From a virus, in UHGV virus genome UHGV-0086135: a stretch of 64,000 bases of DNA; one strand, written 5' to 3'. Below the pieces are notes generated by a model. That model was given only the letters and a program-made list of their open reading frames with translations, had not been told where the DNA came from and did no database searches. How positions within the stretch are numbered: the first letter of the stretch is position 1; the number at the start of each line of letters is the position of its first letter. Below, piece by piece: positions 1-64,000 of the stretch. The translations under genes were made by a program, and so were the position numbers.

Positions 1-488
1 GTCAACCGACCGATGAAGATAAAATTGAAATGATGAAGCAGATGATTCGTCGATTGACTGAAATCTGTAAGCATGAAGGAATTGCTATAGCTGATATGAA
101 AGTTGTAGCAGCTTTAGTTAAAAAGAATTTTCCTGATTTTCGTAAAACTATTGGTGAGCTCGATAGTTATTCATCTAAAGGTGTTTTGGATGCTGGTATT
201 TTATCACTGGTTACTAACGATCGTGGTGCTATTGATGATGTTCTTGAATCTCTCAAAAATAAAGATGTTAAACAGCTCAGAGCTTTAGCACCAAAATATG
301 CAGCTGATTATTCGTGGTTCGTAGGTAAACTTGCCGAAGAAATCTATACACGCGTAACTCCGCAAAGTATTATTCGTATGTATGAAATTGTTGGTGAAAA
401 TAACCAGTATCATGGAATTGCGGCTAATACTGAATTACATTTAGCATATCTTTTCATTCAATTAGCATGCGAAATGCAGTGGAAGTGA
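1..488 (+). CDS. 44: clamp-loader large subunit gp44, C-terminal part (5' end lies outside window)
   Basis: ORF open to window edge in frame with 30..488; followed directly by gp62, regA, gp43 as in T4. Confidence 0.7.
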
Positions 489-489
489 T

Positions 490-1053
490 ATGAGCTTATT
501 TGAAGATGATATTCAATTAAACGAGCATCAAGTTGCTTGGTATTCAAAAGATTGGACAGCTGTCCAATCTGCTGCTGATTCTTTTAAGGAAAAAGCTGAA
601 AATGAATTTTTTGAAATAATTGGAGCTATTAATAATAAAACTAAATGCTCTATTGCTCAAAAAGATTATTCAAAATACATGGTCGAGAATGCATTATCAC
701 AATTTCCTGAATGCATGCCAGCTGTATATGCGATGAATTTAATTGGATCAGGTTTAAGCGATGAAGCCCATTTTAATTATCTGATGGCTGCCGTTCCTCG
801 GGGTAAAAGATACGGTAAATGGGCAAAACTGGTCGAAGATTCTACCGAAGTATTGATTATTAAGTTACTTGCTAAGCGGTATCAAGTTAATACAAATGAT
901 GCAATTAACTATAAATCAATTCTTACTAAAAATGGAAAACTTCCTTTAGTATTAAAAGAACTAAAAGGTTTAGTCACGGATGATTTTTTGAAAGAAGTGA
1001 CTAAGAACGTAAAAGAACAGAAACAACTCAAAAAACTAGCATTGGAATGGTAA
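490..1053 (+). CDS. 62: clamp-loader small subunit gp62
   Basis: 187 aa, same length as T4 gp62; position between gene 44 and regA; ATG 2 nt after upstream stop. Confidence 0.8.
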
Positions 1054-1054
1054 A

Positions 1055-1423
1055 ATGATTGAAATTACTCTTAAAAAACCTGAAGATTTTCTGAAAGTAA
1101 AAGAAACCTTGACTCGTATGGGAATTGCTAATAATAAAGATAAAGTTCTGTATCAGTCCTGCCATATTCTTCAGAAAAAAGGACTATACTATATCGTTCA
1201 TTTTAAAGAAATGCTTCGTATGGATGGTCGCCAGGTTGAAATGACAGAAGAAGATGAAGTTCGCCGTGATTCGATTGCGTGGCTGTTAGAAGATTGGGGA
1301 CTGATTGAAATCGTTCCTGGTCAAAGAACTTTTATGAAAGATTTAACCAATAACTTCCGAGTTATTTCTTTTAAACAAAAACATGAATGGAAACTCGTTC
1401 CTAAATATACGATTGGTAATTAA
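1055..1423 (+). CDS. regA: translational repressor RegA
   Basis: 122 aa as T4 RegA; synteny 62-regA-43; followed by UUCG hairpin terminator. Confidence 0.85.
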   Translation: MIEITLKKPEDFLKVKETLTRMGIANNKDKVLYQSCHILQKKGLYYIVHFKEMLRMDGRQVEMTEEDEVRRDSIAWLLEDWGLIEIVPGQRTFMKDLTNNFRVISFKQKHEWKLVPKYTIGN

Positions 1424-1427
1424 GCAA

Positions 1428-1447
1428 GGGGCTTCGGCCCCTTATTT
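1428..1447 (+). terminator. intrinsic terminator after regA
   Basis: GGGGC-UUCG-GCCCC hairpin followed by UUAUUU. Confidence 0.6.
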
Positions 1448-1465
1448 GGAGTATAATATATCAAG

Positions 1466-1483
1466 AGCCTAATAACTCGGGCT
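1466..1483 (+). promoter_or_regulatory. gene 43 translational operator hairpin (5-bp stem, loop AAUAACUC)
   Basis: AGCCU-AAUAACUC-GGGCU directly 5' of the gene 43 SD; matches the gp43 autoregulatory hairpin known from T4. Confidence 0.7.
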
Positions 1484-1501
1484 ATAAACTAAGGAATATC
1501 T

Positions 1502-4198
1502 ATGAAAGAATTTTATATCTCTATCGAAACAGTCGGAAATAATATTGTTGAGCGTTATATTGATGAAAACGGAAAGGAACGTACCCGTGAAGTAGAATAT
1601 CTTCCGACTATGTTTAGGCATTGTAAGGAAGAGTCAAAATACAAAGACATTTATGGTAAAAATTGCGCTCCTCAAAAATTTCCATCAATGAAAGATGCGC
1701 GAGACTGGATGAAGCGAATGGAAGACATCGGTCTCGAAGCTCTCGGTATGAACGATTTTAAACTCGCTTATATCAGTGATACATATGGTTCAGAAATTGT
1801 TTATGACCGAAAATTTGTTCGTGTGGCTAACTGTGACATTGAGGTTACTGGCGATAAATTTCCTGACCCAATGAAAGCAGAATATGAAATTGATGCTATC
1901 ACTCATTATGATTCAATTGACGATCGTTTTTACGTCTTTGATTTATTGAATTCAATGTACGGTTCAGTATCAAAATGGGATGCAAAGCTAGCTGCTAAGC
2001 TTGACTGTGAAGGTGGTGATGAAGTTCCTCAAGAAATTCTTGACCGAGTAATTTATATGCCATTCGATAATGAGCGTGATATGCTCATGGAATATATTAA
2101 TCTCTGGGAACAGAAACGACCTGCTATTTTTACCGGTTGGAATATTGAGGGATTTGACGTTCCGTATATCATGAATCGCGTTAAAATGGTTCTCGGTGAA
2201 CGCAGTATGAAACGCTTCTCTCCAATCGGTCGAGTAAAATCTAAACTAATTCAAAATATGTACGGTAGCAAAGAAATTTATTCTATTGATGGCGTATCTA
2301 TTCTTGATTATTTAGATTTGTACAAGAAATTCGCATTTACTAATTTGCCATCATTCTCTTTGGAATCAGTTGCTCAACATGAAACCAAAAAAGGTAAATT
2401 GCCGTACGATGGTCCTATTAATAAACTTCGTGAGACTAATCATCAACGATACATTAGTTATAACATCATTGACGTAGAATCAGTTCAAGCAATTGATAAA
2501 ATTCGTGGGTTTATCGATCTAGTTTTAAGTATGTCTTATTACGCTAAAATGCCTTTTTCTGGTGTAATGAGCCCTATTAAAACTTGGGATGCTATTATTT
2601 TTAACTCACTGAAAGGTGAACATAAGGTTATTCCTCAACAAGGTTCGCACGTTAAACAAAGTTTTCCGGGTGCATTTGTATTTGAACCTAAACCAATTGC
2701 TCGTCGATATATTATGAGTTTTGACTTGACGTCTCTGTATCCGAGCATTATTCGTCAGGTTAACATTAGTCCTGAGACTATTCGTGGGCAGTTTAAAGTT
2801 CATCCAATTCATGAATATATTGCAGGAACAGCTCCTAAACCGAGTGATGAATATTCTTGTTCTCCGAATGGATGGATGTATGATAAGCACCAAGAAGGTA
2901 TCATTCCAAAGGAAATCGCTAAAGTATTTTTCCAGCGTAAAGATTGGAAAAAGAAAATGTTCGCTGAAGAAATGAATGCCGAAGCTATTAAAAAGATTAT
3001 TATGAAAGGTGCAGGGACTTGCTCAACTAAACCAGAAGTTGAACGATATGTTAAGTTTAGCGATGATTTCTTAAACGAATTATCGAATTACACCGAATCT
3101 GTTCTTAACAGTCTGATTGAAGAATGTGAAAAAGCTGCTACACTTGCTAACACAAATCAGCTGAACCGTAAAATTCTTATTAACAGTCTTTATGGTGCTC
3201 TTGGTAATATTCATTTCCGTTACTATGATTTGCGAAATGCTACTGCTATCACAATTTTCGGTCAAGTCGGTATTCAGTGGATTGCTCGCAAAATTAATGA
3301 ATATCTAAATAAAGTGTGTGGAACTAATGGTGAAGATTTCATCGCAGCAGGTGATACTGATTCGGTATATGTTTGTGTAGATAAAGTAATTGAAAAAGTA
3401 GGTCTTGACCGCTTTAAAGAACAAAATGATTTAGTTGAATTCATGAATCAGTTTGGTAAGAAAAAGATGGAACCTATGATTGATGTTGCATATCGTGAGT
3501 TATGTGATTATATGAATAACCGCGAGCATCTGATGCATATGGACCGTGAAGCTATTTCTTGCCCTCCGCTTGGTTCAAAGGGTGTTGGTGGATTTTGGAA
3601 AGCGAAAAAACGTTATGCTCTGAACGTTTATGATATGGAAGATAAGCGATTTGCTGAACCACATCTAAAAATCATGGGTATGGAAACTCAGCAGAGTTCA
3701 ACACCAAAAGCAGTACAAGAAGCTCTCGAAGAAAGTATTCGTCGTATTCTTCAGGAAGGCGAAGAGTCTGTCCAAGAATACTACAAGAACTTTGAGAAAG
3801 AATATCGTCAACTTGACTATAAAGTTATTGCTGAAGTAAAAACTGCGAACGATATAGCGAAATATGATGATAAAGGTTGGCCAGGATTTAAATGTCCGTT
3901 CCATATTCGTGGTGTGCTAACTTATCGTCGAGCTGTTAGCGGTTTAGGTGTAGCTCCAATTTTGGATGGAAATAAGGTAATGGTTCTTCCATTACGTGAA
4001 GGAAATCCATTTGGTGACAAGTGCATTGCTTGGCCATCAGGCACAGAACTTCCAAAAGAAATTCGTTCTGATGTACTGTCTTGGATTGACTACTCAACTT
4101 TGTTCCAAAAATCGTTTGTTAAACCGCTTGCGGGCATGTGTGAATCGGCGGGTATGGACTATGAAGAAAAAGCTTCGTTAGACTTCCTGTTTGGCTGA
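1502..4198 (+). CDS. 43: DNA polymerase gp43 (family B, with 3'-5' exonuclease)
   Basis: 898 aa as T4 gp43; exo motif CDIEVTG, polymerase motifs KILINSLYGALG and AGDTDSVY; preceded by the gp43 operator hairpin. Confidence 0.95.
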   Translation: MKEFYISIETVGNNIVERYIDENGKERTREVEYLPTMFRHCKEESKYKDIYGKNCAPQKFPSMKDARDWMKRMEDIGLEALGMNDFKLAYISDTYGSEIVYDRKFVRVANCDIEVTGDKFPDPMKAEYEIDAITHYDSIDDRFYVFDLLNSMYGSVSKWDAKLAAKLDCEGGDEVPQEILDRVIYMPFDNERDMLMEYINLWEQKRPAIFTGWNIEGFDVPYIMNRVKMVLGERSMKRFSPIGRVKSKLIQNMYGSKEIYSIDGVSILDYLDLYKKFAFTNLPSFSLESVAQHETKKGKLPYDGPINKLRETNHQRYISYNIIDVESVQAIDKIRGFIDLVLSMSYYAKMPFSGVMSPIKTWDAIIFNSLKGEHKVIPQQGSHVKQSFPGAFVFEPKPIARRYIMSFDLTSLYPSIIRQVNISPETIRGQFKVHPIHEYIAGTAPKPSDEYSCSPNGWMYDKHQEGIIPKEIAKVFFQRKDWKKKMFAEEMNAEAIKKIIMKGAGTCSTKPEVERYVKFSDDFLNELSNYTESVLNSLIEECEKAATLANTNQLNRKILINSLYGALGNIHFRYYDLRNATAITIFGQVGIQWIARKINEYLNKVCGTNGEDFIAAGDTDSVYVCVDKVIEKVGLDRFKEQNDLVEFMNQFGKKKMEPMIDVAYRELCDYMNNREHLMHMDREAISCPPLGSKGVGGFWKAKKRYALNVYDMEDKRFAEPHLKIMGMETQQSSTPKAVQEALEESIRRILQEGEESVQEYYKNFEKEYRQLDYKVIAEVKTANDIAKYDDKGWPGFKCPFHIRGVLTYRRAVSGLGVAPILDGNKVMVLPLREGNPFGDKCIAWPSGTELPKEIRSDVLSWIDYSTLFQKSFVKPLAGMCESAGMDYEEKASLDFLFG

Positions 4199-4211
4199 TA
4201 GAATAAATCTA

Positions 4212-4232
4212 GGGACCTCCGGGTCCCTTTTT
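4212..4232 (+). terminator. intrinsic terminator after gene 43
   Basis: GGGACC-UCCG-GGUCCC hairpin plus U5. Confidence 0.7.
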
Positions 4233-4317
4233 CATACAAGTAATATAAATTCTATACTTAAGAAAAATAGATGATTCTAGGTCCTGTAAATTCATTAAAA
4301 ATTTTTTCACAAAACTA

Positions 4318-4346
4318 TTTACATCCCTGTTCTTCCGTGGTACTAT
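4318..4346 (+). promoter_or_regulatory. early sigma-70 promoter in stem-loop/promoter cassette (copy A)
   Basis: -35 TTTACA, 17 nt, extended -10 TGGTACTAT; follows gene 43 terminator. Confidence 0.6.
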
Positions 4347-4380
4347 ACAACTATCAACTGATACGGATTTGGAGAATAAA

Positions 4381-4638
4381 ATGAAAATTGTTTATGGTTG
4401 TTTAGCAGCGTGTTTAGTTGCATTAGCAGTTGTTCTAGTTGCATTAGCAGCTGTTCCATTTATTGATATTGAAAATGACACTCAGAATGTGATTGAATCT
4501 AATACTGTTATTCACATGAATGGTAAAGTATCAACAAAAATTGATGATAATCTTCATATGAATACTAATGGAACGCTTGGTGTTCAATTAGGTAATACCT
4601 GTGTAAGCACTACTGGAGTAATTACTACTTGTATTTGA
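4381..4638 (+). CDS. small secreted or membrane protein (N-terminal hydrophobic signal-like segment)
   Basis: ATG at 4381 with GGAG 6 nt upstream in the conserved cassette leader; ORF-track start 4369 is a TTG inside that leader. Confidence 0.5.
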   Translation: MKIVYGCLAACLVALAVVLVALAAVPFIDIENDTQNVIESNTVIHMNGKVSTKIDDNLHMNTNGTLGVQLGNTCVSTTGVITTCI

Positions 4639-4648
4639 GGAAATTATT

Positions 4649-5029
4649 ATGAAAATTGCTATTTTGGTTATTGCATTAGGTCTTACTGGCTGTGTAGCTC
4701 AAGGACCAGTAGTAAATCAGTCTGATGCAGGAAAAATTGTAAATTGTTCAAGCAAATTTTATAATCCTAATGTTAAGTGTTATAAAGAAGCTCCAAAACA
4801 GACAGTAGAACAAATGCAGGCGAATTTTGACGAAGCTATTCGTCCAGATGAATCTGCTCAAGCATATCGTAATTCAGATGTAATTACACGCGAAGAAAAA
4901 ATTGAAAACTACTGTGCTGAACTTTGGGCTAATTGGGCTAATAATTACCAATGGCGTACCGGTAAAAATGCTCCGATGGAGTATGTAGTGAATTCTTATA
5001 ATTCATGTGTAAAAAATTTGACTAAGTGA
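4649..5029 (+). CDS. putative lipoprotein
   Basis: N-terminus MKIAILVIALGLTGC has a signal peptide plus lipobox-like LTGC; 126 aa. Confidence 0.55.
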   Translation: MKIAILVIALGLTGCVAQGPVVNQSDAGKIVNCSSKFYNPNVKCYKEAPKQTVEQMQANFDEAIRPDESAQAYRNSDVITREEKIENYCAELWANWANNYQWRTGKNAPMEYVVNSYNSCVKNLTK

Positions 5030-5036
5030 GGAAAAC

Positions 5037-5288
5037 ATGGAAACTTTAGTAGCAGGTTCAATTTTTATGGTTTTAGTTTCAGGCGTGTTGGCTATTATTA
5101 TATACATGCTTCCGTGGTTCATCGCCTTGATGCGTGGGTCAAAATCGACAGTAGGAATCTTTTTCACATCTTTACTGTTTAATTGGTCAATTATTGGTTG
5201 GTTTATTACATTTATTTGGTCAATTGCGGGTGAAACTAAAAAATCTGCACAGCAAAACCAAGTAATTATCATCAGAGAGAAGGAATGA
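5037..5288 (+). CDS. imm: superinfection immunity protein Imm
   Basis: 83 aa, two hydrophobic helices; position between gene 43 and gene 42 as in T4. Confidence 0.65.
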   Translation: METLVAGSIFMVLVSGVLAIIIYMLPWFIALMRGSKSTVGIFFTSLLFNWSIIGWFITFIWSIAGETKKSAQQNQVIIIREKE

Positions 5289-5434
5289 AAAGCAAAATTT
5301 TAGCAGTATTGCTTTTAATTTTGATGATTATAATAAGTATATACTATAGCGTAACGGTTCCTTGTATGATTCCGACACTTATTATAGGTTGGGGTTTATT
5401 ACTGTTACAAGTTAAATATGAATGCATCAATTGA
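5285..5434 (+). CDS. small hydrophobic membrane peptide (49 aa)
   Basis: ATG overlaps imm stop (ATGA); strongly hydrophobic; below ORF-track size cutoff. Confidence 0.4.
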   Translation: MKSKILAVLLLILMIIISIYYSVTVPCMIPTLIIGWGLLLLQVKYECIN

Positions 5435-5441
5435 GGTTTAA

Positions 5442-6182
5442 ATGATTAACGATTATATGACAGTTGAAGAAATCCGTCTTGATTTGGGGCTTGCATTAAA
5501 GGAAAAAGATTTCGTAGTTGATAAAACTGGTGTTAAAACTATTGAAATTATTGGTGCATCATTTGTAGCAGATGAACCGTTTATTTTTGGCGCTCTTAAT
5601 GATGAATACATTCAACGTGAACTTGAATGGTATAAATCTAAAAGTTTGTTTGTTAAAGATATTCCGGGTGAAACACCGAAGATTTGGCAGCAGGTAGCAT
5701 CTTCTAAAGGCGAAATTAACTCGAATTATGGTTGGGCCATCTGGTCAGAAGATAACTATGCCCAGTATGATATGTGTTTAGCTGAACTTGGTCAAAATCC
5801 TGATTCTCGACGTGGTATCATGATTTATACTCGTCCATCTATGCAGTTTGACTACAATAAAGATGGTATGTCAGATTTCATGTGTACGAATACCGTACAG
5901 TATCTGATTCGTGACAAGAAAGTCAATGCAGTTGTTAATATGAGAAGCAATGACTGCTGGGCAGGCTATCGTAATGATTATGCATGGCAAAAATACGTAC
6001 TAGATAAATTAGTATCTGATTTGAATGCAGGCGACCCATCGCGGCAATATAAAGCAGGTTCTATTATATGGAACGTTGGAAGTCTTCATGTGTACGAAAA
6101 TCAGTTTTATTTAGTTGACCATTGGTGGAACACTGGTGAAACTCATATTGCTAAAAAGGATTATACTGGAAAATGGAAGTAA
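5442..6182 (+). CDS. 42: dCMP hydroxymethylase gp42
   Basis: 246 aa as T4 gp42; thymidylate-synthase-like fold expected; synteny. Confidence 0.9.
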   Translation: MINDYMTVEEIRLDLGLALKEKDFVVDKTGVKTIEIIGASFVADEPFIFGALNDEYIQRELEWYKSKSLFVKDIPGETPKIWQQVASSKGEINSNYGWAIWSEDNYAQYDMCLAELGQNPDSRRGIMIYTRPSMQFDYNKDGMSDFMCTNTVQYLIRDKKVNAVVNMRSNDCWAGYRNDYAWQKYVLDKLVSDLNAGDPSRQYKAGSIIWNVGSLHVYENQFYLVDHWWNTGETHIAKKDYTGKWK

Positions 6183-6814
6183 ATGTGCCACATGTTTATA
6201 AGTATAAACATCCTAAAACTAAAAAGTGGTATATAGGAAGTCATGATGGTCACAACCCAAATTATGATGGTTCGGGTGTAGTTTGGCAACATGCTAAAAA
6301 GAAATATGGAATAAAATCCTTTAATAAAGAAATATTATATGAAGGACCAATGTTTAGACAGGTTGAAGAAATTATTTTAACTTGTTTAGATGCTGCTAAT
6401 TGTCCGGATTCATATAATTTAAAGAATGAAGCATGGGGAGGAAGTTTTCCAGGCAAATTAAATGGAATGTACGGTAAAAAACTATCTCCAGAAGAAAGAT
6501 ATAAGTGCGGAAATGCCTTTCGTGGAATCAAGCGTCCTGATCATTCTAAAAGAATGAAAGGCGAAGGTAATCCAATGTATGGTAAAAATGAGCAGGCATA
6601 TGGAATTATAAATCGAGCAAAGGAAAATTCTGGTAAAACTTATGAAGAAATTTTTGGCGCAGAAAAAGCTAAAATAATTAAAGAAACGATGTCTAAAAAT
6701 CGTAAAGGAAAACCTCATAATTTGATAGAAAAAATATGTCCGCATTGCGGACTAAAAGGACGTGGGCCAAATATGACAAGATACCATTTTGACAAATGTA
6801 AGGCACTTAAATGA
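6173..6814 (+). CDS. freestanding GIY-YIG homing endonuclease (Seg/I-TevI-like)
   Basis: N-terminal VYKYKHPKTKKWYIGS (GIY..YIG-like) then R/E/N catalytic residues, NUMOD-like GKKLSPEERYK and GKNEQAYG repeats, C-terminal Cys4 zinc finger CPHCG..HFDKC; overlaps gene 42 stop. Confidence 0.7.
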   Translation: MEVNVPHVYKYKHPKTKKWYIGSHDGHNPNYDGSGVVWQHAKKKYGIKSFNKEILYEGPMFRQVEEIILTCLDAANCPDSYNLKNEAWGGSFPGKLNGMYGKKLSPEERYKCGNAFRGIKRPDHSKRMKGEGNPMYGKNEQAYGIINRAKENSGKTYEEIFGAEKAKIIKETMSKNRKGKPHNLIEKICPHCGLKGRGPNMTRYHFDKCKALK

Positions 6815-7653
6815 TTCAATTCGTAATTCCAAGTTATCAGCGTGTCGGGGCAGTTTCTGCCCTTGATATGTTTCCGACTGATTATGAACCCCATATTGTA
6901 GTGCGTGAACATGAAGAAAAAGCTTATTATGATGCCTATGGGTCTAGAGCTAAAATTATAACTATTCCTGATGATGTAAACGGAATTGCCGGTACTCGTA
7001 AAGCAATTACTGATATGTATGCAGGTCAACGAATCTGGATGATTGACGACGATACTACTATTCGTATGAGTTCAATGCGAAAAAGAGATGACCGTCGTTG
7101 TGTAGATAAAGTCAATCAATTAACCCGTGAACAGTTCTATGAATTGATTCAATACGTTGAAGATGCCATGGATTGTGGGTATTATCATGGTCATGCTCGC
7201 CTACCAATTTTTAAAATTACTTCATCTTGGGGTAATTATCGTGAAAATTCATATGGATTCACGAATACATGGTATGACCTCGGAAAACTTACGACAGAAC
7301 AAATTGGGTATGGAAAAATTGATTTATGCGAAGATATGTATGCATTTCTCAATTTAATTAATCAAGGTTATCCGCATTTGGCCCTGTTCAAATATCTGGT
7401 TGTATCTGGAAAAGCACAAGCTCCTGGCGGATGTAGTTCAATTCGTAGTAATTCAAAACATAATAGAGCTCTTGAGCAAATCAACAGAGAGTTTCCAGAG
7501 CAAGCTCGTTGGAAAACATCGAATATCGAAAAGAGAAAATCGTTGGGTGAAGAAGACGAGCCATTAAAAGTTCTTCGCATGTGTGTTTCGCGCAAAGAAA
7601 AATCAGAAGCGTTTCATAAGTTTAATGCTATTCATCCAATAGCAGTTGATTAA
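6811..7653 (+). CDS. HMC-DNA glycosyltransferase, GT-A type with DxD motif (beta-alpha-gt-like rather than T4 beta-gt)
   Basis: 280 aa with IDDDTT motif; sits where T4 carries beta-gt; not the 351-aa GT-B beta-gt. Confidence 0.5.
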   Translation: MIQFVIPSYQRVGAVSALDMFPTDYEPHIVVREHEEKAYYDAYGSRAKIITIPDDVNGIAGTRKAITDMYAGQRIWMIDDDTTIRMSSMRKRDDRRCVDKVNQLTREQFYELIQYVEDAMDCGYYHGHARLPIFKITSSWGNYRENSYGFTNTWYDLGKLTTEQIGYGKIDLCEDMYAFLNLINQGYPHLALFKYLVVSGKAQAPGGCSSIRSNSKHNRALEQINREFPEQARWKTSNIEKRKSLGEEDEPLKVLRMCVSRKEKSEAFHKFNAIHPIAVD

Positions 7654-7677
7654 TGCCTAAATTTATTGTGTTATAAT
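7654..7677 (+). promoter_or_regulatory. putative MotA-dependent middle promoter for uvsX
   Basis: MotA-box-like TGCCTAA, 11 nt spacer, TATAAT. Confidence 0.4.
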
Positions 7678-7730
7678 TACTTTATCTTTAACCAGTGAGG
7701 AAAATATAATGATGCCTATGGAAAAAATGA

Positions 7731-8912
7731 ATGTCTATTGCAGATTTAAAATCCCGTTTGATTAAAGCTTCCACTTCTAAAATGACTGCTGAACTGACTA
7801 CATCTAAATTCTTTAATGAAAAGGATGTAATCCGTACAAAAATCCCAATGCTTAATATCGCTATTTCTGGTGCGATTGATGGTGGTATGCAGTCTGGTTT
7901 AACCATTTTTGCAGGTCCTTCTAAACACTTTAAATCAAATATGTCTTTGACTATGGTTGCGGCGTATTTGAACAAATATCCTGACGCGGTATGTCTGTTT
8001 TATGATAGCGAATTTGGTATTACTCCAGCTTATTTGCGATCCATGGGAGTTGACCCGGAACGAGTAATTCATACACCAATTCAGTCAGTTGAACAGCTGA
8101 AAATTGATATGGTGAATCAGCTTGAAGCTATTGAGCGTGGTGAAAAAGTTATTGTATTCATCGACTCAATCGGTAATATGGCTTCTAAGAAAGAAACGGA
8201 AGATGCCTTAAATGAAAAATCTGTGGCAGATATGACTCGTGCTAAATCACTGAAGTCATTATTCCGTATTGTTACTCCTTATTTTAGTATTAAAAACATT
8301 CCATGTGTTGCGGTTAACCATACAATTGAAACAATTGAAATGTTTAGTAAAACCGTGATGACAGGTGGTACAGGCGTAATGTATTCGGCTGATACTGTAT
8401 TCATTATCGGTAAGCGCCAGATTAAAGATGGTTCTGATCTTCAGGGGTATCAATTTGTTCTAAATGTAGAAAAATCTCGTACCGTTAAAGAAAAAAGTAA
8501 ATTCTTTATTGATGTTAAATTTGACGGTGGTATCGATCCTTATTCTGGATTGTTAGATATGGCTCTTGAATTAGGATTTGTGGTAAAACCTAAAAATGGC
8601 TGGTATGCTCGTGAATTTCTTGACGAAGAAACCGGCGAGATGATTCGCGAAGAAAAATCTTGGCGTGCAAAAGATACCAATTGCACTACATTCTGGGGTC
8701 CTTTATTTAAGCATCAACCATTCCGAGATGCTATTAAACGTGCTTATCAGTTAGGTGCTATTGATAGTAATGAAATTGTTGAAGCTGAAGTTGATGAATT
8801 GATTAACTCAAAGGTTGAAAAATTTAAATCTCCAGAAAGTAAAAGTAAATCAGCAGCTGATTTAGAAACTGACCTAGATCAGTTAAGTGATATGGAAGAA
8901 TTTAATGAATAA
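7731..8912 (+). CDS. uvsX: recombinase UvsX (RecA-like)
   Basis: 393 aa; Walker A GPSKHFKS; near-identity to recalled T4 UvsX. Confidence 0.95.
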   Translation: MSIADLKSRLIKASTSKMTAELTTSKFFNEKDVIRTKIPMLNIAISGAIDGGMQSGLTIFAGPSKHFKSNMSLTMVAAYLNKYPDAVCLFYDSEFGITPAYLRSMGVDPERVIHTPIQSVEQLKIDMVNQLEAIERGEKVIVFIDSIGNMASKKETEDALNEKSVADMTRAKSLKSLFRIVTPYFSIKNIPCVAVNHTIETIEMFSKTVMTGGTGVMYSADTVFIIGKRQIKDGSDLQGYQFVLNVEKSRTVKEKSKFFIDVKFDGGIDPYSGLLDMALELGFVVKPKNGWYAREFLDEETGEMIREEKSWRAKDTNCTTFWGPLFKHQPFRDAIKRAYQLGAIDSNEIVEAEVDELINSKVEKFKSPESKSKSAADLETDLDQLSDMEEFNE

Positions 8913-9249
8913 AGATGATTTAGATTTAGATCTAGAAATTATCGATGAATCCCCCTCTTCGGAGGGGGAAGAAGAAAGAAAAGAACGTCTTTTTAATGAA
9001 TCTCTTAAGATAATTAAATCTGCCATGGAAAATGTTATCCAGGAGATTGTCATTAAACTAGAAGACGGTTCTACACACATTGTGTATGTGACAAAATTAG
9101 ATTGGGTTGATGGAAAAGTCGTAATGGACTTTGCTGTTCTTGACCAAGAAAGAAAAGCTGAGTTAGCTCCTCATGTAGAAAAATGTATTACAATGCAACT
9201 ACAAGATGCATTTAATAAAAGGTCAAAGAAAAAATTTAAATTCTTTTAA
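8905..9249 (+). CDS. 40: gp40 head vertex assembly protein
   Basis: Position between uvsX and gene 41; ATG 8905 with GGAAG SD; ORF-track start 8887 is GTG, so the true start is uncertain. Confidence 0.55.
   Translation: MNKDDLDLDLEIIDESPSSEGEEERKERLFNESLKIIKSAMENVIQEIVIKLEDGSTHIVYVTKLDWVDGKVVMDFAVLDQERKAELAPHVEKCITMQLQDAFNKRSKKKFKFF
8951..8968 (+). other. GC-rich UUCG-tetraloop hairpin inside gene 40 coding sequence
   Basis: CCCCCUC-UUCG-GAGGGGG, 7-bp perfect stem, encoding SPSSEGE. Confidence 0.6.
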
Positions 9250-9258
9250 GGAGTAAGT

Positions 9259-10686
9259 GTGGTAGAAATTATTCTTTCTCATCTCATATTTGATCAAGCT
9301 TATTTTTCAAAAGTTTGGCCATATATGGATTCAGAATATTTTGAAAGTGGTCCAGCTAAAAATACATTCAAATTAATTAAATCTCATGTTAATGAATACC
9401 ATAGCGTTCCATCTATTAATGCGTTAAATGTTGCATTAGAAAATAGTTCATTTACTGAAACAGAATATTCTGGTGTAAAAACACTTATTTCGAAACTAGC
9501 CGATTCTCCAGAAGACCACAGCTGGTTAGTAAAAGAAACAGAAAAATATGTTCAGCAAAGGGCGATGTTTAATGCTACGTCTAAAATAATTGAAATTCAA
9601 ACTAATGCTGAGCTTCCTCCGGAAAAACGAAATAAGAAAATGCCAGATGTAGGTGCTATTCCTGACATCATGCGTCAAGCATTATCAATTTCATTTGATA
9701 GTTACGTTGGTCATGATTGGATGGATGACTACGAAGCACGTTGGCTATCTTATATGAATAAAGCTCGTAAGGTTCCATTTAAACTCAAAATTCTAAATAA
9801 AATTACTAAAGGCGGAGCTGAAACTGGAACACTGAACGTTTTAATGGCTGGTGTTAACGTTGGTAAGTCATTAGGATTGTGTTCATTGGCAGCAGATTAT
9901 TTGCAGCTCGGACATAATGTTCTTTACATTTCCATGGAAATGGCAGAAGAAGTCTGTGCTAAGCGTATTGATGCTAATATGCTTGATGTTTCTCTTGATG
10001 ACATTGATGATGGGCATATTTCTTACGCTGAGTATAAAGGAAAAATGGAAAAATGGCGTGAGAAATCTACTCTCGGTCGTTTAATCGTTAAACAGTATCC
10101 TACTGGTGGAGCAGACGCTAATACATTCAGGTCTCTCTTGAATGAATTGAAGCTCAAGAAGAATTTTGTTCCAACAATCATTATTGTTGACTATCTGGGT
10201 ATTTGTAAATCTTGCCGCATTAGAGTTTATTCAGAAAATAGTTACACAACTGTTAAAGCTATCGCAGAGGAATTGCGTGCTCTTGCTGTTGAAACTGAAA
10301 CTGTTCTTTGGACTGCAGCACAGGTTGGTAAACAAGCTTGGGATTCTTCTGATGTTAACATGAGCGATATCGCAGAATCTGCCGGTCTTCCAGCAACAGC
10401 CGATTTTATGCTTGCTGTCATTGAAACCGAGGAGTTAGCAGCTGCTGAACAACAACTTATTAAGCAAATCAAATCACGATACGGTGATAAGAATAAATGG
10501 AATAAGTTTTTGATGGGTGTTCAAAAAGGAAATCAGAAATGGGTAGAAATTGAACAAGATTCTACTCCAACTGAAGTGAACGAAGTAGCAGGTTCACAGC
10601 AGATTCAGGCTGAACAGAATCGCTATCAAAGAAACGAATCTGCTCGAGCCCAGTTAGATGCTTTGGCAAATGAATTAAAATTTTAG
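9259..10686 (+). CDS. 41: replicative DNA helicase gp41 (DnaB-like), GTG start
   Basis: 475 aa as T4 gp41; Walker A GVNVGKS; GTG start with AGGAG SD. Confidence 0.95.
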   Translation: MVEIILSHLIFDQAYFSKVWPYMDSEYFESGPAKNTFKLIKSHVNEYHSVPSINALNVALENSSFTETEYSGVKTLISKLADSPEDHSWLVKETEKYVQQRAMFNATSKIIEIQTNAELPPEKRNKKMPDVGAIPDIMRQALSISFDSYVGHDWMDDYEARWLSYMNKARKVPFKLKILNKITKGGAETGTLNVLMAGVNVGKSLGLCSLAADYLQLGHNVLYISMEMAEEVCAKRIDANMLDVSLDDIDDGHISYAEYKGKMEKWREKSTLGRLIVKQYPTGGADANTFRSLLNELKLKKNFVPTIIIVDYLGICKSCRIRVYSENSYTTVKAIAEELRALAVETETVLWTAAQVGKQAWDSSDVNMSDIAESAGLPATADFMLAVIETEELAAAEQQLIKQIKSRYGDKNKWNKFLMGVQKGNQKWVEIEQDSTPTEVNEVAGSQQIQAEQNRYQRNESARAQLDALANELKF

Positions 10687-10715
10687 TTTACAAGCTGACA
10701 AGACTATGGTATAGT
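10686..10715 (+). promoter_or_regulatory. early promoter
   Basis: -35 GTTTAC, 18 nt, TGGTATAGT. Confidence 0.6.
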
Positions 10716-10744
10716 AGTCTTGTTGGTTAAATGAGGAAATCTAA

Positions 10745-10939
10745 ATGGAAGAGTTTGCTAAAGTAGTTTTTATTGGTTGGTTTGAAAATGGTAGTATGTT
10801 TACCAAAGAAATCCGCATGGATATAACAGACAAAGAGCATATCATGTGGGCTACCATGCAGTTTGCTGAAATTAATAAAGCATTAGTTAAAGCATTTGTT
10901 AATGACGAGAAAGTTTTCGAAGCTGATTTCAGAGGATAA
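10745..10939 (+). CDS. dmd: small protein at the dmd (61.5) position, possible Dmd antitoxin
   Basis: 64 aa, first gene after 41 as T4 dmd (about 60 aa); own early promoter upstream; assignment by synteny and size only. Confidence 0.45.
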   Translation: MEEFAKVVFIGWFENGSMFTKEIRMDITDKEHIMWATMQFAEINKALVKAFVNDEKVFEADFRG

Positions 10940-10940
10940 T

Positions 10941-11198
10941 ATGCATATTGTTTTATTTAAACCTACTCCGTATAATGTCAGGAAAAATACTCAATTCAAA
11001 GCACTTATTGCAGATACGTGGGAATTGGTATTAGATATTCCAGCAGAAGAAAGTCCTCCATTTGGTCGAGTGGAATTTATTAAGTTTGCTGTGCGCCCTA
11101 CGAAGCGACAGATTCGTCAATGCAAAAGATACTTTCGTAAAATCGTCAAGTTAGAGAAACAGTTTGTAACATGTGATTATGCAGAAGTTTTAAAATAG
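10941..11198 (+). CDS. hypothetical protein (61.4 position)
   Basis: ATG 10941 with GAGGA SD; ORF-track start 10896 overlaps upstream gene. Confidence 0.5.
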   Translation: MHIVLFKPTPYNVRKNTQFKALIADTWELVLDIPAEESPPFGRVEFIKFAVRPTKRQIRQCKRYFRKIVKLEKQFVTCDYAEVLK

Positions 11199-11200
11199 CT

Positions 11201-11230
11201 GTTTACTTTTATTAGAAATTGAGATACTAT
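11201..11230 (+). promoter_or_regulatory. early promoter upstream of sp
   Basis: -35 GTTTAC, 18 nt, -10 TACTAT. Confidence 0.55.
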
Positions 11231-11258
11231 ATAAACATAAACTACTGAGGAGATTATC

Positions 11259-11552
11259 ATGAAAAAATTTATCTTTGCTACAATTTTTGCTTTATCTTCT
11301 TGTGCTGCTCAGCCTGCTATGGCGGGTTATGACAAAGATTTGTGTGAATGGTCTATGACTGCAGATCAGACTGAGGTTGAAACTCAAATTGAAGCAGATA
11401 TTATGAATATCGTTGAGCGTGATCGTCCTGAAATGAAAGCTGAAGTGCAAAAACAGCTTAAGTCTGGCGGTGTAATGCAGTATAATTATGTTCTGTATTG
11501 CGATAAAAACTTTAATAATAAAAATATCATCGCTGAAGTGGTAGGTGAGTAA
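11259..11552 (+). CDS. sp: spackle periplasmic protein Sp
   Basis: 97 aa as T4 Sp; cleavable signal peptide MKKFIFATIFALSSCAAQPAMA; synteny between 41 and 61. Confidence 0.7.
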   Translation: MKKFIFATIFALSSCAAQPAMAGYDKDLCEWSMTADQTEVETQIEADIMNIVERDRPEMKAEVQKQLKSGGVMQYNYVLYCDKNFNNKNIIAEVVGE

Positions 11553-11564
11553 TTAGAGGTTAGT

Positions 11565-11921
11565 ATGTATAGTTCTGAATTTTCATATTTAAAAATGGAA
11601 AAAATTTCATACGATTTTATAGATGAAAAGGTTTATTACAGTTTCCATGAACCACGTTTTAATAGTGAAGTTGGGTTTATTGTAGTAAAAGACAATTTCA
11701 TTTTAAAAATATATTCGGCATTAAAGGATTTTCACTACGAAAATATTAACCTAAAATTTGATAAAGAAAATGTTCGTAATTGCGCAGTAACAATTACAGG
11801 AAATAAAGGTACATGCGTTATGCTATCTGATGAAATTAATGATTTGTTAAATGATGTAGAAAAGGTTGCTATTCCATCTATTGATGACCAAATTTTTAAT
11901 GCTTTTATGAATAGAGGTTAA
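11565..11921 (+). CDS. hypothetical protein (118 aa)
   Basis: ORF with SD; no recognisable motif. Confidence 0.5.
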   Translation: MYSSEFSYLKMEKISYDFIDEKVYYSFHEPRFNSEVGFIVVKDNFILKIYSALKDFHYENINLKFDKENVRNCAVTITGNKGTCVMLSDEINDLLNDVEKVAIPSIDDQIFNAFMNRG

Positions 11922-11922
11922 T

Positions 11923-12087
11923 ATGAAAACATATAAAGAATTTATTAAAGAAGATATGGTAGCTGGAGACTCAGGCGGTAATCCTGAAAATATCTCCACT
12001 GGAACAACGTCAGGCGCTGTAGTAAATAAAGGTCCTGAACAGATTCCTAAAAAGAAAAAAGAGGAATCTAAAGAAAAAGAAGAGTAA
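11923..12087 (+). CDS. hypothetical small acidic/lysine-rich protein (54 aa)
   Basis: ATG 11923 overlaps upstream stop; ends 2 nt before primase start. Confidence 0.4.
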   Translation: MKTYKEFIKEDMVAGDSGGNPENISTGTTSGAVVNKGPEQIPKKKKEESKEKEE

Positions 12088-12089
12088 AA

Positions 12090-13118
12090 ATGTCATCAAT
12101 ACCTTGGATTGATAATGAGTTTGCATACCGCGCATTAGCTCATTTACCTAAATTCACACAAGTAAATAATAGTTCAACTTTTAAATTGCGGTTTAGATGC
12201 CCTGTTTGTGGAGATTCAAAAACCGACCAAAATAAAGCCCGTGGATGGTATTATGGTGATAATAATGAAGGAAATATTCATTGTTATAACTGCAACTATC
12301 ATGCACCAATCGGAATATATTTAAAGGAGTTTGAACCTGATTTATATCGTGAGTATATCTTTGAAATAAGAAAAGAAAAAGGTAAAAGTCGTCCAGTAGA
12401 AAAGCCTAAAGAACTTCCTAAACAACCTGAGAAGAAAATAATTAAATCTCTTCCGTCATGTATTAGATTAGATAAACTGGCGGAAGACCATCCAATTATA
12501 AAATATGTAAAAGCTCGTTGTATTCCAAAGGATAAATGGAAATATCTTTGGTTTACAACCGAATGGCCTAAATTAGTTAATAGCATAGCACCAGGAACAT
12601 ATAAAAAGGAAATACCTGAGCCTCGTCTTGTTATTCCAATTTATAATGCTAATGGAAAAGCTGAGTCTTTTCAAGGACGTGCATTAAAGAAAGATGCTCC
12701 TCAAAAATATATCACCATCAAAGCTTATCCTGAGGCAACAAAAATTTATGGAGTTGAACGAGTCAAAGATGGTGATGTATATGTTCTAGAAGGACCTATA
12801 GATTCACTTTTTATTGAAAATGGTATAGCTATTACGGGCGGTCAATTAGACCTAGAAATTGTTCCATTTAAAGATAGACGTGTGTGGGTTTTAGATAATG
12901 AACCTCGTCACCCTGACACTATTAAACGAATGACTAAATTAGTTGATGCAGGAGAAAGGGTTATGTTTTGGGATAAATCTCCCTGGAAATCAAAAGATGT
13001 TAATGATATGATTAGAAAGGAAGGTGCAACCCCTAAACAAATTATGGAATATATGAAAAATAATATTGCCCAAGGGTTGATGGCTAAAATGCGGCTATCT
13101 AAATACGCTAAGATTTAA
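12090..13118 (+). CDS. 61: DNA primase gp61
   Basis: 342 aa as T4 gp61; N-terminal zinc ribbon CPVCGDS...HCYNCNYH; toprim-like EGPIDSLF. Confidence 0.9.
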   Translation: MSSIPWIDNEFAYRALAHLPKFTQVNNSSTFKLRFRCPVCGDSKTDQNKARGWYYGDNNEGNIHCYNCNYHAPIGIYLKEFEPDLYREYIFEIRKEKGKSRPVEKPKELPKQPEKKIIKSLPSCIRLDKLAEDHPIIKYVKARCIPKDKWKYLWFTTEWPKLVNSIAPGTYKKEIPEPRLVIPIYNANGKAESFQGRALKKDAPQKYITIKAYPEATKIYGVERVKDGDVYVLEGPIDSLFIENGIAITGGQLDLEIVPFKDRRVWVLDNEPRHPDTIKRMTKLVDAGERVMFWDKSPWKSKDVNDMIRKEGATPKQIMEYMKNNIAQGLMAKMRLSKYAKI

Positions 13119-13315
13119 ATTAACCCAACTAAAGCAAATGCTAAATCTACGAATGTATCAAGAGTAATTACTGGAATATTAACACCATGAGCAATAGCAA
13201 TTGGTGATAAAACAAAATTCCAGAGTAAAATTCCTACCATAGCAGAAATAGTAAAAGCTATACGTTTTTTATTACCTTTTATGGCATTAACAAGTGCCAT
13301 TAATTTTTGTACCAT
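13115..13315 (-). CDS. small hydrophobic membrane protein (66 aa) on opposite strand
   Basis: Minus-strand ORF with AAGGAGG SD 5 nt upstream of ATG; two predicted TM helices; convergent with gene 61. Confidence 0.55.
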   Translation of the reverse strand: MVQKLMALVNAIKGNKKRIAFTISAMVGILLWNFVLSPIAIAHGVNIPVITLDTFVDLAFALVGLI

Positions 13316-13328
13316 ATATCCTCCTTAT

Positions 13329-13352
13329 TGCTTTATATATTTATTGTATAAT
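13329..13352 (+). promoter_or_regulatory. putative MotA-dependent middle promoter for gene 56
   Basis: Exact MotA box core TGCTTTA, 11 nt spacer, TATAAT. Confidence 0.55.
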
Positions 13353-13386
13353 TAATCTACTAACCCATGAATTGAAAGGAAAAATA

Positions 13387-13905
13387 ATGGCATACTTTAA
13401 TGAATGTTCACAACTGATTGAAGGCGCTGATAAAGCTCAAAATGAATACTGGGATATTCTCGGTGATGAAAAAGACCCTCTGCAAGTTATGCTTGATATG
13501 CAGAAATCTCTACAGGTTCGTTTAGCTAAAGATAAACCTGAATATAACCGTCATCCTGATGATTTGGCTACTGCGGGTGAAGTTGTTGATTGGCTGCGTA
13601 ATCAGAAAGATTATATTGATGATGAATTCCGCGAACTACTGACTTCTCTTGGTGGTATGAGCAATGGTGAAAAAGATGCATCTGCTGTATGGAAGCCTTG
13701 GAAAGCTCAACATGGTGAACGACGTGAAACTTTAATTACTGATTTGTCTCCACAAGACCAGTTGGAAATTAAATTCGAAATGATTGATATTCTTCATTTC
13801 GTTCTAAACATGTTCCAAGGTCTCGGTCTTACGGCTGAAGAAATCTTTAAACTTTATTATCTGAAAAATGCTGAAAACTTCGCTCGTCAAGACCGAGGTT
13901 ATTAA
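13387..13905 (+). CDS. 56: dCTPase/dCDPase gp56 (MazG-like)
   Basis: 172 aa from ATG 13387 (T4 gp56 about 171 aa); MotA-box promoter upstream; ORF-track N-terminal extension rejected. Confidence 0.8.
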   Translation: MAYFNECSQLIEGADKAQNEYWDILGDEKDPLQVMLDMQKSLQVRLAKDKPEYNRHPDDLATAGEVVDWLRNQKDYIDDEFRELLTSLGGMSNGEKDASAVWKPWKAQHGERRETLITDLSPQDQLEIKFEMIDILHFVLNMFQGLGLTAEEIFKLYYLKNAENFARQDRGY

Positions 13906-14114
13906 TGGCTCGTTTAAATAAACGTCAACTTAAGAAAGCCCACAAGAAACGTATTGACCAGCTATTTAAAAATTATGACAAGGAGCTCGTATGTGAGCTC
14001 TTATCTAATCAGCTTCGTGTGGTTGATTGGGTTGATTGGGTTGTAGAAGAAGGTCCTGATGAAATTTTTGTCAGTGAAGAAGCCTTAAAATTAATTATAG
14101 AGCATTCAAAATGA
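13905..14114 (+). CDS. hypothetical protein (69 aa)
   Basis: ATG overlaps gp56 stop; contains VDWVDWV repeat. Confidence 0.45.
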   Translation: MARLNKRQLKKAHKKRIDQLFKNYDKELVCELLSNQLRVVDWVDWVVEEGPDEIFVSEEALKLIIEHSK

Positions 14115-14284
14115 AAATATCCAAAGAAGAATTTATTAGACGACAAAAAGCTTTAATTAATTTACACGAGTGGTATGCTTATCAGCTTAAAGTAGATAGC
14201 TCTAATATAAATGCTGTAATGGCTTTATATAAACAAATTCAAGATGAACACGAATTCCTGGCACAAGTTTTCATTGAAGACTGA
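14111..14284 (+). CDS. hypothetical protein (57 aa)
   Basis: ATGA overlap with upstream ORF; below ORF-track cutoff. Confidence 0.35.
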   Translation: MKISKEEFIRRQKALINLHEWYAYQLKVDSSNINAVMALYKQIQDEHEFLAQVFIED

Positions 14285-14292
14285 TATAAATA
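14285..14292 (+). promoter_or_regulatory. late promoter (TATAAATA) for soc
   Basis: Exact TATAAATA about 30 nt upstream of soc ATG. Confidence 0.7.
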
Positions 14293-14323
14293 CACTTGTA
14301 ATTAAACAATAAAGGAGTTTATT

Positions 14324-14560
14324 ATGGGTGGTTTCGTTAACATCAAGACCTTTACTCATCCAGCGGGTGAAGGCAAAGAAGTTAAAGGTATGGAAGTTTC
14401 TGTTCCGTTTGAAATTTATTCTAACGAGCATCGTATCGCAGATTCTCATTATCAGATCTTTCCTTCTGAAGAGGCAGCATATTCTACCGTAGTTTCTAAT
14501 GCAGCTGATTGGAAAACTAAGAATGCTGCAATGTTTACGCCTACACAAATAGGTGGTTAA
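14324..14560 (+). CDS. soc: small outer capsid protein Soc
   Basis: 78 aa; VNIKTF...HYQIFPSEEAAYSTV matches recalled T4 Soc; TATAAATA late promoter upstream and terminator downstream. Confidence 0.85.
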   Translation: MGGFVNIKTFTHPAGEGKEVKGMEVSVPFEIYSNEHRIADSHYQIFPSEEAAYSTVVSNAADWKTKNAAMFTPTQIGG

Positions 14561-14567
14561 AATTCAA

Positions 14568-14591
14568 GGACTCCTTCGGGAGTCCTTTTTT
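14568..14591 (+). terminator. intrinsic terminator after soc
   Basis: GGACUCC-UUCG-GGAGUCC hairpin plus U6. Confidence 0.75.
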
Positions 14592-14657
14592 CATTTTACC
14601 GGTTTACTTTCCAAAATGAGTATGGTATAATAAAACTATCTTATAGAGGAGAGCACT

Positions 14658-14864
14658 ATGTTAAATCGTTGGATTAAACCAAATGAAGATTTAGATATTA
14701 TCATTTCACGGCATGTAATGAAGAAATATGAACTACAACCATGGTCTACAGAAGTTGTTGTGCATTCATTTATGATGTACGCAGATGGTTCTGTCGAATT
14801 TAATGCAGAGATTCGTTATGATTATGGCGAGAAGCAAGTTGAATTCAAAAGAGGCTTTTTGTAA
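14658..14864 (+). CDS. hypothetical protein (68 aa)
   Basis: ORF with GAGGAG SD. Confidence 0.45.
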   Translation: MLNRWIKPNEDLDIIISRHVMKKYELQPWSTEVVVHSFMMYADGSVEFNAEIRYDYGEKQVEFKRGFL

Positions 14865-15202
14865 TGTTTATCTTTAACTGGTTTAAAAATTTCTTTACGG
14901 ATTTTTTCTCTACAGCTCCTGGAGAAGGTGTAGTTCCTATTTCAAACGACTACCTCCCTTTAACTGTAGTTGAATATGTTTATATGGGAGATGGAACAGT
15001 AGAAGCGGTTACTATGACTTATGAAGAAGCCCAGGAATATTATAAAAATCCTTGGCGCTGGTCAACACCTACATCATCTAATGCGCAGAATACACAGTCT
15101 AGTTCTGATTCATATGACACTAATGTTCCTGTTCATGTATGGGCAGGCGATTCGTGTGGAAGTTCTTGTGATTCTAGTTGTTCATCTACATCTTGTGATT
15201 GA
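14864..15202 (+). CDS. hypothetical protein with Cys/Ser-rich C-terminal tail
   Basis: C-terminus [18 protein letters not shown]; start overlaps upstream stop. Confidence 0.45.
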
Positions 15203-15210
15203 GGAAAATT

Positions 15211-15696
15211 ATGGAAGCGATTTTGTTTGAAATGTATATTAGCAGTAATAGTTTGTCGTTTGCTAAAGACGTTCCAATTACCGTAGCAGTAATGATTGAT
15301 AAGGGTTATTGTGACCCAATGTATCTCGTAGAAAATTTCGTTTCAATGCCAGTTCCAGAAGATGCTGAAATAAAACTTAAAAAGATTGGTATTATTGAAA
15401 CTGTACCAAATATTCCGTTTAGAGCAATTGAAGCATTTACTAAATCAGAATACATTAATGTTAGCGCAGAACAATATAATGATAAACCTTTATCTTTTTA
15501 TTCGTATGATTCAGTATATAGTTGGAAAATAGATAAAGGAAATAAATTTATAATTGCGAGTGAAGATGCTTTATCATACTTCATTTATTATGTATGGAAT
15601 AATTTAAATCCAAAATTGCTAAAAATTCATGAATTTGACGATGCTCCTACTATTGTTTTAGGTAAAACAAGTGAAAGTTCTGAAGAAGATGCTTGA
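15211..15696 (+). CDS. hypothetical protein (161 aa)
   Basis: ATG 15211 with GAGGA SD; ORF-track start 15199 is TTG. Confidence 0.5.
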
Positions 15697-15874
15697 ATGG
15701 TTCAATAGACCAAACTCAATGTACATTGACGATGGTTGGGTTGAACAGGTAAATAAAGAAATGCAGAACGAATCAGAAGAATGGATGAAATCAATGATTA
15801 GTGCCGAGAAAGAAAAGAAATTAGAACGCTCAGCGCTTAAATTGATGAGAGATATCTATGGGGATAAATCATGA
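15689..15874 (+). CDS. hypothetical protein (61 aa)
   Basis: First ATG in frame; ORF-track start 15671 is GTG. Confidence 0.35.
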
Positions 15875-16035
15875 ACAGAGATATGACATTAGAAGAGGCT
15901 AAAGCTAAAGCAAATGAAGCAATGGATTTGCTTCTTAAAATTGGCAGTAAAATGATGGAAGAAAATGAGAAATATATCCAGGAAAACAAAATTCCTGACG
16001 GTCCATTAGTAGGCAAAAGGAAATCACATGATTGA
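15871..16035 (+). CDS. hypothetical small protein (54 aa)
   Basis: ATGA overlap with upstream ORF; below ORF-track cutoff. Confidence 0.35.
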
Positions 16036-16510
16036 AGTAGCAAAACATTATTCAATAGAATTTATGTCTAAAGAAGGTAAATCAGTAAATGCACTTGATA
16101 AAAAATGCTCATTAATTATTCCTTTAGCAGAAAATCCGGATCTTTTAATTAAAGATATAAAAGAAAGAAAATATCCAGAAAATGTTATTCTAATTATAAA
16201 GCATACTGAAGATATTTTACAGAATACTGATTCACCGTTTTCTTCTTCTGAAGCTTTAACTATTAAAGGCTATAAAAGAGCTCATGAATATGGTCTTTTT
16301 GCCCTGTTTGAAGACGATAAAGTTAAATTAGCACTTAATTTAGCAGGTCAACCTTCTAAAAGTAAAACATTCATTATTGAAGATATTAAAGATATAAATG
16401 CATTTGTTAAGATGGTCTGGGCTCATTTTGATGTTGGACTACGCTGGAGAATATCTGAAGAAGAAAGAAAGATTATTGAAGCTAATCGTTATTTTGGTTT
16501 TTATCGCTAG
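16028..16510 (+). CDS. hypothetical protein (160 aa)
   Basis: ORF in early-gene operon; no recognisable motif. Confidence 0.5.
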
Positions 16511-16518
16511 GAATTAAT

Positions 16519-16701
16519 ATGGATTTATTTGAGATGTTAGAAGATAATCATTCTACGAATATCCAGAATGATTCTAGTGATTATAAGAAAGAGTACCGTA
16601 TAGTATTACAGAATTATGGAATTGAAGCCCCAGATGCTCTTCTAGAAGAACTAGCTTCATACCATCTTGACCCTCCGCCCTGGGCTCCCTGGGCAAAATA
16701 A
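16519..16701 (+). CDS. hypothetical protein (60 aa)
   Basis: ORF with ATG; proline-rich C-terminus. Confidence 0.4.
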   Translation: MDLFEMLEDNHSTNIQNDSSDYKKEYRIVLQNYGIEAPDALLEELASYHLDPPPWAPWAK

Positions 16702-16712
16702 TTCAAAAAGTT

Positions 16713-16742
16713 GTTTACTTTCCTTCCTAACAATGATATGAT
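16713..16742 (+). promoter_or_regulatory. early promoter upstream of mod genes
   Basis: -35 GTTTAC, 18 nt, -10 TATGAT. Confidence 0.55.
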
Positions 16743-16768
16743 AGCTTCTGAAGTATATGGAGGCTATC

Positions 16769-17392
16769 ATGATTATTAATCTCGCAGATGTTGAACAGTT
16801 ATCTATAAAAGCTGAAAGTGTCGATTTTCAATATGATATGTATAAAAAGGTCTGTGAAAAATTTACTGACTTTGAACAGTCAGTTCTTTGGCAATGTATG
16901 GAAGCCAAAAAGAATGAAGCTCTTCATCGGCAGTTGAATAAAATCGTTAAAAAGCATTTAACTAAATCGCCTTATCAGCTATATCGTGGTATATCAAAAT
17001 CGACAAAAGAACTCATTAAAGATTTGCAAGTTGGAGAAGTGTTTTCAACGAACAGAGTAGATTCATTTACTACTAGTTTGCACACAGCATGTGGTTTTTC
17101 TTATGTTGAATATTCCACTGAAATAATATTTCGCTTAAAAACTGATAAAGCTTTTAATTATTCTGACCATATCAGTGATATTATACTTTCTTCTCCTAAT
17201 ACTGAATTTAAGTATACATATGAAGATACTGATGGATTAGATTCAGAACGTACTGATAACTTAATGATGATTGTGCGTGAACAAGAATGGATGATTCCAA
17301 TTGGAAAGTATAAAATAACTTCTATTTCAAAAGAAAAATTACACGATTCATTTGGAACATTTAAAGTGTATGATATTGAGGTAGTTGAATGA
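16769..17392 (+). CDS. modA: ADP-ribosyltransferase, ModA/ModB family (first of tandem pair)
   Basis: R-S-E signature (YRGISK, STS-like, EQEWMIP); ATG 16769 with GGAGG SD; symbol by synteny, and which paralog is modA versus modB is uncertain. Confidence 0.6.
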   Translation: MIINLADVEQLSIKAESVDFQYDMYKKVCEKFTDFEQSVLWQCMEAKKNEALHRQLNKIVKKHLTKSPYQLYRGISKSTKELIKDLQVGEVFSTNRVDSFTTSLHTACGFSYVEYSTEIIFRLKTDKAFNYSDHISDIILSSPNTEFKYTYEDTDGLDSERTDNLMMIVREQEWMIPIGKYKITSISKEKLHDSFGTFKVYDIEVVE

Positions 17393-17991
17393 AATATTCA
17401 GCAATGCAATTAAAAGATTTTAAAATCAAATCAATGGATGCATCTGTGCGTGCTTCTATTCGTGAAGAATTACTTTCTGAAGGATTTAATTTATCCGAAA
17501 TTGAACTTTTAATTCATTGTATTACTAATAAGCCAGACGATCATTCTTGGTTAAATGAAATAATCAAATCTCGTTTGGTTCCAAACGATAAACCTCTTTG
17601 GAGAGGTGTTCCAGTTGAGACTAAACAGGTGTTAAATCAAGGAATTGATATTATTACATTTGATAAAGTAGTATCAGCTTCATATGATAAAAATATAGCT
17701 CTACATTTTGCTTCTGGATTAGAATACAACACGCAAGTTATTTTTGAATTCAAAGCTCCTATGGTGTTTAATTTCCAGGAGTATGCTATAAAAGCTTTAC
17801 GTTGTAAAGAATATAGCCCGAGTTTTAAATTTCCGGATAGCCATCGTTATCGTAATATGGAATTAGTTTCAGATGAACAAGAAGTAATGATACCAGCTGG
17901 AAGTGTATTTAGAATTGCGGATAGATACGAGTATAAAAAGTATTCAACATACACTATCTATACTCTTGATTTTGAAGGATTTAATCTATAA
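17389..17991 (+). CDS. modB: ADP-ribosyltransferase, ModA/ModB family (second of tandem pair)
   Basis: Paralogue of upstream ORF (LWRGV, SASY, EQEVMIPAG); 200 aa; ATGA overlap. Confidence 0.6.
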   Translation: MKYSAMQLKDFKIKSMDASVRASIREELLSEGFNLSEIELLIHCITNKPDDHSWLNEIIKSRLVPNDKPLWRGVPVETKQVLNQGIDIITFDKVVSASYDKNIALHFASGLEYNTQVIFEFKAPMVFNFQEYAIKALRCKEYSPSFKFPDSHRYRNMELVSDEQEVMIPAGSVFRIADRYEYKKYSTYTIYTLDFEGFNL

Positions 17992-18047
17992 TGGAAGGAC
18001 TTAGATTCATTATACCATGAAAGTTTTAAAGCATTTTTCATAAAGTT

Positions 18048-18077
18048 GTTTACAAGCTGAAGTAAAAATGTTATAGT
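18048..18077 (+). promoter_or_regulatory. early promoter upstream of srd
   Basis: -35 GTTTACA, 18 nt, TGTTATAGT. Confidence 0.6.
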
Positions 18078-18107
18078 ATAAGTAGTTAACCCGTCCGTGA
18101 GAAAAAT

Positions 18108-18854
18108 ATGAAACTGTCTAAAAATCAAATTCGTAAAATTACACGTCGTCTAGAGCACACTCAGGCATCTGCTAAAAGACGTTCTAAAGATTTTAACTTA
18201 GACTTCAATTACATTAAGAACATTTTAGATCAGAAAGTTTGCGCTTACTCAGGAGAACCTTTTGATAATCGTATTGAAGGAGAGAAATTATCATTAGAAC
18301 GTTTTGATAATAACGTTGGATACATTAAAGGGAATGTTATTGCAGTAAAGAAAAAGTACAATACATTTCGTTCTGATTATACTTTAGAAGAGTTGATTGA
18401 AAAGCGTGATTTATTTGCTTTACGAATTGGTCGTTCATCTGCGAAAAAAGTTCATAAACTAAATTTAGATGAAAAGAAATGGGCTAAAATCAAAAAGACT
18501 TATAATCAAATTAAAGCTATACAGAAAAAACGTGAAAACCGAATTGAACACATTTCTCAGCTTTCTAAATCAAAACAAACCTCTGACATTAAGCTAACGA
18601 TTATAGCACTCAAAGCTCGTATTGATGGTTCTCGTATAGCAGAAGGCACTGAAGTTGTTAAATTGAACGTTCTTCTTAAAGGCTCTGATTGGAAAACTGT
18701 GAAAAAGTTGTCAGAAGCAGAAATGCAATATGATATGTGTGATAAAATTATTCAAGGTGTAGAGCGGTATCAAAACTTGTCTTTTATTGATAAACTTAAA
18801 CTGAAAAGAGGATACCCGCTAAATTGTTCAATTTTTAAACTTATCCGGGGATAA
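18108..18854 (+). CDS. srd: Srd-like protein (T4 srd position)
   Basis: 248 aa between mod genes and dda.1/dda as T4 srd; own early promoter; assignment by synteny. Confidence 0.5.
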   Translation: MKLSKNQIRKITRRLEHTQASAKRRSKDFNLDFNYIKNILDQKVCAYSGEPFDNRIEGEKLSLERFDNNVGYIKGNVIAVKKKYNTFRSDYTLEELIEKRDLFALRIGRSSAKKVHKLNLDEKKWAKIKKTYNQIKAIQKKRENRIEHISQLSKSKQTSDIKLTIIALKARIDGSRIAEGTEVVKLNVLLKGSDWKTVKKLSEAEMQYDMCDKIIQGVERYQNLSFIDKLKLKRGYPLNCSIFKLIRG

Positions 18855-18855
18855 T

Positions 18856-19167
18856 ATGTTTTATGTATATGCGATAGTTTATAGAGATAAAGATGGATTT
18901 GCAGTGCCTGTTCCGCTTGATGAACATCGTCCTGCTGTATTTTTTGAAAGGGAGATTGCTGATAAAGTATTTACCACTCTTAAAGAGCAGTATCGACTAG
19001 CTTTAGGTATGGGAATTCCGAGATTAGTTGAGACTCCACGCAAGTTTTGGTTTAATAAAATAGAAGTTAAACGCGTTAAGCCTGATGTAGACACACAAAG
19101 ATTATATCGGCGAATTTTAGATACTGGGCGTATTGTTAGTATACCAATTGCAGGGAATTTACGATGA
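18856..19167 (+). CDS. hypothetical protein (dda.1 position)
   Basis: 103 aa immediately upstream of dda with overlapping stop/start. Confidence 0.5.
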   Translation: MFYVYAIVYRDKDGFAVPVPLDEHRPAVFFEREIADKVFTTLKEQYRLALGMGIPRLVETPRKFWFNKIEVKRVKPDVDTQRLYRRILDTGRIVSIPIAGNLR

Positions 19168-20483
19168 CATTTGATGATTTGACTGAAGGTCAGAAAAATG
19201 CCTTTAACATCGTTATGAGGGCTATTAAAGAAAAGAAACATCATGTAACTATTAATGGACCTGCTGGTACTGGTAAGACTACTCTTACTAAGTTCATTAT
19301 TGAAGCCTTAATATCTACGGGCGAAACTGGCATTATTTTAGCAGCTCCTACTCACGCAGCTAAAAAGATTCTTTCAAAACTGTCAGGGAAAGAAGCGAGT
19401 ACTATTCACAGTATTCTTAAAATTAACCCGGTAACATACGAAGAAAACGTTCTTTTTGAACAAAAAGAAGTACCGGATTTGGCTAAATGCAGAGTATTAA
19501 TCTGCGATGAAGTATCAATGTATGATAGAAAGCTATTTAAAATTCTGCTTTCAACTATCCCGCCGTGGTGTACTATAATTGGAATAGGTGATAATAAGCA
19601 AATTAGACCCGTTGACCCAGGAGAAAACACTGCTTATATTAGTCCGTTCTTTACACATAAAGATTTTTATCAGTGTGAACTCACTGAAGTTAAACGCAGT
19701 AATGCTCCTATTATTGATGTAGCTACTGATGTTCGCAACGGTAAGTGGATTTATGATAAAGTTGTTGACGGGCATGGAGTACGTGGATTTACCGGTGATG
19801 CCGCTTTACGCGATTTTATGGTAAATTATTTTTCAATCGTAAAATCACTAGATGATTTGTTTGAAAATCGCGTCATGGCATTTACGAATAAATCTGTTGA
19901 TAAGTTAAATAACATTATTCGCAAAAAGATTTTTGAAACTGATAAAGATTTTATCGTCGGTGAAATTATTGTAATGCAGGAACCATTAATTAAAACATAT
20001 AAAATTGATGGAAAGCCTGTGTCAGAAATTATTTTTAATAACGGACAATTAGTTCGTATTATAGAAGCAGAGTATACATCAACATTTGTTAAAGCTCGTG
20101 GTGTTTCTGGAGAATATCTAATTCGTCATTGGGATTTAACAGTAGAAACTTACGGCGATGATGAATATTATCGTGAAAAGATTAAAATAATTTCATCTGA
20201 TGAAGAGCTGTATAAGTTTAACCTATTTTTAGGTAAAACGGCAGAAACGTATAAAAATTGGAATAAAGGTGGAAAAGCTCCGTGGAGTGATTTTTGGGAT
20301 GCTAAATCACAGTTTAGTAAAGTGAAAGCACTTCCTGCATCAACATTCCATAAAGCTCAGGGCATGTCTGTAGACCGTGCTTTCATTTATACGCCTTGTA
20401 TTCATTATGCAGACGCTGAACTAGCTCAGCAGCTTCTTTATGTTGGTGTTACTCGTGGTCGTTATGATGTGTTTTATGTGTGA
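19164..20483 (+). CDS. dda: DNA helicase Dda (SF1B)
   Basis: 439 aa as T4 Dda; Walker A GPAGTGKTT, Walker B ICDEVSM. Confidence 0.9.
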   Translation: MTFDDLTEGQKNAFNIVMRAIKEKKHHVTINGPAGTGKTTLTKFIIEALISTGETGIILAAPTHAAKKILSKLSGKEASTIHSILKINPVTYEENVLFEQKEVPDLAKCRVLICDEVSMYDRKLFKILLSTIPPWCTIIGIGDNKQIRPVDPGENTAYISPFFTHKDFYQCELTEVKRSNAPIIDVATDVRNGKWIYDKVVDGHGVRGFTGDAALRDFMVNYFSIVKSLDDLFENRVMAFTNKSVDKLNNIIRKKIFETDKDFIVGEIIVMQEPLIKTYKIDGKPVSEIIFNNGQLVRIIEAEYTSTFVKARGVSGEYLIRHWDLTVETYGDDEYYREKIKIISSDEELYKFNLFLGKTAETYKNWNKGGKAPWSDFWDAKSQFSKVKALPASTFHKAQGMSVDRAFIYTPCIHYADAELAQQLLYVGVTRGRYDVFYV

Positions 20484-20489
20484 GGATAT

Positions 20490-20750
20490 ATGATTAACAT
20501 CAATTCAAAATATTTAAATCGTCTAATAGATGGTATAAAGAAGCATACTGATAAGCAAGATAACCTCAGTGTTATGGTAACAGGAGCTGAGCTCCTTTAT
20601 AAACTTAATCTTATAAGTGATACTATACTAGCAATTAAACGAATTGAAAAACAATCATATCATAGTAATACAGACACGGTAATTACATTAGATGAAAGTG
20701 TCTGTAAATTACTAATTAAATTTGAGGAAGCTATTCGTGGAAATAACTAA
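20490..20750 (+). CDS. hypothetical protein (86 aa), first of three tandem small ORFs
   Basis: ATG with GAGGA SD. Confidence 0.45.
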   Translation: MININSKYLNRLIDGIKKHTDKQDNLSVMVTGAELLYKLNLISDTILAIKRIEKQSYHSNTDTVITLDESVCKLLIKFEEAIRGNN

Positions 20751-20982
20751 AGACCAGTTTTATCTGCTTCAAGATAAAGTGAGCGAAATTTATGAAATAG
20801 CTTATAGTAAAAATCGCAAAAACGTGAAAATTGAATCAGGCAAGTTAATGCTTCAATTGGAAGAAATTGAACGAGATTTGATTGCATTAGAATTCTTTTG
20901 CGGTGAAGTGAAAACTGTTACAATCAGTGATTATGTTTTAGGTGAAATTAGCCATCTTTATAAGGCGGTTATTAATGATTGA
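20737..20982 (+). CDS. hypothetical protein, paralogue 1
   Basis: Shares DQFYLL..LEEIERDL..ISDYVLGEI pattern with next ORF; start GTG 20737 (GAGGA SD) or TTG 20722. Confidence 0.4.
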   Translation: MEITKDQFYLLQDKVSEIYEIAYSKNRKNVKIESGKLMLQLEEIERDLIALEFFCGEVKTVTISDYVLGEISHLYKAVIND

Positions 20983-21217
20983 ATTAAGTTGGTACCAATT
21001 TAAATCTCTTATGGCAAACGTTAAAGCTGTCATTCAAGAAAATCCAGGACCTGATAATGTTACTATTCGTGAAAAAGCTTTAAAGATAGTATACAGTCTT
21101 GAAGAAATACAAAAAGATATTGAATCTATGGCAAAATTTATTGATGAGCCCATTAATAAAGTTTATATCCAAGATTATACTGTAGGTCAAATTCGCGATT
21201 TAGCGAGGAAAATTTAA
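20975..21217 (+). CDS. hypothetical protein, paralogue 2
   Basis: YQFKSL..LEEIQKDI..IQDYTVGQI pattern; ATG 20975 overlaps upstream stop. Confidence 0.4.
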   Translation: MIELSWYQFKSLMANVKAVIQENPGPDNVTIREKALKIVYSLEEIQKDIESMAKFIDEPINKVYIQDYTVGQIRDLARKI

Positions 21218-21900
21218 TGTTTGATTTTATTATAGATTTTGAAACAATGGGAAGCGGTGAAAAAGCAGCTGTTATTGACTTAGCTGTTATTGCCTTTGAC
21301 CCTAATCCAGAAGTAGTTGAAACATTTGATGAATTAGTTTCACGCGGCATTAAAATCAAGTTTGATTTAAAAAGCCAAAAAGGACATCGTCTTTTTACTA
21401 AAAGCACTATCGAATGGTGGAAAAATCAATCTCCTGAAGCTCGAAAAAATATTGCACCATCAGATGAAGATGTAAGCACTATCGACGGTATTGCAAAATT
21501 TAATGATTACATCAATGCACATAACATCGATCCTTGGAAATCTCAAGGCTGGTGCCGTGGAATGTCGTTTGATTTTCCTATTTTAGTTGATCTCATTCGT
21601 GATATTCAACGTCTTAACGGCGTTTCTGAGAATGAACTTGACACATTTAAGTTAGAACCTTGTAAATTCTGGAATCAGCGTGATATTCGTACCAGAATTG
21701 AAGCACTTCTGCTTGTTCGTGATATGACTACATGTCCTCTTCCAAAGGGAACTTTAGATGGATTCGTTGCACATGATTCTATTCATGACTGTGCGAAAGA
21801 CATCCTGATGATGAAGTATGCTTTGCGGTATGCTATGGGTCTTGAAGATGCTCCGTCAGAGGAAGAGTGCGATCCTCTGTCTCTTCCAACAAAACGATAA
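21217..21900 (+). CDS. dexA: exonuclease A DexA (DEDD 3'-5' exonuclease)
   Basis: 227 aa as T4 DexA; N-terminal FIIDFET DEDD motif. Confidence 0.85.
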   Translation: MFDFIIDFETMGSGEKAAVIDLAVIAFDPNPEVVETFDELVSRGIKIKFDLKSQKGHRLFTKSTIEWWKNQSPEARKNIAPSDEDVSTIDGIAKFNDYINAHNIDPWKSQGWCRGMSFDFPILVDLIRDIQRLNGVSENELDTFKLEPCKFWNQRDIRTRIEALLLVRDMTTCPLPKGTLDGFVAHDSIHDCAKDILMMKYALRYAMGLEDAPSEEECDPLSLPTKR

Positions 21901-21906
21901 AAAGTT

Positions 21907-21936
21907 GTTTACTTCCTCGGTTAGTTGTGGTATTAT
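21907..21936 (+). promoter_or_regulatory. early promoter
   Basis: -35 GTTTAC, 18 nt, TGGTATTAT. Confidence 0.6.
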
Positions 21937-21963
21937 AACACCATAGCTACTGAGGATAATAAA

Positions 21964-22476
21964 ATGAAAATTTATCGTGTTGAATCATCGTTTAGCGCAT
22001 TAAATGATGATAGTGGTATAGTGAAAATTAGGCAAGAGTTATGCGTTCAATCAACTCCTTATCGTGGATTTGATTCTATGAAAACTCGAACTTGGCTAAA
22101 ATTTTGCGGTATTAATTCATCGTCATTTCATCATCATAGCAATGATTATGAAAGCCATGAAAGTATTCCTATTCCACATGATGATAAGTTATTAGTTGAA
22201 AATGCTAATGATGCTATTAAAACTAAATGGAATAAAGATTATTCGCAATTTGAAAATTATATTCCATTGTGGCTTATTTCATTATATCATTTTGCTTTCG
22301 CTAGTGAATATGATATGATGAGATGGTTCACCCGAGAAGAGCGTGAAGACTTAAAAGATCGTGGAATGTACATTGCGATTTATGAAGTTCCTGAAGATGA
22401 AGTTATCATTGGCGGACACCAAGTAATGTTCCGTAAATCCCATGCTGAACTTGTAGATTTTATTGAAATGAGATAA
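21964..22476 (+). CDS. hypothetical protein (170 aa)
   Basis: ATG 21964 with GAGGA SD; ORF-track start lies inside the early promoter. Confidence 0.5.
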   Translation: MKIYRVESSFSALNDDSGIVKIRQELCVQSTPYRGFDSMKTRTWLKFCGINSSSFHHHSNDYESHESIPIPHDDKLLVENANDAIKTKWNKDYSQFENYIPLWLISLYHFAFASEYDMMRWFTREEREDLKDRGMYIAIYEVPEDEVIIGGHQVMFRKSHAELVDFIEMR

Positions 22477-22478
22477 TT

Positions 22479-23021
22479 ATGAAATTTAATTATAATCCTG
22501 AATACACACCGAATCCTGTAGATAAACCGTTTGATATGGATATAGCAAGCATGTACGGCACTCTTGTTAAACCATTAGAAATTAAGGAAACCTTTATGAC
22601 TGCTCGGACCATTGAAATTGACAAAATCTACAAACTGGTTGAAACTGAAATTAAAACTACTGAACTAGATTTGGGTTATAAAGCATTGACCAGTGTTTTT
22701 GGTGAAGGCGAGTTTGTGGTTAAAAGTTTTTCAAAAAGTAATTGGCATGATAAGAATAAAGCTTACGTGATTCGAGCACAACGCTTAGATAATGATGAAG
22801 TAATTAAAACTATAGTCTTTGAAGCAGAGATTATCCTCTTCAAAGAAGTTGATCCTACTGACCTTTTGACTCGTGCAGTAGCTATCAAGACTCCATTTAT
22901 TTCGGTCTGTGGTTGGGTAACAGACCAGTGGATTGAAGATGGTGTTGAACTCCTGAACGTTGTTCATGCAGGTGATTTTAGCGTAGTACCTCGTAGTGCA
23001 GTAGTAGCTATTTTGAATTAA
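22479..23021 (+). CDS. hypothetical protein with MotB-like C-terminal domain
   Basis: C-terminus VCGWVTDQWIEDGVELLNVV parallels MCAYITDQWVEDGVKLYNVV of the next ORF. Confidence 0.5.
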   Translation: MKFNYNPEYTPNPVDKPFDMDIASMYGTLVKPLEIKETFMTARTIEIDKIYKLVETEIKTTELDLGYKALTSVFGEGEFVVKSFSKSNWHDKNKAYVIRAQRLDNDEVIKTIVFEAEIILFKEVDPTDLLTRAVAIKTPFISVCGWVTDQWIEDGVELLNVVHAGDFSVVPRSAVVAILN

Positions 23022-23023
23022 TA

Positions 23024-23053
23024 GTTTACAAACTCTTGGGACCAGAGTATAAT
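23024..23053 (+). promoter_or_regulatory. early promoter upstream of motB
   Basis: -35 GTTTACA, 18 nt, TATAAT. Confidence 0.6.
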
Positions 23054-23097
23054 GGTCCTGTGGAGTATAAAATCTTTTTAACAAGTGAGAGATAACT

Positions 23098-23586
23098 ATG
23101 ATTATTAATATTGGTGAAATTGCTCGTGTATCTGATAAATCCCGTTCTAAAGCAGCAGGAAAATTGGTTGAAATTGTAAGCATTCAGCTTAAACACAGTG
23201 TTAAAGATGAAGATTCTGAAGTAAAAGTGCGTATCATTCCTAAAGATGGAAAGTCTAAACCCCAGTTTGGCTATGTTCGTGCGAAATTTCTTGAGTCTGC
23301 GTTTTTGAAAGCTGTTCCTGCTAAAGGAATTGAAACGATTGATACTTCGCATGTAGGCGTAGACTTTAAGTGGAAACTCGGTCAGGCTATTAAGTTCATT
23401 GCTCCCTGTGAATTTAAATTTATCAAAGATGATGGTGTGGCTGTTTATACTCGTGCTATGTGCGCATACATTACCGATCAGTGGGTAGAAGACGGTGTTA
23501 AGCTGTATAATGTGGTATTTTTAGGAACATACAAAGTCATTCCTGAAAGCTGGATTAAACATTACAGCAAAGCTCTCTATGCATAA
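23098..23586 (+). CDS. motB: MotB-like protein
   Basis: 162 aa; position after dexA as T4 motB; own early promoter; assignment by synteny and size. Confidence 0.5.
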   Translation: MIINIGEIARVSDKSRSKAAGKLVEIVSIQLKHSVKDEDSEVKVRIIPKDGKSKPQFGYVRAKFLESAFLKAVPAKGIETIDTSHVGVDFKWKLGQAIKFIAPCEFKFIKDDGVAVYTRAMCAYITDQWVEDGVKLYNVVFLGTYKVIPESWIKHYSKALYA

Positions 23587-23611
23587 AGTTTAAAATTTTT
23601 TCATAAAACTA

Positions 23612-23640
23612 TATACATCAGTAGTTGATTATGGTACTAT
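23612..23640 (+). promoter_or_regulatory. degenerate cassette promoter copy
   Basis: TATACA, 17 nt, TGGTACTAT; downstream leader resembles the 4.3 kb and 31.6 kb copies. Confidence 0.35.
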
Positions 23641-23758
23641 ATCAATATCAACTACTGATACAGAAAATAACTTGGAGAATAAAATGGAAAATTTGCCAAA
23701 GGTGCTGCCACTCTTCTGAAACGCATCGCTCCAATGTTCAATTAACGAGGAAATTGTA

Positions 23759-23974
23759 ATGAAACGTAAAATTGTTCAGAACTGCACTAATGACGAATTT
23801 GAAGATGTGTTATTCGATCCAGATTTGGTAGTAGTTCAAAAGGAACACACTGCTAAGTTTACTCACTTGACTTCGGTTTATGTGTATGAAAAGGTTGGGG
23901 ATAAACAACCAATTTACGGTGTATTTCGTGAAATCACTGAAGACGGTACAACTTACTGGAAGGAAATTTATTAA
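23759..23974 (+). CDS. hypothetical protein (cef position)
   Basis: 71 aa, position matches T4 cef; not verifiable from sequence. Confidence 0.4.
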
Positions 23975-24387
23975 TGGCTATTAAATTTGAAGTTAATAAA
24001 TGGTATCAATTTAAAAATAAACAAGCTCAAGAAAATTTTATTAAAGACCATACTGATAACGGAATCTATGCACGCCGTTTAGGTATGCATCCTTTTAAAA
24101 TTTTAGATGTGGATGCTCTTGGGCGTCCTATTAAAATTATGTCATTTGCTGGAAATTTGGTACTATCTTCTGGTAAAGATATTTTGGATGAAGATTTTAT
24201 TTGGCTTTCATCGAATGAAGCTGAATTCTTTAATGAAGTTGAAAATCCATACCAGGCAGCTGAAGAGCAGGAAGAATCTGCAACAATAACTGATCCATCT
24301 AAATTCCCGGTCATGAACGTTACTATTGAAAATAATGAACAGGCATGGTCTTTGTATCAGATGTTGAAAGCTCACTTTAAGGAATAA
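23974..24387 (+). CDS. hypothetical protein (goF position)
   Basis: 137 aa; synteny with T4 goF region only. Confidence 0.4.
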
Positions 24388-24389
24388 TT

Positions 24390-24566
24390 ATGCCGCTTTA
24401 TGATTATAAATGTCAATTCAAAGACTGTGCAAAAGAATACGAAAAAATCAAGAAAATTTCTGAAAGGGATACTGATGTATGTCCTGATTGTCATCGGATT
24501 GCTATTCGGTTAGTTTCCGCTCCTAAGCATGTGAATGGTGGTTTTTACGACTTACTTAAAGGGTAA
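24390..24566 (+). CDS. zinc-ribbon protein (FmdB-like CxxC...CxxC), 58 aa
   Basis: MPLYDYKCQFKDC...CPDCH pattern typical of FmdB-type zinc ribbons; not in ORF track (under 60 aa). Confidence 0.45.
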   Translation: MPLYDYKCQFKDCAKEYEKIKKISERDTDVCPDCHRIAIRLVSAPKHVNGGFYDLLKG

Positions 24567-24568
24567 TT

Positions 24569-24940
24569 ATGTTTAAAATTGGTAAGAAATATCGCATTCG
24601 CGAAGGTGAAGAAAAGAAATATCTATTTTCTGCTATTTATAGGAATGGTTCTATTAATGCCGTAATATCTACAAGCGAATTTATCGTTGAAGATATGAAA
24701 GGTAATAATGTTACAATGATTAGTACAGCATCTGGAAATGATGGAAAAATTCTTCACAGTTTTCAGAGTAATGTTCTAATATATGATGAAGAATTTGACC
24801 TATTCGAAGAAGTCCCCGAAGGTTTTGATTTTGAATGCACTATCACTATGAAATCTGGTGACCCTCTTTCATTTACAGTTAAAGATGAAAGAAGTCGCTT
24901 GAGAATTATTAGTCTCCTTCAAGCCATTAAATTTAAGTGA
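24569..24940 (+). CDS. hypothetical protein (123 aa)
   Basis: ORF directly upstream of lipoprotein and gene 39. Confidence 0.5.
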   Translation: MFKIGKKYRIREGEEKKYLFSAIYRNGSINAVISTSEFIVEDMKGNNVTMISTASGNDGKILHSFQSNVLIYDEEFDLFEEVPEGFDFECTITMKSGDPLSFTVKDERSRLRIISLLQAIKFK

Positions 24941-24945
24941 AAACT

Positions 24946-25206
24946 ATGAAATATATTAATCGTTCTATCGCAGCATTAGTATTAGCAGTGTCTTTAGCAG
25001 GATGTACTGATGCTGATAATGCAACCAAAGTTTTATCTTCAAGCGGTTTTACTAATATTGAAATCACTGGATACAACTGGTTCGGTTGCTCTGAAAATGA
25101 TTTCCAACATACTGGATTTCGTGCTATTGGACCTACTGGGCAGAAAGTAGAAGGAACTGTATGTTCTGGTCTATTCTTCAAGGATTCGACTATCCGTTTT
25201 AAATAA
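24946..25206 (+). CDS. putative lipoprotein (86 aa)
   Basis: Signal peptide plus lipobox LAGC; ATG 24946 (ORF-track start is GTG). Confidence 0.5.
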   Translation: MKYINRSIAALVLAVSLAGCTDADNATKVLSSSGFTNIEITGYNWFGCSENDFQHTGFRAIGPTGQKVEGTVCSGLFFKDSTIRFK

Positions 25207-25208
25207 AA

Positions 25209-25223
25209 GGCCTTCGGGCCTTT
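25209..25223 (+). terminator. hairpin terminator upstream of gene 39
   Basis: GGCC-UUCG-GGCC hairpin plus UUU. Confidence 0.45.
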
Positions 25224-25248
25224 AGCTTTATGATTACCGGAGTATAAT
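25224..25248 (+). promoter_or_regulatory. putative middle promoter for gene 39
   Basis: AGCTTTA (one mismatch to MotA box), 12 nt spacer, TATAAT. Confidence 0.4.
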
Positions 25249-25275
25249 ATTCCCGAAACCAAACGAGGATAAGTG

Positions 25276-27093
25276 ATGATTAAGAATGAAATTAAAATTC
25301 TGAGCGATATTGAACATATCAAAAAGCGTAGCGGCATGTACATTGGCTCTTCCGCTAATGAAATGCATGAGCGCTTTCTGTTTGGTAAATGGGAAAGTGT
25401 TCAGTATGTACCTGGTCTTGTTAAGCTTATTGATGAAATTATCGATAACTCGGTAGATGAAGGTATTCGTACTAAGTTTAAATTCGCGAATAAAATTAAT
25501 GTTACTATCAAAAACAATCAAGTAACAGTTGAAGATAACGGTCGTGGTATTCCACAAGCGATGGTTAAAACACCTACTGGTGAAGAAATTCCTGGTCCTG
25601 TTGCTGCCTGGACTATTCCAAAAGCAGGTGGTAACTTCGGTGATGATAAAGAACGCGTCACTGGCGGTATGAACGGTGTTGGTTCTAGTTTAACTAACAT
25701 TTTTTCTGTTATGTTTGTCGGTGAAACTGGCGACGGTCAAAATAATATTGTAGTTCGTTGTTCAAATGGCATGGAAAATAAATCATGGGAAGATATTCCC
25801 GGAAAATGGAAAGGAACTCGTGTTACTTTCATTCCTGATTTTATGTCATTTGAAACTAATGAGCTATCTCAAGTTTATCTTGACATTACACTGGATCGTC
25901 TCCAGACACTTGCAGTAGTTTATCCTGATATTCAATTTACCTTTAATGGTAAAAAGGTTCAGGGCAATTTTAAGAAATATGCACGCCAATATGATGAGCA
26001 TGCTATTGTTCAAGAACAAGAAAATTGTTCTATTGCGGTTGGTCGTTCACCGGATGGTTTTCGTCAATTAACATACGTCAATAACATTCATACTAAGAAT
26101 GGTGGCCATCATATTGACTGTGTTATGGATGATATTTGTGAAGACCTTATTCCACAAATCAAACGCAAGTTCAAAATTGATGTAACTAAAGCACGTGTTA
26201 AAGAATGTTTGACTATCGTCATGTTTGTTCGTGATATGAAAAACATGCGATTTGATTCTCAGACTAAAGAGCGTTTGACTTCTCCATTTGGTGAAATTCG
26301 TAGTCATATTCAGCTTGATGCTAAAAAGATTTCACGTGCTATTTTAAATAATGAAGCAATTTTAATGCCAATTATTGAAGCTGCTTTGGCTCGTAAATTG
26401 GCTGCAGAAAAGGCAGCAGAAACTAAAGCAGCTAAAAAGGCTTCTAAAGCTAAGGTTCATAAACATATTAAAGCGAATCTTTGTGGTAAAGATGCTGACA
26501 CTACTCTTTTCTTGACTGAGGGTGATTCGGCTATCGGATATCTTATTGATGTTCGTGATAAAGAACTTCATGGTGGTTATCCATTACGCGGTAAAGTTCT
26601 TAACAGCTGGGGTATGTCTTATGCTGATATGCTTAAAAACAAAGAACTGTTTGATATTTGCGCAATCACTGGATTAGTTCTTGGTGAAAAGGCTGAAAAC
26701 TTGAATTATCATAATATTGCAATTATGACCGATGCCGACCATGATGGTCTAGGAAGCATTTATCCTTCTCTGCTCGGATTTTTTAGTAATTGGCCAGAAC
26801 TGTTTGAACAAGGAAGAATTCGTTTTGTCAAAACTCCTGTAATCATCGCTCAGGTCGGTAAAAAACAAGAATGGTTTTATACAGTCGCTGAATATGAGAG
26901 TGCCAAAGATGCTCTACCTAAACATAGCATCCGTTATATTAAGGGACTTGGCTCTTTAGAAAAATCTGAATATCGTGAGATGATTCAAAACCCAGTATAT
27001 GATGTTGTTAAACTTCCTGAGAACTGGAAAGAGCTTTTTGAAATGCTCATGGGAGATAATGCTGACCTTCGTAAAGAATGGATGAGCCAGTAG
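25276..27093 (+). CDS. 39: DNA topoisomerase II large subunit gp39 (GyrB-like ATPase plus toprim), unsplit form
   Basis: 605 aa; GHKL N-terminus, toprim EGDSA, DxD IMTDADHDG; C-terminal part corresponds to T4 gp60 so no separate gene 60. Confidence 0.9.
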   Translation: MIKNEIKILSDIEHIKKRSGMYIGSSANEMHERFLFGKWESVQYVPGLVKLIDEIIDNSVDEGIRTKFKFANKINVTIKNNQVTVEDNGRGIPQAMVKTPTGEEIPGPVAAWTIPKAGGNFGDDKERVTGGMNGVGSSLTNIFSVMFVGETGDGQNNIVVRCSNGMENKSWEDIPGKWKGTRVTFIPDFMSFETNELSQVYLDITLDRLQTLAVVYPDIQFTFNGKKVQGNFKKYARQYDEHAIVQEQENCSIAVGRSPDGFRQLTYVNNIHTKNGGHHIDCVMDDICEDLIPQIKRKFKIDVTKARVKECLTIVMFVRDMKNMRFDSQTKERLTSPFGEIRSHIQLDAKKISRAILNNEAILMPIIEAALARKLAAEKAAETKAAKKASKAKVHKHIKANLCGKDADTTLFLTEGDSAIGYLIDVRDKELHGGYPLRGKVLNSWGMSYADMLKNKELFDICAITGLVLGEKAENLNYHNIAIMTDADHDGLGSIYPSLLGFFSNWPELFEQGRIRFVKTPVIIAQVGKKQEWFYTVAEYESAKDALPKHSIRYIKGLGSLEKSEYREMIQNPVYDVVKLPENWKELFEMLMGDNADLRKEWMSQ

Positions 27094-27122
27094 TTTACTT
27101 TACCACAAGGATGTGGTATAAT
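27094..27122 (+). promoter_or_regulatory. early promoter
   Basis: -35 GTTTAC, 17 nt, TGGTATAAT. Confidence 0.65.
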
Positions 27123-27147
27123 TAATTGGGCAAATGAGGATATTGAA

Positions 27148-27351
27148 ATGAAATCATATAAAGTAAATTTAGAACTTTTTGATAAAGCAGTTCATCGAGA
27201 ATATAGAATCATTCAACGCTTTTTCGATATGGGAGAAGCCGAAGAGTTTAAAAACCGCTTTAAGGATATTAGAGATAAAATTCAATCCGACACCGCAACT
27301 AAAGATGAACTACTAGAAGTTGCTGAAGTTATTAAACGCAATATGAATTAA
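27148..27351 (+). CDS. hypothetical protein (67 aa)
   Basis: ORF with GAGGA SD behind its own early promoter. Confidence 0.45.
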
Positions 27352-27361
27352 TGAGGAAATT

Positions 27362-29539
27362 ATGATTATCACCACTGAAAAAGAAACAATTCTTGGTAAT
27401 GGTTCTAAATCAAAAGCATTTAGCATCGCAGCAAATCCTAAAGTATTTAAAATTCTGTCATCTGATTTGTATACAAACAAGATTCGCGCAGTAGTCCGTG
27501 AATTGATTACCAACATGATTGACGCCCATGCTCTCAATGGAAATCATGAAAAATTTATCATTCAAGTTCCAGGACGATTAGATCCGCGATTTGTTTGCCG
27601 AGATTTTGGTCCGGGTATGAGCGATTTTGATATTCAAGGTGATGATAATTCTCCTGGGTTGTATAATTCATACTTTAGTTCATCTAAGGCTGAATCTAAC
27701 GATTTCATTGGTGGATTTGGTTTAGGTTCTAAATCTCCGTTTAGTTATACTGATACATTTAGTATTACTTCGTATCATAAAGGTGAAATTCGCGGTTATG
27801 TAGCTTACATGGATGGTGATGGTCCGCAAATTAAACCTACATTTGTAAAAGAAATGGGTCCAAATGATAAAACTGGTATTGAAATCGTAGTTCCAGTTGA
27901 AGAAAAAGACTTTAGAAACTTTGCTTATGAAGTTTCTTATATCATGCGACCATTCAAAGATTTAGCTATCATTAATGGTCTTGACCGCGAAATTGATTAT
28001 TTTCCGGATTTTGATGACTATTACGGCGTAAATCCAGAAAGATACTGGCCAGATCGTGGTGGATTGTATGCTATCTATGGTGGTATTGTTTATCCTATCG
28101 ATGGTGTTATTAGAGACCGTAACTGGTTAAGCATCCGCAATGAAGTGAATTACATTAAGTTTCCAATGGGTTCACTTGATATTGCTCCATCGCGTGAGGC
28201 TCTTTCACTGGATGATCGTACTCGTAAAAATATTATTGAGCGTGTTAAAGAGCTTAGTGAGAAGGCATTCAATGAAGATGTAAAACGATTTAAAGAATCT
28301 ACATCTCCTCGTCATACATACCGTGAATTGATGAAGATGGGATATTCTGCTCGAGATTATATGATTAGTAATTCAGTCAAATTTACGACTAAAAATCTTT
28401 CATATAAGAAGATGCAAAGCATGTTTGAACCTGACAGTAAGTTATGCAATGCAGGAGTTGTGTATGAAGTAAATCTTGACCCTCGACTGAAACGCATTAA
28501 GCAAAGTCATGAAACTTCAGCCGTTGCATCAAGTTATCGTCTATTTGGTATTAATACAACAAAAATTAATATTGTTATTGATAATATTAAAAATCGTGTT
28601 AATATTGTCCGTGGATTAGCGCATGCGTTAGATGATAGTGAATTTAATAACACCTTAAATATTCATCATAATGAGCGTCTTCTGTTTATTAATCCGGAAG
28701 TAGAATCGCAGATTGATTTACTCCCTGATATTATGGCAATGTTTGAAAGTGATGAAGTTAACATTCATTATTTGTCAGAAATTGAAGCTTTAGTTAAAAG
28801 TTATATTCCAAAGGCAGTAAAAAGTAAAGCTCCTCGTCCTAAAGCTGCTACTGCGTTTAAGTTTGAAATTAAAGACGGACGCTGGGAAAAAGAGGAACTG
28901 TTTACACTCACATCAGAAGCAGATGAAATTACTGGCTATGTAGCATATATGCATCGTTCTGATATTTTCTCTATGGATGGTACTACATCGCTTTGTCATC
29001 CATCTACGAGTATTTTGACTCGTATGGCTAATCTTATTGGCATTAATGAATTTTATGTTATTCGTCCGCTTTTGCAGAAAAAGGTAAAAGAACTTGGTCA
29101 GTGCCAATGTATTTTTGAAACTCTGCGTGATTTATATGTAGATGCTTTTGATGATGTAGATTATGATAAGTATGTAGGTTATTCAAGTTCAGCTAAACGA
29201 TATATTGATAAAATTATCAAGTATCCTGAGTTAGATTTTATGATGAAGTACTTCAGTGTAGATGAAGTTTCTGAAGAATATACACGACTCGCTAATATGG
29301 TTAGTTCATTACAGGGTGTATATTTCAACGGTGGAAAAGATACCATCGGTCATGACATCTGGACAGTAACTAATCTTTTTGATGTATTATCAAATAATGC
29401 TTCAAAAAACAGTGATAAAATGGTTGCTGAGTTTACCAAGAAATTCCGTATTGTTTCCGACTTCATCGGTTATCGCAACTCTTTAAGTGATGATGAAGTT
29501 TCCCAAATCGCTAAAACTATGAAGGCCCTTGCGGCCTAA
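27362..29539 (+). CDS. rIIA: rIIA protein
   Basis: 725 aa as T4 rIIA; N-terminal GHKL-like ATPase region; followed by rIIB. Confidence 0.9.
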
Positions 29540-29550
29540 TAAGGAAAATT

Positions 29551-30489
29551 ATGTACAATATTAAATGCCTGACCAAAAACGAACAAGCTGAAATTGTCAA
29601 ACTGTATTCAAGTGGTAATTACACCCAACAGGAATTGGCTGATTGGCAAGGTGTATCGGTTGACACAATCCGTCGTGTTTTGAAAAATGCTGAAGAAGCT
29701 GAACGCTCCAAAGTTACTATTAGCGGTGATATTACAGTTAAAGTTAATAGCGATGCAGTTATTGCTCCAGTTGCTAAATCTGACATTATTTGGAATGCAT
29801 CTAAAAAATTCATTTCAATTACTGTTGACGGTGTAACTTATAACGCAACTCCTAATACTCATTCAAACTTCCAGGAAATTCTTAATCTGCTTGTTACAGA
29901 TAAATTGGAAGAAGCGGCGCAAAAAATTAACGTTCGTCGCGCCGTTGAAAAATATATTTCCGGTGATGTTCGAATTGAAGGTGGAAGCTTGTTCTATCAA
30001 AATATTGAATTGCGATCTGGTTTAGTTGATCGTATTCTCGATTCGATGGAAAAAGGCGAAAACTTTGAATTTTATTTTCCGTTCTTGGAAAATCTGTTGG
30101 AAAACCCAAGCCAAAAAGCGGTATCTCGACTCTTTGATTTCTTGGTAGCAAACGATATTGAAATTACAGAAGATGGTTACTTCTATGCTTGGAAAGTAGT
30201 TCGCAGCAATTACTTTGACTGTCATTCAAATACTTTTGATAACAGTCCTGGTAAAGTAGTTAAAATGCCACGTACTCGTGTGAATGACGATGATACACAA
30301 ACTTGTTCTCGTGGTCTGCATGTGTGTTCTAAATCTTATATTCGTCACTTTGGCAGTTCAACCAGTCGAGTTGTAAAAGTTAAAGTACATCCTCGCGATG
30401 TAGTATCAATTCCGATTGATTACAATGATGCTAAAATGCGTACCTGCCAATACGAAGTAGTTGAAGACGTTACTGAACAATTTAAATAA
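29551..30489 (+). CDS. rIIB: rIIB protein
   Basis: 312 aa as T4 rIIB; classic AAGGAAAAUUAUG initiation region. Confidence 0.9.
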   Translation: MYNIKCLTKNEQAEIVKLYSSGNYTQQELADWQGVSVDTIRRVLKNAEEAERSKVTISGDITVKVNSDAVIAPVAKSDIIWNASKKFISITVDGVTYNATPNTHSNFQEILNLLVTDKLEEAAQKINVRRAVEKYISGDVRIEGGSLFYQNIELRSGLVDRILDSMEKGENFEFYFPFLENLLENPSQKAVSRLFDFLVANDIEITEDGYFYAWKVVRSNYFDCHSNTFDNSPGKVVKMPRTRVNDDDTQTCSRGLHVCSKSYIRHFGSSTSRVVKVKVHPRDVVSIPIDYNDAKMRTCQYEVVEDVTEQFK

Positions 30490-30506
30490 GGGCTTCGGCC
30501 CTTAAC
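30490..30506 (+). terminator. hairpin after rIIB
   Basis: GGGC-UUCG-GCCC; weak U tract. Confidence 0.45.
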
Positions 30507-30517
30507 TAAGGAAAATT

Positions 30518-30712
30518 ATGCTAGGTTATCAAGCACGAGTAAAAGAAGAATACGATCAATTAATGCTCAAAATTAATGCACTGAGCAAATTTTTAGAAAG
30601 CACAAAGTTTCTAACGATTAATGAAGTTGAGCAAGAATTACTGCTTTCACAATTCATCTCAATGAAATCTTACGCAGATTGTTTAGAAAAAAGAATTGCA
30701 CAATTCAAATAA
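30518..30712 (+). CDS. hypothetical protein (64 aa) bracketed by two GGGCUUCGGCCC hairpins
   Basis: ORF with AAGGAAAA SD. Confidence 0.4.
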   Translation: MLGYQARVKEEYDQLMLKINALSKFLESTKFLTINEVEQELLLSQFISMKSYADCLEKRIAQFK

Positions 30713-30717
30713 AATAA

Positions 30718-30739
30718 GGGGCTTCGGCCCTTTTGTTTT
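30718..30739 (+). terminator. intrinsic terminator
   Basis: GGGGC-UUCG-GCCC hairpin plus UUUUGUUUU. Confidence 0.6.
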
Positions 30740-30750
30740 AAGGAAAAATT

Positions 30751-31080
30751 ATGATTTATTGTATGAATATCGGTGATTCCGACATAAAAGAGATTAAACT
30801 GCACGGAAATCATCACGCTAATATTGTGTACTGCAATAAATTTGAGTTTGGTCACGAAAAACTTGGGTTTCTTTACTGCAATGATATTATAGTCATGGAT
30901 AAAAAGGAACTCGATGAACTTGACCGTGAGTCTTTAGATGAAAATGACCGAATTTATTACGGCACTCTTAAAGTATATAACGCTTATCTCAGCGGTAAAA
31001 AGGAAAGTCTAAATGCAGAAAACGAATCCGGGTTTACAGAGACTATTTCAGATTCCGACATTTACCCTATCGAACAGTGA
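30751..31080 (+). CDS. hypothetical protein (109 aa)
   Basis: ORF with AAGGAAAAA SD. Confidence 0.45.
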   Translation: MIYCMNIGDSDIKEIKLHGNHHANIVYCNKFEFGHEKLGFLYCNDIIVMDKKELDELDRESLDENDRIYYGTLKVYNAYLSGKKESLNAENESGFTETISDSDIYPIEQ

Positions 31081-31570
31081 CTTGACTAGTGAAATGAAGG
31101 TCAAAATTGCTGATACAGCAAGATACTCTTTAAAACAAAACCCGAACCAGGATAAAGCAGAAGTTATCGAAAGATGTCGTATCGCGGTGTACGCAGAGTT
31201 TTTTGTAGCAGATTGGCTAAGCGGGTATGTTAACAAAGGCCAAGAGGATGTTAATGACCCGTATACATACGCATGGGATGTATTGGCGCATCCAAGATAC
31301 TGCGGGCTTCGTGTAGAAGTTAAGACACATCAAACTGACTCGCGTTGGATTTCGGTAACAACAGGATGCAGCGGAGAGTATCCATACGGTTCTGGAATAA
31401 ATCTAGGGCCCATTCTGAATCATCAGGTCGCTGACTGTATAATTATATTCAACACTAAAGAAATTCATCCAGGTGTCATCCAGTACACTCCGAAGTTCAT
31501 CGGTGATAGAGAAGACCTTCGTAAGGTTGTAAGAAAAAGCAACTACAACGGATGGTATCTTTCCATTTAA
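31013..31570 (+). CDS. denB: possible endonuclease IV DenB
   Basis: 185 aa, same length as T4 DenB, located between rIIB and ndd; AAGGAAAG SD before ATG 31013; overlaps upstream ORF by 68 nt. Confidence 0.45.
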   Translation: MQKTNPGLQRLFQIPTFTLSNSDLTSEMKVKIADTARYSLKQNPNQDKAEVIERCRIAVYAEFFVADWLSGYVNKGQEDVNDPYTYAWDVLAHPRYCGLRVEVKTHQTDSRWISVTTGCSGEYPYGSGINLGPILNHQVADCIIIFNTKEIHPGVIQYTPKFIGDREDLRKVVRKSNYNGWYLSI

Positions 31571-31587
31571 AAATTTTCACAAAACGG

Positions 31588-31616
31588 TTTACATATCACA
31601 AGGACTGTGGTACTAT
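31588..31616 (+). promoter_or_regulatory. early promoter in cassette (copy B)
   Basis: -35 TTTACA, 17 nt, TGGTACTAT; leader identical to copy A over 43 nt. Confidence 0.65.
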
Positions 31617-31650
31617 ACAACTATCAACTGATACGGATTTGGAGAATAAA

Positions 31651-31857
31651 ATGTTTACTACGGCTGAATTAAAACGAGCAAAAGCTAAGAAAGGGCAAGG
31701 AAAATATAAAGCTGAATTAGTTAAAGAACTTCAGTTTGCTGAGGCTGAATTGAATTCGATGATTATTCAAAATGCTCCAGAAACTGAAATTGCTCTTAAA
31801 CGTATTGCGAATAAATGTCTTCGTGATACAATCGTCGATCTTTTAGCGGATTATTGA
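31651..31857 (+). CDS. hypothetical protein (68 aa)
   Basis: ATG 31651 preceded by the conserved cassette leader; ORF-track start 31552 lies upstream of the promoter. Confidence 0.5.
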   Translation: MFTTAELKRAKAKKGQGKYKAELVKELQFAEAELNSMIIQNAPETEIALKRIANKCLRDTIVDLLADY

Positions 31858-32126
31858 GTAAAATGAAATTTAAATTTTATTGCGCTAAACATAAAATAAC
31901 TGATGAGTTTGTGTCAGTTGAATATTCTAGCGATGATGAAGGCATGATTTATACTCGTTTGGGATTATCACACTGGGAGTCTGATACGCCTTATTTTTCA
32001 ACTCCCGAAGAAATTACACGCTTAGTTAATGGTCATATGAATGACCACTGGGATGTAATTCTTTCAGATAGTCTTAAAGCGGCTATTAATAGTAATGAAA
32101 TGAAAATCGCTGAGATTGAACTATGA
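31854..32126 (+). CDS. hypothetical protein (90 aa)
   Basis: ATGA overlap with upstream ORF. Confidence 0.45.
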   Translation: MSKMKFKFYCAKHKITDEFVSVEYSSDDEGMIYTRLGLSHWESDTPYFSTPEEITRLVNGHMNDHWDVILSDSLKAAINSNEMKIAEIEL

Positions 32127-32209
32127 GTTCATTATGGTGGTGTTTTGTTTGGTTAATTAGTATTCCATTGATTTGTTTAGTATTTACTTTTGTGATGAGG
32201 TTATTATGA
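32123..32209 (+). CDS. tiny hydrophobic peptide (28 aa)
   Basis: MSSLWWCFVWLISIPLICLVFTFVMRLL; ATGA overlap; speculative. Confidence 0.3.
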   Translation: MSSLWWCFVWLISIPLICLVFTFVMRLL

Positions 32210-32304
32210 AAATTTTGAATTCTGTGCTTATTGCTTGTGCGTGGTGGGTTGCGCAAGTTTCAGCGGTAGTAGTTGGTATTCACATTTATTACGAATATTT
32301 TTAA
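32206..32304 (+). CDS. tiny hydrophobic peptide (32 aa)
   Basis: MKILNSVLIACAWWVAQVSAVVVGIHIYYEYF; ATGA overlap; speculative. Confidence 0.3.
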   Translation: MKILNSVLIACAWWVAQVSAVVVGIHIYYEYF

Positions 32305-32312
32305 AAAAGTTG

Positions 32313-32342
32313 TTTACAAGACTGTTCCTCTGTGGTACTATA
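32313..32342 (+). promoter_or_regulatory. early promoter in cassette
   Basis: -35 GTTTACA, 18 nt, TGGTACTAT. Confidence 0.6.
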
Positions 32343-32369
32343 CAACTATCAACTACGGAGGAACAGAAA

Positions 32370-32483
32370 ATGAAAAAGATTGTTAAAGCTATATGGAATG
32401 TAGTTATAATACTAGTAGTTTTGAGTATATTCCCAATCGTTTTAATGATTGATGTATTAAACGCTTACTTTGGATTTATGTGA
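32370..32483 (+). CDS. tiny hydrophobic peptide (37 aa)
   Basis: ATG 32370 with GGAGGA SD behind early promoter; single TM helix. Confidence 0.4.
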   Translation: MKKIVKAIWNVVIILVVLSIFPIVLMIDVLNAYFGFM

Positions 32484-32490
32484 GGAAAAT

Positions 32491-32688
32491 ATGAAGCGTA
32501 AACGCAGTGCTTTTACATTTGTTGAATGGTTTTTCGATAATATTTTTCCGGCTTTATTCATTTTCATGCTGATTTTCGCCTTAGGTTCAGTTGTAGTTGG
32601 AATTTATTTGATGGCAGTTGTCGGAATGGATATTCACCAAAATGGCTTAAAATCTGTAGTTGAAACAATTTGGAATGGTGTAAAATGA
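32491..32688 (+). CDS. small membrane protein (65 aa)
   Basis: ATG 32491 with GAGGA SD; long hydrophobic stretch. Confidence 0.45.
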   Translation: MKRKRSAFTFVEWFFDNIFPALFIFMLIFALGSVVVGIYLMAVVGMDIHQNGLKSVVETIWNGVK

Positions 32689-32795
32689 TGAATTTGCTGA
32701 GCGGTTGGTTTTATATTCTCGTGTTTTACATTGGTGCAAATTTTCCGTATTGGATGGGATGGTCAACAACTGCATTCGGATTTTATACTCCTTGA
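32685..32795 (+). CDS. tiny hydrophobic peptide (36 aa)
   Basis: ATGATG start overlapping upstream stop; aromatic-rich TM. Confidence 0.3.
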   Translation: MMNLLSGWFYILVFYIGANFPYWMGWSTTAFGFYTP

Positions 32796-32803
32796 GGTGA
32801 ATT

Positions 32804-33019
32804 ATGAAAATTTTTAAAGATGTAAAAGTTGGTGAAATTTTTTGTTTAGATAATGGTGATCAGTTAATTCGTATTTCACCTCTTAAGAGCACTAGCGAGA
32901 AAATGACAGTTAACGCTACTTTAGAAAACAACAGTAATGAGCGTTTCTGCATTGAAAATGATACTGAAACTTATACCGTAGAAGAGTTCTGGGAATTGAG
33001 CGTCGACTGTGACGATTAA
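32804..33019 (+). CDS. hypothetical protein (71 aa)
   Basis: ORF with GAGG SD. Confidence 0.45.
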   Translation: MKIFKDVKVGEIFCLDNGDQLIRISPLKSTSEKMTVNATLENNSNERFCIENDTETYTVEEFWELSVDCDD

Positions 33020-33079
33020 TTTATTGGCCGTGTGTATTCATGCGGCCTTGGAGTAGAAAATAATTTAGAGGAAATTAAT

Positions 33080-33535
33080 ATGAAATACATGACTGTTACT
33101 GATCTGAATAATGCAGGCGCAACTGTTATTGGTACAATCAAGGGCGGTGAATGGGTTTTTGGAACTCCGCATAAAGACATTTTGTCTAAACCTGGATTTT
33201 ACTTTTTAGTGAGCAAATTTGGTGGTCCATTTGATAGTCCATGTGTATCTGCGCGATTTTATGTAGGTAATCAGCGTTCTAAGCAAGGGTTCAGTGCAGT
33301 TCTAAGTCATATTCGTCAACGTCGGTCTCAGCTTGCGCGTACTATTGCAAATAACAATGTTCCATACACAGTATTTTATTTGCCTGCTTCTAAGATGAAA
33401 CCTCTGACGACGGGATTTGGAAAAGGTCAGTTAGCTTTGGCGTTTACTCGTAATCATCATTCTGAGTATCAAACGCTTGAAGAAATGAACCGTATGTTGG
33501 CTGATAACTTTAAATTTGTTTTGCAGGCATATTAA
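33080..33535 (+). CDS. ndd: nucleoid disruption protein Ndd
   Basis: 151 aa from ATG 33080 (T4 Ndd 151 aa); [14 protein letters not shown]-terminus recalled from T4; GAGGA SD. Confidence 0.8.
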
Positions 33536-33615
33536 TGAGTAATTTCCATAACGAACATGTGATGCAGTTCTATCGTAACAATCTTAAAACCAAAGGCGTC
33601 TTCGGACGCCAGTGA
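33535..33615 (+). CDS. stp: Stp peptide (26 aa)
   Basis: [26 protein letters not shown] matches recalled T4 Stp; TAATG overlap with ndd stop. Confidence 0.8.
33595..33610 (+). other. UUCG-tetraloop hairpin embedded in the last codons of stp
   Basis: GGCGUC-UUCG-GACGCC, 3 nt before the stp stop and just 5' of the ac SD. Confidence 0.6.
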
Positions 33616-33622
33616 GGAAAAT

Positions 33623-33781
33623 ATGAATATTGCAAAATTATTAGGAGTTATTTCATTTATTTGTTGGATAGTAGCATGTGTTTTAACTATCTGTATCGAT
33701 GCTAGTAGTGTGTTTTCACAAGCTTTAGCCCAGGGTATGTGTGCATATTTAACATTTGTGTTGTTATCTACTAATGATTAA
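33623..33781 (+). CDS. ac: Ac (acridine sensitivity) membrane protein
   Basis: 52-aa hydrophobic protein directly after stp as in T4. Confidence 0.6.
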   Translation: MNIAKLLGVISFICWIVACVLTICIDASSVFSQALAQGMCAYLTFVLLSTND

Positions 33782-33914
33782 GAAAATCTTGGGCTATTCA
33801 TTAGCCCTTGCTACTTTATTGGTAGCACTATATTATGGAGTAATGTTCGGATTAATTCAAGTCGTGCTTTTCATTTCTGATGTTATTATGGCACTACATT
33901 CACTAGTATGGTAA
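33774..33914 (+). CDS. small hydrophobic membrane peptide (46 aa)
   Basis: Overlaps ac stop; two hydrophobic segments; ends 4 nt before gene 52. Confidence 0.35.
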   Translation: MIKKILGYSLALATLLVALYYGVMFGLIQVVLFISDVIMALHSLVW

Positions 33915-33918
33915 ATTT

Positions 33919-35247
33919 ATGCAACTGAATAATCGCGATTTAAAAAGTATCATTGATAATGAAGCATTGGCTTATGCTATGTACACGGTTGAAAATCGTG
34001 CTATCCCAAATATGATTGATGGATTTAAGCCAGTTCAACGATTTGTTATTGCTCGAGCTCTTGATTTGGCACGAGGAAATAAAGATAAGTTTCACAAACT
34101 CGCTTCTATTGCAGGTGGTGTAGCGGACCTTGGATATCATCATGGTGAAAACTCTGCACAAGACGCGGGCGCTTTGATGGCTAACACTTGGAATAATAAC
34201 TTTCCTTTGTTAGATGGTCAAGGAAACTTTGGTTCTCGTACCGTTCAAAAAGCAGCGGCAAGTCGTTATATTTTTGCTCGTGTAAGTAAAAATTTCTATA
34301 ACGTATATAAAGATACTGAATATGCTCCGGTACATCAAGATAAAGAACACATTCCGCCTGCTTTCTATTTGCCTATTATTCCTACTGTTCTTCTTAACGG
34401 TGTTTCCGGTATTGCAACTGGTTATGCAACTTACATTCTTCCTCATAGCGTTTCTTCTGTCAAGAAAGCTGTATTGCAAGCTCTTCAAGGAAAGAAAGTA
34501 ACTAAACCGAAGGTAGAATTCCCAGAATTTCGCGGTGAAGTCGTTGAAATTGACGGTCAATATGAAATTCGTGGAACGTACAAGTTTACTTCACGAACTC
34601 AAATGCATATCACTGAGATTCCGTATAAGTATGATCGTGAAACTTATGTGAGTAAAATCTTAGACCCGCTTGAAGATAAAGGCTTCATTACGTGGGATGA
34701 TGCTTGTGGTGAGCATGGTTTTGGCTTCAAAGTTAAATTCCGTAAAGAATATTCTTTGAGCGATAACGAAGAAGAACGCCATGCAAAAATTATGAAAGAC
34801 TTCGGGTTGATTGAGCGTCGTTCCCAGAATATTACTGTTATTAATGAGAAAGGAAAGCTACAAGTTTACGATAACGTAGTTGATTTAATCAAAGACTTCG
34901 TTGAAGTTCGTAAAACTTATGTCCAAAAACGAATTGATAACAAAATCAAAGAAACTGAATCGGCATTTCGTTTAGCCTTTGCCAAGGCACATTTCATTAA
35001 GAAAGTAATTTCAGGTGAAATTGTTGTACAAGGTAAAACTCGCAAAGAACTGACCGAAGAACTTTCTAAAATTGATATGTATTCTTCTTATGTTGATAAA
35101 CTAGTTGGAATGAATATTTTTCATATGACTTCCGACGAAGCAAAGAAACTTGCTGAAGAAGCTAAAGCTAAAAAAGAAGAAAACGAATATTGGAAAACTA
35201 CTGATGTAGTTACAGAATACACCAAAGATTTAGAGGAAATCAAATGA
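33919..35247 (+). CDS. 52: DNA topoisomerase II medium subunit gp52 (GyrA-like)
   Basis: 442 aa as T4 gp52; GyrA-like N-terminal region. Confidence 0.9.
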   Translation: MQLNNRDLKSIIDNEALAYAMYTVENRAIPNMIDGFKPVQRFVIARALDLARGNKDKFHKLASIAGGVADLGYHHGENSAQDAGALMANTWNNNFPLLDGQGNFGSRTVQKAAASRYIFARVSKNFYNVYKDTEYAPVHQDKEHIPPAFYLPIIPTVLLNGVSGIATGYATYILPHSVSSVKKAVLQALQGKKVTKPKVEFPEFRGEVVEIDGQYEIRGTYKFTSRTQMHITEIPYKYDRETYVSKILDPLEDKGFITWDDACGEHGFGFKVKFRKEYSLSDNEEERHAKIMKDFGLIERRSQNITVINEKGKLQVYDNVVDLIKDFVEVRKTYVQKRIDNKIKETESAFRLAFAKAHFIKKVISGEIVVQGKTRKELTEELSKIDMYSSYVDKLVGMNIFHMTSDEAKKLAEEAKAKKEENEYWKTTDVVTEYTKDLEEIK

Positions 35248-35393
35248 GTCCATTCATAGGTATTACAAGCGCTGCATTAGTATCTGGTGGCATTTTACTG
35301 GCGGGTTTAGGTGTTGTTCCTGCCGTAGCAGGAGGTCTTCTTGCGTTCGGAATTCAACGTGTTATCATGATAGTTATCACAGTCATGCAGTAA
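35244..35393 (+). CDS. small membrane peptide (49 aa)
   Basis: ATGA overlap with gene 52 stop; hydrophobic; followed by terminator hairpin. Confidence 0.4.
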   Translation: MSPFIGITSAALVSGGILLAGLGVVPAVAGGLLAFGIQRVIMIVITVMQ

Positions 35394-35398
35394 TTTTA

Positions 35399-35424
35399 GG
35401 GAGAGCCGAGGCTCTCCCTTTTTT
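35399..35424 (+). terminator. intrinsic terminator after gene 52 region
   Basis: GGGAGAGC-CGAG-GCUCUCCC hairpin plus U6. Confidence 0.75.
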
Positions 35425-35451
35425 ATTTCAAAAATTTTTTTCACAAAACGG

Positions 35452-35480
35452 TTTACAACCAAAGCATACTGTGGTACTAT
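35452..35480 (+). promoter_or_regulatory. early promoter in cassette (copy D)
   Basis: -35 TTTACA, 17 nt, TGGTACTAT; preceded by terminator hairpin. Confidence 0.65.
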
Positions 35481-35529
35481 ACAACTATCAAATAAATGAA
35501 CTGAAACAAACAACCCGGAGATACAAAAA

Positions 35530-35757
35530 ATGAAATTTAAAATCGAAAACGAAATCGTTAAAGCTAAAAATGCTCTGACTGCTAACAAACTGGTTGTAGA
35601 TGGTATTGAATATGATATCTGTGGAGTTCGTGAAGAAAAACCTGGTGTTCTGACTTTCTTCACAATGATTTTTAAATTTAAAGGTGACACAGAATTCAAA
35701 CAGTTTGATTTTGCCCATGAAGACGAAATCGAAGTTCGTAATCTGAACATTAAGTAA
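35530..35757 (+). CDS. hypothetical protein (75 aa)
   Basis: ORF behind cassette promoter, GGAG SD. Confidence 0.5.
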   Translation: MKFKIENEIVKAKNALTANKLVVDGIEYDICGVREEKPGVLTFFTMIFKFKGDTEFKQFDFAHEDEIEVRNLNIK

Positions 35758-35796
35758 GTACTTTATTAGAGCTCTTGAAAAAGAGTGCAAAAAAGT

Positions 35797-35825
35797 GTTT
35801 ACTTCTGCTTTAAACATGATACTAT
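35797..35825 (+). promoter_or_regulatory. early promoter upstream of motA (copy E)
   Basis: -35 GTTTAC, 17 nt, -10 TACTAT; leader shares CTATCAAATAAATGAACTGAAAC with copy D. Confidence 0.6.
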
Positions 35826-35862
35826 AGACCTATCAAATAAATGAACTGAAACGGAGATTAAA

Positions 35863-36498
35863 ATGTCTAAAGTAACTTACATCATCAAAGCTTCTAACGA
35901 TGTTCTGAATGAAAAAACTGCTGCGATTTTAATTACCATTGCTAAGAAAGATTTCATTACAGCTGCAGAAGTTCGTGAGGTGCATCCAGATTTAGGTAAC
36001 GCAGTAGTTAATAGTAATATTGGGGTATTGATTAAAAAAGGTCTGGTAGAGAAATCTGGTGATGGATTAATCATTACAGGAGAAGCTCAGGATATTATTT
36101 CAAATGCAGCAACTTTATATGCACAGGAAAATGCTCCTGAACTACTGAAAAAACGAGCAACTCGTAAAGCTCGTGAGATTACTTCCGATATGGAAGAAGA
36201 TAAAGACCTTATGCTAAAACTTTTAGATGAAAATGGATTTGTTCTTAAAAAGGTTGAAACTTACCGCAGTAACTATCTTGCTATTTTAGAAAAACGCACT
36301 CATGGAATTCGCAATTTTGAAATTAATAACAATGGAAATATGCGAATTTTTGGATACAAAATGATGGAACATCATATTCAGAAATTTACTGATATCGGAA
36401 TGTCATGTAAAATCGCTAAAAACGGTAATGTGTATCTTGACATTAAACGCTCGGCAGAAAACATTGAAGCGGTAATCACCGCAGCATCTGAACTGTGA
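35863..36498 (+). CDS. motA: middle-transcription activator MotA
   Basis: 211 aa as T4 MotA; position next to gene 52; own early promoter. Confidence 0.75.
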   Translation: MSKVTYIIKASNDVLNEKTAAILITIAKKDFITAAEVREVHPDLGNAVVNSNIGVLIKKGLVEKSGDGLIITGEAQDIISNAATLYAQENAPELLKKRATRKAREITSDMEEDKDLMLKLLDENGFVLKKVETYRSNYLAILEKRTHGIRNFEINNNGNMRIFGYKMMEHHIQKFTDIGMSCKIAKNGNVYLDIKRSAENIEAVITAASEL

Positions 36499-36508
36499 GG
36501 AATAAATA

Positions 36509-36838
36509 ATGAACAAGTTAGAAATTGTTAATGAACTTCGTCGTTGTGCAGAACCCACTCAAGAGGGGTGGGATATCTGGTATCATGGAGCTTATCTTGG
36601 AACTATCGTAAAGATTAAGACTGGTAAATACATGATTATTCGTGAAAGTAAAGATGCTCCAGTAGGTATTCGCAATAATTTTATGGCGGCGATAAGTTCA
36701 TTTACGGATGCAGCTTACGAAATTTACCTTGCCGATTATAAAGAATTCCAGGAATCTCAACCAGTTATTCGCTCAATTGGTGTTAACAAAGCTCAACAGA
36801 AAACTCTGTGGCAGCGTATTAAAGGATGGTTTAAATGA
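36509..36838 (+). CDS. hypothetical protein (109 aa)
   Basis: ORF with SD. Confidence 0.5.
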
Positions 36839-37296
36839 ACCCATTTATTAATCGTTTAAAAATGCTGAATGTTCCTTTATCTCGTGAAACTCCAGAAAGT
36901 CTTGTTGAAAAATTTAAAGCACATGGTTATAAATGCACAGAAGAAGATATTCTGAAAGAAGTTCCTGAAATCTGTTGGCAGACCGCATACTGGGATGAAA
37001 ACCAAAAGTATCAACGACGAATTGTTTGTGCCGCCAACCGTTTTAAATTAAAAGATGGACGAACTCTTGTTATTCCAGGTGCTCGTCATTATTCTAAAGA
37101 TATGGCAGAAGTTTTAGATGTAGTTAAACCCCAATTAGTTACTCAGCAAGTTTGTGATGATGACCAAGGGTTTATTGATCAGTATAGCAATTACTGGACA
37201 CGTGAAGAAGCAATGATTATTGCAACTTACGCCGGACAAGTACGTATTGAACGCGGTGGTAGTGAAAAAGAACTTTACTCTGAGGACCTTTACTAA
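36835..37296 (+). CDS. hypothetical protein (153 aa)
   Basis: ATGA overlap with upstream ORF. Confidence 0.5.
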
Positions 37297-37592
37297 TGAA
37301 TATTAAAAAGTTTCAAATTGATGGAATTAAGAATCAAATCCAGGCGTTGGAATATGCCAATAAAATGATGTCAACTAATTGGGGAATTTATGCCAATGAA
37401 CCGGCATTTCAGTTCTGTGATATGGAATTCACCAAAAAGCTCGTAGGAAAAGATTATGTATGTCCATTTAGTTCTCCAGTAAATGGAATGTTAAAACCTG
37501 CTTTACGCGATCTTTATATTGCGATGAACGAAGAAATGATAAAAGAACTAAAACGTCAACTAAAGGTTATTCAATTTGGCCAGGGAAATTAA
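37296..37592 (+). CDS. hypothetical protein (98 aa)
   Basis: TAATG overlap with upstream ORF. Confidence 0.5.
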   Translation: MNIKKFQIDGIKNQIQALEYANKMMSTNWGIYANEPAFQFCDMEFTKKLVGKDYVCPFSSPVNGMLKPALRDLYIAMNEEMIKELKRQLKVIQFGQGN

Positions 37593-37794
37593 TTCAAAAT
37601 CTGATTATTTTAATTCTCTTAATGATAAAGATAAAAATTTAATAAGACATTTTATCGTTGAGATGGGATATACTGACACACGTGATTTAAGAGAACATAT
37701 ATTTGAATGTGGTGTAGCTAAAAAGTTTTCATTCACATGCAATTGTTTAAGAGAGGTAATTCAGCACTATGAACAATTTAGTCGCAAAACATAA
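37576..37794 (+). CDS. hypothetical protein; start uncertain (TTG 37576 or ATG 37663)
   Basis: ORF-track start is TTG; first in-frame ATG gives only 43 aa. Confidence 0.3.
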   Translation: MAREINSKSDYFNSLNDKDKNLIRHFIVEMGYTDTRDLREHIFECGVAKKFSFTCNCLREVIQHYEQFSRKT

Positions 37795-37877
37795 TTTTAA
37801 TAAAGCTTCTGTCCATAAGGATAAGAAGAAAGCGTTTAAAGAATCTAATCGCAAACAGAAACATAAGGGGAAGGTCT

Positions 37878-38156
37878 ATGATTATTGATTCTCAGTCTGT
37901 GGTTCAATACACAATTAAAATTGATATTCTAGAAAAGCTATACAAGTTTCTACCAAATTTATACCACTCAATTGTTAATGAATTAGTTGAAGAACTACAT
38001 CTTGGGAATAATGATTTCTTGATTGGAACTTATAAAGATAACTCAAAAGCAGGATATTTTTACGTAATTCCAGCTCCAGGAAAAAGTATTGATGATGTAT
38101 TAAAAACTATAATGATTTATGTCCTTGATTATGAAATTGAAGATTATTTCGAATGA
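37878..38156 (+). CDS. arn: possible anti-restriction nuclease Arn
   Basis: 92 aa as T4 Arn, acidic; position between motA and asiA; GGGGAAGG SD. Confidence 0.5.
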   Translation: MIIDSQSVVQYTIKIDILEKLYKFLPNLYHSIVNELVEELHLGNNDFLIGTYKDNSKAGYFYVIPAPGKSIDDVLKTIMIYVLDYEIEDYFE

Positions 38157-38305
38157 GTCATAATCTTGAAAAAGTAATCGAGCATAATGTAGCTCAGGAA
38201 CGTAAGTCGTTCAAGGAATTCGTAGAAAAAATTTTTGAAGAAAATACCACAGACCAGTTTACAAATCAAACGTCTGATGATATTATAGCAAAGTCAACTA
38301 ATTGA
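38153..38305 (+). CDS. hypothetical small protein (50 aa)
   Basis: ATGA overlap with arn stop. Confidence 0.35.
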   Translation: MSHNLEKVIEHNVAQERKSFKEFVEKIFEENTTDQFTNQTSDDIIAKSTN

Positions 38306-38317
38306 GTGGTATAGTTA

Positions 38318-38590
38318 ATGAATAAAAATATTGATACAGTTCGTGAAATTATTACTGTTGCGTCTATTTTGATTAAATTTTCCAGAGAAGATATTGTTGA
38401 GAATCGTGCTAATTTTATTGCATTTCTGAATGAGATTGGAGTAACGCATGAAGGTAGAAAGTTAAATCAGAATTCATTCCGTAAAATTGTTTCTGAATTA
38501 ACTCAAGAAGATAAGAAAACCCTCATCGACGAATTCAACGAGGGTTTTGAGAGTGTATATCGATATCTAGAGATGTATACAAACAAATAA
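38318..38590 (+). CDS. asiA: anti-sigma-70 factor AsiA
   Basis: 90 aa; MNKNIDTVREIITVASILIKFSREDIVENRANFIAFLNEIG matches recalled T4 AsiA. Confidence 0.9.
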   Translation: MNKNIDTVREIITVASILIKFSREDIVENRANFIAFLNEIGVTHEGRKLNQNSFRKIVSELTQEDKKTLIDEFNEGFESVYRYLEMYTNK

Positions 38591-39247
38591 TTATTTAGCC
38601 CTTCCTAATATTCTGGCCGCCTGAGCACATATTGATTCAAGGCGGTCATTACTTATATGATCATTTCTATACCAGTACATGGTTATTGTTCCAGCATAGA
38701 TATTATCCAAATTAAAATATGGACAACTGTACATGTAATTTATTTCTGGAGTAGGCTTTTTAGTTGGTAAAAAAGCAAATTTTGAGTTTGAATAATAATG
38801 ACGTCCATTTAAATGAACTGCATATTCATCCATAGTTTTATCAACAGGATATCCTCCAAGTGATTTTTCACTTATTGTTGAAGGTAATTTTCCTTCATAT
38901 GCTATAATATCAACAAAATAGTTTAAGTTTTTAGGGCGGAAAGAATACACCGCACTAAAGTCTGCCTCAGATGATATATGAACTATCTGGAGTTGTTCCA
39001 GGGCGACAGATTCAAAGCGTGCATTTCTTTCCTTTTCAATAATTTCACTGTATGTTTCATACTTTGATTGCTTATAGTACTCAAAGAAACTATCTCCCCT
39101 ATACCAAACAATCGCCATTATAAACAAAAGAATTACGACAGCTACCCGGGAAGCAAGAACTTTCCCGGTAGCGTTATCTTTGAACAAGCGATCTAGAACA
39201 CCAAACAGAATACCAGAGGGCGAAAATGATATTCTAGGTGCTGTCAT
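38591..39247 (-). CDS. t: holin T
   Basis: 218 aa; near-identity to recalled T4 holin; AGGAGG SD; convergent with asiA. Confidence 0.9.
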   Translation of the reverse strand: MTAPRISFSPSGILFGVLDRLFKDNATGKVLASRVAVVILLFIMAIVWYRGDSFFEYYKQSKYETYSEIIEKERNARFESVALEQLQIVHISSEADFSAVYSFRPKNLNYFVDIIAYEGKLPSTISEKSLGGYPVDKTMDEYAVHLNGRHYYSNSKFAFLPTKKPTPEINYMYSCPYFNLDNIYAGTITMYWYRNDHISNDRLESICAQAARILGRAK

Positions 39248-39277
39248 AGACCCTCCTTTTAAGGGTATTTATTCAAA

Positions 39278-40060
39278 TTATACTCTTGGACCATATATTG
39301 CTCCAACGTTTTGCCATGTCGGTGTAGACCCTATGACGGCATAACCAGCAGCTCCGCCATCGTATTCATATCCTTGACCACGAATATTACATCTACCTCC
39401 TGCGGAGCCAACTTCACCACCAGACCCGCCGTTGTAGATACCGTTCACAGACCCTGCGCCTGGCGCAGAAATAGTACCAGCAGTTGCTCCTGATTGCATA
39501 TCAATAGATCCGCCCGGTGCGCCAAACGGACGACCGCCGCCACCGCCAAAGGTCAATCTCATTTGTGAAAAAGGAGAATAATACCCGCCGCCACCGCCGC
39601 CACCGCCGCCAGCAATAGCTCCGCCATTATTAATTCTTAGTCTCCCACCAATATCATTTTGAATACAATGACCCCCAGCTGAGCCAGGACTATTGCTACC
39701 GCCATTCCCGCCACGGCCATACATCGTTACACCATGTATGTTCAACTGAACATATTCATTCGGTGTATCTCCGTACATGAAGAATAAAGGAACATCTTTA
39801 GAATATGATACTAAATCTCCAGTGATATTAAACACTATAGGTGCACTACCTGCCTCAAAACATCTATCTCGGAACCATTGACCATTGAAGTTATGGTCTG
39901 CTCCAAGCGTGTGAATAATTTCTCTTGAGCGACCTGCAAATTGACTCATCCAGCAAGGAATACCCAATCTTAATTGACCAGCCGCTTGACTCATCCATCG
40001 TTGTCCTGTTTCATTTACGGATGAACTACCAATCCAACCAGGAACACCAACTACTGCCAT
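39278..40060 (-). CDS. 38: receptor-recognising adhesin gp38 (T2-type, glycine-rich motifs)
   Basis: Poly-Gly blocks [12 protein letters not shown] and [13 protein letters not shown] separating variable segments; ATG at 40060 with GGAG SD (ORF-track TTG start at 40072 rejected). Confidence 0.75.
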
Positions 40061-40092
40061 AATTTTCTCCAAAGGGGCAAAGCCCCTTGTTG

Positions 40093-43041
40093 TTAGAATT
40101 TAAAATAATTACTAATTTTGTGAGCAATTTTAGTGAAGAAGGGTGTTTTCAATTCTTTAATTTCTTCGCTCATTTCCTGAATGGCCTTAATTAAAAGAGC
40201 ATTCACAGCAGAGTTAGAAATTGTTAGAACATCAGATCCATCGACTTCAACTTTAGATACAGCTTCCGGTAATTCTTTTTCAAGATCCTGAGCAATAATA
40301 CCAACTTCATGTTTAATAACACTACGGTCTTTAATAGACTTAACTTTATCGTAAGTATAAACTTTCAGTCGGCAAACTTTTTCAACCGCTCCGTTTTCTA
40401 GCTCTTTTTTATTAATCTTAAGACGACCATCGGAACGAATATACACATCATTAAAACTTCCATTTCCTGGTGCATAAAAGAACCCATCATAGTGGAACTC
40501 GAATATCGCGTTAGGATGACCAGCATCAGGAGAAGCCTCCGCAGATCCAACACGAATAATTGCTTGTCCCCAATTATTAGGGATACGACGAATACCAAGA
40601 TCGACGGCAGTTACATACCCTTGATTGGTGACTACACTTCTTCCTTTAATAATTGGATAATAGCTATCTGATCCAACATAACCATGATCGACGAATATTG
40701 GCGCTTCTACTCGCCATTGGTTGCCCCAATCACCTGGTTGACTAGCGGTCCAACGTTCACCATGAACATATAATCGAACGTTATTAACATGAGCCATTTC
40801 GACGCCTTTTGGACTTAGCGTGATATCCCCTGCGTTTGTAATGTATACACCAGCATTAGTAGCATAACTATAGAACGCTAATCCATTATCATCACCACCC
40901 TTACCAATATACCAGTTACCAGTCCCGTCTACGTCACCACGAATATGCAAAGAATTACTAGCAGGTGCTGATAATACAATAGAATCACCTGGGCTTTGAA
41001 TTGTCAAGCGTCCGGTCATAATATCACCGCCTTTACCCACGCGAGTATTCAAAGCAGCGTCTAAATTGGTTGCATTATTATATTTCTTCCAGATAGAACC
41101 AGCAATATTACCATCGGTATTAAGGAATGCTGCTCCAGCATAAACTCGACTTTGTGACATGAATCGGCCCGACGGCAAGAAACGCCATGTAGCTAATTCA
41201 GTGGCTGTAGTTCCAGTAGCGGATAAATCACCCTGAGCAACGATACGATATTCTGAACTAGCAATATCCATGCCAGAAGCCATAGTAATATTTGTTACAG
41301 TGTTTTTCTGTTTAACAATTGGCGCAAACTGGTTTTTATTTGAATCGTCAATGGCCTGATATAATGGCGCAATGGTAGTATTCTGATTTGCGTAAGTATT
41401 AGAACCAGAACCGCTAGCAGGAGCTTGAATATATGCTCCTGGAGCAAGTGAAATTTTCTGATTAGCGCCAAGATTAACAGCAGCAGTGATATTCAGCAAT
41501 CCTCTAAAGTTTTGTTGAGCAGTCCAAGTATGTGATCCGTCTTCAAGAACAACACGACGAACTGTGCAAGTTCTATTTCCTGAATTACCGAATACACGAA
41601 CGACAAAATAACGGTAGTTTGTCTGGGATACAGTACCACGCCAAACCTGAACAGTACGGCCTGTGCTAGTATGTTCGCTAGGACCGACGGAAAACATAAC
41701 CAAGTTTCCATCAATCGTCCCCCAATTCATATTTGCTGGCATGTTCTTTATTTTGTTCAAAGGAACGCTAAACATACTACCAGGGACAAAATCAAAGGTT
41801 TGCCAATCTAACTCCGCTAATTGAGCTTTAATACCACCCATACCCAAAGTAATTGGCAGAGAATAAGATGTATATACTTCGTTCCATGTACCCCAAACAC
41901 CATTAGTGTATGCACGCTCAAAAATACGTCCGCGAGTAGTTGTACCTGTTCCGGCAGTAGTAAATTTTTGGAAAATAGCACCACCAGAAGCACGCTGTTT
42001 AACTTCTAGCAAACCAATAATAACGGCCGGTAAACCTTCACCTGTAGGGCAGTTAATAACGGCATCAGTGCCTAAAATATTATATAACCCAGGAGTTTTA
42101 AAATCATTCAGGTTTCCATCATAGAAAGTCGCTGGTGTGACATTACCGACTTGTTGCCACGGTCCCCATTTAGGAGCAGTAGCATCCCACGCGGCAGTAA
42201 GACAGCGAGTATAAACAACACCAAACATGGTTGTATATCTTTGCGTACGAGAATAGCTTCCCCCTTCATATACTTCCAAAAGACCTTTAGCTGACGACCC
42301 CTCTTCTGGGAAATTTCTGTCAAAGGTGGCAATGGAATTTGAACTATTCCTCCACAAGCCAAAGTGTTCAGCACCTCCTAGATCATTAAGATCAATTGTT
42401 GTTGACAGTGGACGAGTACCGGATTGAATATTTCGCCACACACTCCACGGACCATTTACTCCGTTCCATGTAGCAGTCAAGGAACGAATATAAACATTTC
42501 CGTATCTGGTTGTATATCTCTGAGTACCAGCAAATTGACCGGCCACAAATACTTCTAGCACACCTACAGCATTTTCTTCTGGAAATTTATTTGCTGGTTG
42601 AGCGTTGGTTGAAGTTGCTTTCGACCAAACTCCAAGATATTCTTCAACAGGCCCATACTCATCTAAATTAGCATCAACCGGTAATTCGCCGTTATTTTTT
42701 ATAAACGTTGTGCTATTGACATTTATGTCAGATGGAGTTAGCGTGATATCTTTTGACCCATCAAAGGATATACCATTAATTTTTCGTGCTGTTTTTAATT
42801 TCGTTGCAGTTGCAGCGTTACCTGTTAAATTTCCAATTATATTTCCATTAACAGTTAAAGAACCATCAATTGTTCCTCCATATTTTAAACCTAATTCTAT
42901 AACACTGCCTGAGTCATCTTTTGTGAAAATTGTTTTATCTTTTAAATTAATAGCCAATTCACCTTCGGCTAATACTGAAGCAGCAGGACGTTGACCTGCA
43001 GTTTTGCTTCTTTTAAATTGTATTTGTTTTAAAGTAGCCAT
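40093..43041 (-). CDS. 37: long tail fibre distal subunit gp37
   Basis: 982 aa between gp36 and gp38. Confidence 0.85.
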
Positions 43042-43049
43042 AAGTCCTC

Positions 43050-43700
43050 TTAATAATAGCCGAAATCTTGAACAGAATCCTTAATCACGATTTGGTCAAA
43101 TCGTGGAACATGCGAGGGTTGAGATGCAGGATTCTGCGAGAAAAAGTTTGGCGCTGTTAAATTACCTGTCATGGTGTCACCTTTACGCAAAACTCTAGAA
43201 TTCGCATTTGCCGTAACAGTATTTATTGCTCCATCAACATAATCTTTACGAGTAACATCAGATGCTGCGGAAGGAGTAGATGTAACAGTTACAGATGGAG
43301 CTGTTACAGCCCTAGTAAATGTTGTCAAACCTTCTGGCGTAATAGTAATTTGTCCAGTAGTGATTTCACTACCTGCAGGTCTAAAACTAATACCGCCAGA
43401 AGAGCCTCCAACTACAAGAGTATTGCCGGTACCGCCACCAGAACGAATTCGAATGGGGGTTTCATTATTACTTAATTGAAGATAACTATTTACCCCGTAA
43501 TTAATAGTAATTGGACCGGTGTAAGTGCCACCATTAGCTTTAGAAACGAAATCGTTATCAGCTGCCTGCGGTTTATTATATTCTGAATATATTTTAAATG
43601 ATTTGTAGAGTACATCGTCACCGGCTGAATTCAATGGAAAATTTCCTTGATGCCAAATGACAGATCCACCCACAGTTGAACCTACTTTTAAATCAGCCAT
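43050..43700 (-). CDS. 36: long tail fibre distal connector gp36
   Basis: 216 aa; synteny 34-35-36-37; late promoter upstream. Confidence 0.8.
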
Positions 43701-43723
43701 TATATGCCCCTTTATTTTAATAT

Positions 43724-43731
43724 TATTTATA
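43724..43731 (-). promoter_or_regulatory. late promoter (TATAAATA on minus strand) for gene 36
   Basis: Plus-strand TATTTATA 24 nt upstream of gene 36 start. Confidence 0.6.
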
Positions 43732-43739
43732 AAGAAAAA

Positions 43740-43757
43740 GGGAACCCGAAGGCTCCC
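43740..43757 (-). terminator. hairpin terminator after gene 35 (minus strand)
   Basis: Minus-strand GGGAGCC-UUCG-GGUUCCC followed by U-rich tract, immediately before the gene 36 late promoter. Confidence 0.5.
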
Positions 43758-43762
43758 TCAGT

Positions 43763-44878
43763 TTAAACTTCTCTAAATTCTTGCCCAAACACTTTGCCAG
43801 TTTTAGAAGAGGCTTGTGTAGGAAGTACCATTATATCTGGAGGTGAAGCCGATTCACAGACATAATTAACGCGAATACCGTTGACGCCAAATTCGGCAGG
43901 TTTTGAAATGCCGCCATTTCTTGATACTTCAGAAAAGCTTAAATTCCTCAGTCCGCCTTGACCAGCTTGAGCAGTTCTCTGCGCATATATAGTAAATCCG
44001 ACTGCATTTTCAGGAACAACTACATAATCTTCCTTTAATTCCCATGACCCAGCTTGCCCAGTAAACTCAGATTGGGTCGAGGAAATATATCCATTTGATT
44101 CATTATAAAAACGGATAGATATATTTGTAGTTCCAAGATCAAGTAAATCAGCATCAGCATATAACTGTGCTTTAAGATAAAGAACATCACCAGGAATTAA
44201 ATTATAATCAGATAGTTTACTTATAGCAGCTGAAGTTGGCAATCGCGCAATTTCGTTATTAGTTCCACCAACCGCTGACATAAATTGCTCGACACTTTCA
44301 TATGTTCTTTTAGGAAATCCCGTAGCTCCGACGTCTTCTAAACTATCAAATACAACATCTAAAATAGTTTGATAATCATCTGTGCTTTTTCTATTACTTA
44401 GTTTAACATGCTCTAATGCAATAGCTCTTTTAGAAGAAGTATAAAAAGCAGCATATGATACGTCAAATCTTGACAATACTGAATCTGATGGAAAAACTGA
44501 AGTTCCTGCTCCCCTTAACCAAGATACCACTTCAGGAGGAAAATTAACCTTTCCGCTAGTTAATATAGCAACAAGCCTATTGTTTGACAAAGAATTCATA
44601 AAACTGACAAAAGCGGCAGATGTTGTATTGTTTGAAGCAGAAAAAGCATATGACTTACTATCAACTAATGCTCCCGTAGAAGGGTCAAAAACTCTTAAAT
44701 GAAGACCTGCACTAAATGTTTGATTTCCAACGGGATTATCCTGAAATTTAACATATGGCCCTGCAGTAGAAAGCGGGCAAGAGCCCGCTATGCTTATTTT
44801 ATATCTTACTGAATTGCTTTCCGATAAAAATGGAGTTTGGACATATCCTTGTCCAAACTCTGCCATAAATTTTTCCAT
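43763..44878 (-). CDS. 35: long tail fibre hinge protein gp35
   Basis: 371 aa (T4 gp35 372 aa); synteny. Confidence 0.8.
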   Translation of the reverse strand: MEKFMAEFGQGYVQTPFLSESNSVRYKISIAGSCPLSTAGPYVKFQDNPVGNQTFSAGLHLRVFDPSTGALVDSKSYAFSASNNTTSAAFVSFMNSLSNNRLVAILTSGKVNFPPEVVSWLRGAGTSVFPSDSVLSRFDVSYAAFYTSSKRAIALEHVKLSNRKSTDDYQTILDVVFDSLEDVGATGFPKRTYESVEQFMSAVGGTNNEIARLPTSAAISKLSDYNLIPGDVLYLKAQLYADADLLDLGTTNISIRFYNESNGYISSTQSEFTGQAGSWELKEDYVVVPENAVGFTIYAQRTAQAGQGGLRNLSFSEVSRNGGISKPAEFGVNGIRVNYVCESASPPDIMVLPTQASSKTGKVFGQEFREV

Positions 44879-44886
44879 AATACCTC

Positions 44887-47800
44887 TTATTCAATCCACT
44901 CAAATTTAACAGTTTTATTCACTGGGTCAGGAATAATGCGAACATTACCAATTCGTAAGAAATCACGAATAGTAAGATTACCTATTATTCCATTATCAGA
45001 TGGAATTGCTCCTATATCCGAAGGTTGAGGAGGGTTACCTCCATCAAATACCTGAACAAAACTTGACCAAGAGTTTTTAGTTTTTTGCCATGTACGTGTC
45101 CAGCGAGTGGTACGTGCTTCTGGAGTCGTTGGATAAGTAATCCAATCTTGGTAAAGTGAATCAAGTGTGTTACCAAACTGAGTCAATGTACCAGGAGATT
45201 TAACTTCTTCGCCACGTTCTAAGTATGGAAGTCCAGTCACTTCATTAGTTTTTTCAACCATTTTAAAATAACCCGGGAACTGGTTATAAGTGGCTGAATC
45301 ATTAATATCGATTGACCAGAATCCTACAGTATCAGATGTTGGCGCACGGGTATATAAATCAGGTGTTTTAACACCTTGAGAACGAATTCTCGAGTTAACA
45401 GTTAAACCACCTGAATTTATAGTAGCACCTTTAGCAATGATCAAGCTTTCACCAATCGTTACTTGACCGGACTGATTATTAATTGATAATGGACGTAATG
45501 CATTAAATCCACCAGTTTGGTCACCGGCTGCAGTGAGCATAAAATAGGTGTCATTACCAGCGTTACGAATAAAGAATCCGTAATTTCCATTTATCGCTCT
45601 AAAAGCATTTGGCGATTTACCGATAAATTCACCATTGGCTGTAACTGAATTACCAAATGTTGCAACGCCATTCGCATTCAATGTTCCTGAAGCATTCACA
45701 TTTATCGGTGTTACTGTACCGTTGATATTAAATGTTATATTACCAGCTTTATTACGCTGAGAATAAAAATGACTAGACGTTTCATCACTAACTTCAAATA
45801 CGGTAGAACGTGTTGTATCTGATTCCCCACTAAATTGATTTCCCCACACTTTGACAGTCATCGTCTGCGCTGGGTTCGTTCCAGTTTGAGGTCCTTTCTC
45901 AAAAATCAATTGAGTTGCTGTTCCAGTATTAGAAATAGTTAGTGTACTATTTGCTGAAACTGATCCACCAAATGTAGCAGTACTAGATGATACAAGAGGG
46001 GCACTCAGGTTCGTTTGTTTGGTTAAGGTTAGTGAACCATTAACTGTCTGGGCAATATCCCTACGAATGAACTGAGATGAATCTAGACCATCTAATAAAT
46101 TTGCGTCAGCAGCTTTTGCTTTTAACGGCAAATAATTTGCTAATACACGGTTTAATTCATATGGTGATACTGCATAGCTATTTTTCTCGTATAATTCTAA
46201 TGACTGTGTTGAACCAACTGTATCATTACCAACGAATGTAATTGAACCAGATGAAGTTTTAACAAAACCTCTTACCAAAGTAGTTGCTGCCCAAGTAGGT
46301 TCACTCTGCACAATCCATTTTAAATTTTTTGGAGATACAGCAGTATTTGCTGACGTTCCAGTCACGGTTTCAGACTGAGTTGCAACTTTAATAACGCCTT
46401 CTTGTGCTTCAGTAGATTTAGTACCTAAAAGCTTTTTAGGAGTTATCAAAACGTTATCTAATTTTCCTGCAGCAGCTTCAACTTGTGTAGCTACACGAAG
46501 TGTACCACGTTGTGTCTCATTTGCTTCAAGAATATTAAGGGTATAATGGTCCCAGAGAGTTCCTGATTCAACTAATCCAGATAGAGCAACAACAGAAGTA
46601 CGATTAGTACTATCAAATCTAGTTTTAATTTTTAATGGTGTAGAGATACGAGTATCGTCGACGCCTGCGTCGAATTCAACTTGTGTAGCAATTTCAGCTA
46701 TACCACTTAAACTTTCAGTTGCTTTACGGTCATTTAAAGTTTTAGGAGTGACTGCACGAGTATAATCAGTTCCTGTATTAACTTCACTTTGCGTAGCAAT
46801 TTCAATTAAACCAATTCTTCCATCAGTTGATGTCTTTTTATGTAACGTTTCTGGTGTTACAACCGCATTTGCCCATCCTTCTTGGCTTTGTCCAGCAATT
46901 ACTTCACTTTCAACTGCTAAAATTACTGCACCTTGTTGCGTTGGAGTAGCTTTATACTGATCCAAAGCTTTAGGCGAAACAACTAAATTATTAGTATTTT
47001 TATTATAAACATTTGTACCATTTAATTCACGACTAGAGGCTGGAGTAGCTCCTGCGGTAGATACAAAAGTTACAATACCCGATAATGTTTCAGAACCTTG
47101 ACGAGCTTGAAGCTTTTTAGGAGTGATGATTGTAGTATCATCAGTACCTGTATTAGTTTCCTGCTGCGTAGCAATTTCAGCGACACCTCTACGAGTTTCT
47201 GTAGCAGTTCTTTCATTCAGCTTTTTAGGAGTGATGATAAGGTCATCAGCAAAAGAGAATGTAGTGTTCTGATTTACTTGAGCAGTAGTTGCTATTCTTG
47301 CGATACCTCTACGAGTTTCTGTAGCAGTACGGTTAGCTAATGTTTCTGGAGTAATTGCTAATTCTTTTTGTGGAGAATTTTCTAAATCGACGTTAGCTTG
47401 AGCTTGTGTAGCTAAAGCAATTACGCCTAATCTTGCTCTAGTAGAATTATTTAAAGAATCGACTCTTTCAACTGTTGGAACGTTTTGCTGTACAACCCAG
47501 TATTTTCCGTCAGAATCTTCTATATAAGCAAGTTGTAAAACTGGAACATAATTAGTTTCACCGTTAAAAACTAATTCTTGAACAGTCACCCATTCAGCTT
47601 CAGGTGGATATTCTGAGCGTTTTGGGAATTGCAGCAATTGAACTGAAGAAGCAATTTTATCTTCACCGGCAGCTTTGATTTTAACTGTTTGTCCTTTTCT
47701 CATGTAATTCATGGAAATTTTAACAGTATCACCAACAGAAATATTAGTTGGAAGCTGAAGCTCAATTGTTTGAGTTGTTCCGTTATTCGCACCAAATACC

Positions 47801-48756
47801 ATAACTTCTTCATTTGGACGAATGTTTGAATTAGTCGTTATGATACGTAAACGTGCTTTACTATCCCCGTCAAATAATCTCCATAATTTCTCATTATCAT
47901 CAAACATCAAGAAACCGTCAATCGATGTACGGCCTTCAATGGAATGAGTTCCAACTTCTTGTACTGAAGTTGTTTCATCATATGTCGTGACAATTGTATG
48001 ATAAAGTGGATTTAATTTATCTAAATCAACGAAATTAATAATATCGCCATGATTAGCAAATCTCGGAAGTTTAATATTAATCGGCGCTGCGGAAGTAAAT
48101 CTACGCACGATAAAATCATTAGATTGTGCTTGATATGCAGTCGATGGAGTAACAATTGCAGCTTCTCTGCTATAATCAGCAACATACATTTGCCACAAAC
48201 GATTATTAAAAATGAATATCATCTGTGACTTTGGATGAGTCATTAAAACTGAACGTACTTGTTCACCTCTAAAATTAACAATGCTCTGATTTGAAGAACT
48301 TATTTTAACCTGATTTATACCAGGTTTTCCACCGATATCTTGAATTATTACTGTTTCTCCATCGAGCGGAGAAGGTGGTAAAGTAAACTCAATGTCATTA
48401 CCAACTGACGTATCTACTGAAATTGCTTCTCCGGATTTTAATTGATACGGTCCAGATGATACGGTTGTATATACAGCATCAGTACGTAATGCTTTCCAAC
48501 GAATTCTATTAAAACTTCCAGCAGGTTTTGGAATATTATCCGTTGCTGCCCAAAAACGATTATTATAAATGATTACAAAATCTTTTAAATATCCACGAGT
48601 TGGATCATATTGTTGAACTGTGTTTTCTTGAATTAAGTAATCAACGTTAACACCGTCAGTTCCTACGGTACGATCAGCTAAAGCTACGTTGATTATTTTA
48701 TCGCCACCTGCGTCCAGACCATCTTCTGCTCTGAACTTTCTTTTAATCTCGGCCAT
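44887..48756 (-). CDS. 34: long tail fibre proximal subunit gp34
   Basis: 1289 aa as T4 gp34; repeated TATETRRG-IAxIAT motifs; TATAAATA late promoter upstream. Confidence 0.9.
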   Translation of the reverse strand: MAEIKRKFRAEDGLDAGGDKIINVALADRTVGTDGVNVDYLIQENTVQQYDPTRGYLKDFVIIYNNRFWAATDNIPKPAGSFNRIRWKALRTDAVYTTVSSGPYQLKSGEAISVDTSVGNDIEFTLPPSPLDGETVIIQDIGGKPGINQVKISSSNQSIVNFRGEQVRSVLMTHPKSQMIFIFNNRLWQMYVADYSREAAIVTPSTAYQAQSNDFIVRRFTSAAPINIKLPRFANHGDIINFVDLDKLNPLYHTIVTTYDETTSVQEVGTHSIEGRTSIDGFLMFDDNEKLWRLFDGDSKARLRIITTNSNIRPNEEVMVFGANNGTTQTIELQLPTNISVGDTVKISMNYMRKGQTVKIKAAGEDKIASSVQLLQFPKRSEYPPEAEWVTVQELVFNGETNYVPVLQLAYIEDSDGKYWVVQQNVPTVERVDSLNNSTRARLGVIALATQAQANVDLENSPQKELAITPETLANRTATETRRGIARIATTAQVNQNTTFSFADDLIITPKKLNERTATETRRGVAEIATQQETNTGTDDTTIITPKKLQARQGSETLSGIVTFVSTAGATPASSRELNGTNVYNKNTNNLVVSPKALDQYKATPTQQGAVILAVESEVIAGQSQEGWANAVVTPETLHKKTSTDGRIGLIEIATQSEVNTGTDYTRAVTPKTLNDRKATESLSGIAEIATQVEFDAGVDDTRISTPLKIKTRFDSTNRTSVVALSGLVESGTLWDHYTLNILEANETQRGTLRVATQVEAAAGKLDNVLITPKKLLGTKSTEAQEGVIKVATQSETVTGTSANTAVSPKNLKWIVQSEPTWAATTLVRGFVKTSSGSITFVGNDTVGSTQSLELYEKNSYAVSPYELNRVLANYLPLKAKAADANLLDGLDSSQFIRRDIAQTVNGSLTLTKQTNLSAPLVSSSTATFGGSVSANSTLTISNTGTATQLIFEKGPQTGTNPAQTMTVKVWGNQFSGESDTTRSTVFEVSDETSSHFYSQRNKAGNITFNINGTVTPINVNASGTLNANGVATFGNSVTANGEFIGKSPNAFRAINGNYGFFIRNAGNDTYFMLTAAGDQTGGFNALRPLSINNQSGQVTIGESLIIAKGATINSGGLTVNSRIRSQGVKTPDLYTRAPTSDTVGFWSIDINDSATYNQFPGYFKMVEKTNEVTGLPYLERGEEVKSPGTLTQFGNTLDSLYQDWITYPTTPEARTTRWTRTWQKTKNSWSSFVQVFDGGNPPQPSDIGAIPSDNGIIGNLTIRDFLRIGNVRIIPDPVNKTVKFEWIE
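47182..47328 (-). repeat. direct repeats inside gene 34 encoding the TATETRRG-IAxIAT motif
   Basis: CGA(C/T)ACCTCTACGAGTTTCTGTAGCAGT occurs twice about 119 bp apart on the plus strand, 27 of 28 identical. Confidence 0.7.
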
Positions 48757-48790
48757 TCTCCCGGGCTCCTATTGTGTTTTCAATAATAAG

Positions 48791-48798
48791 TATTTATA
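48791..48798 (-). promoter_or_regulatory. late promoter (TATAAATA on minus strand) for gene 34
   Basis: Plus-strand TATTTATA 35 nt upstream of gene 34 start codon. Confidence 0.65.
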
Positions 48799-48802
48799 CT
48801 TG

Positions 48803-48829
48803 TTTACTTTAAGATTTGGAGTATATAAT
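48803..48829 (+). promoter_or_regulatory. possible early promoter for rnh (short spacer)
   Basis: -35 GTTTAC then TATATAAT after about 15 nt; divergent from the gene 34 late promoter. Confidence 0.35.
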
Positions 48830-48858
48830 AGAAATCTCACTAATTGAACGAGGTTCAT

Positions 48859-49776
48859 ATGGATTTAGAAATGATGCTGGATGAAGATTACAAAGAAGGA
48901 ATTTGCTTAATTGACTTTAGTCAAATTGCGCTTTCAACTGCTCTGGTAAACTTCCCAGATAAAGAAAAAATTAATTTATCAATGGTTCGTCATTTGATAT
49001 TGAATTCAATTAAGTTTAATGTCAAAAAAGCAAAAACTCTTGGATACACTAAAATTGTATTGTGTATTGATAACGCGAAATCTGGATACTGGCGTCGTGA
49101 TTTCGCTTATTATTATAAGAAAAACCGCGGAAAAGCACGAGAAGAATCTACTTGGGACTGGGAAGGTTATTTTGAATCCAGTCATAAAGTTATAGATGAA
49201 TTGAAAGCTTATATGCCATACATCGTTATGGATATTGATAAGTATGAAGCAGATGACCATATTGCTGTTCTTGTTAAAAAGTTCTCTTTAGAAGGACATA
49301 AGATTTTAATCATTTCGTCGGATGGTGACTTTACTCAACTTCACAAATACCCAAATGTTAAGCAATGGTCACCGATGCACAAGAAATGGGTTAAAATTAA
49401 AAATGGTTCTGCTGAAATTGACTGCATGACTAAAATCCTTAAAGGTGACAAAAAGGATAACGTTGCTTCAGTTAAAGTACGATCTGACTTTTGGTTTACC
49501 AGAGTTGAAGGTGAACGAACTCCTTCAATGAAAACCTCTATTGTTGAAGCTATTGCTAATGACCGCGAGCAAGCTAAGGTGCTTCTCACAGAATCTGAAT
49601 ATAATCGTTATAAAGAAAATTTAGTTCTAATTGATTTTGATTATATTCCTGATAATATTGCTTCAAACATTGTGAATTACTATAATTCATATAAATTACC
49701 ACCGCGTGGCAAAATTTATTCATATTTTGTAAAAGCGGGTCTTTCTAAATTAACTAATAGCATTAATGAATTTTGA
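48859..49776 (+). CDS. rnh: RNase H (5'-3' exonuclease, FEN-1 family)
   Basis: 305 aa from ATG 48859 as T4 RNase H; ORF-track TTG start rejected. Confidence 0.85.
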   Translation: MDLEMMLDEDYKEGICLIDFSQIALSTALVNFPDKEKINLSMVRHLILNSIKFNVKKAKTLGYTKIVLCIDNAKSGYWRRDFAYYYKKNRGKAREESTWDWEGYFESSHKVIDELKAYMPYIVMDIDKYEADDHIAVLVKKFSLEGHKILIISSDGDFTQLHKYPNVKQWSPMHKKWVKIKNGSAEIDCMTKILKGDKKDNVASVKVRSDFWFTRVEGERTPSMKTSIVEAIANDREQAKVLLTESEYNRYKENLVLIDFDYIPDNIASNIVNYYNSYKLPPRGKIYSYFVKAGLSKLTNSINEF

Positions 49777-49784
49777 GGTGAATA

Positions 49785-50054
49785 ATGGCTAAAAAAGAAA
49801 TGGTTGAATTTGATGAAGCTATCCATGGCGAAGACTTGGCTAAATTTATTAAAGAAGCATCTGATCATAAACTGAAAATTTCTGGTTATAATGAATTGAT
49901 TAAAGATATTCGAATTCGTGCCAAAGATGAACTTGGCGTTGATGGTAAGATGTTTAATCGTCTGTTAGCTTTGTATCATAAAGATAACCGTGATGTGTTT
50001 GAAGCTGAAACTGAAGAGGTAGTTGAACTTTATGACACAGTTTTCTCTAAATGA
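49785..50054 (+). CDS. dsbA: dsDNA-binding protein DsbA
   Basis: 89 aa as T4 DsbA; synteny rnh-dsbA-33-59-32. Confidence 0.75.
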   Translation: MAKKEMVEFDEAIHGEDLAKFIKEASDHKLKISGYNELIKDIRIRAKDELGVDGKMFNRLLALYHKDNRDVFEAETEEVVELYDTVFSK

Positions 50055-50370
50055 TATTCGTCCGGTCGATGAGACCGGTCTTTCAGAAAAAGAACTTTCA
50101 ATTAAGAAAGAAAAGGATGAAATTGCAAAGCTTCTTGACCGTCAAGAAAATGGATTTATTATTGAAAAAATGGTAGAAGAGTTTGGAATGAGTTATCTTG
50201 AAGCTACAACAGCATTCTTAGAAGAAAATTCTATTCCTGAAACTCAATTTGCTAAATTTATTCCTTCGGGTATAATTGAAAAAATTCAGTCAGAAGCTAT
50301 CGACGAAAATCTTTTACGTCCTTCTGTTGTTCGTTGCGAAAAAACTAATACATTAGATTTTCTACTATGA
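50032..50370 (+). CDS. 33: late transcription co-activator gp33
   Basis: 112 aa from ATG 50032 as T4 gp33; overlaps dsbA 3' end. Confidence 0.75.
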   Translation: MTQFSLNDIRPVDETGLSEKELSIKKEKDEIAKLLDRQENGFIIEKMVEEFGMSYLEATTAFLEENSIPETQFAKFIPSGIIEKIQSEAIDENLLRPSVVRCEKTNTLDFLL

Positions 50371-51020
50371 TTAAACTCCGCATGCCTGCTGGTGGTGAAA
50401 GATATATTGATGGTAAATCAGTTTATAAATTATACTTAATGATAAAACAACATATGAATGGAAAGTATGATGTAATTAAGTATAATTGGTGCATGCGGGT
50501 GTCTGATGCCGCTTATCAAAAGCGAAGGGATAAGTATTTTTTTCAGAAGTTATCAGAAAAATATAAATTAAAGGAACTTGCTTTAATCTTTATAAGCAAT
50601 CTGGTTGCTAACCAAGATGCTTGGATTGGTGACATCTCTGACGCTGATGCGCTTGTGTTTTATCGTGAATATATCGGACGCTTAAAGCAAATTAAATTTA
50701 AGTTTGAAGAAGATATTCGCAACATTTATTATTTTAGTAAAAAAGTTGAAGTTTCTGCTTTTAAAGAAATTTTTGAATATAATCCAAAAGTTCAATCAAG
50801 TTATATTTTTAAACTACTTCAATCGAATATAATTTCGTTTGAGACGTTTATCTTGCTTGATTCGTTTTTAAATATAATCGATAAACATGATGAACAGACT
50901 GATAATTTAGTCTGGAATAATTATTCTATAAAGTTAAAGGCTTATAGAAAAATTTTAAATATTGATTCACAGAAAGCTAAAAGTGTTTTTATTGAAACTG
51001 TGAAATCTTGCAAGTATTAA
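50367..51020 (+). CDS. 59: helicase loader gp59
   Basis: 217 aa as T4 gp59. Confidence 0.85.
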   Translation: MIKLRMPAGGERYIDGKSVYKLYLMIKQHMNGKYDVIKYNWCMRVSDAAYQKRRDKYFFQKLSEKYKLKELALIFISNLVANQDAWIGDISDADALVFYREYIGRLKQIKFKFEEDIRNIYYFSKKVEVSAFKEIFEYNPKVQSSYIFKLLQSNIISFETFILLDSFLNIIDKHDEQTDNLVWNNYSIKLKAYRKILNIDSQKAKSVFIETVKSCKY

Positions 51021-51022
51021 TT

Positions 51023-51045
51023 GCTTATTATAAATAGATTATAAT
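51023..51045 (+). promoter_or_regulatory. putative middle promoter for gene 32
   Basis: TGCTTAT box then TATAAT 10 nt downstream. Confidence 0.4.
51029..51036 (+). promoter_or_regulatory. late promoter (TATAAATA) upstream of gene 32
   Basis: Exact TATAAATA in the gene 32 leader. Confidence 0.55.
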
Positions 51046-51053
51046 TATCTCAC

Positions 51054-51119
51054 TGACCAGCTATGAGGTCATACATCGTCATAGCACCAACTGTTAATTA
51101 AATTAAAAAGGAAATAAAA
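51054..51119 (+). promoter_or_regulatory. gene 32 translational operator: pseudoknot plus A/U-rich unstructured region
   Basis: UGACCAGCUAUGAGGUCAUACAUCGUCAUAGC then UUAAUUAAAUUAAAAAGGAAAUAAAAAUG, as the T4 gene 32 autoregulatory leader. Confidence 0.7.
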
Positions 51120-52028
51120 ATGTTTAAACGTAAATCTACTGCTGAACTCGCTGCACAAATGGCTAAACTGGCTGGAAATAAAGGTGGTTTTTCTTCTGAA
51201 GATAAAGGCGAGTGGAAACTGAAACTCGACAATGCGGGTAACGGTCAAGCAGTAATTCGTTTTCTTCCGTCTAAAAATGATGAACAAGCACCATTCGCAA
51301 TTCTTGTAAATCACGGTTTCAAGAAAAATGGTAAATGGTATATTGAAAACTGTTCATCTACCCACGGTGATTACGATTCCTGTCCAGTATGTCAGTACAT
51401 CAGTAAAAATGATTTGTACAACACTGACAATAAAGAGTACGGTCTTGTTAAACGTAAAACTTCTTACTGGGCTAACATTCTTGTAGTAAAAGACCCAGCT
51501 GCTCCAGAAAATGAAGGTAAAGTATTTAAATACCGTTTCGGTAAGAAAATCTGGGATAAAATCAATGCAATGATTGCAGTTGATGTTGAAATGGGTGAAA
51601 CTCCGGTTGATGTAACTTGTCCGTGGGAAGGTGCTAACTTTGTACTGAAAGTTAAACAAGTTTCTGGTTTTAGTAACTACGACGAATCTAAATTCCTGAA
51701 TCAATCTGCGATTCCAAACATCGATGATGAATCTTTCCAGAAAGAACTGTTCGAACAAATGGTTGATCTTTCTGAAATGACTTCTAAAGATAAATTCAAA
51801 TCGTTTGAAGAACTGAGCACTAAGTTCAGTCAAGTTATGGGAACTGCTGCTATGGGTGGTGCCGCAGCGACTGCCGCTAAGAAAGCTGATAAAGTTGCTG
51901 ATGATTTGGATGCATTCAATGTTGATGACTTCAAAACAAAAACTGAAGATGATTTTATGAGCTCAAGCTCTGGCAGTTCATCTAGTGCTGATGACACGGA
52001 CTTGGATGACCTTTTGAATGACCTTTAA
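51120..52028 (+). CDS. 32: ssDNA-binding protein gp32
   Basis: [25 protein letters not shown]-terminus, zinc site [10 protein letters not shown], acidic Ser/Asp C-terminus; pseudoknot operator upstream. Confidence 0.95.
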
Positions 52029-52050
52029 TAGATTATATTACTAATTAATT

Positions 52051-52075
52051 GGGGACCCTAGAGGTCCCCTTTTTT
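52051..52075 (+). terminator. intrinsic terminator after gene 32
   Basis: GGGGACC-CUAGA-GGUCCCC hairpin plus U6. Confidence 0.75.
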
Positions 52076-52101
52076 ATTTCAAAAATTTTTTCACAAAACG
52101 G

Positions 52102-52130
52102 TTTACATACCACAAGGACTGTGGTACTAT
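52102..52130 (+). promoter_or_regulatory. early promoter in cassette (copy C)
   Basis: -35 TTTACA, 17 nt, TGGTACTAT; upstream half near-identical to copy B. Confidence 0.65.
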
Positions 52131-52173
52131 ACAACTATCAGCAATACTGCTGATGATTAAAGAGGAAAATAAT

Positions 52174-52401
52174 ATGGCTAAAGTTGATATTGACATCGTT
52201 GATTTTGAATATATTGAAGAAATTATTCGTAATCGTTATCCTGAACTTAGTATCACAAGCGTGCAAGATTCTAAGTTTTGGAGTATTCAAATCGTTATTG
52301 AAGGTCCTCTTGAAGACCTCACCCGCTTTATGGCTAATGAATATTGTGATGGCATGGATTCTGAAGACGCAGAATTTTACATGGGACTGATTGAACAATA
52401 A
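52174..52401 (+). CDS. hypothetical acidic protein (75 aa)
   Basis: ATG 52174 with AGAGGA SD behind cassette promoter. Confidence 0.5.
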
Positions 52402-52445
52402 TTATCAAGGGGCTATCAAGCCCCTATTAAAATGAGGAAAATGCA

Positions 52446-52826
52446 ATGTATACTGGTAGAAAATATGAACTTGTTCCAAGACTTATTGATACATTTATTA
52501 ATTATAGCCCACGTTCCAATTCATCAATAGTTAAAGCTATTCGAGATAATGGCGGATGGTTTGAAGTTAAAGAAGTTTCCGTCGCCAATGGATACAAAGC
52601 AGTAAAACACATTGAATGCGCAAATGGAAAGCATTTTTATCTCAAAGATAGACTTTTAGAAATTTGCGAAGACGAATTTCATTGTTTCCGCGAGTATAAA
52701 GAACCAACTTCTGAAGAAGATGAAGTCAAAGACAAGGTTTCTGGCGTAACAAAAATTCACTGCATTGTTGACAAAAACAATGCAGATGAAATCATTGAAC
52801 TTTTGCGAAAAACTTTCAAAAAGTAG
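52446..52826 (+). CDS. hypothetical protein (126 aa)
   Basis: ORF with GAGGA SD. Confidence 0.5.
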   Translation: MYTGRKYELVPRLIDTFINYSPRSNSSIVKAIRDNGGWFEVKEVSVANGYKAVKHIECANGKHFYLKDRLLEICEDEFHCFREYKEPTSEEDEVKDKVSGVTKIHCIVDKNNADEIIELLRKTFKK

Positions 52827-52855
52827 TTTACAGTAGGGTAGTAGTGTGATACTAT
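52826..52855 (+). promoter_or_regulatory. early promoter
   Basis: -35 GTTTAC, 18 nt, -10 TACTAT. Confidence 0.55.
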
Positions 52856-52880
52856 TACCCTATCAACTAAGGAGAATAAA

Positions 52881-53123
52881 ATGAGATTACAACGTCAGAG
52901 TATTAAAGATTCAGAAGTTAGAGGTAAATGGTATTTTAATATCATCGGTAAAGATTCTGAACCTGTTGAAAAAGCTGAACATCTTTTACGCGGCATGGGA
53001 TGGGAAGATGAATGTGATGGATGCCCTCTTTATGAGGATGGAGAAAGCGCAGGATTCTGGATTTACCATTCTGATGTTGAACAGTTTAAAGCTGATTGGA
53101 AAATTGTGAAAAAGTCTGTTTGA
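52881..53123 (+). CDS. hypothetical protein (80 aa)
   Basis: Behind early promoter, GGAG SD. Confidence 0.5.
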   Translation: MRLQRQSIKDSEVRGKWYFNIIGKDSEPVEKAEHLLRGMGWEDECDGCPLYEDGESAGFWIYHSDVEQFKADWKIVKKSV

Positions 53124-53133
53124 GGAAAATATT

Positions 53134-53469
53134 ATGTCTGACATTCATGTAACTGGAATTTCCCAAGTAAACATTCGCTGCCAATTTAAAACTGTACCTG
53201 GGGTGACTCATATTACTTTATCACACGACCCATATTCTCGTGGAACACAGTTAACTGGCGTAATTAAGTTTTTCGGTGGAATTGGCGGAAACGAATTTAC
53301 TATAGGCGATGACGAAATTATTGGTTGTAAATTAAAAGTTCAGAAGGGAGTGTTAGAACTTTTTAGTGATGAAGTTTTTAATGAAATCTCACAAGCAGTT
53401 AATAAAGGACTGCTAACGTTAATCAAAATGATTAAAGCCAGTGGATATGTTCCCGATCCTTTATATTAG
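53134..53469 (+). CDS. hypothetical protein (111 aa)
   Basis: ORF with GAGGA SD. Confidence 0.5.
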   Translation: MSDIHVTGISQVNIRCQFKTVPGVTHITLSHDPYSRGTQLTGVIKFFGGIGGNEFTIGDDEIIGCKLKVQKGVLELFSDEVFNEISQAVNKGLLTLIKMIKASGYVPDPLY

Positions 53470-53477
53470 GAGATAAT

Positions 53478-54509
<1,032 letters not shown>

Positions 54510-54510
<1 letters not shown>

Positions 54511-55370
54511 TGAAACAATACCAATTTTTAATTAAAGATATCCTGGAAAATGGCTATGAAACCGATGACCGAACAGGCACAGGAACAATTGCTTTGTTCG
54601 GTACTAAATTACGCTGGGATTTAACTAAAGGTTTTCCTGCGGTAACAACTAAGAAGCTCGCCTGGAAAGCTTGCATTGCTGAGCTACTTTGGTTTTTATC
54701 AGGAAGCACAAATGTCAATGATTTACGATTAATTCAGCACGATTCATTAATTCAAGGCAAAACAGTCTGGGATGAAAATTACGAAAATCAAGCAAAAGAT
54801 TTAGGATACCATAGTGGTGAACTTGGTCCAATTTATGGAAAACAGTGGCGTGATTTTGGTGGTGTAGACCAAATTATAGAAGTTGTTGATCGTATTAAAA
54901 AACTGCCAAATGATAGACGTCAAATTGTTTCAGCATGGAATCCAGCTGAACTCAAGCAAATGGCATTACCACCTTGTCATATGTTCTATCAATTTAATGT
55001 GCGTAATGGCTATTTGGATTTGCAGTGGTATCAACGTTCGGTAGATGTTTTCCTCGGTCTTCCATTTAATATTGCATCATATGCTACGTTAGTTCATATT
55101 GTAGCTAAGATGTGTAATCTTATTCCAGGAGATTTGATATTTTCTGGTGGTAATACTCATATCTATATGAATCACGTAGAACAATGTAAAGAAATTTTGC
55201 GTCGTGAACCTATGGATTTATGCGAATTACAATTAAAATTTCCAGATGAATTTGATGAATGGAACACAGAATCACAGGTATTTTGGTTGAGTCAATTCGC
55301 AAAGCCGCATGATTTTGTTCTTAACAACTATGTATCTCACCCGCCAATTAAAGGAAAGATGGCGGTATAA
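54510..55370 (+). CDS. td: thymidylate synthase Td, uninterrupted (no group I intron)
   Basis: 286 aa from ATG 54510; conserved TS motifs including PPCH active-site Cys and DRRQIVSAWNP in one continuous frame. Confidence 0.9.
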
Positions 55371-55393
55371 TTTTAATTTAATTGCGAGGATAT

Positions 55394-55657
55394 ATGATTT
55401 TACGATTTAAAGATACTTCTGGTGTCGTTCTTTTTACACTTCCTAATCCAAGCGAGTTAGAAGTTCCAGGACCAAATCAGCCTATTATCATTTATGGCAA
55501 AAAATATTATACTCATAAAATGACTCGTGAGTATTTTGATAATAAAATTTCCACAGTTAAAACTTCTTCTGACTGTTATTATGATATTACTGTTTTAACG
55601 GAAAAACAATATGACGAATTATCACCGCGCGGGCCGTCTATGCCAGGTAGTGAATAA
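55394..55657 (+). CDS. hypothetical protein (87 aa)
   Basis: ATG 55394 with GAGGA SD. Confidence 0.45.
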
Positions 55658-55937
55658 ATATAAATCTGACTTTGATGTTAATATTCACCGTGGTACATTT
55701 TGGGGAAATTACGTCGGTAAAGATGCTGGCAGCCGGGAGGCTGCCATTGAATTATTCAAAAAATATTTTATACGTCGAATTAAATCCGGAGAAATAACTA
55801 AAGCACATTTAGAGCCTTTACGTGGAATGAGGCTAGGATGCACATGTAAACCAAAGCCGTGTCATGGTGATATAATAGCTCATATAGTTAACCGATTGTT
55901 TAAAGACGATTTTCAAGTTGAGGACTTATGCAATTAA
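55611..55937 (+). CDS. hypothetical protein with CxC...CH cysteine motif (108 aa)
   Basis: [12 protein letters not shown] motif; overlaps both neighbouring genes. Confidence 0.4.
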
Positions 55938-58192
55938 TTAATGTTATCAAAAGTAGTGGTGTTTCTCAGAGCTTTGACCCGCAAAAAATTATTAAAGTTT
56001 TATCTTGGGCAGCTGAAGGAACATCTGTAGATCCTTATGAATTATATGAAAATATTAAATCATATCTCCGTGATGGAATGACCACTGATGATATTCAAAC
56101 CATTGTAATTAAGGCTGCTGCGAATTCTATTTCGGTTGAAGAGCCTGATTATCAATACGTGGCTGCACGGTGTTTAATGTTTGCTCTTCGTAAGCATGTT
56201 TATGGGCAGTATGAACCACGTTCATTTATTGACCATATTTCTTACTGTGTAAATGAAGGTAAATACGACCCTGAATTGTTGTCAAAATATTCAGCAGAAG
56301 AAATTACATTTTTAGAATCAAAAATTAAGCACGAACGGGATATGGAATTTACTTATTCCGGGGCGATGCAATTAAAAGAAAAATATCTAGTTAAAGATAA
56401 AACCACTGGTCAAATTTATGAAACTCCACAGTTTGCATTTATGACTATTGGAATGGCATTGCATCAAGATGAACCTGTTGATAGATTAAAACATGTTATT
56501 CGTTTTTATGAAGCAGTATCTACTCGACAGATTTCACTGCCAACTCCTATTATGGCTGGTTGCCGTACTCCGACTCGACAGTTTAGTTCATGCGTTGTTA
56601 TTGAGGCAGGTGATTCGCTGAAGTCTATCAATAAGGCTTCCGCTTCAATTGTTGAATATATCTCCAAACGCGCTGGAATTGGTATTAACGTTGGTATGAT
56701 TCGTGCCGAAGGTTCTAAGATTGGCACAGGTGAAGTACGTCATACTGGTGTTATTCCTTTTTGGAAACATTTTCAGACTGCTGTTAAATCATGCTCACAG
56801 GGTGGAATTCGTGGCGGCGCTGCTACTGCTTATTATCCTATTTGGCATTTGGAAGTTGAAAATCTTCTCGTTTTGAAAAACAACAAAGGTGTAGAAGAAA
56901 ACCGTATCCGTCATATGGATTATGGCGTTCAACTGAATGACCTAATGATGGAACGATTCGGAAAGAACGATTACATTACTTTGTTTAGTCCGCATGAAAT
57001 GGGTGGCGAACTTTATTATTCTTATTTTAAAGACCAAGACCGTTTCCGTGAATTATACGAAGCCGCAGAAAAAGACCCTAATATTCGTAAAAAGCGTATT
57101 AAAGCACGTGAACTGTTTGAATTGCTCATGACTGAACGCTCAGGAACAGCAAGGATTTATGTGCAGTTCATTGATAATACGAATAACTATACGCCATTTA
57201 TTCGTGAAAAGGCACCTATTCGTCAGAGTAACTTGTGCTGTGAAATTGCTATTCCAACAAATGATGTGAATAGTCCTGATGCTGAAATTGGATTGTGCAC
57301 GTTATCTGCATTTGTGTTAGATAACTTCGATTGGCAAGACCAAGATAAAATTAATGAATTGGCAGAAGTCCAAGTTCGTGCTCTTGATAATCTTTTGGAT
57401 TACCAAGGATATCCAGTTCCTGAAGCAGAAAAAGCTAAAAAGCGTCGAAACCTTGGCGTAGGTGTTACTAACTATGCAGCTTGGCTGGCAAGTAATTTTG
57501 CTTCTTATGAAGATGCTAACGATTTAACACATGAACTATTTGAGAGATTGCAGTATGGACTCATTAAAGCATCCATTAAACTCGCCAAAGAAAAAGGACC
57601 TTGCGAATATTATTCAGACACTCGTTGGTCTCGAGGCGAATTACCTATCGACTGGTACAATAAAAAGATTGACCAAATCGCAGCTCCAAAATACGTTTGT
57701 GACTGGTCGTCGCTGCGGGAAGACCTTAAGCTCTTTGGCATCCGTAATAGCACATTATCAGCACTTATGCCATGTGAGTCATCTTCCCAAGTTTCTAACA
57801 GTACAAACGGTATCGAGCCTCCACGTGGACCAGTCTCTGTTAAAGAATCAAAAGAGGGTTCCTTTAATCAAGTCGTGCCCAATATTGAGCATAACATAGA
57901 CCTATATGATTATACGTGGAAATTAGCTAAGAAAGGTAATAAACCTTATCTTACGCAGGTAGCTATTATGCTTAAATGGGTGTGTCAATCAGCTTCAGCG
58001 AATACATATTATGACCCGCAGATTTTTCCAAAAGGAAAGGTTCCAATGTCAATAATGATTGATGACCTTTTATATTTTTGGTATTTTGGCGGAAAAAATT
58101 TCTATTATCATAATACACGTGACGGTTCTGGTACTGATGATTATGAAATAGAAACTCCAAAAGCTGAAGATTGTTCATCCTGTAAATTATGA
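55928..58192 (+). CDS. nrdA: ribonucleotide reductase large subunit NrdA
   Basis: 754 aa as T4 NrdA; ATP-cone N-terminus, catalytic Cys/Asn/Glu (NLCCEIA). Confidence 0.95.
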   Translation: MQLINVIKSSGVSQSFDPQKIIKVLSWAAEGTSVDPYELYENIKSYLRDGMTTDDIQTIVIKAAANSISVEEPDYQYVAARCLMFALRKHVYGQYEPRSFIDHISYCVNEGKYDPELLSKYSAEEITFLESKIKHERDMEFTYSGAMQLKEKYLVKDKTTGQIYETPQFAFMTIGMALHQDEPVDRLKHVIRFYEAVSTRQISLPTPIMAGCRTPTRQFSSCVVIEAGDSLKSINKASASIVEYISKRAGIGINVGMIRAEGSKIGTGEVRHTGVIPFWKHFQTAVKSCSQGGIRGGAATAYYPIWHLEVENLLVLKNNKGVEENRIRHMDYGVQLNDLMMERFGKNDYITLFSPHEMGGELYYSYFKDQDRFRELYEAAEKDPNIRKKRIKARELFELLMTERSGTARIYVQFIDNTNNYTPFIREKAPIRQSNLCCEIAIPTNDVNSPDAEIGLCTLSAFVLDNFDWQDQDKINELAEVQVRALDNLLDYQGYPVPEAEKAKKRRNLGVGVTNYAAWLASNFASYEDANDLTHELFERLQYGLIKASIKLAKEKGPCEYYSDTRWSRGELPIDWYNKKIDQIAAPKYVCDWSSLREDLKLFGIRNSTLSALMPCESSSQVSNSTNGIEPPRGPVSVKESKEGSFNQVVPNIEHNIDLYDYTWKLAKKGNKPYLTQVAIMLKWVCQSASANTYYDPQIFPKGKVPMSIMIDDLLYFWYFGGKNFYYHNTRDGSGTDDYEIETPKAEDCSSCKL

Positions 58193-58243
58193 TATAATTT
58201 GACTCACGGACGAGTCACTATCTATTAACTAAGCGGAAAATTT

Positions 58244-59413
58244 ATGAGCACAGTTTTTAATACAAATCCAGTTGATGTTTTAAAAGAACCTATGTTCTTC
58301 GGTTCAGGTCTTGGTATTGCGCGTTATGATATTCAACGCCATAAAGTTTTTGAAGATTTAACCGAAAAGCAATTATCATTTTTCTGGCGTCCTGAAGAAG
58401 TAAACTTGATGATGGATGCTGCACAATTTAACAAGCTTCCTCAATATCAGCAAGATATTTTTACTAATAATCTGAAGTATCAATCACTTCTAGATAGCAT
58501 TCAGGGTCGTGCACCGTCTGCTGTACTTATGTCGTTAATTTCAGACCCAAGTCTTGATACATGGGTTGCTACATGGACTTTTAGTGAAACTATTCACAGC
58601 CGTTCATACACTCATATTATGCGAAATCTTTATACTGATCCGTCAAAAGTGTTTGATGAGATTGTATTAGATAAAGCTATTATGAAACGTGCTGAATCTA
58701 TTGGTCGCTATTACGATGATGTTCTAGTTAAGACTCGTGAATATCAGAATGCGGTTGAAGATTATGAAGGAATTTTATCAGAAGGATTTCGCAAAGAAGA
58801 GTTAGGCAAAGTTGTTGAATGTACTAAACAAGCACTAATGAAATCTCTTTATCTTTGCCTTCATGTAATCAATGCACTGGAAGCTATTCGTTTTTACGTA
58901 TCTTTCGCGTGTACATTTAACTTCCATAAGAACATGGAAATCATGGAAGGTAATGCCAAGATTATGAAGTTCATTGCTCGTGATGAGCAACTTCATCTTA
59001 AAGGAACCCAATATATTATTCGTCAACTTCAACTTGGTACTGATGGTGATGAATGGGTTAAAATCGCCCAAGAGTGTGAACAAGAAGCAGTTGATATTTT
59101 CATGGAAGTTAACCGTCAAGAAAAAGACTGGGCAGTTCATTTATTTAAAGATGGCGATGTTCCTGGATTAAATACAAATAGCATGTGGAGCTTTATTGAT
59201 TACTTAACTGTATCTCGTATGAAACAGTGTGGTCTTCCATGCCCAATTACCGATGCTCCGGTTAAACATCCGTATCCTTGGATTCGTGAATACCTTAATT
59301 CTGATAATGTTCAATCCGCGCCACAGGAAGTAGAACTGTCATCTTACCTTGTAGCACAGATTGATAATGATGTTGATGATAAAGTTATGATGAGTTTTAA
59401 AAAATATTTTTAA
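58244..59413 (+). CDS. nrdB: ribonucleotide reductase small subunit NrdB, uninterrupted (no intron)
   Basis: 389 aa continuous ORF with ferritin-like iron ligands; followed by terminator. Confidence 0.9.
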   Translation: MSTVFNTNPVDVLKEPMFFGSGLGIARYDIQRHKVFEDLTEKQLSFFWRPEEVNLMMDAAQFNKLPQYQQDIFTNNLKYQSLLDSIQGRAPSAVLMSLISDPSLDTWVATWTFSETIHSRSYTHIMRNLYTDPSKVFDEIVLDKAIMKRAESIGRYYDDVLVKTREYQNAVEDYEGILSEGFRKEELGKVVECTKQALMKSLYLCLHVINALEAIRFYVSFACTFNFHKNMEIMEGNAKIMKFIARDEQLHLKGTQYIIRQLQLGTDGDEWVKIAQECEQEAVDIFMEVNRQEKDWAVHLFKDGDVPGLNTNSMWSFIDYLTVSRMKQCGLPCPITDAPVKHPYPWIREYLNSDNVQSAPQEVELSSYLVAQIDNDVDDKVMMSFKKYF

Positions 59414-59417
59414 GGAG

Positions 59418-59437
59418 TGGGCCGCAAGGCCCATTTT
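59418..59437 (+). terminator. intrinsic terminator after nrdB
   Basis: UGGGCC-GCAA-GGCCCA hairpin plus UUUU. Confidence 0.65.
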
Positions 59438-59440
59438 ATT

Positions 59441-61028
<1,588 letters not shown>

Positions 61029-61031
61029 GCT

Positions 61032-61061
61032 GTTTACAAGTCCCTTGTGTTGTGTTATAGT
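61032..61061 (+). promoter_or_regulatory. early promoter upstream of alc
   Basis: -35 GTTTACA, 18 nt, TGTTATAGT. Confidence 0.6.
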
Positions 61062-61092
61062 AGTCTTACTGACATAACATGAGGACTTTATG

Positions 61093-61596
61093 ATGGATTT
61101 GCAGCTTATTACTACTGAGATGGTCGTTGAAGCATACGGTGATACTACAGATGGGATTTCTGTATTTAAAGGAAATCGTCGAGTTGGATATATCACCGAT
61201 CTTAAGAAAGATTTAGCTAAGCAAGTCAAGCGGAAAACGACCATTAAAGAATATCGAAATCGTCGTCTTGAGCAAGCCCGTGATATGCTTCCTGATGCGG
61301 TTGAGGAGATGAAAGTCTTTTTAGAAAATCAGCTTGCGAAATATGATTGTGATGTGTTCATTAATCAGACTCAACCTAATGTTCATATTAACAACTGTAA
61401 ATGCTATATCATCGTTAATCCTTTAACGGGAAAACATCGTCTTGGAATTAGTAATCCAAATCGTAGCGCATCGGATATGGCAGAAGATGTTGAGGCATGC
61501 TTTAAAATTTCTAAATCTCCGGCTGAACATCATATTTTAATTAACGGTCTTTCTCAAGACGATATTATAGAGGTTATTAAAACTTTATGCAATTAA
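61093..61596 (+). CDS. alc: Alc (inhibitor of host transcription on cytosine DNA)
   Basis: 167 aa from second ATG as T4 Alc; position after gene 63; own early promoter. Confidence 0.65.
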   Translation: MDLQLITTEMVVEAYGDTTDGISVFKGNRRVGYITDLKKDLAKQVKRKTTIKEYRNRRLEQARDMLPDAVEEMKVFLENQLAKYDCDVFINQTQPNVHINNCKCYIIVNPLTGKHRLGISNPNRSASDMAEDVEACFKISKSPAEHHILINGLSQDDIIEVIKTLCN

Positions 61597-61940
61597 GTAA
61601 TACGACAACAGGCTTGCTATTAATTGTAATTGCATTGGGCGGAACTTCTTTAATTTTAAAAAATAAAATTGAAAGATTAGAAACGTCTGTTGTAGAAATT
61701 ACAAAAACGGCCAATGAAAACGCTTTAGCATTAAATAATTTGCGAATTCAGTATAATTATATTGATGCGATGAATAATAAAAATCGTGAGGCAATTGCTG
61801 CTATTGAGCGTGAAAATGAAAAACTGCGCAAAGACGCAAAGAAGGCGGATGTGGTGGCTCATAAGCCAGGATTGGTTGAAAAACAAATCAACAACTCCTT
61901 CAACAAGTTCGCAGAAGACATCCAGGACCTTTCTAAATGA
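61587..61940 (+). CDS. membrane-anchored coiled-coil protein (117 aa)
   Basis: N-terminal TM helix LLLIVIALGGTSLIL then coiled-coil-like region. Confidence 0.5.
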   Translation: MQLSNTTTGLLLIVIALGGTSLILKNKIERLETSVVEITKTANENALALNNLRIQYNYIDAMNNKNREAIAAIERENEKLRKDAKKADVVAHKPGLVEKQINNSFNKFAEDIQDLSK

Positions 61941-62236
61941 TTAAACTATCAGCAGTAATATTATCTATTGGTCTTCTAGTTGGTTGTTCGACAAAGCCTC
62001 TAGAAGTAAAGAAAGAAACAGTTCATCCTAATTGGCCTGTGCAGATAAAGTCATACGATGAAGCTAAACTATCCTGGCAAGTTAAAGTTATTGATGGTAA
62101 AGCTTGGGTCGGTATGCCATTTGAAGATTCCCAGGAATTTCGTATTTGGCTTAATGATGTAAAACGATATGTGCATGACCAGAAAACTATGATATGTTAT
62201 TATCGTCAAGAGCTAAAAGAGGATAAATGTAAATGA
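61937..62236 (+). CDS. putative lipoprotein (99 aa)
   Basis: Signal peptide with lipobox LVGC. Confidence 0.5.
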   Translation: MIKLSAVILSIGLLVGCSTKPLEVKKETVHPNWPVQIKSYDEAKLSWQVKVIDGKAWVGMPFEDSQEFRIWLNDVKRYVHDQKTMICYYRQELKEDKCK

Positions 62237-62459
62237 TTTCATGGCATCAATTTGAACATCTCAAAGGATTGATTTATGAATCCGAGATGGCTGCAATGAT
62301 TTATGGACGCCAGATTCAACGATTAGAATCTTTACCTCCAACTAATGATGTTTTATTAGCTCAATCTCGTGCTAATCTTAAAAATGAATACCAAAATAAG
62401 TGGGGTAAAGCATCTAAAGACCTACATGATTATATTCAATCATTGGTTGAGAAAAATAG

Positions 62460-62463
<4 letters not shown>
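62233..62463 (+). CDS. hypothetical protein (76 aa)
   Basis: ATGA overlap. Confidence 0.45.
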
Positions 62464-63684
<1,221 letters not shown>

Positions 63685-63685
<1 letters not shown>

Positions 63686-63882
63686 TGGCTTGGCATCATG
63701 AAACTTGGGCTATTATTATTGTAAATAGCGGTTTAGTTGGTACTAGTAATGGGCAATTTTGTGTATTCACTAGTGAAATCAGAGCTTGGGAGGAATGCCT
63801 TAAATTAAGAGAAAAGAATCCTGATGTTGAACTAACAGTAAAGAAAACTAAACTGCCTTTACCATGGAAAACTTATGAATAA
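63685..63882 (+). CDS. hypothetical protein (65 aa)
   Basis: TAATG overlap with pseT. Confidence 0.45.
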
Positions 63883-64000
63883 CATAGAAAAGATTTATCG
63901 GCTTTGTGATAAAATTGAAAAAGAAAAGAAATATCTATTTTGTTTATGGCCTATTGTTGATGGAAGAGTAGGCTTAGATGTTCTTGATTATGAAACAGAA
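63875..64000 (+). CDS. hypothetical protein, 5' part (3' end outside window)
   Basis: ATG 63875 overlapping upstream stop; open to window end. Confidence 0.35.
   Translation, partial: MNNIEKIYRLCDKIEKEKKYLFCLWPIVDGRVGLDVLDYETE

Follow-up and report, generated by a model that had tools for sequence, protein, structure and literature searches.

A segment of 83 nt at positions 31571–31653 of the window, as the whole analysed stretch of 64,000 nt of viral DNA is called here, raises the question of how the same promoter and leader blocks came to stand, in different combinations, in front of unrelated genes. The original prediction described the segment as one of several stem-loop/early-promoter/leader cassettes and regarded this copy, at 31.6 kb, as a recombinant of the copies at 52.1 kb and 4.3 kb. 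The anatomy of the flagged copy, the other members of the family in the window, and their blocks and cargo genes in 12 genomes are described below, and the possible origins of the mosaic are compared.

Identity of the phage and gene map

The 2-kb stretches at about 31–33 kb and at 3.6–5.6 kb matched more than 500 Tequatrovirus records at 90–99% identity, among them T4, RB14, RB32, ime09 and vB_SsoM_113. By these matches, the window is a Tequatrovirus of the T4/RB32-like type, with 96–99% identity to many records. The gene map was obtained by transfer of the annotation from vB_SsoM_113 and T4, and the gene order is the reverse of the T4 convention. The map contains the 3′ end of gene 43, followed by an 85-aa ORF (4381–4638) and imm.1 (4649–5029); motB and cef at about 23.6–24 kb; rIIA (27362–29539), rIIB (29551–30489) and denB (31013–31570); after denB, RB32ORF266c (31651–31857), ORF-X (31863–32126), ndd.6, ndd.5 and ndd.4; gene 52, motA.1, a 75-aa ORF (35530–35757) and motA (from 35863); and gene 32, frd.3 (52174–52401), frd.2 and frd.1. 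Cassettes lie at the orthologous sites 43/imm.1, motB/cef, denB/ndd.6, ndd.5/ndd.4, motA.1/motA, 32/frd.3 and frd.2/frd.1. A separate region of the map, 46379–47355, contains four to five imperfect direct repeats of 42–68 nt that are 62–74% identical; they map to the long-tail-fibre gene 34 of the closest annotated relative and are probably an internal coding repeat.

Anatomy of the cassette downstream of denB

The 43 nt from the −10 element to the start codon, which had been reported to be identical at 4341–4383 and 31611–31653, were indeed found as an exact pattern only at these two sites, and the pattern did not occur in any of 100 dinucleotide shuffles. The identity extends to 47 nt (4337–4383 and 31607–31653). 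The sequence TTTTCACAAAACGGTTTACATA occurs exactly at 31574 and 52088 and with two to three mismatches at 35438 and 4304, while the chance expectation is 0. The proposed division of the flagged copy into two halves of different affinity was also borne out. With the 52.1 kb copy, 14 of 15 spacer positions and all 19 positions of the −10 box agree, and only 7 of the 27 leader positions. With the 4.3 kb copy, the leader (27/27) and the box (19/19) are identical, and the spacer agrees at only 5 of 15 positions.

The flagged copy begins immediately 3′ of the denB stop codon (31568–31570), and its elements are all on the plus strand. An A/T tract, the UP-element-like TTTTCACAAAACG and the −35 element GTTTAC (31587–31592) together occupy positions 31571–31592. 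The whole A/T-rich, UP-element-like tract upstream of the −35 element, TTTAAAAATTTTCACAAAACG (31567–31586), is kept in all 12 genomes compared below. The −35 element is followed by the 15-nt spacer S3 (ATATCACAAGGACTG, 31593–31607), the counterpart of which in the 52.1 kb copy is located at 52107–52121 (14/15). Next is the extended −10/start-site box TGGTACTATACAACTATCA (31608–31626), which includes a TGn motif (TGG) and the −10 element TACTAT (31611–31616), and these 19 nt are identical (19/19) in five copies of the window. The start of transcription is predicted near 31622–31623, about 7 nt past the −10 element. The module ends with leader L1 (ACTGATACGGATTTGGAGAATAAAATG, 31627–31653), which contains the Shine-Dalgarno motif GGAG (31641–31644) and the ATG (31651–31653).

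The features of T4-type early promoters are thus all present, i.e., GTTTAC, a spacing of about 17 nt, TGn, and a −10 element of the form TAnnnT, and a generic promoter scanner returned TTTACA, 17 nt and TACTAT, with TG, at this site. The Shine-Dalgarno motif and the start codon of the downstream ORF, which make up the 3′ end of such modules, are also found, with GGAG 6 nt ahead of the ATG in a leader of about 24–30 nt that has a conserved ACAACTATCA start region. The same site is labelled “predicted early promoter” in a related record, and promoter features are absent from both the GenBank and the RefSeq record of T4. In T4, nearly the same promoter and leader are found 3′ of denB (167,0xx, denB/ndd.6) and before imm.1 (27,0xx, 43/imm.1). 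The flagged site is orthologous to a T4 site before early genes, and it is oriented with early transcription. As T4 has both promoter-leader sites, the pairing of the leaders at 4.3 kb and 31.6 kb is old and is not peculiar to the window genome.

A possible small hairpin in the leader, UAUCA-ACUAC-UGAUA, can be formed by positions 31622–31640 and by the T4 equivalents, with a predicted stability of only −0.9 to −2.7 kcal/mol. A 3-nt ACT indel that separates the window from T4 is located in its loop. In addition, a 101-aa ORF (31552–31857) begins within the end of denB, crosses the whole promoter and is in frame with ORF266c, and this long form is annotated as a CDS in the relative ESh33. It is likely that the true start of ORF266c is the ATG close to the Shine-Dalgarno motif, at 31651.

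Other members of the cassette family

All seven regions for which a cassette had been proposed contain a member of the family, and an eighth member, between frd.2 and frd.1, had been missed. The eight copies lie in hyperplastic early regions, every one of them on the early-gene strand, which is the plus strand of the window. At 43/imm.1 (4291–4383), the promoter consists of ATTTAC, the spacer ATCCCTGTTCTTCCG, the box and leader L1, and it is followed by the 85-aa ORF (4381–4638; phrog_4189) and then by imm.1. The copy at 23.6 kb, which had been described as degenerate, was recovered between motB and cef (23585–23686), with ATATAC as the −35 element and the box TGGTACTATATCAATATCA. The promoter at ndd.5/ndd.4 is located together with its leader at 32305–32372. 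The copies at 31.6 kb and 32.3 kb share a 25-nt direct repeat (31605–31629 and 32330–32354) that brackets 266c, X, ndd.6 and ndd.5.

Two promoters precede motA. Downstream of motA.1, a terminator hairpin (35398–35419), an early promoter and a leader occupy positions 35398–35532, and this promoter is predicted to drive the 75-aa ORF (35530–35757; phrog_10955). The second promoter, with its own leader, is located directly before motA (35776–35865). A stretch of 36 nt in the second copy (35817–35852) is a direct repeat, with 92% identity, of 35472–35507 in the first, and this pair brackets the 75-aa ORF. The region 52051–52176 comprises the terminator hairpin of gene 32 (52051–52069), the frd.3 early promoter with spacer S3, and the frd.3 leader; the frd.3 product has a match to the Pfam family Phage_FRD3. 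The eighth copy, at frd.2/frd.1 (52800–52883), has the box TGATACTATTACCCTATCA and a short GGAGAATAAAATG leader.

The original prediction held that each cassette drives a small ORF of unknown function. This did not apply to the 35.8 kb copy, which precedes motA, or to the 4.3 kb copy, which heads the imm.1-imm-42 unit, and the part that stood is that the cargo ORFs belong to phage families of unknown function.

Several further observations were made at or near these loci. The promoter at 23.6 kb precedes only an 11-codon remnant ORF (MENLPKVLPLF, within 23684–23760) and then cef, and T4 has the same arrangement. An 89-aa ORF (MENLIIIE...) is located between motB and cef in six of the other genomes, and the difference is an internal, frame-shifting deletion of 208 nt. 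At 52826–53123, the promoter after frd.2 leads straight to frd.1 via the GGAGAATAAAATG leader, whereas T4 has the same promoter with another leader and a small unannotated ORF (MFAPYIMA...) ahead of frd.1. The frd.2 allele of the window is strongly diverged from frd.2 of T4. A middle-promoter-like site with a MotA box (ATGCTT) is found at 59848–59880, and its spacer CCACATGGAGTG and TGGTACTAT resemble S3 and the early-cassette box, respectively. A pattern scan of IMG/VR for the L1 leader returned 5 loci only, too few for pairing. At two of them, L004 and L005 on T4-like contigs, the L1 leader ACTGATACGGATTTGGAGAATAAAATG is found behind a terminator and S5, with a cargo ORF that begins MKTVTINKG....

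Stem-loops

The designation as stem-loop/early-promoter/leader cassettes proved to be right for the promoter and the leader, and the stem-loop could not be recovered for the flagged copy or for those at 23.6 kb and 32.3 kb. At the flagged copy, neither a terminator-like match nor a hairpin abutting the promoter was found, and the sole predicted fold nearby lies within the coding end of denB (z = −1.66, not significant). For the copies at 23.6 kb, 31.6 kb and 32.3 kb, folding was not above the shuffled expectation. A terminator-type hairpin that abuts the promoter is present only at 35.4 kb (35398–35419, z = −4.05) and at 52.1 kb, where it is the terminator of gene 32; the hairpin at 4.2 kb is located about 75 nt upstream of its promoter. 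Apart from the cassettes, the window contains three terminator hairpins of the GGGGCTTCGGCCCC type with a UUCG loop (1418–1443, 30479–30504 and 30708–30733), two of which bracket denB.1, downstream of rIIB.

Variation of the cassette blocks in 12 genomes

The cassettes were compared at 7 loci in 12 genomes, i.e., the window, ten further Tequatroviruses (about 50 kb each, from gene 43 to frd) and pieces of T4. They were tabulated per locus and per block, and the direction of events (insertion or deletion, donor or recipient) was assigned by parsimony over the 12 genomes. The cassette positions are orthologous in all 12 genomes; the blocks are not. Downstream of denB, spacer S3 is found in all genomes and leader L1 in 10, both of them also in T4, and the S3 + L1 combination of the 31.6 kb copy likewise occurs in 10 of the 12, T4 included.

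The 32/frd.3 locus has three unrelated spacers among the 12 genomes. Three genomes, those of the window, vB_SsoM_113 and LF73P3, are alone in having S3 (ATACCACAAGGACTG) there; in vB_SsoM_113 and LF73P3 the denB spacer has exactly this sequence, and in the window the denB spacer is one base off (14/15). S5 (AAGCATAAAGCTTT(A/G)) is found in T4 and ECO07P1, and vB_SsoM_113, LF73P3 and KK4 have the same or nearly the same sequence as their motA.1 spacer. The remaining seven genomes have an S1-like spacer (ATCCTTGTCCTTCCA) that resembles the spacer at gene 43. With a 65-nt probe, S3 at frd.3 was found in about 8–15% of about 525 database records, which suggests that it is a minority state.

Other loci showed exchanges of other blocks. 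The −10 box of ndd.4 is ACAACTATCA in the window, vB_SsoM_113 and JoYop, and T-TAYCCTATCA, the sequence that the frd.1 promoter has as its box, in the nine other genomes; the two states differ by 4–5 clustered bases. Before motA, eight genomes have one promoter (S4 with leader L5), and three have S5, leader L3, the 75-aa ORF and a second promoter. The combination of S4 with L3 is found in the window alone, and to produce it a crossover must have taken place within the −10 box. The spacers at gene 43 are of an ATCCC... type and an AAGAC... type, and the latter matches the ndd.4 spacer.

The original prediction had named invariance of cassettes and cargo across related phages as the finding that would speak against it. 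The opposite was observed, as blocks and cargo vary and breakpoints lie inside the cassettes in the 12 genomes. This variation supports the proposed resemblance to the modules that have been suggested to shuffle accessory genes in T4-type phages.

The two L1 leaders may also have influenced one another. The ACT indel is concordant between them in 9 of 10 genomes (ESh33 is discordant), with p of about 0.07 before phylogeny is taken into account; the indel sits in a slippage-prone ACTACT repeat and is confounded by phylogeny, so that the indication of concerted evolution of the two leaders is weak. The sharing of GGAGAGTAAAATG by both L1 copies of SHFML-26 is suggestive, and a scar of the ORF266c deletion followed by conversion, or two A>G changes, are alternative explanations.

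Cargo ORFs and their loss

The flagged cassette is followed on the plus strand by two cargo ORFs. The RB32ORF266c-type ORF of 68 aa (31651–31857; phrog_4535) is annotated in a relative and is present in 6 of the 12 genomes; ORF-X has 87 aa (31863–32126; phrog_2390). For the cargo ORFs, no Pfam match was obtained except for Phage_FRD3, and the matching PHROGs are of unknown function.

Five cargo states were found between denB and ndd.6 among the 12 genomes. The window and three others contain 266c and X (758 nt); JoYop and ESh33 contain 266c and an 8-codon remnant, MKIVEIEL; SHFML-26, KK4 and PYPS2T contain X alone; JEP6 and BCH953P4 have another leader, followed by a diverged allele of X; and T4 has retained only the remnant MKIAEIEL (312 nt). 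The remnant, MKIAEIEL or MKIVEIEL, corresponds to the final eight codons of ORF-X (32099–32126 in the window) and forms a tiny ORF straight after the leader in genomes that lack X. This shows that X was lost by a deletion from its own ATGAAA start to a second ATGAAA inside the ORF. Where genomes with 266c differ from those that lack it, (A/G)TAAAATG repeats mark the limits of the difference. Some cargo ORFs were lost simply by internal deletion or by deletion at micro-homologies, for which a second cassette is not needed.

Two cargo states each were observed at 43/imm.1 and at motA.1/motA. In six genomes, imm.1 comes directly after the leader at gene 43, and the other six have an extra ORF in this place; the extra CDS is annotated in ESh33. 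The extents of matches to the denB cassette were taken from evenly spaced rows of 541 records. In this sample, about 22% of the matches continue into 266c, about 27% end at the ATG, and about 43% extend only some 3 nt beyond the −10 box, to +8, which is close to the predicted transcription start.

Origin of the mosaic

The feature is very probably an early promoter of the T-even type with a translation-initiation leader joined to it, and one of about eight paralogous copies in the window. From the biology of T4, it is expected that the sigma-70 RNA polymerase of the host would recognise the A/T-rich tract, GTTTAC, TGn and TACTAT, and that transcription would begin about 7 nt downstream of the −10 element, right after infection. 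The leader would provide the GGAG Shine-Dalgarno motif from which translation of a small early gene starts at its ATG. This motif also belongs to the motif class that is cut by the T4 endoribonuclease RegB, and, following the RegB literature covered in PMC2988021, cleavage may occur here as well. The near-invariant blocks, i.e., TTTTCACAAAAC-GTTTAC, the 19-nt −10 box and GGAGAATAAAATG, would act as portable homology that is used by the very active recombination and replication machinery of the phage. Two outcomes are visible in the comparison. One is the copying of a short stretch, be it the 15-nt spacer, the −10 box or the leader, from one promoter to another; the other is the loss, gain or replacement of accessory ORFs, with ends that lie in the leader or at the start codon. 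By parsimony, the window copy downstream of denB has retained the majority combination S3 + L1 and both cargo ORFs, which were lost in T4; the frd.3 promoter has taken over the denB spacer and the ndd.4 promoter the ACAACTATCA box; and the 75-aa ORF before motA was joined via a crossover inside the −10 box.

In the original prediction, the 31.6 kb cassette was instead a recent recombinant, with its upstream half from 52.1 kb (frd.3) and its downstream half from 4.3 kb (imm.1). The block pattern within the window alone fits this view (14/15 for the spacer and 27/27 for the leader), but the comparison of the 12 genomes contradicts it. S3 and L1 are already found at denB in 12 of 12 and 10 of 12 genomes, and frd.3 is the polymorphic locus, with three spacer families and with S3 only in the close relatives of the window. 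As S3 is present at denB in every genome, the common upstream half reflects a change at the frd.3 copy and not at 31.6 kb. Moreover, the S3 at frd.3 of the window is of the “ACTG” subtype, the one that the clade of the window has at denB. A recent recombinant origin of the 31.6 kb copy is thus extremely improbable, and, by parsimony, it is the gene 32/frd.3 promoter that acquired S3, in a minority lineage. It is also very improbable that the likeness of the copies is due only to selection for strong early promoters and efficient ribosome binding, with no exchange of DNA. In T4 early promoters, conservation reaches far past the −35 and −10 hexamers (PMC2988021), and the invariant blocks (UP, GTTTAC, TGG-TACTAT and GGAG) are functional elements, as selection would predict. 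However, the common stretches include parts without consensus value, namely the 15-nt spacers and the leader bodies. These are identical between loci and yet exchanged as a whole within one locus among close relatives, the chance of a 15-nt identity is about 1e-9 per pair, and the break-points of the cargo coincide with block edges. On this sequence evidence, identical 15-nt spacers that occur across loci and are replaced wholesale within a locus are not explicable by promoter optimisation alone.

A further explanation would be that the cassettes are true mobile elements, i.e., PeSL mini-circles whose excision and re-integration depend on a dedicated activity, which may be site-specific. Mini-circles with −10-to-ATG junctions have been detected, by inverse PCR, only in infections with RB49 and phi1 (PMC2839356), and in the window a 25-nt and a 36-nt direct repeat of cassette sequence each bracket a module. 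Nevertheless, this explanation is quite improbable. The cassettes have no associated recombinase, the leader of T4 motA is not a simple excision product of the two-promoter arrangement in the window, and the junctions are heterogeneous, being located inside the box, at the ATG, at 7–10-nt repeats and inside ORFs. Such heterogeneous junctions fit general or micro-homology recombination. Exchange between promoters by homology, the explanation favoured here, has a more far-reaching version, in which the Tequatrovirus early promoters form a genome-wide exchange network below the level of whole cassettes, the swaps are selected, and the leader-ATG junction serves as an integron-like docking point for new ORFs. 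Each of the three sub-modules (spacer, −10/start box and leader) would then be hot-swappable, by short-patch conversion between distant loci (tens of kb) with the invariant −35 block and the −10 box as homology arms. This version is unlikely to be correct as a whole; if it were, the swaps would be favoured because they retune the promoter strength, the Alt/ModA responsiveness or the RegB sensitivity of whole early operons.

Relation to known systems and biological significance

PeSL modules have been defined as an A/T tract, an early promoter, a stem-loop, a Shine-Dalgarno motif and an ATG; the same study showed indels adjoining the modules, as well as mini-circles in which the crossover had taken place between −10 and ATG (Arbiol et al. 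2010, PMC2839356). The model was later extended to the T4/PST pair, with the consensus TTTACW-N17-TAYWAT and with “half” PeSLs, and an exchange at the ndd locus, the same locus as that of the flagged copy, is depicted there (Comeau et al. 2014, Fig. 6A, PMC4122927). The window modules are likewise repeated, clustered in hyperplastic early regions, and located next to indels or replacements between close relatives; they conform to the TTTACW-N17-TAYWAT consensus, and crossovers lie between −10 and ATG. They differ from PeSLs in that the flagged copy and those at 23.6 kb and 32.3 kb are without a stem-loop, that sub-promoter patches (the 15-nt spacer and the −10 box) move between loci in the Tequatroviruses compared, and that several cargo losses are micro-homology or internal deletions and not cassette-to-cassette excisions. 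Having no stem-loop, the flagged copy is a promoter-only “half” member under the published PeSL definition.

For T4 early promoters, GTTTAC has been placed at −36 to −31 (Nolan et al. 2006, PMC1524935), and an architecture of UP, −35, TGn and −10 elements with further conserved positions has been described (Hinton 2010, PMC2988021). The window copy has the UP-like tract, GTTTAC, TGn, TAnnnT and the further conserved positions, and it differs in nothing essential; its leader is 3 nt shorter, and the downstream cargo is different. Elements at the internal-protein (IP) loci of T-even phages, as reported in PMC2839356 and PMC4122927 from Repoila et al. 1994, are also based on T4 early promoters, bracket variable small genes and are thought to mediate shuffling; in these secondary accounts, their loci are not those of the window cassettes. 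Lambdoid morons and integron cassettes are similarly small accessory genes with their own expression signals at recurrent positions. In contrast, morons originate from hosts and have a deviating G+C content (a contrast discussed in PMC1524935), and integrons have a dedicated integrase and attC sites, to which nothing in the window is comparable.

Taken together, the repeat family of the window is an instance of the published PeSL/early-promoter shuffling, which has already been described, including for this locus. As the phenomenon is published, the finding adds detail and not a new principle. The added detail consists of the donor/recipient direction of the window mosaic, the patch exchange, and the deletions that need no second cassette. 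In the consulted parts of the PeSL papers, exchange is treated at the level of cassettes, and sub-promoter patch exchange and its functional consequence are absent from that account.

The break-points in the leader or at the ATG are of help for annotation, as the 101-aa ORF can be recognised as an over-extended call and the 8- to 11-codon remnants as scars. The cassettes explain how a stable T4-like core genome can exist beside fast-changing sets of small early “takeover” genes. Many of the small early genes probably have anti-host or anti-defence functions, and the cassette sites show where to look for new cargo in related genomes.

Follow-up and report, generated by a model that had tools for sequence, protein, structure and literature searches.

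The closest described counterparts of the genes studied here are ndd.6 to ndd.2 of phage T4, which were annotated in T4 decades ago and already have entries in PHROGs and Pfam. RNA-seq places the T4 ndd.2–ndd.6 transcripts in the "early" class, a kinetic assignment that belongs to T4 and not to the phage described here (PMC9697503 Table S2). Time-resolved LC-MS of T4 infection gave "NA" for all five peptides, which are of a kind that is nearly invisible to tryptic proteomics; the ndd.1 protein was seen early in T4 proteomics (PMC9697503 Table S2). The T4 product labels "outer membrane" and "periplasmic" given to these genes are old localization predictions. A literature search found no T4 Ribo-seq study and no mention of DUF7248.

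Knock-down by CRISPRi-ART scores the ndd.2–ndd.6 genes as "Not Fit" (PMC11879866), and the HIDEN-SEQ transposon screen scores them as "Non-essential". T4 transposon screens showed no depletion in the presence of RexAB, a membrane-depolarizing abortive infection system (log2FC +0.07 to +0.14, q = 1), with RnlAB, in minimal medium, or on the uropathogenic isolate CFE299. For the Bas37 orthologues, neither of two host comparisons showed a change (q = 1). In such single-insertion screens redundancy could mask effects, and the five genes, individually dispensable, are probably condition-specific or partly redundant.

The one phenotype that has been assigned to this region concerns phospholipids. 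The saΔ9 deletion, which extends from 52.1 to denB, is viable with a burst of about 50%; T4-induced phosphatidylglycerol (PG) synthesis is abolished in this mutant and blunted in the overlapping rIIΔDD2, and the authors stated that no known gene there explains the loss and that a membrane location is assumed for several of the products (PMC6071114). The phenotype is mapped only to a deletion of ~3.4 kb in which denB, ndd, ndd.1, stp, ac, and 52.1 are missing as well; its source is one review of largely unpublished data from the 1990s, and an earlier study cited there found no PG stimulation (PMC6071114). Here we add comparative evidence that all five genes encode selected peptides, and we correct the gene models (a 65-aa ndd.3/2a, an alternative ndd.2 start, and a coupling ORF for ndd.6).

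Locus and gene layout

The window, that is, the whole 64,000-nt stretch of DNA that was analyzed, comes from a Tequatrovirus (T4-like phage). A megablast search matched 575 phage records, 424 of which cover at least 80% of the query at 90%–99% identity, with annotations running from denB to ndd; the region is carried by ~490 Tequatrovirus genomes. Five ORFs of 28, 32, 37, 65, and 36 aa occupy positions 32123–32795 of the + strand, with the lengths given in the initial annotation. They are the T4 orthologues ndd.6, ndd.5, ndd.4, ndd.3+ndd.2a, and ndd.2, situated between denB and ndd, and their amino acid identity to the T4 counterparts is 88%–100%. The order is identical in the T4 annotation (NC_000866, T4p275–T4p270). 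All five are already members of PHROG families, and the 65-aa ORF is DUF7248 in Pfam. The remark that most of them fall under gene-calling cutoffs agrees with the GenBank records, which annotate from two to five of the five, varying by record. The initial annotation was right in taking these ORFs as real genes of an early region with one predicted transmembrane (TM) helix each; it did not recognize them as T4 genes ndd.2–ndd.6, and the anti-defense role that it offered was not supported.

A consensus scan revealed two T4-early-type promoter matches on the + strand, both of the form TTTACA-17-TACTAT with an upstream TG. The first (31588..31616) lies just after denB and is followed, on the same strand, by orfA (31651..31857; 68-aa soluble protein, RB32ORF266c-like, phrog_4535), orfB (31863..32126; 87-aa soluble protein, RB69ORF270c-like, phrog_2390), ndd.6 (32123..32209; 28 aa, phrog_8851), and ndd.5 (32206..32304; 32 aa, phrog_5011). 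The second (32313..32341) lies between ndd.5 and ndd.4. Downstream of it, also on the + strand, are ndd.4 (32370..32483; 37 aa, phrog_3098), ndd.3/ndd.2a (32491..32688; 65 aa, PF23906 or DUF7248, phrog_2401), ndd.2 (32685..32795; 36 aa, phrog_4135), and ndd.1 (32804..33019), which encodes a 71-aa acidic soluble protein and closes the second unit ahead of ndd (33080–33535). The first match would drive orfA, orfB, ndd.6, and ndd.5, and the second would drive ndd.4, ndd.3/2a, ndd.2, and ndd.1. The sequence block with the first match also precedes the cluster in T4, and a block of ~90 nt holding the second is repeated at several sites in T4-like genomes. The two matches and the "early" class of the T4 transcripts (PMC9697503 Table S2) agree with the placement of the cluster in an early region.

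The Shine–Dalgarno (SD) sequences are GGAGGA before ndd.4, GAGGA before ndd.3/2a, and GAGG before ndd.5, and they are weak for ndd.6 and ndd.2. Two ATGA overlaps had been counted previously; there are actually three, at 32123 (orfB/ndd.6), 32206 (ndd.6/ndd.5), and 32685 (ndd.3/2a/ndd.2). Four of 20 relatives have ATA as the first codon of ndd.2, so translation may really begin at the second ATG (32688), which would give a product of 35 aa.

This phage and T4 share the locus, the gene order, the lengths, and the family assignments. They differ in orfA and orfB, which stand between denB and ndd.6 here and are absent from T4. In T4, T2, and RB3 only the last eight codons of orfB are left, as a mini-ORF that is still coupled to ndd.6, and this eight-codon coupling ORF has outlived two different deletions. 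The two phages also differ in that the T4 reference splits ndd.3 and ndd.2a, whereas this phage encodes an intact 65-aa protein. The split arises from a 1-nt deletion that only the reference sequence has, and direct evidence for the extra base in T4 comes from T4 "wild" (KJ477684). The 82-nt "ndd.3" of the HIDEN-SEQ annotation only hints at the extra base in that T4 stock.

Conservation and membrane character of the five peptides

The dN/dS values of the five ORFs were 0.08–0.16 in the annotated frame and 0.67–2.64 in shifted frames. Loss of the reading frames in close relatives had been named as an outcome that would speak against the genes; the frames are intact in 17–20 of 20 Tequatrovirus copies. 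Protein-level homologues of ndd.4, ndd.3/2a, ndd.6, and ndd.2, with locus and order kept, were found in other T4-like genera, in loci where Ndd itself is only 46%–66% identical, and motifs are kept at 25%–60% identity between genera whose synonymous sites have reached saturation. The families have been gained and lost independently between genera, each keeping its own start and SD. Seven TM-like mini-ORFs with a 4-mer SD occur in the 64-kb window, compared with a mean of 0.7 in mononucleotide shuffles, and three of the seven fall in this 0.6-kb stretch. Purifying selection and cross-genus conservation put the ORFs beyond chance, and we are confident that the five are genuine membrane micro-protein genes.

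The two micro-protein genes of the first unit differ in their distribution. The ndd.6 product matches the phrog_8851 profile over residues 1–28 of 28 (E 4.8e-16), is 92%–100% identical to the copies of the T4 group (Tequatrovirus), where its position is unchanged, and has a dN/dS of 0.16. It consists of one hydrophobic helix with a conserved WC..W..IP..C motif, and its homologues occur in eight non-Tequatrovirus loci. The ndd.5 product matches phrog_5011 over residues 1–32 of 32 (E 3.6e-26) with 93%–100% identity to Tequatrovirus copies; its dN/dS is 0.12 and codon position 3 holds 9 of the 13 variable sites. No ndd.5 homologue was found in the other genera sampled.

ndd.4 forms the nearly universal core of the cluster and was found in 26 of the 31 non-Tequatrovirus loci. 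It has a full-length match to phrog_3098 (E 3.1e-21) and is 55%–61% identical in genera whose Ndd is 56%–63% identical. The peptide has a basic N-terminus (KK..K), one TM helix, and an aromatic C-terminal tail, and Asp28 is invariant in 11 of 11 aligned sequences. An exhaustive search for ndd.4 returned T4-like relatives and nothing beyond them. RNA structure was considered as the cause of the missing synonymous variation in this gene and was ruled out (z = −0.84).

The 65-aa ndd.3/2a product matches PF23906 with 71.8 bits against a gathering cut-off of 27, and has a dN/dS of 0.08, with 23 of 33 variable sites in codon position 3. A basic N-terminus and one long TM helix are followed by a conserved C-terminal GLKSVVExIWNG. 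Across 34 sequences of this tail, G52 and K54 are invariant and L53, S55, W61, and G63 are at least 90% conserved. A single-sequence search gave only near-identical proteins, and an alignment query was used instead; it returned 143 clusters, in which all named or long-contig members come from T4-like phages. The ndd.2 product matches phrog_4135 over its full length (E 2.2e-24), has a dN/dS of 0.11, and is intact in all 20 Tequatrovirus copies. It has no charged residues and is 33% aromatic, and the motif FY[IV]G.N..YW[LM]G is present in 9/9 cross-genus homologues (nine loci of other genera). These comparisons identify ndd.4 and the DUF7248 protein as the conserved core of the cluster.

Nonsense or frameshift alleles of ndd.3/2a occur naturally in T2, ELT1, and the T4 reference, and ndd.6 is broken in L005; individual members can thus be lost. 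In-frame fusions that place the ndd.3/2a tail on the helix of another member are found in viable phages (ndd.4::2a in Sf25 and ndd.5::2a in T4_583L).

Each ORF has one strongly hydrophobic stretch, in line with the single, aromatic-rich TM helix first described for it. The best 19-residue Kyte–Doolittle means are 2.57 for ndd.6, 2.17 for ndd.5, 3.05 for ndd.4, 2.71 for ndd.3/2a, and 1.29 for ndd.2, and W, F, and Y together make up 14%–33% of the five peptides. The AlphaFold2 model of the 65-aa ndd.3/2a is one long helix (pLDDT 89–96). The positive-inside bias is consistent. An N-in/C-out topology is predicted for ndd.4 and ndd.3/2a, and ndd.2 is predicted to be membrane-embedded or interfacial with an ambiguous orientation.

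Possible roles of the peptides

The explanation that we prefer, and hold tentatively, is that the five peptides are accessory inner-membrane modulators with a mechanism that involves lipid synthesis. The five genes would be transcribed from the two early-type promoters and translated through their own SDs or by ATGA coupling, and each product would be a bitopic inner-membrane micro-protein. The tails of ndd.4, with its invariant Asp and aromatics, and of ndd.3/2a, with GLKSVVExIWNG, would face the periplasm. Acting in the first minutes of infection, the peptides may re-tune envelope physiology by binding proteins or lipids of the host inner membrane. A role in manipulation of the membrane had been suggested from the start, and the single lead to it is indirect, namely the effect of saΔ9 on phospholipids (PMC6071114). 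The five genes would be the most plausible candidates for this old phenotype, with one or more of the peptides most plausibly responsible for the T4-specific stimulation of PG synthesis. Against the modulator role stands the lack of a single-gene phenotype in any condition examined. A more specific proposal, which we consider improbable, is that the colinear set (ndd.6 > ndd.4 > ndd.3/2a > ndd.2, plus ndd.5 in Tequatrovirus) forms one hetero-oligomeric inner-membrane complex that switches phospholipid synthesis to PG or neutralizes a membrane-embedded defense effector. Redundant helices would explain why single-gene screens missed such a complex, and the Sf25 and T4_583L fusions would fit interchangeable anchors that present one functional tail.

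Some of the same observations could be read as counter-defense, in which the peptides insert beside membrane-anchored abortive-infection or effector proteins and block them. The neighborhood is rich in takeover and counter-defense genes (rIIA/B against RexAB, stp with PrrC, arn against McrBC, ndd, and denB), and the five are early and non-essential and differ between genera in which of them are present, as is typical of anti-defense islands. Blocking peptides would matter only on hosts with the cognate system, and HIDEN-SEQ found that many T4 "dark" genes are conditionally essential on particular hosts only. However, none of the five genes was depleted with RexAB, RnlAB, in minimal medium, or on CFE299, and the Bas37 comparisons were equally flat; the anti-defense role first suggested is not supported. 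"ndd" is mentioned 0 times in the HIDEN-SEQ main text, and these genes are not among its new anti-defense genes. The sole match to PADLOC models was that of ndd.4 to KwaA (13.8 bits, E 0.0085), which covers the TM segment and is compositional, and NCBIfam and PDB sequence searches of the peptides gave nothing meaningful. We regard counter-defense as rather unlikely. Superinfection exclusion, through periplasm-facing tails that alter the inner membrane or periplasm and block the DNA of later T-even phages, draws on the early expression, the predicted N-in/C-out topology, which would place conserved tails in the periplasm, and the precedent of Imm and Sp, small T4 envelope proteins. Pooled lytic-growth screens are blind to exclusion, and their negative results are no argument against it. 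It is nevertheless doubtful, and to a greater degree than counter-defense: exclusion is credited to imm and sp in T4 genetics, and they are annotated so in the screen and expression tables; a Pfam scan of the five proteins (E up to 1) found DUF7248 only and no Imm or Sp family; and we know of no residual T4 exclusion that has been mapped to the denB–ndd interval.

The peptides also resemble small membrane toxins in size, hydrophobicity, and aromatic content, and they might depolarize or permeabilize the inner membrane in the manner of type I toxins and thereby shut down the host. Small immediate-early T4 genes are often host-lethal when cloned (Kutter et al.), and membrane stressors likewise raise the PG:PE ratio (PMC6071114). 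Such "monkey-wrench" toxins are a quite improbable explanation, given that the invariant GLK...G and Asp outside the membrane indicate specific contacts and not generic disruption. T4 DNA entry and growth require an energized membrane, and early depolarization would be self-harming. Pfam and NCBIfam searches (E up to 1) gave no match to Hok, Ldr, TisB, Ibs, ShoB, or holin families, and the literature search gave no report of toxicity for these particular genes. It is very improbable that the products are irrelevant, with the ORFs serving to keep ribosomes on an early polycistronic mRNA (through coupling or protection from Rho and RNase) or being fragments of a decayed multi-pass protein. The three ATGA overlaps, the tight packing, the failure of LC-MS to detect the proteins, and the absence of a phenotype would agree with this, and five consecutive single helices are superficially like a divided multi-pass protein. 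However, the amino acid sequence itself is conserved, as seen in the low dN/dS and the cross-genus motifs, and the split organization is identical in all genera, which is not that of a recent pseudogenization. Both the translation-only and the split-polytopic forms were rejected in view of the selection data, the independent gains and losses of the families, and the promoter between ndd.5 and ndd.4.

Comparison with known small membrane proteins

The ndd.2–ndd.6 genes form a membrane micro-protein set in the best-studied phage. Type I toxins (Hok, TisB, Ldr, Ibs, ShoB) are alike in size, hydrophobicity, and aromatics but share no family with the peptides. T4 Imm and Sp resemble the ndd.x products in being small, early envelope proteins that the phage can do without in the laboratory; Imm, with two helices, is larger, and Sp is secreted into the periplasm. 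In bacteria, AcrZ, MgrB, MgtS, SgrT, PmrR, CydX, and KdpF are bitopic proteins of ~30–50 aa that bind a larger membrane protein. Regulators of the AcrZ/MgrB type are dispensable under standard conditions and hard to detect by MS; the analogy to the ndd.x peptides is functional only, and the sequences are unrelated.

The nearest parallels are found in T4 itself. Ac (52 aa), 52.1 (46 aa), MotA.1 (49 aa), and Stp (26 aa) belong to the same early dispensable stretch and the same size class, and the first three are single-helix membrane peptides like ndd.2–ndd.6; no sequence similarity was detected between these four and the ndd.2–ndd.6 peptides. Genetic phenotypes are known for Ac and Stp but for none of ndd.2–ndd.6. 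Ac and Stp are both tiny T4 products with specific effects on the envelope or on host proteins: Stp is an effector peptide, and Ac changes the handling of acridine, a mode of action to which that of the proposed modulators would be much alike.

Gene content of the denB-ndd interval

Five consecutive ORFs occupy positions 32123-32795 (+) of UHGV-0086135: ndd.6 (32123-32209, 28 aa), ndd.5 (32206-32304, 32 aa), ndd.4 (32370-32483, 37 aa), ndd.3/2a (32491-32688, 65 aa), and ndd.2 (32685-32795, 36 aa). The run reported in the initial annotation is real and was properly described; its coordinates and lengths were confirmed. Each ORF encodes one strongly hydrophobic segment (best 19-residue Kyte-Doolittle means of 2.57, 2.17, 3.05, 2.71, and 1.29, in gene order), and W, F, and Y make up 14-33% of the residues, in agreement with the aromatic-rich peptides claimed. 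The three Shine-Dalgarno (SD) sequences were also found: GGAGGA for ndd.4, GAGGA for ndd.3/2a, and GAGG for ndd.5. ATGA coupling held as well, with three overlaps (32123, 32206, and 32685) instead of the two counted before; ndd.6 and ndd.2 depend on such start/stop overlaps. In the 64-kb window, seven mini-ORFs with a 4-mer SD and a transmembrane (TM)-like segment were found versus a mean of 0.7 in shuffled sequences, three of the seven within the cluster.

A megablast search with 31500-33600 matched 575 phage records. Query coverage was ≥80%, at 90-99% identity, in 424 of them, nearly all Escherichia or Shigella Tequatrovirus and annotated from the DenB endonuclease IV through to the Ndd nucleoid-disruption protein. 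The T4 reference (NC_000866) has the order denB, ndd.6 (87 nt), ndd.5 (99 nt), ndd.4, ndd.3, ndd.2a, ndd.2 (111 nt), ndd.1, and ndd. Because of these matches and this annotation, the five ORFs are identified from sequence as orthologues of T4 ndd.6, ndd.5, ndd.4, ndd.3 plus ndd.2a, and ndd.2; their amino acid identity to Tequatrovirus copies was 88-100%. The set is already annotated and is not new. The peptides belong to PHROG families 8851 (ndd.6), 5011 (ndd.5), 3098 (ndd.4), 2401 (ndd.3/2a), and 4135 (ndd.2), with E values of about 1e-16 to 1e-30. The ndd.3/2a product passes the Pfam DUF7248 threshold (71.8 bits; threshold 27), and its relatives already bear the NCBI name "DUF7248 family protein." Several GenBank/RefSeq records give "naphthalene 1,2-dioxygenase" as the product of ndd.4 or ndd.2 orthologues; in others the label is "outer membrane protein" or "periplasmic protein." Profile searches gave no support for these labels, which are propagated annotations.

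Micro-proteins also occur downstream of ndd: stp (33535-33615, 26 aa) and, with predicted TM segments, ac (33623-33781, 52 aa), 52.1 (33774-33914, 46 aa), and motA.1 (35244-35393, 49 aa). The stretch from denB to motA thus holds about eight predicted TM peptides of <70 aa. Two more SD-preceded mini-ORFs with a TM-like segment lie elsewhere, at 13115-13315 (-; 66 aa) and 47126-47272 (+; 48 aa).

Corrected gene models and allelic variants

The T4 reference is one base short immediately downstream of the start codon of ndd.3/2a (ATGAA-CGT vs. ATGAAGCGT); the other 18 aligned Tequatrovirus sequences have the ATGAAGCGT form. The split of this gene into T4 "ndd.3" (26 aa) and "ndd.2a" (40 aa) results from the missing base, and "ndd.3", a PHROG singleton, is read out of frame. 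In T4 strain "wild" (KJ477684), the 65-aa protein is intact. The missing base is either a mutation specific to the reference or a sequencing error, and it has been propagated into many annotations.

With no good SD of its own, ndd.6 is in every case coupled through ATGA to the ORF that precedes it. In the window, two soluble ORFs absent from T4, orfA (31651-31857) and orfB (31863-32126), lie between denB and ndd.6; T2 and RB3 lack orfB. In these deletion forms an eight-codon remnant, MKI[A/V]EIEL, with its own SD keeps the coupling to ndd.6 (positions 101-127 in the compared loci of KJ477684, T2, and L046; counterpart region 32095-32126 in the window). The deletions seem to have arisen between copies of a repeated AAAATGAAA sequence.

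Other alleles alter the products. A premature stop cuts ndd.3/2a to 44 aa, with loss of the conserved tail, in T2 (PV648363; locus positions 492-626) and phage ELT1, and in one IMG/VR genome (L005, 2043-2294) ndd.6 carries a 2-nt insertion that extends the reading frame to 83 aa. Shigella phage Sf25 gp120 is an in-frame ndd.4::ndd.3/2a fusion, and the multi-deletion laboratory mutant T4_583L has an in-frame ndd.5::ndd.2a fusion. These are two independent in-frame deletions that joined the N-terminus and TM helix of ndd.4 or ndd.5 to the conserved C-terminal tail of ndd.3/2a; each encodes a single-pass chimera, and both phages are viable.

Selection, conservation, and expression

Over 19 unique Tequatrovirus sequences, in-frame dN/dS was 0.16 for ndd.6, 0.12 for ndd.5, 0.08 for ndd.3/2a, and 0.11 for ndd.2, compared with 0.67-2.64 for the identical stretches in shifted frames; 23 of the 33 variable sites of ndd.3/2a fell at third codon positions. 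The frames, whose loss from close relatives had been named initially as a refutation, were generally kept: 19 of 20 Tequatrovirus copies were intact for ndd.6, ndd.5, and ndd.4, 17 for ndd.3/2a, and all 20 for ndd.2, with sporadic loss alleles. In ndd.4, the diversity minimum of the 1.45-kb denB-ndd stretch, synonymous variation was near zero (pS 0.005 vs. 0.10-0.23 in neighbours; one of 37 third positions variable). RNA structure was rejected as the cause, the predicted structure being unremarkable (z = -0.84).

We also examined 36 IMG/VR loci anchored on the neighbouring Ndd protein, so that small-ORF loss would show. The denB-ndd synteny is maintained across T4-like genera. Identity was 55-61% for ndd.4 homologues, where Ndd had 56-63%, and 39-55% for ndd.6, 28-51% for ndd.3/2a, and 34-48% for ndd.2. 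By profile iteration, the 31 non-Tequatrovirus loci yielded ndd.4-like (26), ndd.3/2a-like (13), ndd.2-like (9), and ndd.6-like (8) genes in the colinear order ndd.6, ndd.4, ndd.3/2a, ndd.2; ndd.5 was restricted to Tequatrovirus. Conserved features include an invariant Asp28 in ndd.4, the C-terminal tail GLKSVVExIWNG in ndd.3/2a (G52 and K54 invariant, n = 34 sequences), WC..W..IP..C in ndd.6, and FY[IV]G.N..YW[LM]G in ndd.2. DUF7248 comprises 143 clusters at 90% identity, and the named members and long contigs listed are all T4-like phages of about 165-175 kb from Escherichia, Klebsiella, Enterobacter, and Serratia. An exhaustive HMMER search of 1.84 billion representatives with ndd.4 gave six clusters, all T4-like, while NCBIfam, PADLOC, and PDB sequence searches with the peptides gave no meaningful match.

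Some of these loci carry additional genes. L036 (1075-2468) has, between its orfA-like and ndd.4-like genes, a 202-aa ORF and a 263-aa ORF with a DPPY motif, which looks like an inserted DNA methyltransferase cassette. In the non-Tequatrovirus loci L025-L027, L033, and L039, an extra zinc-ribbon-like ORF of 41-62 aa with CxxC...C spacing (CYECGK...AHAEC; e.g., L025 2780-2905) is interleaved with the membrane peptides.

Matches to the T4 early promoter (TTTACA-17-TACTAT with upstream TG) at 31588-31616 and 32313-32341 would divide the cluster into orfA-orfB-ndd.6-ndd.5 and ndd.4-ndd.3/2a-ndd.2-ndd.1. In T4, RNA-seq placed ndd.2, 2a, 3, 4, 5, and 6 in the "early" class, and LC-MS detected Ndd and Ndd.1 and none of the ndd.2-ndd.6 proteins (PMC9697503, Table S2). 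A literature search found no T4 Ribo-seq study. Support for translation of the five ORFs is therefore indirect, through selection.

Predicted products and possible function

AlphaFold2 modelled ndd.3/2a (34-sequence alignment) as three helices: a short N-terminal one, a long one at residues 19-51 (pLDDT 89-96 over residues 11-40), and a C-terminal one with the conserved motif at lower confidence. By positive-inside analysis, ndd.4 and ndd.3/2a are predicted to be N-in/C-out in all genera; ndd.5 is predicted to be N-in and ndd.6 weakly C-in, and ndd.2 (uncharged, 33% aromatic) gave no call. The products are predicted to be bitopic micro-proteins of the inner membrane whose short conserved tails face the periplasm.

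The genes ndd.2-ndd.6 are early, selected, and dispensable. They fall inside the dispensable T4 deletion saΔ9 (52.1 to denB), whose mutant yields about 50% of wild-type (PMC6071114). CRISPRi-ART rated ndd.1-ndd.6 "Not Fit" (PMC11879866, supplementary file 15), and HIDEN-SEQ transposon sequencing rated all of the set "Non-essential." Inhibition of membrane-bound defence effectors, as initially proposed, is so far unsupported by these screens. HIDEN-SEQ showed no shift (|log2FC| ≤0.51, q = 1) in the RnlAB comparison, with RexAB, in M9 versus LB, or on the uropathogenic isolate CFE299; with RexAB, rIIA was down 8.6 and rIIB 6.8 log2 units. The orthologues bas37_0103-0107 of Bas37, a Tequatrovirus with the gene set of the window, including an intact 198-nt ndd.3/2a, were flat in two host comparisons. 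Other defence systems and possible redundancy leave room for counter-defence, which the flat RexAB and CFE299 data weaken, and we regard it as unlikely.

Superinfection exclusion lies outside what the published screens measure. T4 exclusion is classically credited to imm and sp, and a role here for the peptides seems quite improbable. Slightly less probable again is that they are depolarising toxins, since their extramembrane motifs are conserved and T4 requires an energised membrane. That the products are irrelevant, or remnants of a decayed polytopic protein, is very hard to credit: the selection data contradict it, the families were gained and lost independently, and there is a predicted internal promoter.

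Wild-type T4 sharply stimulates phosphatidylglycerol (PG) synthesis in the first 13 min; the stimulation is abolished in saΔ9, and its PG-specific effect is lost in the partly overlapping rIIΔDD2 (PMC6071114). The authors remarked that known genes in the interval are unrelated to lipid synthesis and that a number of its products are believed to be membrane proteins (PMC6071114). No other phenotype mapped there lacks an explanation among the known genes of the interval. We tentatively propose, at somewhat below even chances, that the peptides are accessory modulators that, in the early phase of infection, would bind components of the host inner membrane and re-tune envelope physiology, and that one or more of them may cause the PG stimulation. 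The analysis is of value for its corrected gene models and for offering a specific link, open to experiment, with this old PG phenotype of T4.

Follow-up and report, generated by a model that had tools for sequence, protein, structure and literature searches.

The closest described counterpart of the locus that we analyze here is the PeSL (promoter-early stem-loop), a composite unit that clusters at indels and begins with an A/T-rich region plus a stem-loop, continues with a promoter (TTTACW N17 TAYWAT in the PST/T4 pair) and ends with a Shine-Dalgarno (SD) sequence and ATG (Comeau et al. 2014, PMC4122927). Recombination between PeSLs excises or inserts open reading frames (PMC2839356; PMC4122927), and the crossovers of PeSL mini-circles have been mapped to the interval from the -10 element to the SD or ATG (Arbiol et al. 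2010, PMC2839356). The main text of these two papers (that is, without figures and supplements) describes neither the slot upstream of motA nor the 75-aa early gene, ORF75, that is discussed below, and the phage PST itself has a T4-type motA locus. Here we describe a locus at which two identical leader sequences bracket ORF75 upstream of motA; these leaders probably mark both ends of a mobile cassette for expression of a small gene, moved by PeSL-type shuffling between a Dhakavirus-like donor and a T4-like genome.

The window (the whole stretch of 64,000 nucleotides analyzed, from UHGV virus genome UHGV-0086135) is the early region of a Tequatrovirus, a T4-like phage, and early transcription runs along its + strand; the closest database record, at 99%, is that of Escherichia phage ph0021. 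The gene order (gene names are taken from the T4 RefSeq annotation) is gp52 (33919-35247), a motA.1 homologue, a terminator hairpin, early promoter P1, ORF75, early promoter P2, motA, arn.4 and downstream genes, and the features from the motA.1 homologue to motA all lie on the + strand. The motA.1 homologue (49 aa, 35244..35393, phrog_3487) has the same position as T4 motA.1 and is the final gene of the upstream transcription unit. It is followed at 35398..35419 by an intrinsic terminator hairpin with a T-run (9-bp stem with 6 GC pairs, dG -17.6 kcal/mol, z = -3.4, identical in T4), which forms the stem-loop of the first PeSL unit, and by P1 (35420..35480), with an upstream region that is almost pure A/T (35420-35450), a -35 element GTTTAC (35451-35456), a TGn element (35472-35474) and a -10 element TACTAT (35475-35480); the consensus scan reports it as TTTACA-17-TACTAT with TG. 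ORF75 (35530..35757, phrog_10955), the cargo of the cassette, is preceded by a GGAG that we read from the sequence at 35517..35520. A weak stem-loop belonging to the second PeSL unit (GCUCUU-GAAA-AAGAGU in the RNA fold, 35771..35786) and P2 (35797..35825; -35 GTTTAC at 35797-35802, TGn at 35817-35819, -10 TACTAT at 35820-35825) separate it from motA (35863..36498; Pfam MotA_activ E = 5e-61, MotCF E = 1e-66), which encodes the activator of middle transcription and is 94-100% identical to T4 motA in nucleotide sequence. The second stem-loop has a 6-bp stem and no T-run and is not significant alone (z = -0.66); its counterpart in JS10 and in contig L036 is a perfect 8-bp stem (GAGCTCTT-GAAA-AAGAGCTC), and the window's version may be a degraded PeSL stem-loop. 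Both promoters fit the PeSL pattern TTTACW N17 TAYWAT, and both units combine A/T-rich upstream sequence with an SD and a start codon on the 3' side (GGAG/ATG at 35517/35530 and 35853/35863). Immediately after motA, the four-way alignment also reveals a short island of unusually high cross-genus conservation at the start of arn.4 (window 36509-36575), where the first ~50 nt are 47/50 identical between JS10 and either T4 or the window, with neighboring segments at ~60%.

A preliminary description of this DNA had reported a motif behind the -10 element at both sites, and this is borne out: a 23-nt leader repeat, L (CTATCAAATAAATGAACTGAAAC), stands at 35485..35507 (copy 1) and 35830..35852 (copy 2), 2-4 nt away from the positions first given (35482-35507 and 35826-35850). 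There are exactly two copies in the 64-kb window, both on the + strand and 345 bp apart, and each begins 5 nt past a TACTAT -10 hexamer; no further copy was found in the window, even at <=3 mismatches, and 100 dinucleotide-preserving shuffles yielded 0 matches. Copy 2 abuts the GGAG of motA and copy 1 ends 9 nt ahead of the GGAG of ORF75. When the -10 region is counted in, the ungapped repeat extends to 36 nt at 92% identity (repeat family D7).

One reading of this similarity is that it reflects the extended T4 early-promoter consensus and has no specific history. T4 early promoters do have a consensus beyond -35, TGn and -10 (PMC2988021), and the first 7 nt of L, CTATCAA, are not specific to the pair, being the extended consensus of one early-promoter class that has eight members in the window (4317, 23611, 31587, 32312, 35451, 35797, 52101 and 52826). 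The six other + strand promoters of this class read TACTAT(a/t)(c/a)(a/c)(a/c)(c/t)TATCA(a/g), however, and part from one another directly after TATCA(A/G), whereas the other 16 nt of L, ATAAATGAACTGAAAC, are identical in the pair and occur only at the two L sites in the window, indicating that the repeat exceeds the promoter consensus. We therefore reject consensus alone, on the strength of the shuffles and of the comparison with the other promoters of the class, and regard its probability as negligible. When the two units are aligned with one another, the similarity does run 16 nt past the promoter consensus, but upstream of the -10 element (both upstream of -35 and between -35 and -10) little is common to them beyond the consensus hexamers.

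The two promoters differ in affiliation. P1 is T4's own motA promoter: the only differences from T4, Lutter and ph0021 are upstream A/T runs that are longer or shorter by 1-2 nt, and it belongs to a six-member early-promoter repeat family of the window (D1). P2 (GTTTAC-17-TACTAT with TGA, with GCAAAAAAGT lying 5' of it) has its sole copy in the window here, and is the motA promoter of Dhakavirus-like phages (PSD9, L020 and JS10) and the frd.3 promoter of IME08, these sequences being identical if A or T is allowed at position 7. A T4 immediate-early unit is expected to start transcription about 7 nt past the -10 element, with no need for phage proteins. From this promoter geometry, the transcription starts would lie at about A35487 and A35832, and the sequences of P1 and P2 suggest that both are active.

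We compared the window with T4-type relatives and with JS10, a Dhakavirus phage. In T4, Lutter and PST the terminator is the same and P1 is essentially identical as far as CTATCAA, after which come a different, 27-nt leader (CTACTGATACAGAATTACGGAGATTAG...) and motA; ORF75, P2 and L are absent from their motA locus, which thus differs from the window by a 345-bp indel. The cassette is found in about 130 of the ~660-710 matching phage records, and about 396 are of the T4 type. JS10 has ORF75 upstream of motA in the same slot (98.7% aa identity), in the arrangement P2-L-ORF75-SL-P2-L-motA, where the flanking 56-nt direct repeat (GTTTAC to GAAAC, that is, P2 plus L) contains 1 mismatch and has the same 345-bp spacing as in the window. 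Sliding identity over the four-way alignment puts the gp52/motA.1 flank (to 35492) at 94-100% against T4 and at about 55-75% against JS10, and the same values hold from about 35889 onward, in motA and beyond, whereas positions 35493-35841 are identical to JS10 at 341/350 and have no T4 counterpart to align. Summarized over the two flanks, the identity to T4 is about 96-98%. The segment at 35492..35860 (leader, ORF75, stem-loop, P2 and leader) is thus absent in T4 and ~97% identical to JS10, a mosaic identity profile indicating that ~370 bp were imported as a block by recombination.

Both junctions of this block can be placed within a few nucleotides. The left junction lies inside CTATCAA (35485-35491): 35482 and 35484 are the last bases specific to P1, and sequence specific to the cassette starts at 35492. 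The right junction, read from the comparison of T4 with JS10, lies inside AAAATGTCTAAA (about 35859-35871), where the window has TTAAAATG of JS10 and not TTAGAAAATG of T4, but then AAAGTAAC of T4 and not AAAATTAC of JS10. For a single double crossover the tracts of identity at the junctions would be very short, with 7 nt on the left (17 nt if 2 mismatches are allowed) and about 12 nt on the right, which speaks against so simple an origin. A solo P1-L-motA junction, the expected product of L x L excision, was also sought, but none of 663 records matched a synthetic query for this junction over its full length in one piece; there is thus no evidence that the two L copies recombine with one another in Tequatrovirus.

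The slot between gp52 and motA is variable in several groups of phages, so that the flanked ORFs are present, absent or replaced between close relatives, both across the 345-bp indel and in the Dhakavirus-like and Moonvirus-like slots. In PSD9, a Dhakavirus phage with an empty slot, P2 is followed by another leader and motA, and contig L020, also with an empty slot, has P2, L and motA without ORF75 (a solo P2-L-motA unit); GGAGATACAAA, the motA SD in empty-slot Dhakavirus phages, stands before ORF75 in the carriers. P2 is native to the motA of empty-slot Dhakavirus phages and to frd.3 of IME08 and occurs once in the window, identifying P2 and L as Dhakavirus elements. The occurrence of the same leader without any duplication, as in L020, had been proposed as grounds against a cassette; such genomes do exist, but they show where the leader is native and do not refute a cassette insertion. 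Other genomes carry other cargos: contig L036 (rc 6231-6620) has P2, leader, a 71-aa ORF (MNKMKNTQ...), a perfect stem-loop, P2, leader and motA, and in contig L035 (1041-1410) the same promoter units enclose a 73-aa ORF (MKTLNINS...), again in the slot between gp52 and motA. In the L019 (1497-1830)/L035 genome, L heads an unrelated 84-aa ORF at another locus. Moonvirus and related contigs have 0-3 small ORFs between gp52 and motA, most with an early promoter of their own, and in Merlin one of these is an ORF75 homologue; the homologues in Gelderlandvirus and Jiaodavirus (Melville, K65PH164) are at other loci, where an early promoter again adjoins the gene on either side.

A separate variant is found in contig L011 (the IMG/VR copy of Yersinia phage vB_YepM_ZN18; minus strand, about 2070-2165), where the A/T-rich region and the -35 element of P1 are lost, the terminator is joined directly to ...AAAGCATACTGTGGTACTATA, and one AAAC unit of the ORF75 leader is lost as well. 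On this sequence, ORF75 of L011 would have at best an extended -10 promoter.

These comparisons bear on a second reading, in which the promoter-leader unit of motA was duplicated in tandem within the lineage of this phage, and ORF75 was then captured or emerged de novo. Two tandem promoter-leader units 345 bp apart with an identical leader are what this would produce, and in JS10 the whole unit is doubled, so in-situ duplication or mini-circle insertion must have occurred somewhere in Dhakavirus history. In the window, however, the -35, spacer and upstream parts of the two units are unrelated, P1 is the T4 promoter and P2 the Dhakavirus promoter, and the block shares ~97% identity with a phage that in the flanks reaches only ~65%; moreover, ORF75 has homologues in four other lineages and hence is old. 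We consider local duplication very improbable. The preliminary description, which saw related promoter-leader units in tandem and suggested insertion of ORF75 by cassette duplication, was correct about the repeated leader, about the position of ORF75 between two early units and about its insertion, which holds relative to T4, Lutter and PST, and the unit is indeed doubled in JS10; P1 and P2 are nevertheless not duplicates of one another, and the window bears no sign of in-situ duplication.

From the directly observed repeat, indel, mosaic identity, donor-type arrangements and alternative cargos, we propose the following history for the cassette. The native state of T4-like Tequatrovirus genomes is terminator, P1, the 27-nt leader and motA, and in the Dhakavirus-like state motA has its own unit, made up of a terminator or stem-loop, P2 and L. 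The gp52-motA slot accepts small ORFs, which thereby become bracketed by two copies of the unit. A JS10-like donor would then have recombined with a T4-like genome, crossing over on the left in TACTATA.A.CTATCAA, the stretch common to the early promoters of the class, and on the right in the SD/start region of motA (AAAATGTCTAAA), so that ~370 bp substituted for the 27-nt leader of T4. As a result, ORF75 would be under the T4 motA promoter fused to a foreign leader, and motA under the imported P2 with L; each gene would form an independent immediate-early unit with a strong sigma-70 promoter (UP, -35, TGn and -10) and a GGAG SD, joined by a leader that is short, rich in A and unstructured. Because the left crossover lies downstream of the -10 element, the hybrid unit has a T4 promoter and a foreign leader, and only the leader is duplicated here. 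The direction of transfer was most probably from Dhakavirus-like to T4-like, judged only by where P2 and L are native, and the crossovers themselves would be the work of recombination between the short common tracts.

A third reading concerns the reason for the identity of the two leaders. L might be a selected cis-regulatory RNA (a translational repressor site, an S1-dependent enhancer or another early-phase regulator) that couples the expression of ORF75 and MotA and is kept identical by function. The 23 nt are identical between the two copies in every carrier examined, L precedes three genes in Dhakavirus-like contigs (motA, ORF75 and the 84-aa ORF), and ORF75 or a homologue adjoins motA in three genera. 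The whole cassette is >=97% identical among carriers, however, so the identity of L is uninformative on selection. Moreover, motA in related phages uses at least four different leaders (the alternatives being the 27-nt leader of T4, AACAACAGAGTGAAAT of PSD9 and AAATAAATGGTTATC of IME281), indicating that L is not required for motA. The two leaders are predicted to be unstructured and fold no better than shuffles (RNAfold, z = +1.3 and +0.5), and a search of Rfam with the leaders found no family above threshold, the lone match being a sub-threshold, partial CrcZ on the minus strand over the terminator hairpin (23 bits versus a gathering score of 95); we reject a structured RNA or riboswitch on these results.

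Sites of RegB/S1 cleavage also bear on this question. In early mRNAs these conform to a single-stranded 11-mer, GGAGRAYARAA (Durand et al. 2006, PMC1702504). T4 motA RNA is a good RegB substrate (PMC1702504) that is cleaved inside its SD (PMC2988021). The motA site of the window (GGAGAUUAAAA, 35853..35863, which includes the motA SD) matches the consensus at 10/11 positions, in a leader predicted to be unstructured, as does that of T4 (GGAGAUUAGAA, likewise 10/11); the ORF75 site (GGAGAUACAAA) matches at 9/11, deviating at positions 7 and 8. RegB would be expected to cleave at the motA site of the window, and, since the SD of motA retains the RegB/S1 consensus, MotA synthesis should remain a short burst. 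Sequences 5' of GGAG stimulate RegB/S1 cleavage modestly, which would give L a possible role, but no specific information 5' of GGAG, where the repeated leader lies, is required (PMC1702504). Altogether, we judge a cis-regulatory role for L to be unlikely, and we read L as a generic A-rich early leader, with an identity that reflects recent common origin and not a dedicated regulatory element.

Leader sharing is, in fact, not peculiar to ORF75 and motA. The T4 motA leader (ATCAACTACTGATACAGAA...) has 19 nt in common with the leader of an unrelated early gene behind the window promoter at 23611 (window 23611-23690, compared with about 1780-1821 of L001, the T4 record), indicating that such sharing is general among early genes. 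The window also contains a different promoter-leader module, of 47 nt from GTGGTACTATACAACTATCAACTGATACGGATTTGGAGAATAAAATG to the ATG, which is 100% identical at 4337-4383 and 31607-31653, 27 kb apart, and has a third copy at 32332-32378 at 72% (repeat family D3). This module is likely to be another PeSL subfamily, and is presumably the first class of duplicated leader that the preliminary description implied. Short reading frames are also seen within the leaders: L holds a two-codon mini-ORF, AUG AAC UGA (35495-35503 and 35840-35848), with no SD and ~8 nt from the predicted 5' end, and the variant leader of IME281 holds AUG GUU AUC GGA GAU UAA, overlapping the motA SD. These mini-ORFs are probably incidental.

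The spacer of P2 contains a perfect MotA-box core, TGCTTTA, at 35806-35812, only 7 bp from the -10 element. In middle promoters the MotA box stands 11-13 bp from the -10 element. We can therefore reject TGCTTTA as part of a standard middle promoter, given its distance of 7 bp instead of 11-13 bp and with no TAnnnT at the right distance. The motif (T/C)GCTT(T/C)AA occupies this position of the spacer in motA promoters from Dhakavirus, Moonvirus and three further T4-like contig groups (L004, L008, L020, L026-L032), and the leaders diverge among the promoters that have it; the P1 spacer of T4 has AAAGCA (TGCTTT on the opposite strand). It is conceivable, although we think it improbable, that TGCTTTA of P2 and the common L form a module that places the early promoter of motA, as well as co-resident cassettes such as that of ORF75, under feedback from MotA. 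If that were true, the carriers of ORF75 would have swapped the control of the master middle-gene activator, beyond gaining a passenger gene.

ORF75 is present in 168 records, and homologues that are 57-70% identical to it occur in Moonvirus, Gelderlandvirus, Jiaodavirus and one Enterobacter phage; an alignment of six sequences has 42 invariant columns. Judged by this conservation, by its place in phrog_10955 and by its predicted fold, ORF75 is a real, conserved gene, and the occurrence of homologues at 57-70% in four other lineages indicates that it is old and did not arise de novo. The AF2 model of the protein is a six-stranded barrel (pLDDT 89, pTM 0.75) that most closely matches EF-P/eIF5A domain I and other SH3/KOW-like barrels (Z <=7.7, 10-16% identity), and its viral structural neighbors are all uncharacterized. 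The fold is confidently predicted to be an SH3-like barrel, and as modeled it is too generic for functional inference. One of the records, 'Pseudomonas phage PsgM02F' (OR584013.1; host Pseudomonas coronafaciens), has ORF75 at 100% identity in a Tequatrovirus-sized genome of 165 kb, a host label that is unexpected for a relative of T4-like coliphages.

The locus provides a base-resolved example of small early genes moving between T4-type genera, for which both parental arrangements, the empty slot and alternative cargos are available, and in which the crossover intervals are narrowed to 7 and about 12 nt within promoter/leader elements. In roughly one in four sequenced Tequatroviruses, motA, the master regulator, would be expressed from a foreign promoter and leader, and this could matter when transcription results obtained with T4 are extrapolated to therapeutic T4-like phages.

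Compared with the T4 early promoters of the 'uber' UP/-35/TGn/-10 class (Hinton 2010, PMC2988021), both units share GTTTAC, a spacer of 17-18 nt, and TGn with TACTAT, and P1 has the long A/T-rich upstream region; that consensus, however, consists of the recognition elements of RNA polymerase, whereas the L repeat sits outside it, in the transcribed leader. By analogy only, the arrangement also resembles integrons, in which small single-gene cassettes likewise occupy a fixed slot behind a promoter and the cargo differs from genome to genome. Here, however, there is no integrase, attC or attI, each cassette brings its own promoter, and the exchange presumably proceeds via general recombination of the phage on short repeats.

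The likeness to PeSLs is the closest. The same composite unit is present here (A/T-rich region, strong sigma-70-like early promoter, SD and ATG, behind a stem-loop that is a strong terminator in the first unit and weak in the second) and flanks a small ORF at an indel between close relatives, and the crossovers in the window lie between the -10 element and the SD/ATG, as do the mapped mini-circle junctions. The differences are that the exchange here crosses genera (most probably from Dhakavirus to Tequatrovirus), that the unit is a hybrid in which a foreign leader follows a T4 promoter, leaving the leader as the only repeated part in the genome, and that the second stem-loop is degenerate. The motA-ORF75 cassette is thus a new and well-resolved instance of a known shuffling mechanism, and neither a new mechanism nor a new kind of element.

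Follow-up and report, generated by a model that had tools for sequence, protein, structure and literature searches.

A T-even adhesin-type gp38 with predicted Tsx specificity and repetitive glycine codons in virus genome UHGV-0086135

The tail-fibre locus and its signals

The window (the whole stretch of 64,000 nucleotides of UHGV virus genome UHGV-0086135 that was analysed) carries on its minus strand a long-tail-fibre locus in which gene 38 lies directly after gene 37 and before gene t, with gene 37, gene 36, and gene 35 upstream of gene 38. Gene 38 (39278..40060, minus strand; ATG at 40060, stop codon at 39278-39280) encodes a predicted tail-fibre tip adhesin of 260 amino acids (aa). An earlier note on this DNA had placed a gp38 of about 260 aa at 39278-40060, and the open reading frame is indeed one of exactly 260 codons. 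Gene 37 (40093..43041, minus strand) encodes the 982-aa distal subunit of the long tail fibre, with the Pfam domains Peptidase_S74 (aa 870-928) and gp37_trimer, and its product has a C-terminal intramolecular chaperone of its own. Downstream of gene 38 is the holin gene t (38591..39247, minus strand), which matches Pfam Phage_holin_T with an E value of 1.4e-116. The same 37-38-t order is found in T2, T6, RB5, RB32, CM8, and T4.

An exact match to the T4-type late-promoter consensus, TATAAATA, lies just upstream of gene 36 (43724..43731, minus strand) and is a likely candidate for the promoter of a 36-37-38 transcript. A scan for sigma-70 promoters and terminators around gene 38 returned nothing above chance, as expected of a late gene. 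The 30-nucleotide (nt) spacer between gene 38 and gene t (39248-39277) contains AATAAATA, which matches TATAAATA at 7 of 8 positions, along with AAGGAGG, a strong ribosome-binding site; AATAAATA may serve gene t as a late promoter of its own. A short GC-rich hairpin, AAGGGGC-TTT-GCCCCTT (40072-40088, minus strand), also lies after the stop codon of gene 37 and before the Shine-Dalgarno sequence of gene 38; the terminator scan missed it since its T tail is only 3 nt long. Further upstream, the fibre hinge protein gp35 (gene 35, 43763-44878, minus strand) matches Pfam PF15711 (ILEI) at aa 58-112 with an E value of 7.8e-8 and 33.2 bits (cut-off 27); PF15711 is the interleukin-like EMT inducer or FAM3 fold, an unexpected family name on a phage fibre connector.

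The mechanical list of open reading frames begins gene 38 at the TTG at 40072, upstream of the ATG at 40060. We place the start at the ATG because a GGAG Shine-Dalgarno sequence is located at 40067-40070, 6 nt ahead of it, and because the aligned gp38 homologues share this N-terminal start, all of them opening with MAV/IVGVPGW. In the record of phage PST (KF208315; locus L017, 190-993), the gp38 annotation starts 7 aa further upstream, adding an N-terminal MPPLEKI that is missing from every other homologue; the start codon there was probably called wrongly, much like the TTG at 40072.

Domain layout and glycine content of gp38

All coordinates in this section refer to the minus strand. The N-terminal attachment domain (aa 1-42, 39935..40060) corresponds to Pfam Gp38_N, and its presumed docking role on the gp37 tip is taken from the S16 structure; it is 93-98% identical to T6, RB5, and RB32, and about 63% identical to T2 and JK38. 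It is followed by a conserved body (aa 43-115, 39716..39934), which by homology to the S16 adhesin structure 6f45 would form a beta-helix region and whose identity is 100% to RB5, 86% to T6, and 36-43% to JK38 and T2.

In an alignment of ten sequences, the C-terminal half consists of five conserved glycine-rich motifs that alternate with four hypervariable segments. Motif 1 (aa 116-121, RGGNGG, 39698..39715) has invariant G/R columns, its boundaries being approximate, and precedes hypervariable segment 1 (aa 122-150, 39611..39697), which is 100% identical to T6, RB5, and PST and 53-72% identical to T2, JK38, and RB32. Motif 2 (aa 151-159, 39584..39610) is an uninterrupted run of nine glycines (G9) and holds a direct repeat of 14-15 nt, GGCGGTGGCGGCGG(T), in common with motif 3; the segment between these two motifs, hypervariable segment 2 (aa 160-171, 39548..39583), is identical to RB5 and CM8 and shows 0-23% identity to T2 and RB32. 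In motif 3 (aa 172-184, 39509..39547), the GGGGGRPFG columns are invariant and include a run of five glycines (G5, aa 172-176, 39533-39547). Hypervariable segment 3 (aa 185-210, 39431..39508) is 96% identical to RB5, 85% to T6, and 19-27% to RB32 and T2. Motif 4 (aa 211-215, GGSGG, 39416..39430) has a serine at position 213, where relatives with experimentally determined receptors have G or N, and hypervariable segment 4 (aa 216-234, 39359..39415) has a tyrosine at position 231, where every Tsx-verified relative compared has S. The alignment ends with motif 5 and the conserved C-terminus (aa 235-260, beginning GGAAGYAV, 39281..39358). The hypervariable segments drop to about 0-30% identity against T2 and RB32, while the glycine motifs remain invariant, so that the description in the earlier note of poly-glycine blocks separating variable segments is borne out.

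Glycine accounts for 62 of the 260 residues (24%), rising from 12% in aa 1-115 to 33% in aa 116-260; the latter value compares with 5-11% in the neighbouring gp37, gp36, and holin. Besides the G9 and G5 runs there are shorter GGxGG motifs. At the glycine content of gp38 itself, the chance expectation of a G9 run in 260 aa is about 5e-4. The G9 codons are GGC GGC GGT GGC GGC GGT GGC GGC GGG, and both runs are GGC/GGT repeats. The plus-strand string previously given for the longer run, CCGCCGCCACCGCC, was correctly placed at its start (39585), but its end at 39613 lies 3 nt beyond the glycine run, which ends at 39610 and itself begins at 39584.

Family assignment

Two Pfam families cover nearly the whole protein: PF21721 (Gp38_N) at aa 1-42 with 72 bits and an E value of 3.9e-20, and PF05268 (GP38) at aa 47-260 with 240.2 bits and an E value of 3e-71 (cut-off 25 in both cases). 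The S16 gp38 adhesin structure, 6f45, aligns over the full length with an E value of 2.7e-49, and PDB entry 9v85, a gp38-GFP fusion whose gp38 part is 100% identical to that of phage PP01, aligns over aa 38-260 with an E value of 3.6e-80. By these matches, gene 38 is a Tequatrovirus (T-even) gp38 in the adhesin form of T2, T6, K3, Ox2, and S16, in agreement with the reading that had been proposed for it.

The other protein that bears this name is the tail-fibre assembly chaperone of T4, which is not in the virion according to the annotation note in NC_000866. That gp38 here could be such a chaperone, absent from the virion, is suggested by the gene name and the position after gene 37, and by nothing else. 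The alignment with T4 gp38 (183 aa) had been set beforehand as the refuting test of the adhesin reading, and it gave no homology (BLASTP E = 1.9, best segment of 12 residues), which leaves that reading standing. The Pfam families and the solved structures to which the protein does align are those of adhesins, and an S74 intramolecular chaperone is built into the partner gp37. We consider the T4-type chaperone ruled out by the adhesin families, the solved-adhesin matches, and the BLASTP result, and give it next to no probability.

Within the adhesin family, a structural picture is available from S16. According to the summary in PMC12032242, the N-terminal domain of S16 gp38 docks the adhesin on the gp37 tip and is followed by a beta-helix region; the same summary describes a polyglycine-II sandwich of three layers, built by the glycine motifs, with the variable segments emerging from it as loops that touch the receptor. 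Transferred to the locus described here, this would mean that the gp37 trimer folds and then sheds its C-terminal self-chaperone, that aa 1-42 anchor one gp38 molecule to the fibre tip, and that the five glycine-rich motifs pack as a polyglycine-II sandwich. The four hypervariable segments would then jut out as loops and bind a beta-barrel protein of the outer membrane by its extracellular loops. The sequences themselves show which gene this is, how its domains are laid out, its sub-type, its mosaic pattern, and the natural duplications that end in GGN runs. We infer the fold, the fibre-tip position, and the Tsx receptor discussed below, the fold from the full-length homology to 6f45. An AlphaFold2 model of gp38 built from the single sequence had a mean pLDDT of 31.6 and a pTM of 0.22, values too low for it to be of use.

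Sub-type and predicted receptor

The receptor comparison used gp38 proteins with experimentally determined receptors, and RB32, annotated as Ox2/M1-like, stood in for the OmpA class of K3 and Ox2. According to Trojet 2011 (PMC3157838), T6 and RB5 use Tsx, PST uses Tsx and OmpA, RB32 uses OmpA/LPS, and T2 uses FadL; CM8 and JK38 use Tsx according to genome-wide screens in a 2026 preprint (bioRxiv 10.64898/2026.04.02.716166). Over aa 116-260, gp38 is 97.9% identical to RB5, 96.6% to CM8, 94.5% to T6, and 92.4% to PST, and more distantly related to JK38 (77.9%), PP01 (55.4%), RB32 (55.2%), and T2 (49.7%). The label "T2-type" previously given to this protein therefore holds at the level of the family but not of the sub-type, since the receptor-binding half is about 50% identical to T2 against 94-98% to T6 and RB5.

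Over the whole protein only four residues differ from RB5 (I34V, N210S, S213G, and Y231S, from gp38 here to RB5), nine differ from CM8, and 19 differ from T6. The identities of hypervariable segments 1 to 4 are 100, 100, 96, and 95% to RB5 and 100, 92, 85, and 95% to T6; RB5 and CM8 both have exactly the same segments 1 and 2, and one residue separates segment 3 from that of RB5. All four segments thus fall in the T6/RB5 set. One set of four variable segments is common to nearly all Tsx binders (Trojet 2011, PMC3157838), and trees of gp38 built without the N-terminus sort the adhesins by receptor (PMC12032242). On the strength of this T6/RB5 set of segments, we predict from the sequence that the primary receptor is very probably the nucleoside channel Tsx of E. 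coli. The alignment of gp38 homologues that had been suggested as a way to predict the receptor thus points to Tsx, through the similarity to T6 and RB5. For phages with the same receptor-binding allele (UGKSEcP1/2, vB_SsoM_113, LF73P3, and ZCEC15), no published receptor was found in the literature.

The same adhesin could also have a receptor that is shifted or widened, either to Tsx plus OmpA as in PST or to another beta-barrel protein, by way of N210, S213, Y231, and T246. None of the Tsx-verified relatives compared, among them RB5, CM8, T6, and PST, has S213 or the Y231 of hypervariable segment 4, and one to three loop substitutions are known to alter receptor use: Q206L in RB68 switches the receptor from OmpF to OmpW by a single loop substitution (bioRxiv 10.64898/2026.04.02.716166), and three substitutions give PST its additional recognition of OmpA and Yersinia (PMC3157838). 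Moreover, a phage propagated on Yersinia pseudotuberculosis, a species without a Tsx homologue (PMC3157838), has this same allele with a duplication added. Against such a shift stand segments 1 and 2, which are those of the Tsx-dependent RB5 and CM8, and segment 3, which is so close to that of RB5; in the alignment, none of the PST residues tied to OmpA or Yersinia use (R166, I167, and I207 in the numbering of gp38 here) is present, and close gp38 relatives generally have a common receptor. A shifted or widened receptor is in our judgement distinctly improbable, and Tsx remains the predicted primary receptor. If the phage does depend on Tsx, hosts would be expected to become resistant first through loss of tsx, and on the same prediction a phage cocktail should pair this phage with phages that use other receptors.

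Exchange at the glycine codon runs

The idea that GGN runs serve as sites of recombination goes back to Tétart 1996 and 1998, as cited in PMC12032242 and PMC3157838, and is also put forward in Trojet 2011 (PMC3157838). In this scheme, the GGN runs, which are near-repetitive both within the gene and between alleles, would offer short homologies for unequal or homologous exchange, by which loops would be duplicated or swapped. At the level of the whole gene, the identities of the N-terminal and C-terminal halves are uncoupled (93 and 55% for RB32; 47 and 78% for JK38), and the two halves of gene 38 assort independently among relatives.

The gp38 of Shigella phage JK38 (locus L018, 205-990) is a natural chimera, its N-terminal half being T2-like and its hypervariable segments 2 and 3 being T6-like (92 and 81%, respectively).

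Within gene 38, motifs 2 and 3 share two direct repeats: GGCGGTGGCGGCGGT, of 15 nt, with copies 60 nt apart, and GGCGGTGGCGGCGG, of 14 nt, with copies 51 nt apart (at nt 463 and 514 of the gene). The latter spacing is exactly that of a duplication found in nature. Yersinia phage vB_YepM_ZN18 (ZN18; locus L004, 4001-4834) has the allele of gene 38 described here plus a perfect tandem duplication of 51 nt, and its middle glycine motif, GGC GGT GGC GGC GGG, is the hybrid expected from an exchange between motif 3 and motif 2. An independent duplication, of 54 nt and likewise with a hybrid junction, is present in a CM8-like allele in Yersinia phage PYps47T (locus L023, 161-997). What is duplicated in both phages is glycine motif 2 together with hypervariable segment 2, and the window has the matching repeats at 39584-39610 and 39533-39547. 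The duplications of ZN18 and PYps47T are direct natural footprints of exchange within GGN runs. Further duplications were searched for among 50,697 phage records, in which only ZN18 and PYps47T were found, among IMG/VR contigs, which returned only ZN18 itself, and among 241 million metagenome records, which returned none.

In laboratory crosses, none of 14 chimeras had exchanged between motifs 1 and 5, and the whole specificity domain was swapped more often through the conserved flanks (PMC3157838). Because none of these chimeras crossed between motifs 1 and 5, we regard exchange within the GGN runs as possible but not as the dominant route. The earlier note had named the GGN runs as a substrate for recombination; this stands insofar as natural duplications end there, but laboratory crosses more often used the conserved flanks.

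These crosses also bear on a different reading, in which the GGN runs exist only for the polyglycine-II fold and recombination is an occasional by-product that does not shape the evolution of the adhesin. In its favour, the laboratory chimeras crossed over in the flanks, and duplication is rare, with two phages among the records searched. The glycine columns are invariant but the codons behind them are not (against RB5, motif 2 has 100% identity at the amino-acid level and 78% at the nucleotide level), and in-register exact matches in the glycine motifs are at most 12 nt long against the divergent RB32 and T2. This reading accounts less well for two independent natural duplications with their junctions in GGN runs, and for JK38, which has exact matches of 18-25 nt with gene 38 at glycine motifs 1, 2, and 3 despite the 47% identity of its N-terminal half. 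An engineered CM8 x EV240 recombinant, furthermore, swapped only the part from hypervariable segment 2 onwards (bioRxiv 10.64898/2026.04.02.716166). We judge it quite possible, though somewhat short of an even chance, that the runs exist for the fold only. The account that we favour, namely a T-even adhesin gp38 on the fibre tip with Tsx as its receptor and with exchange of loops at GGN runs, is as a whole highly likely.

Duplications in phages of Yersinia

Both carriers of the duplication, ZN18 and PYps47T, were isolated on Y. pseudotuberculosis, and among the 205 records that have a matching adhesin, about 10 are of Yersinia phages; the records are not independent of one another. The coincidence of the duplication with Yersinia is suggestive. 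The duplication of segment 2 arose at least twice independently (51 nt in ZN18 and 54 nt in PYps47T), and the allele of gene 38 described here could be seen as one step of unequal crossover away from a longer adhesin, with the duplication of segment 2 through GGN runs as a recurrent, selectable adaptation of Tsx-type adhesins to Y. pseudotuberculosis, which lacks Tsx. We consider this proposal rather unlikely. PYps47T lysed 52 of 128 Y. pseudotuberculosis strains, and its siblings without the insertion lysed 78-87 of the 128 (PMC8762354). Since the siblings without the insertion lyse more strains, the duplication is not required for infection of Yersinia, and the adaptive reading has a low probability. 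The source paper of PYps47T mentions only an "insertion of 15 aa".

Distribution of the allele

The gp38 allele of the window has already been deposited and is not new. At the DNA level, gene 38 is 99.7% identical to UGKSEcP1/2 and L14, and the 443 nt of receptor-binding DNA are 100% identical to UGKSEcP1/2, 99.8% to vB_SsoM_113 and LF73P3, and 99.5% to L14. The gp38 protein of UGKSEcP2 differs from that described here solely by I34V, and in the receptor-binding part of the protein, identity reaches 99% or more in 17 phage records, for none of which the literature gave a receptor. The search of IMG/VR gave 12 gp38 loci, few of them close, and the phage collection of GenBank is far richer. For the 24-kb stretch around gene 38, the best match is Escherichia phage UGKSEcP1 (97.1%), and many other Tequatrovirus genomes match at 94%; the genome of the window is thus distinct from those of UGKSEcP1/2, vB_SsoM_113, L14, and LF73P3.

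Gene 37, in turn, is a recombinant mosaic when set against UGKSEcP2, vB_SsoM_113, RB5, and T6. At about nt 1000-1600 of the gene (about 42100-42700 of the window), it is 100% identical to vB_SsoM_113 and 74% to UGKSEcP2, and its distal part, nt 2200-3400 (about 40300-41500), matches UGKSEcP2 at 98-100% but vB_SsoM_113 and RB5 at about 52%. UGKSEcP2 and vB_SsoM_113 both match gene 38 at about 100%, so a single gp38 allele accompanies two gp37 ends that share only 50% identity over their last 250 aa.

The gp38 family, its structure, its modular loops, the prediction of receptors from these loops, and the recombination hypothesis have all been published, and nothing in gene 38 changes existing knowledge of gp38. 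A small addition comes from outside the window: the hybrid glycine motifs at the duplication junctions are a natural footprint of GGN runs as exchange points.

Comparison with known gp38 proteins

With T4 gp38, the protein described here has in common only the gene name and the position after gene 37; the T4 protein is a chaperone with a different role and has no detectable homology to it. T2 gp38, which binds FadL, belongs to the same Pfam family and has the same layout of glycine motifs and variable segments at the same locus, but it is about 50% identical in both halves, and its hypervariable segments 2-4 are unrelated (0-32%). S16 and PP01 reportedly use OmpC. The gp38 of S16 (6f45) has conserved glycine motifs in common with gp38 here and displays the polyglycine-II sandwich, but its loops differ; the loops of PP01 gp38 (9v85) also differ, and its receptor-binding half is 55% identical.

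T6 gp38, the prototype Tsx binder, has an identical segment 1, a segment 2 that differs by one residue, and 94.5% identity in the receptor-binding half, and the C-terminal 250 aa of T6 gp37 are 89% identical to those of gp37 here; the stretch encoding aa 43-115 of T6 gp38 has only 74% DNA identity to gene 38 and is a mosaic patch. The Tsx-dependent gp38 proteins of RB5/RB3 and CM8 agree with the one described here in the length of 260 aa, the order of domains, the four hypervariable segments, and the 37-38-t locus. The distal gp37 of RB5 is only about 52% identical in DNA, so the same type of adhesin sits on a different fibre end. UGKSEcP1/2, vB_SsoM_113, L14, and LF73P3 carry essentially the same gp38 allele as the window.
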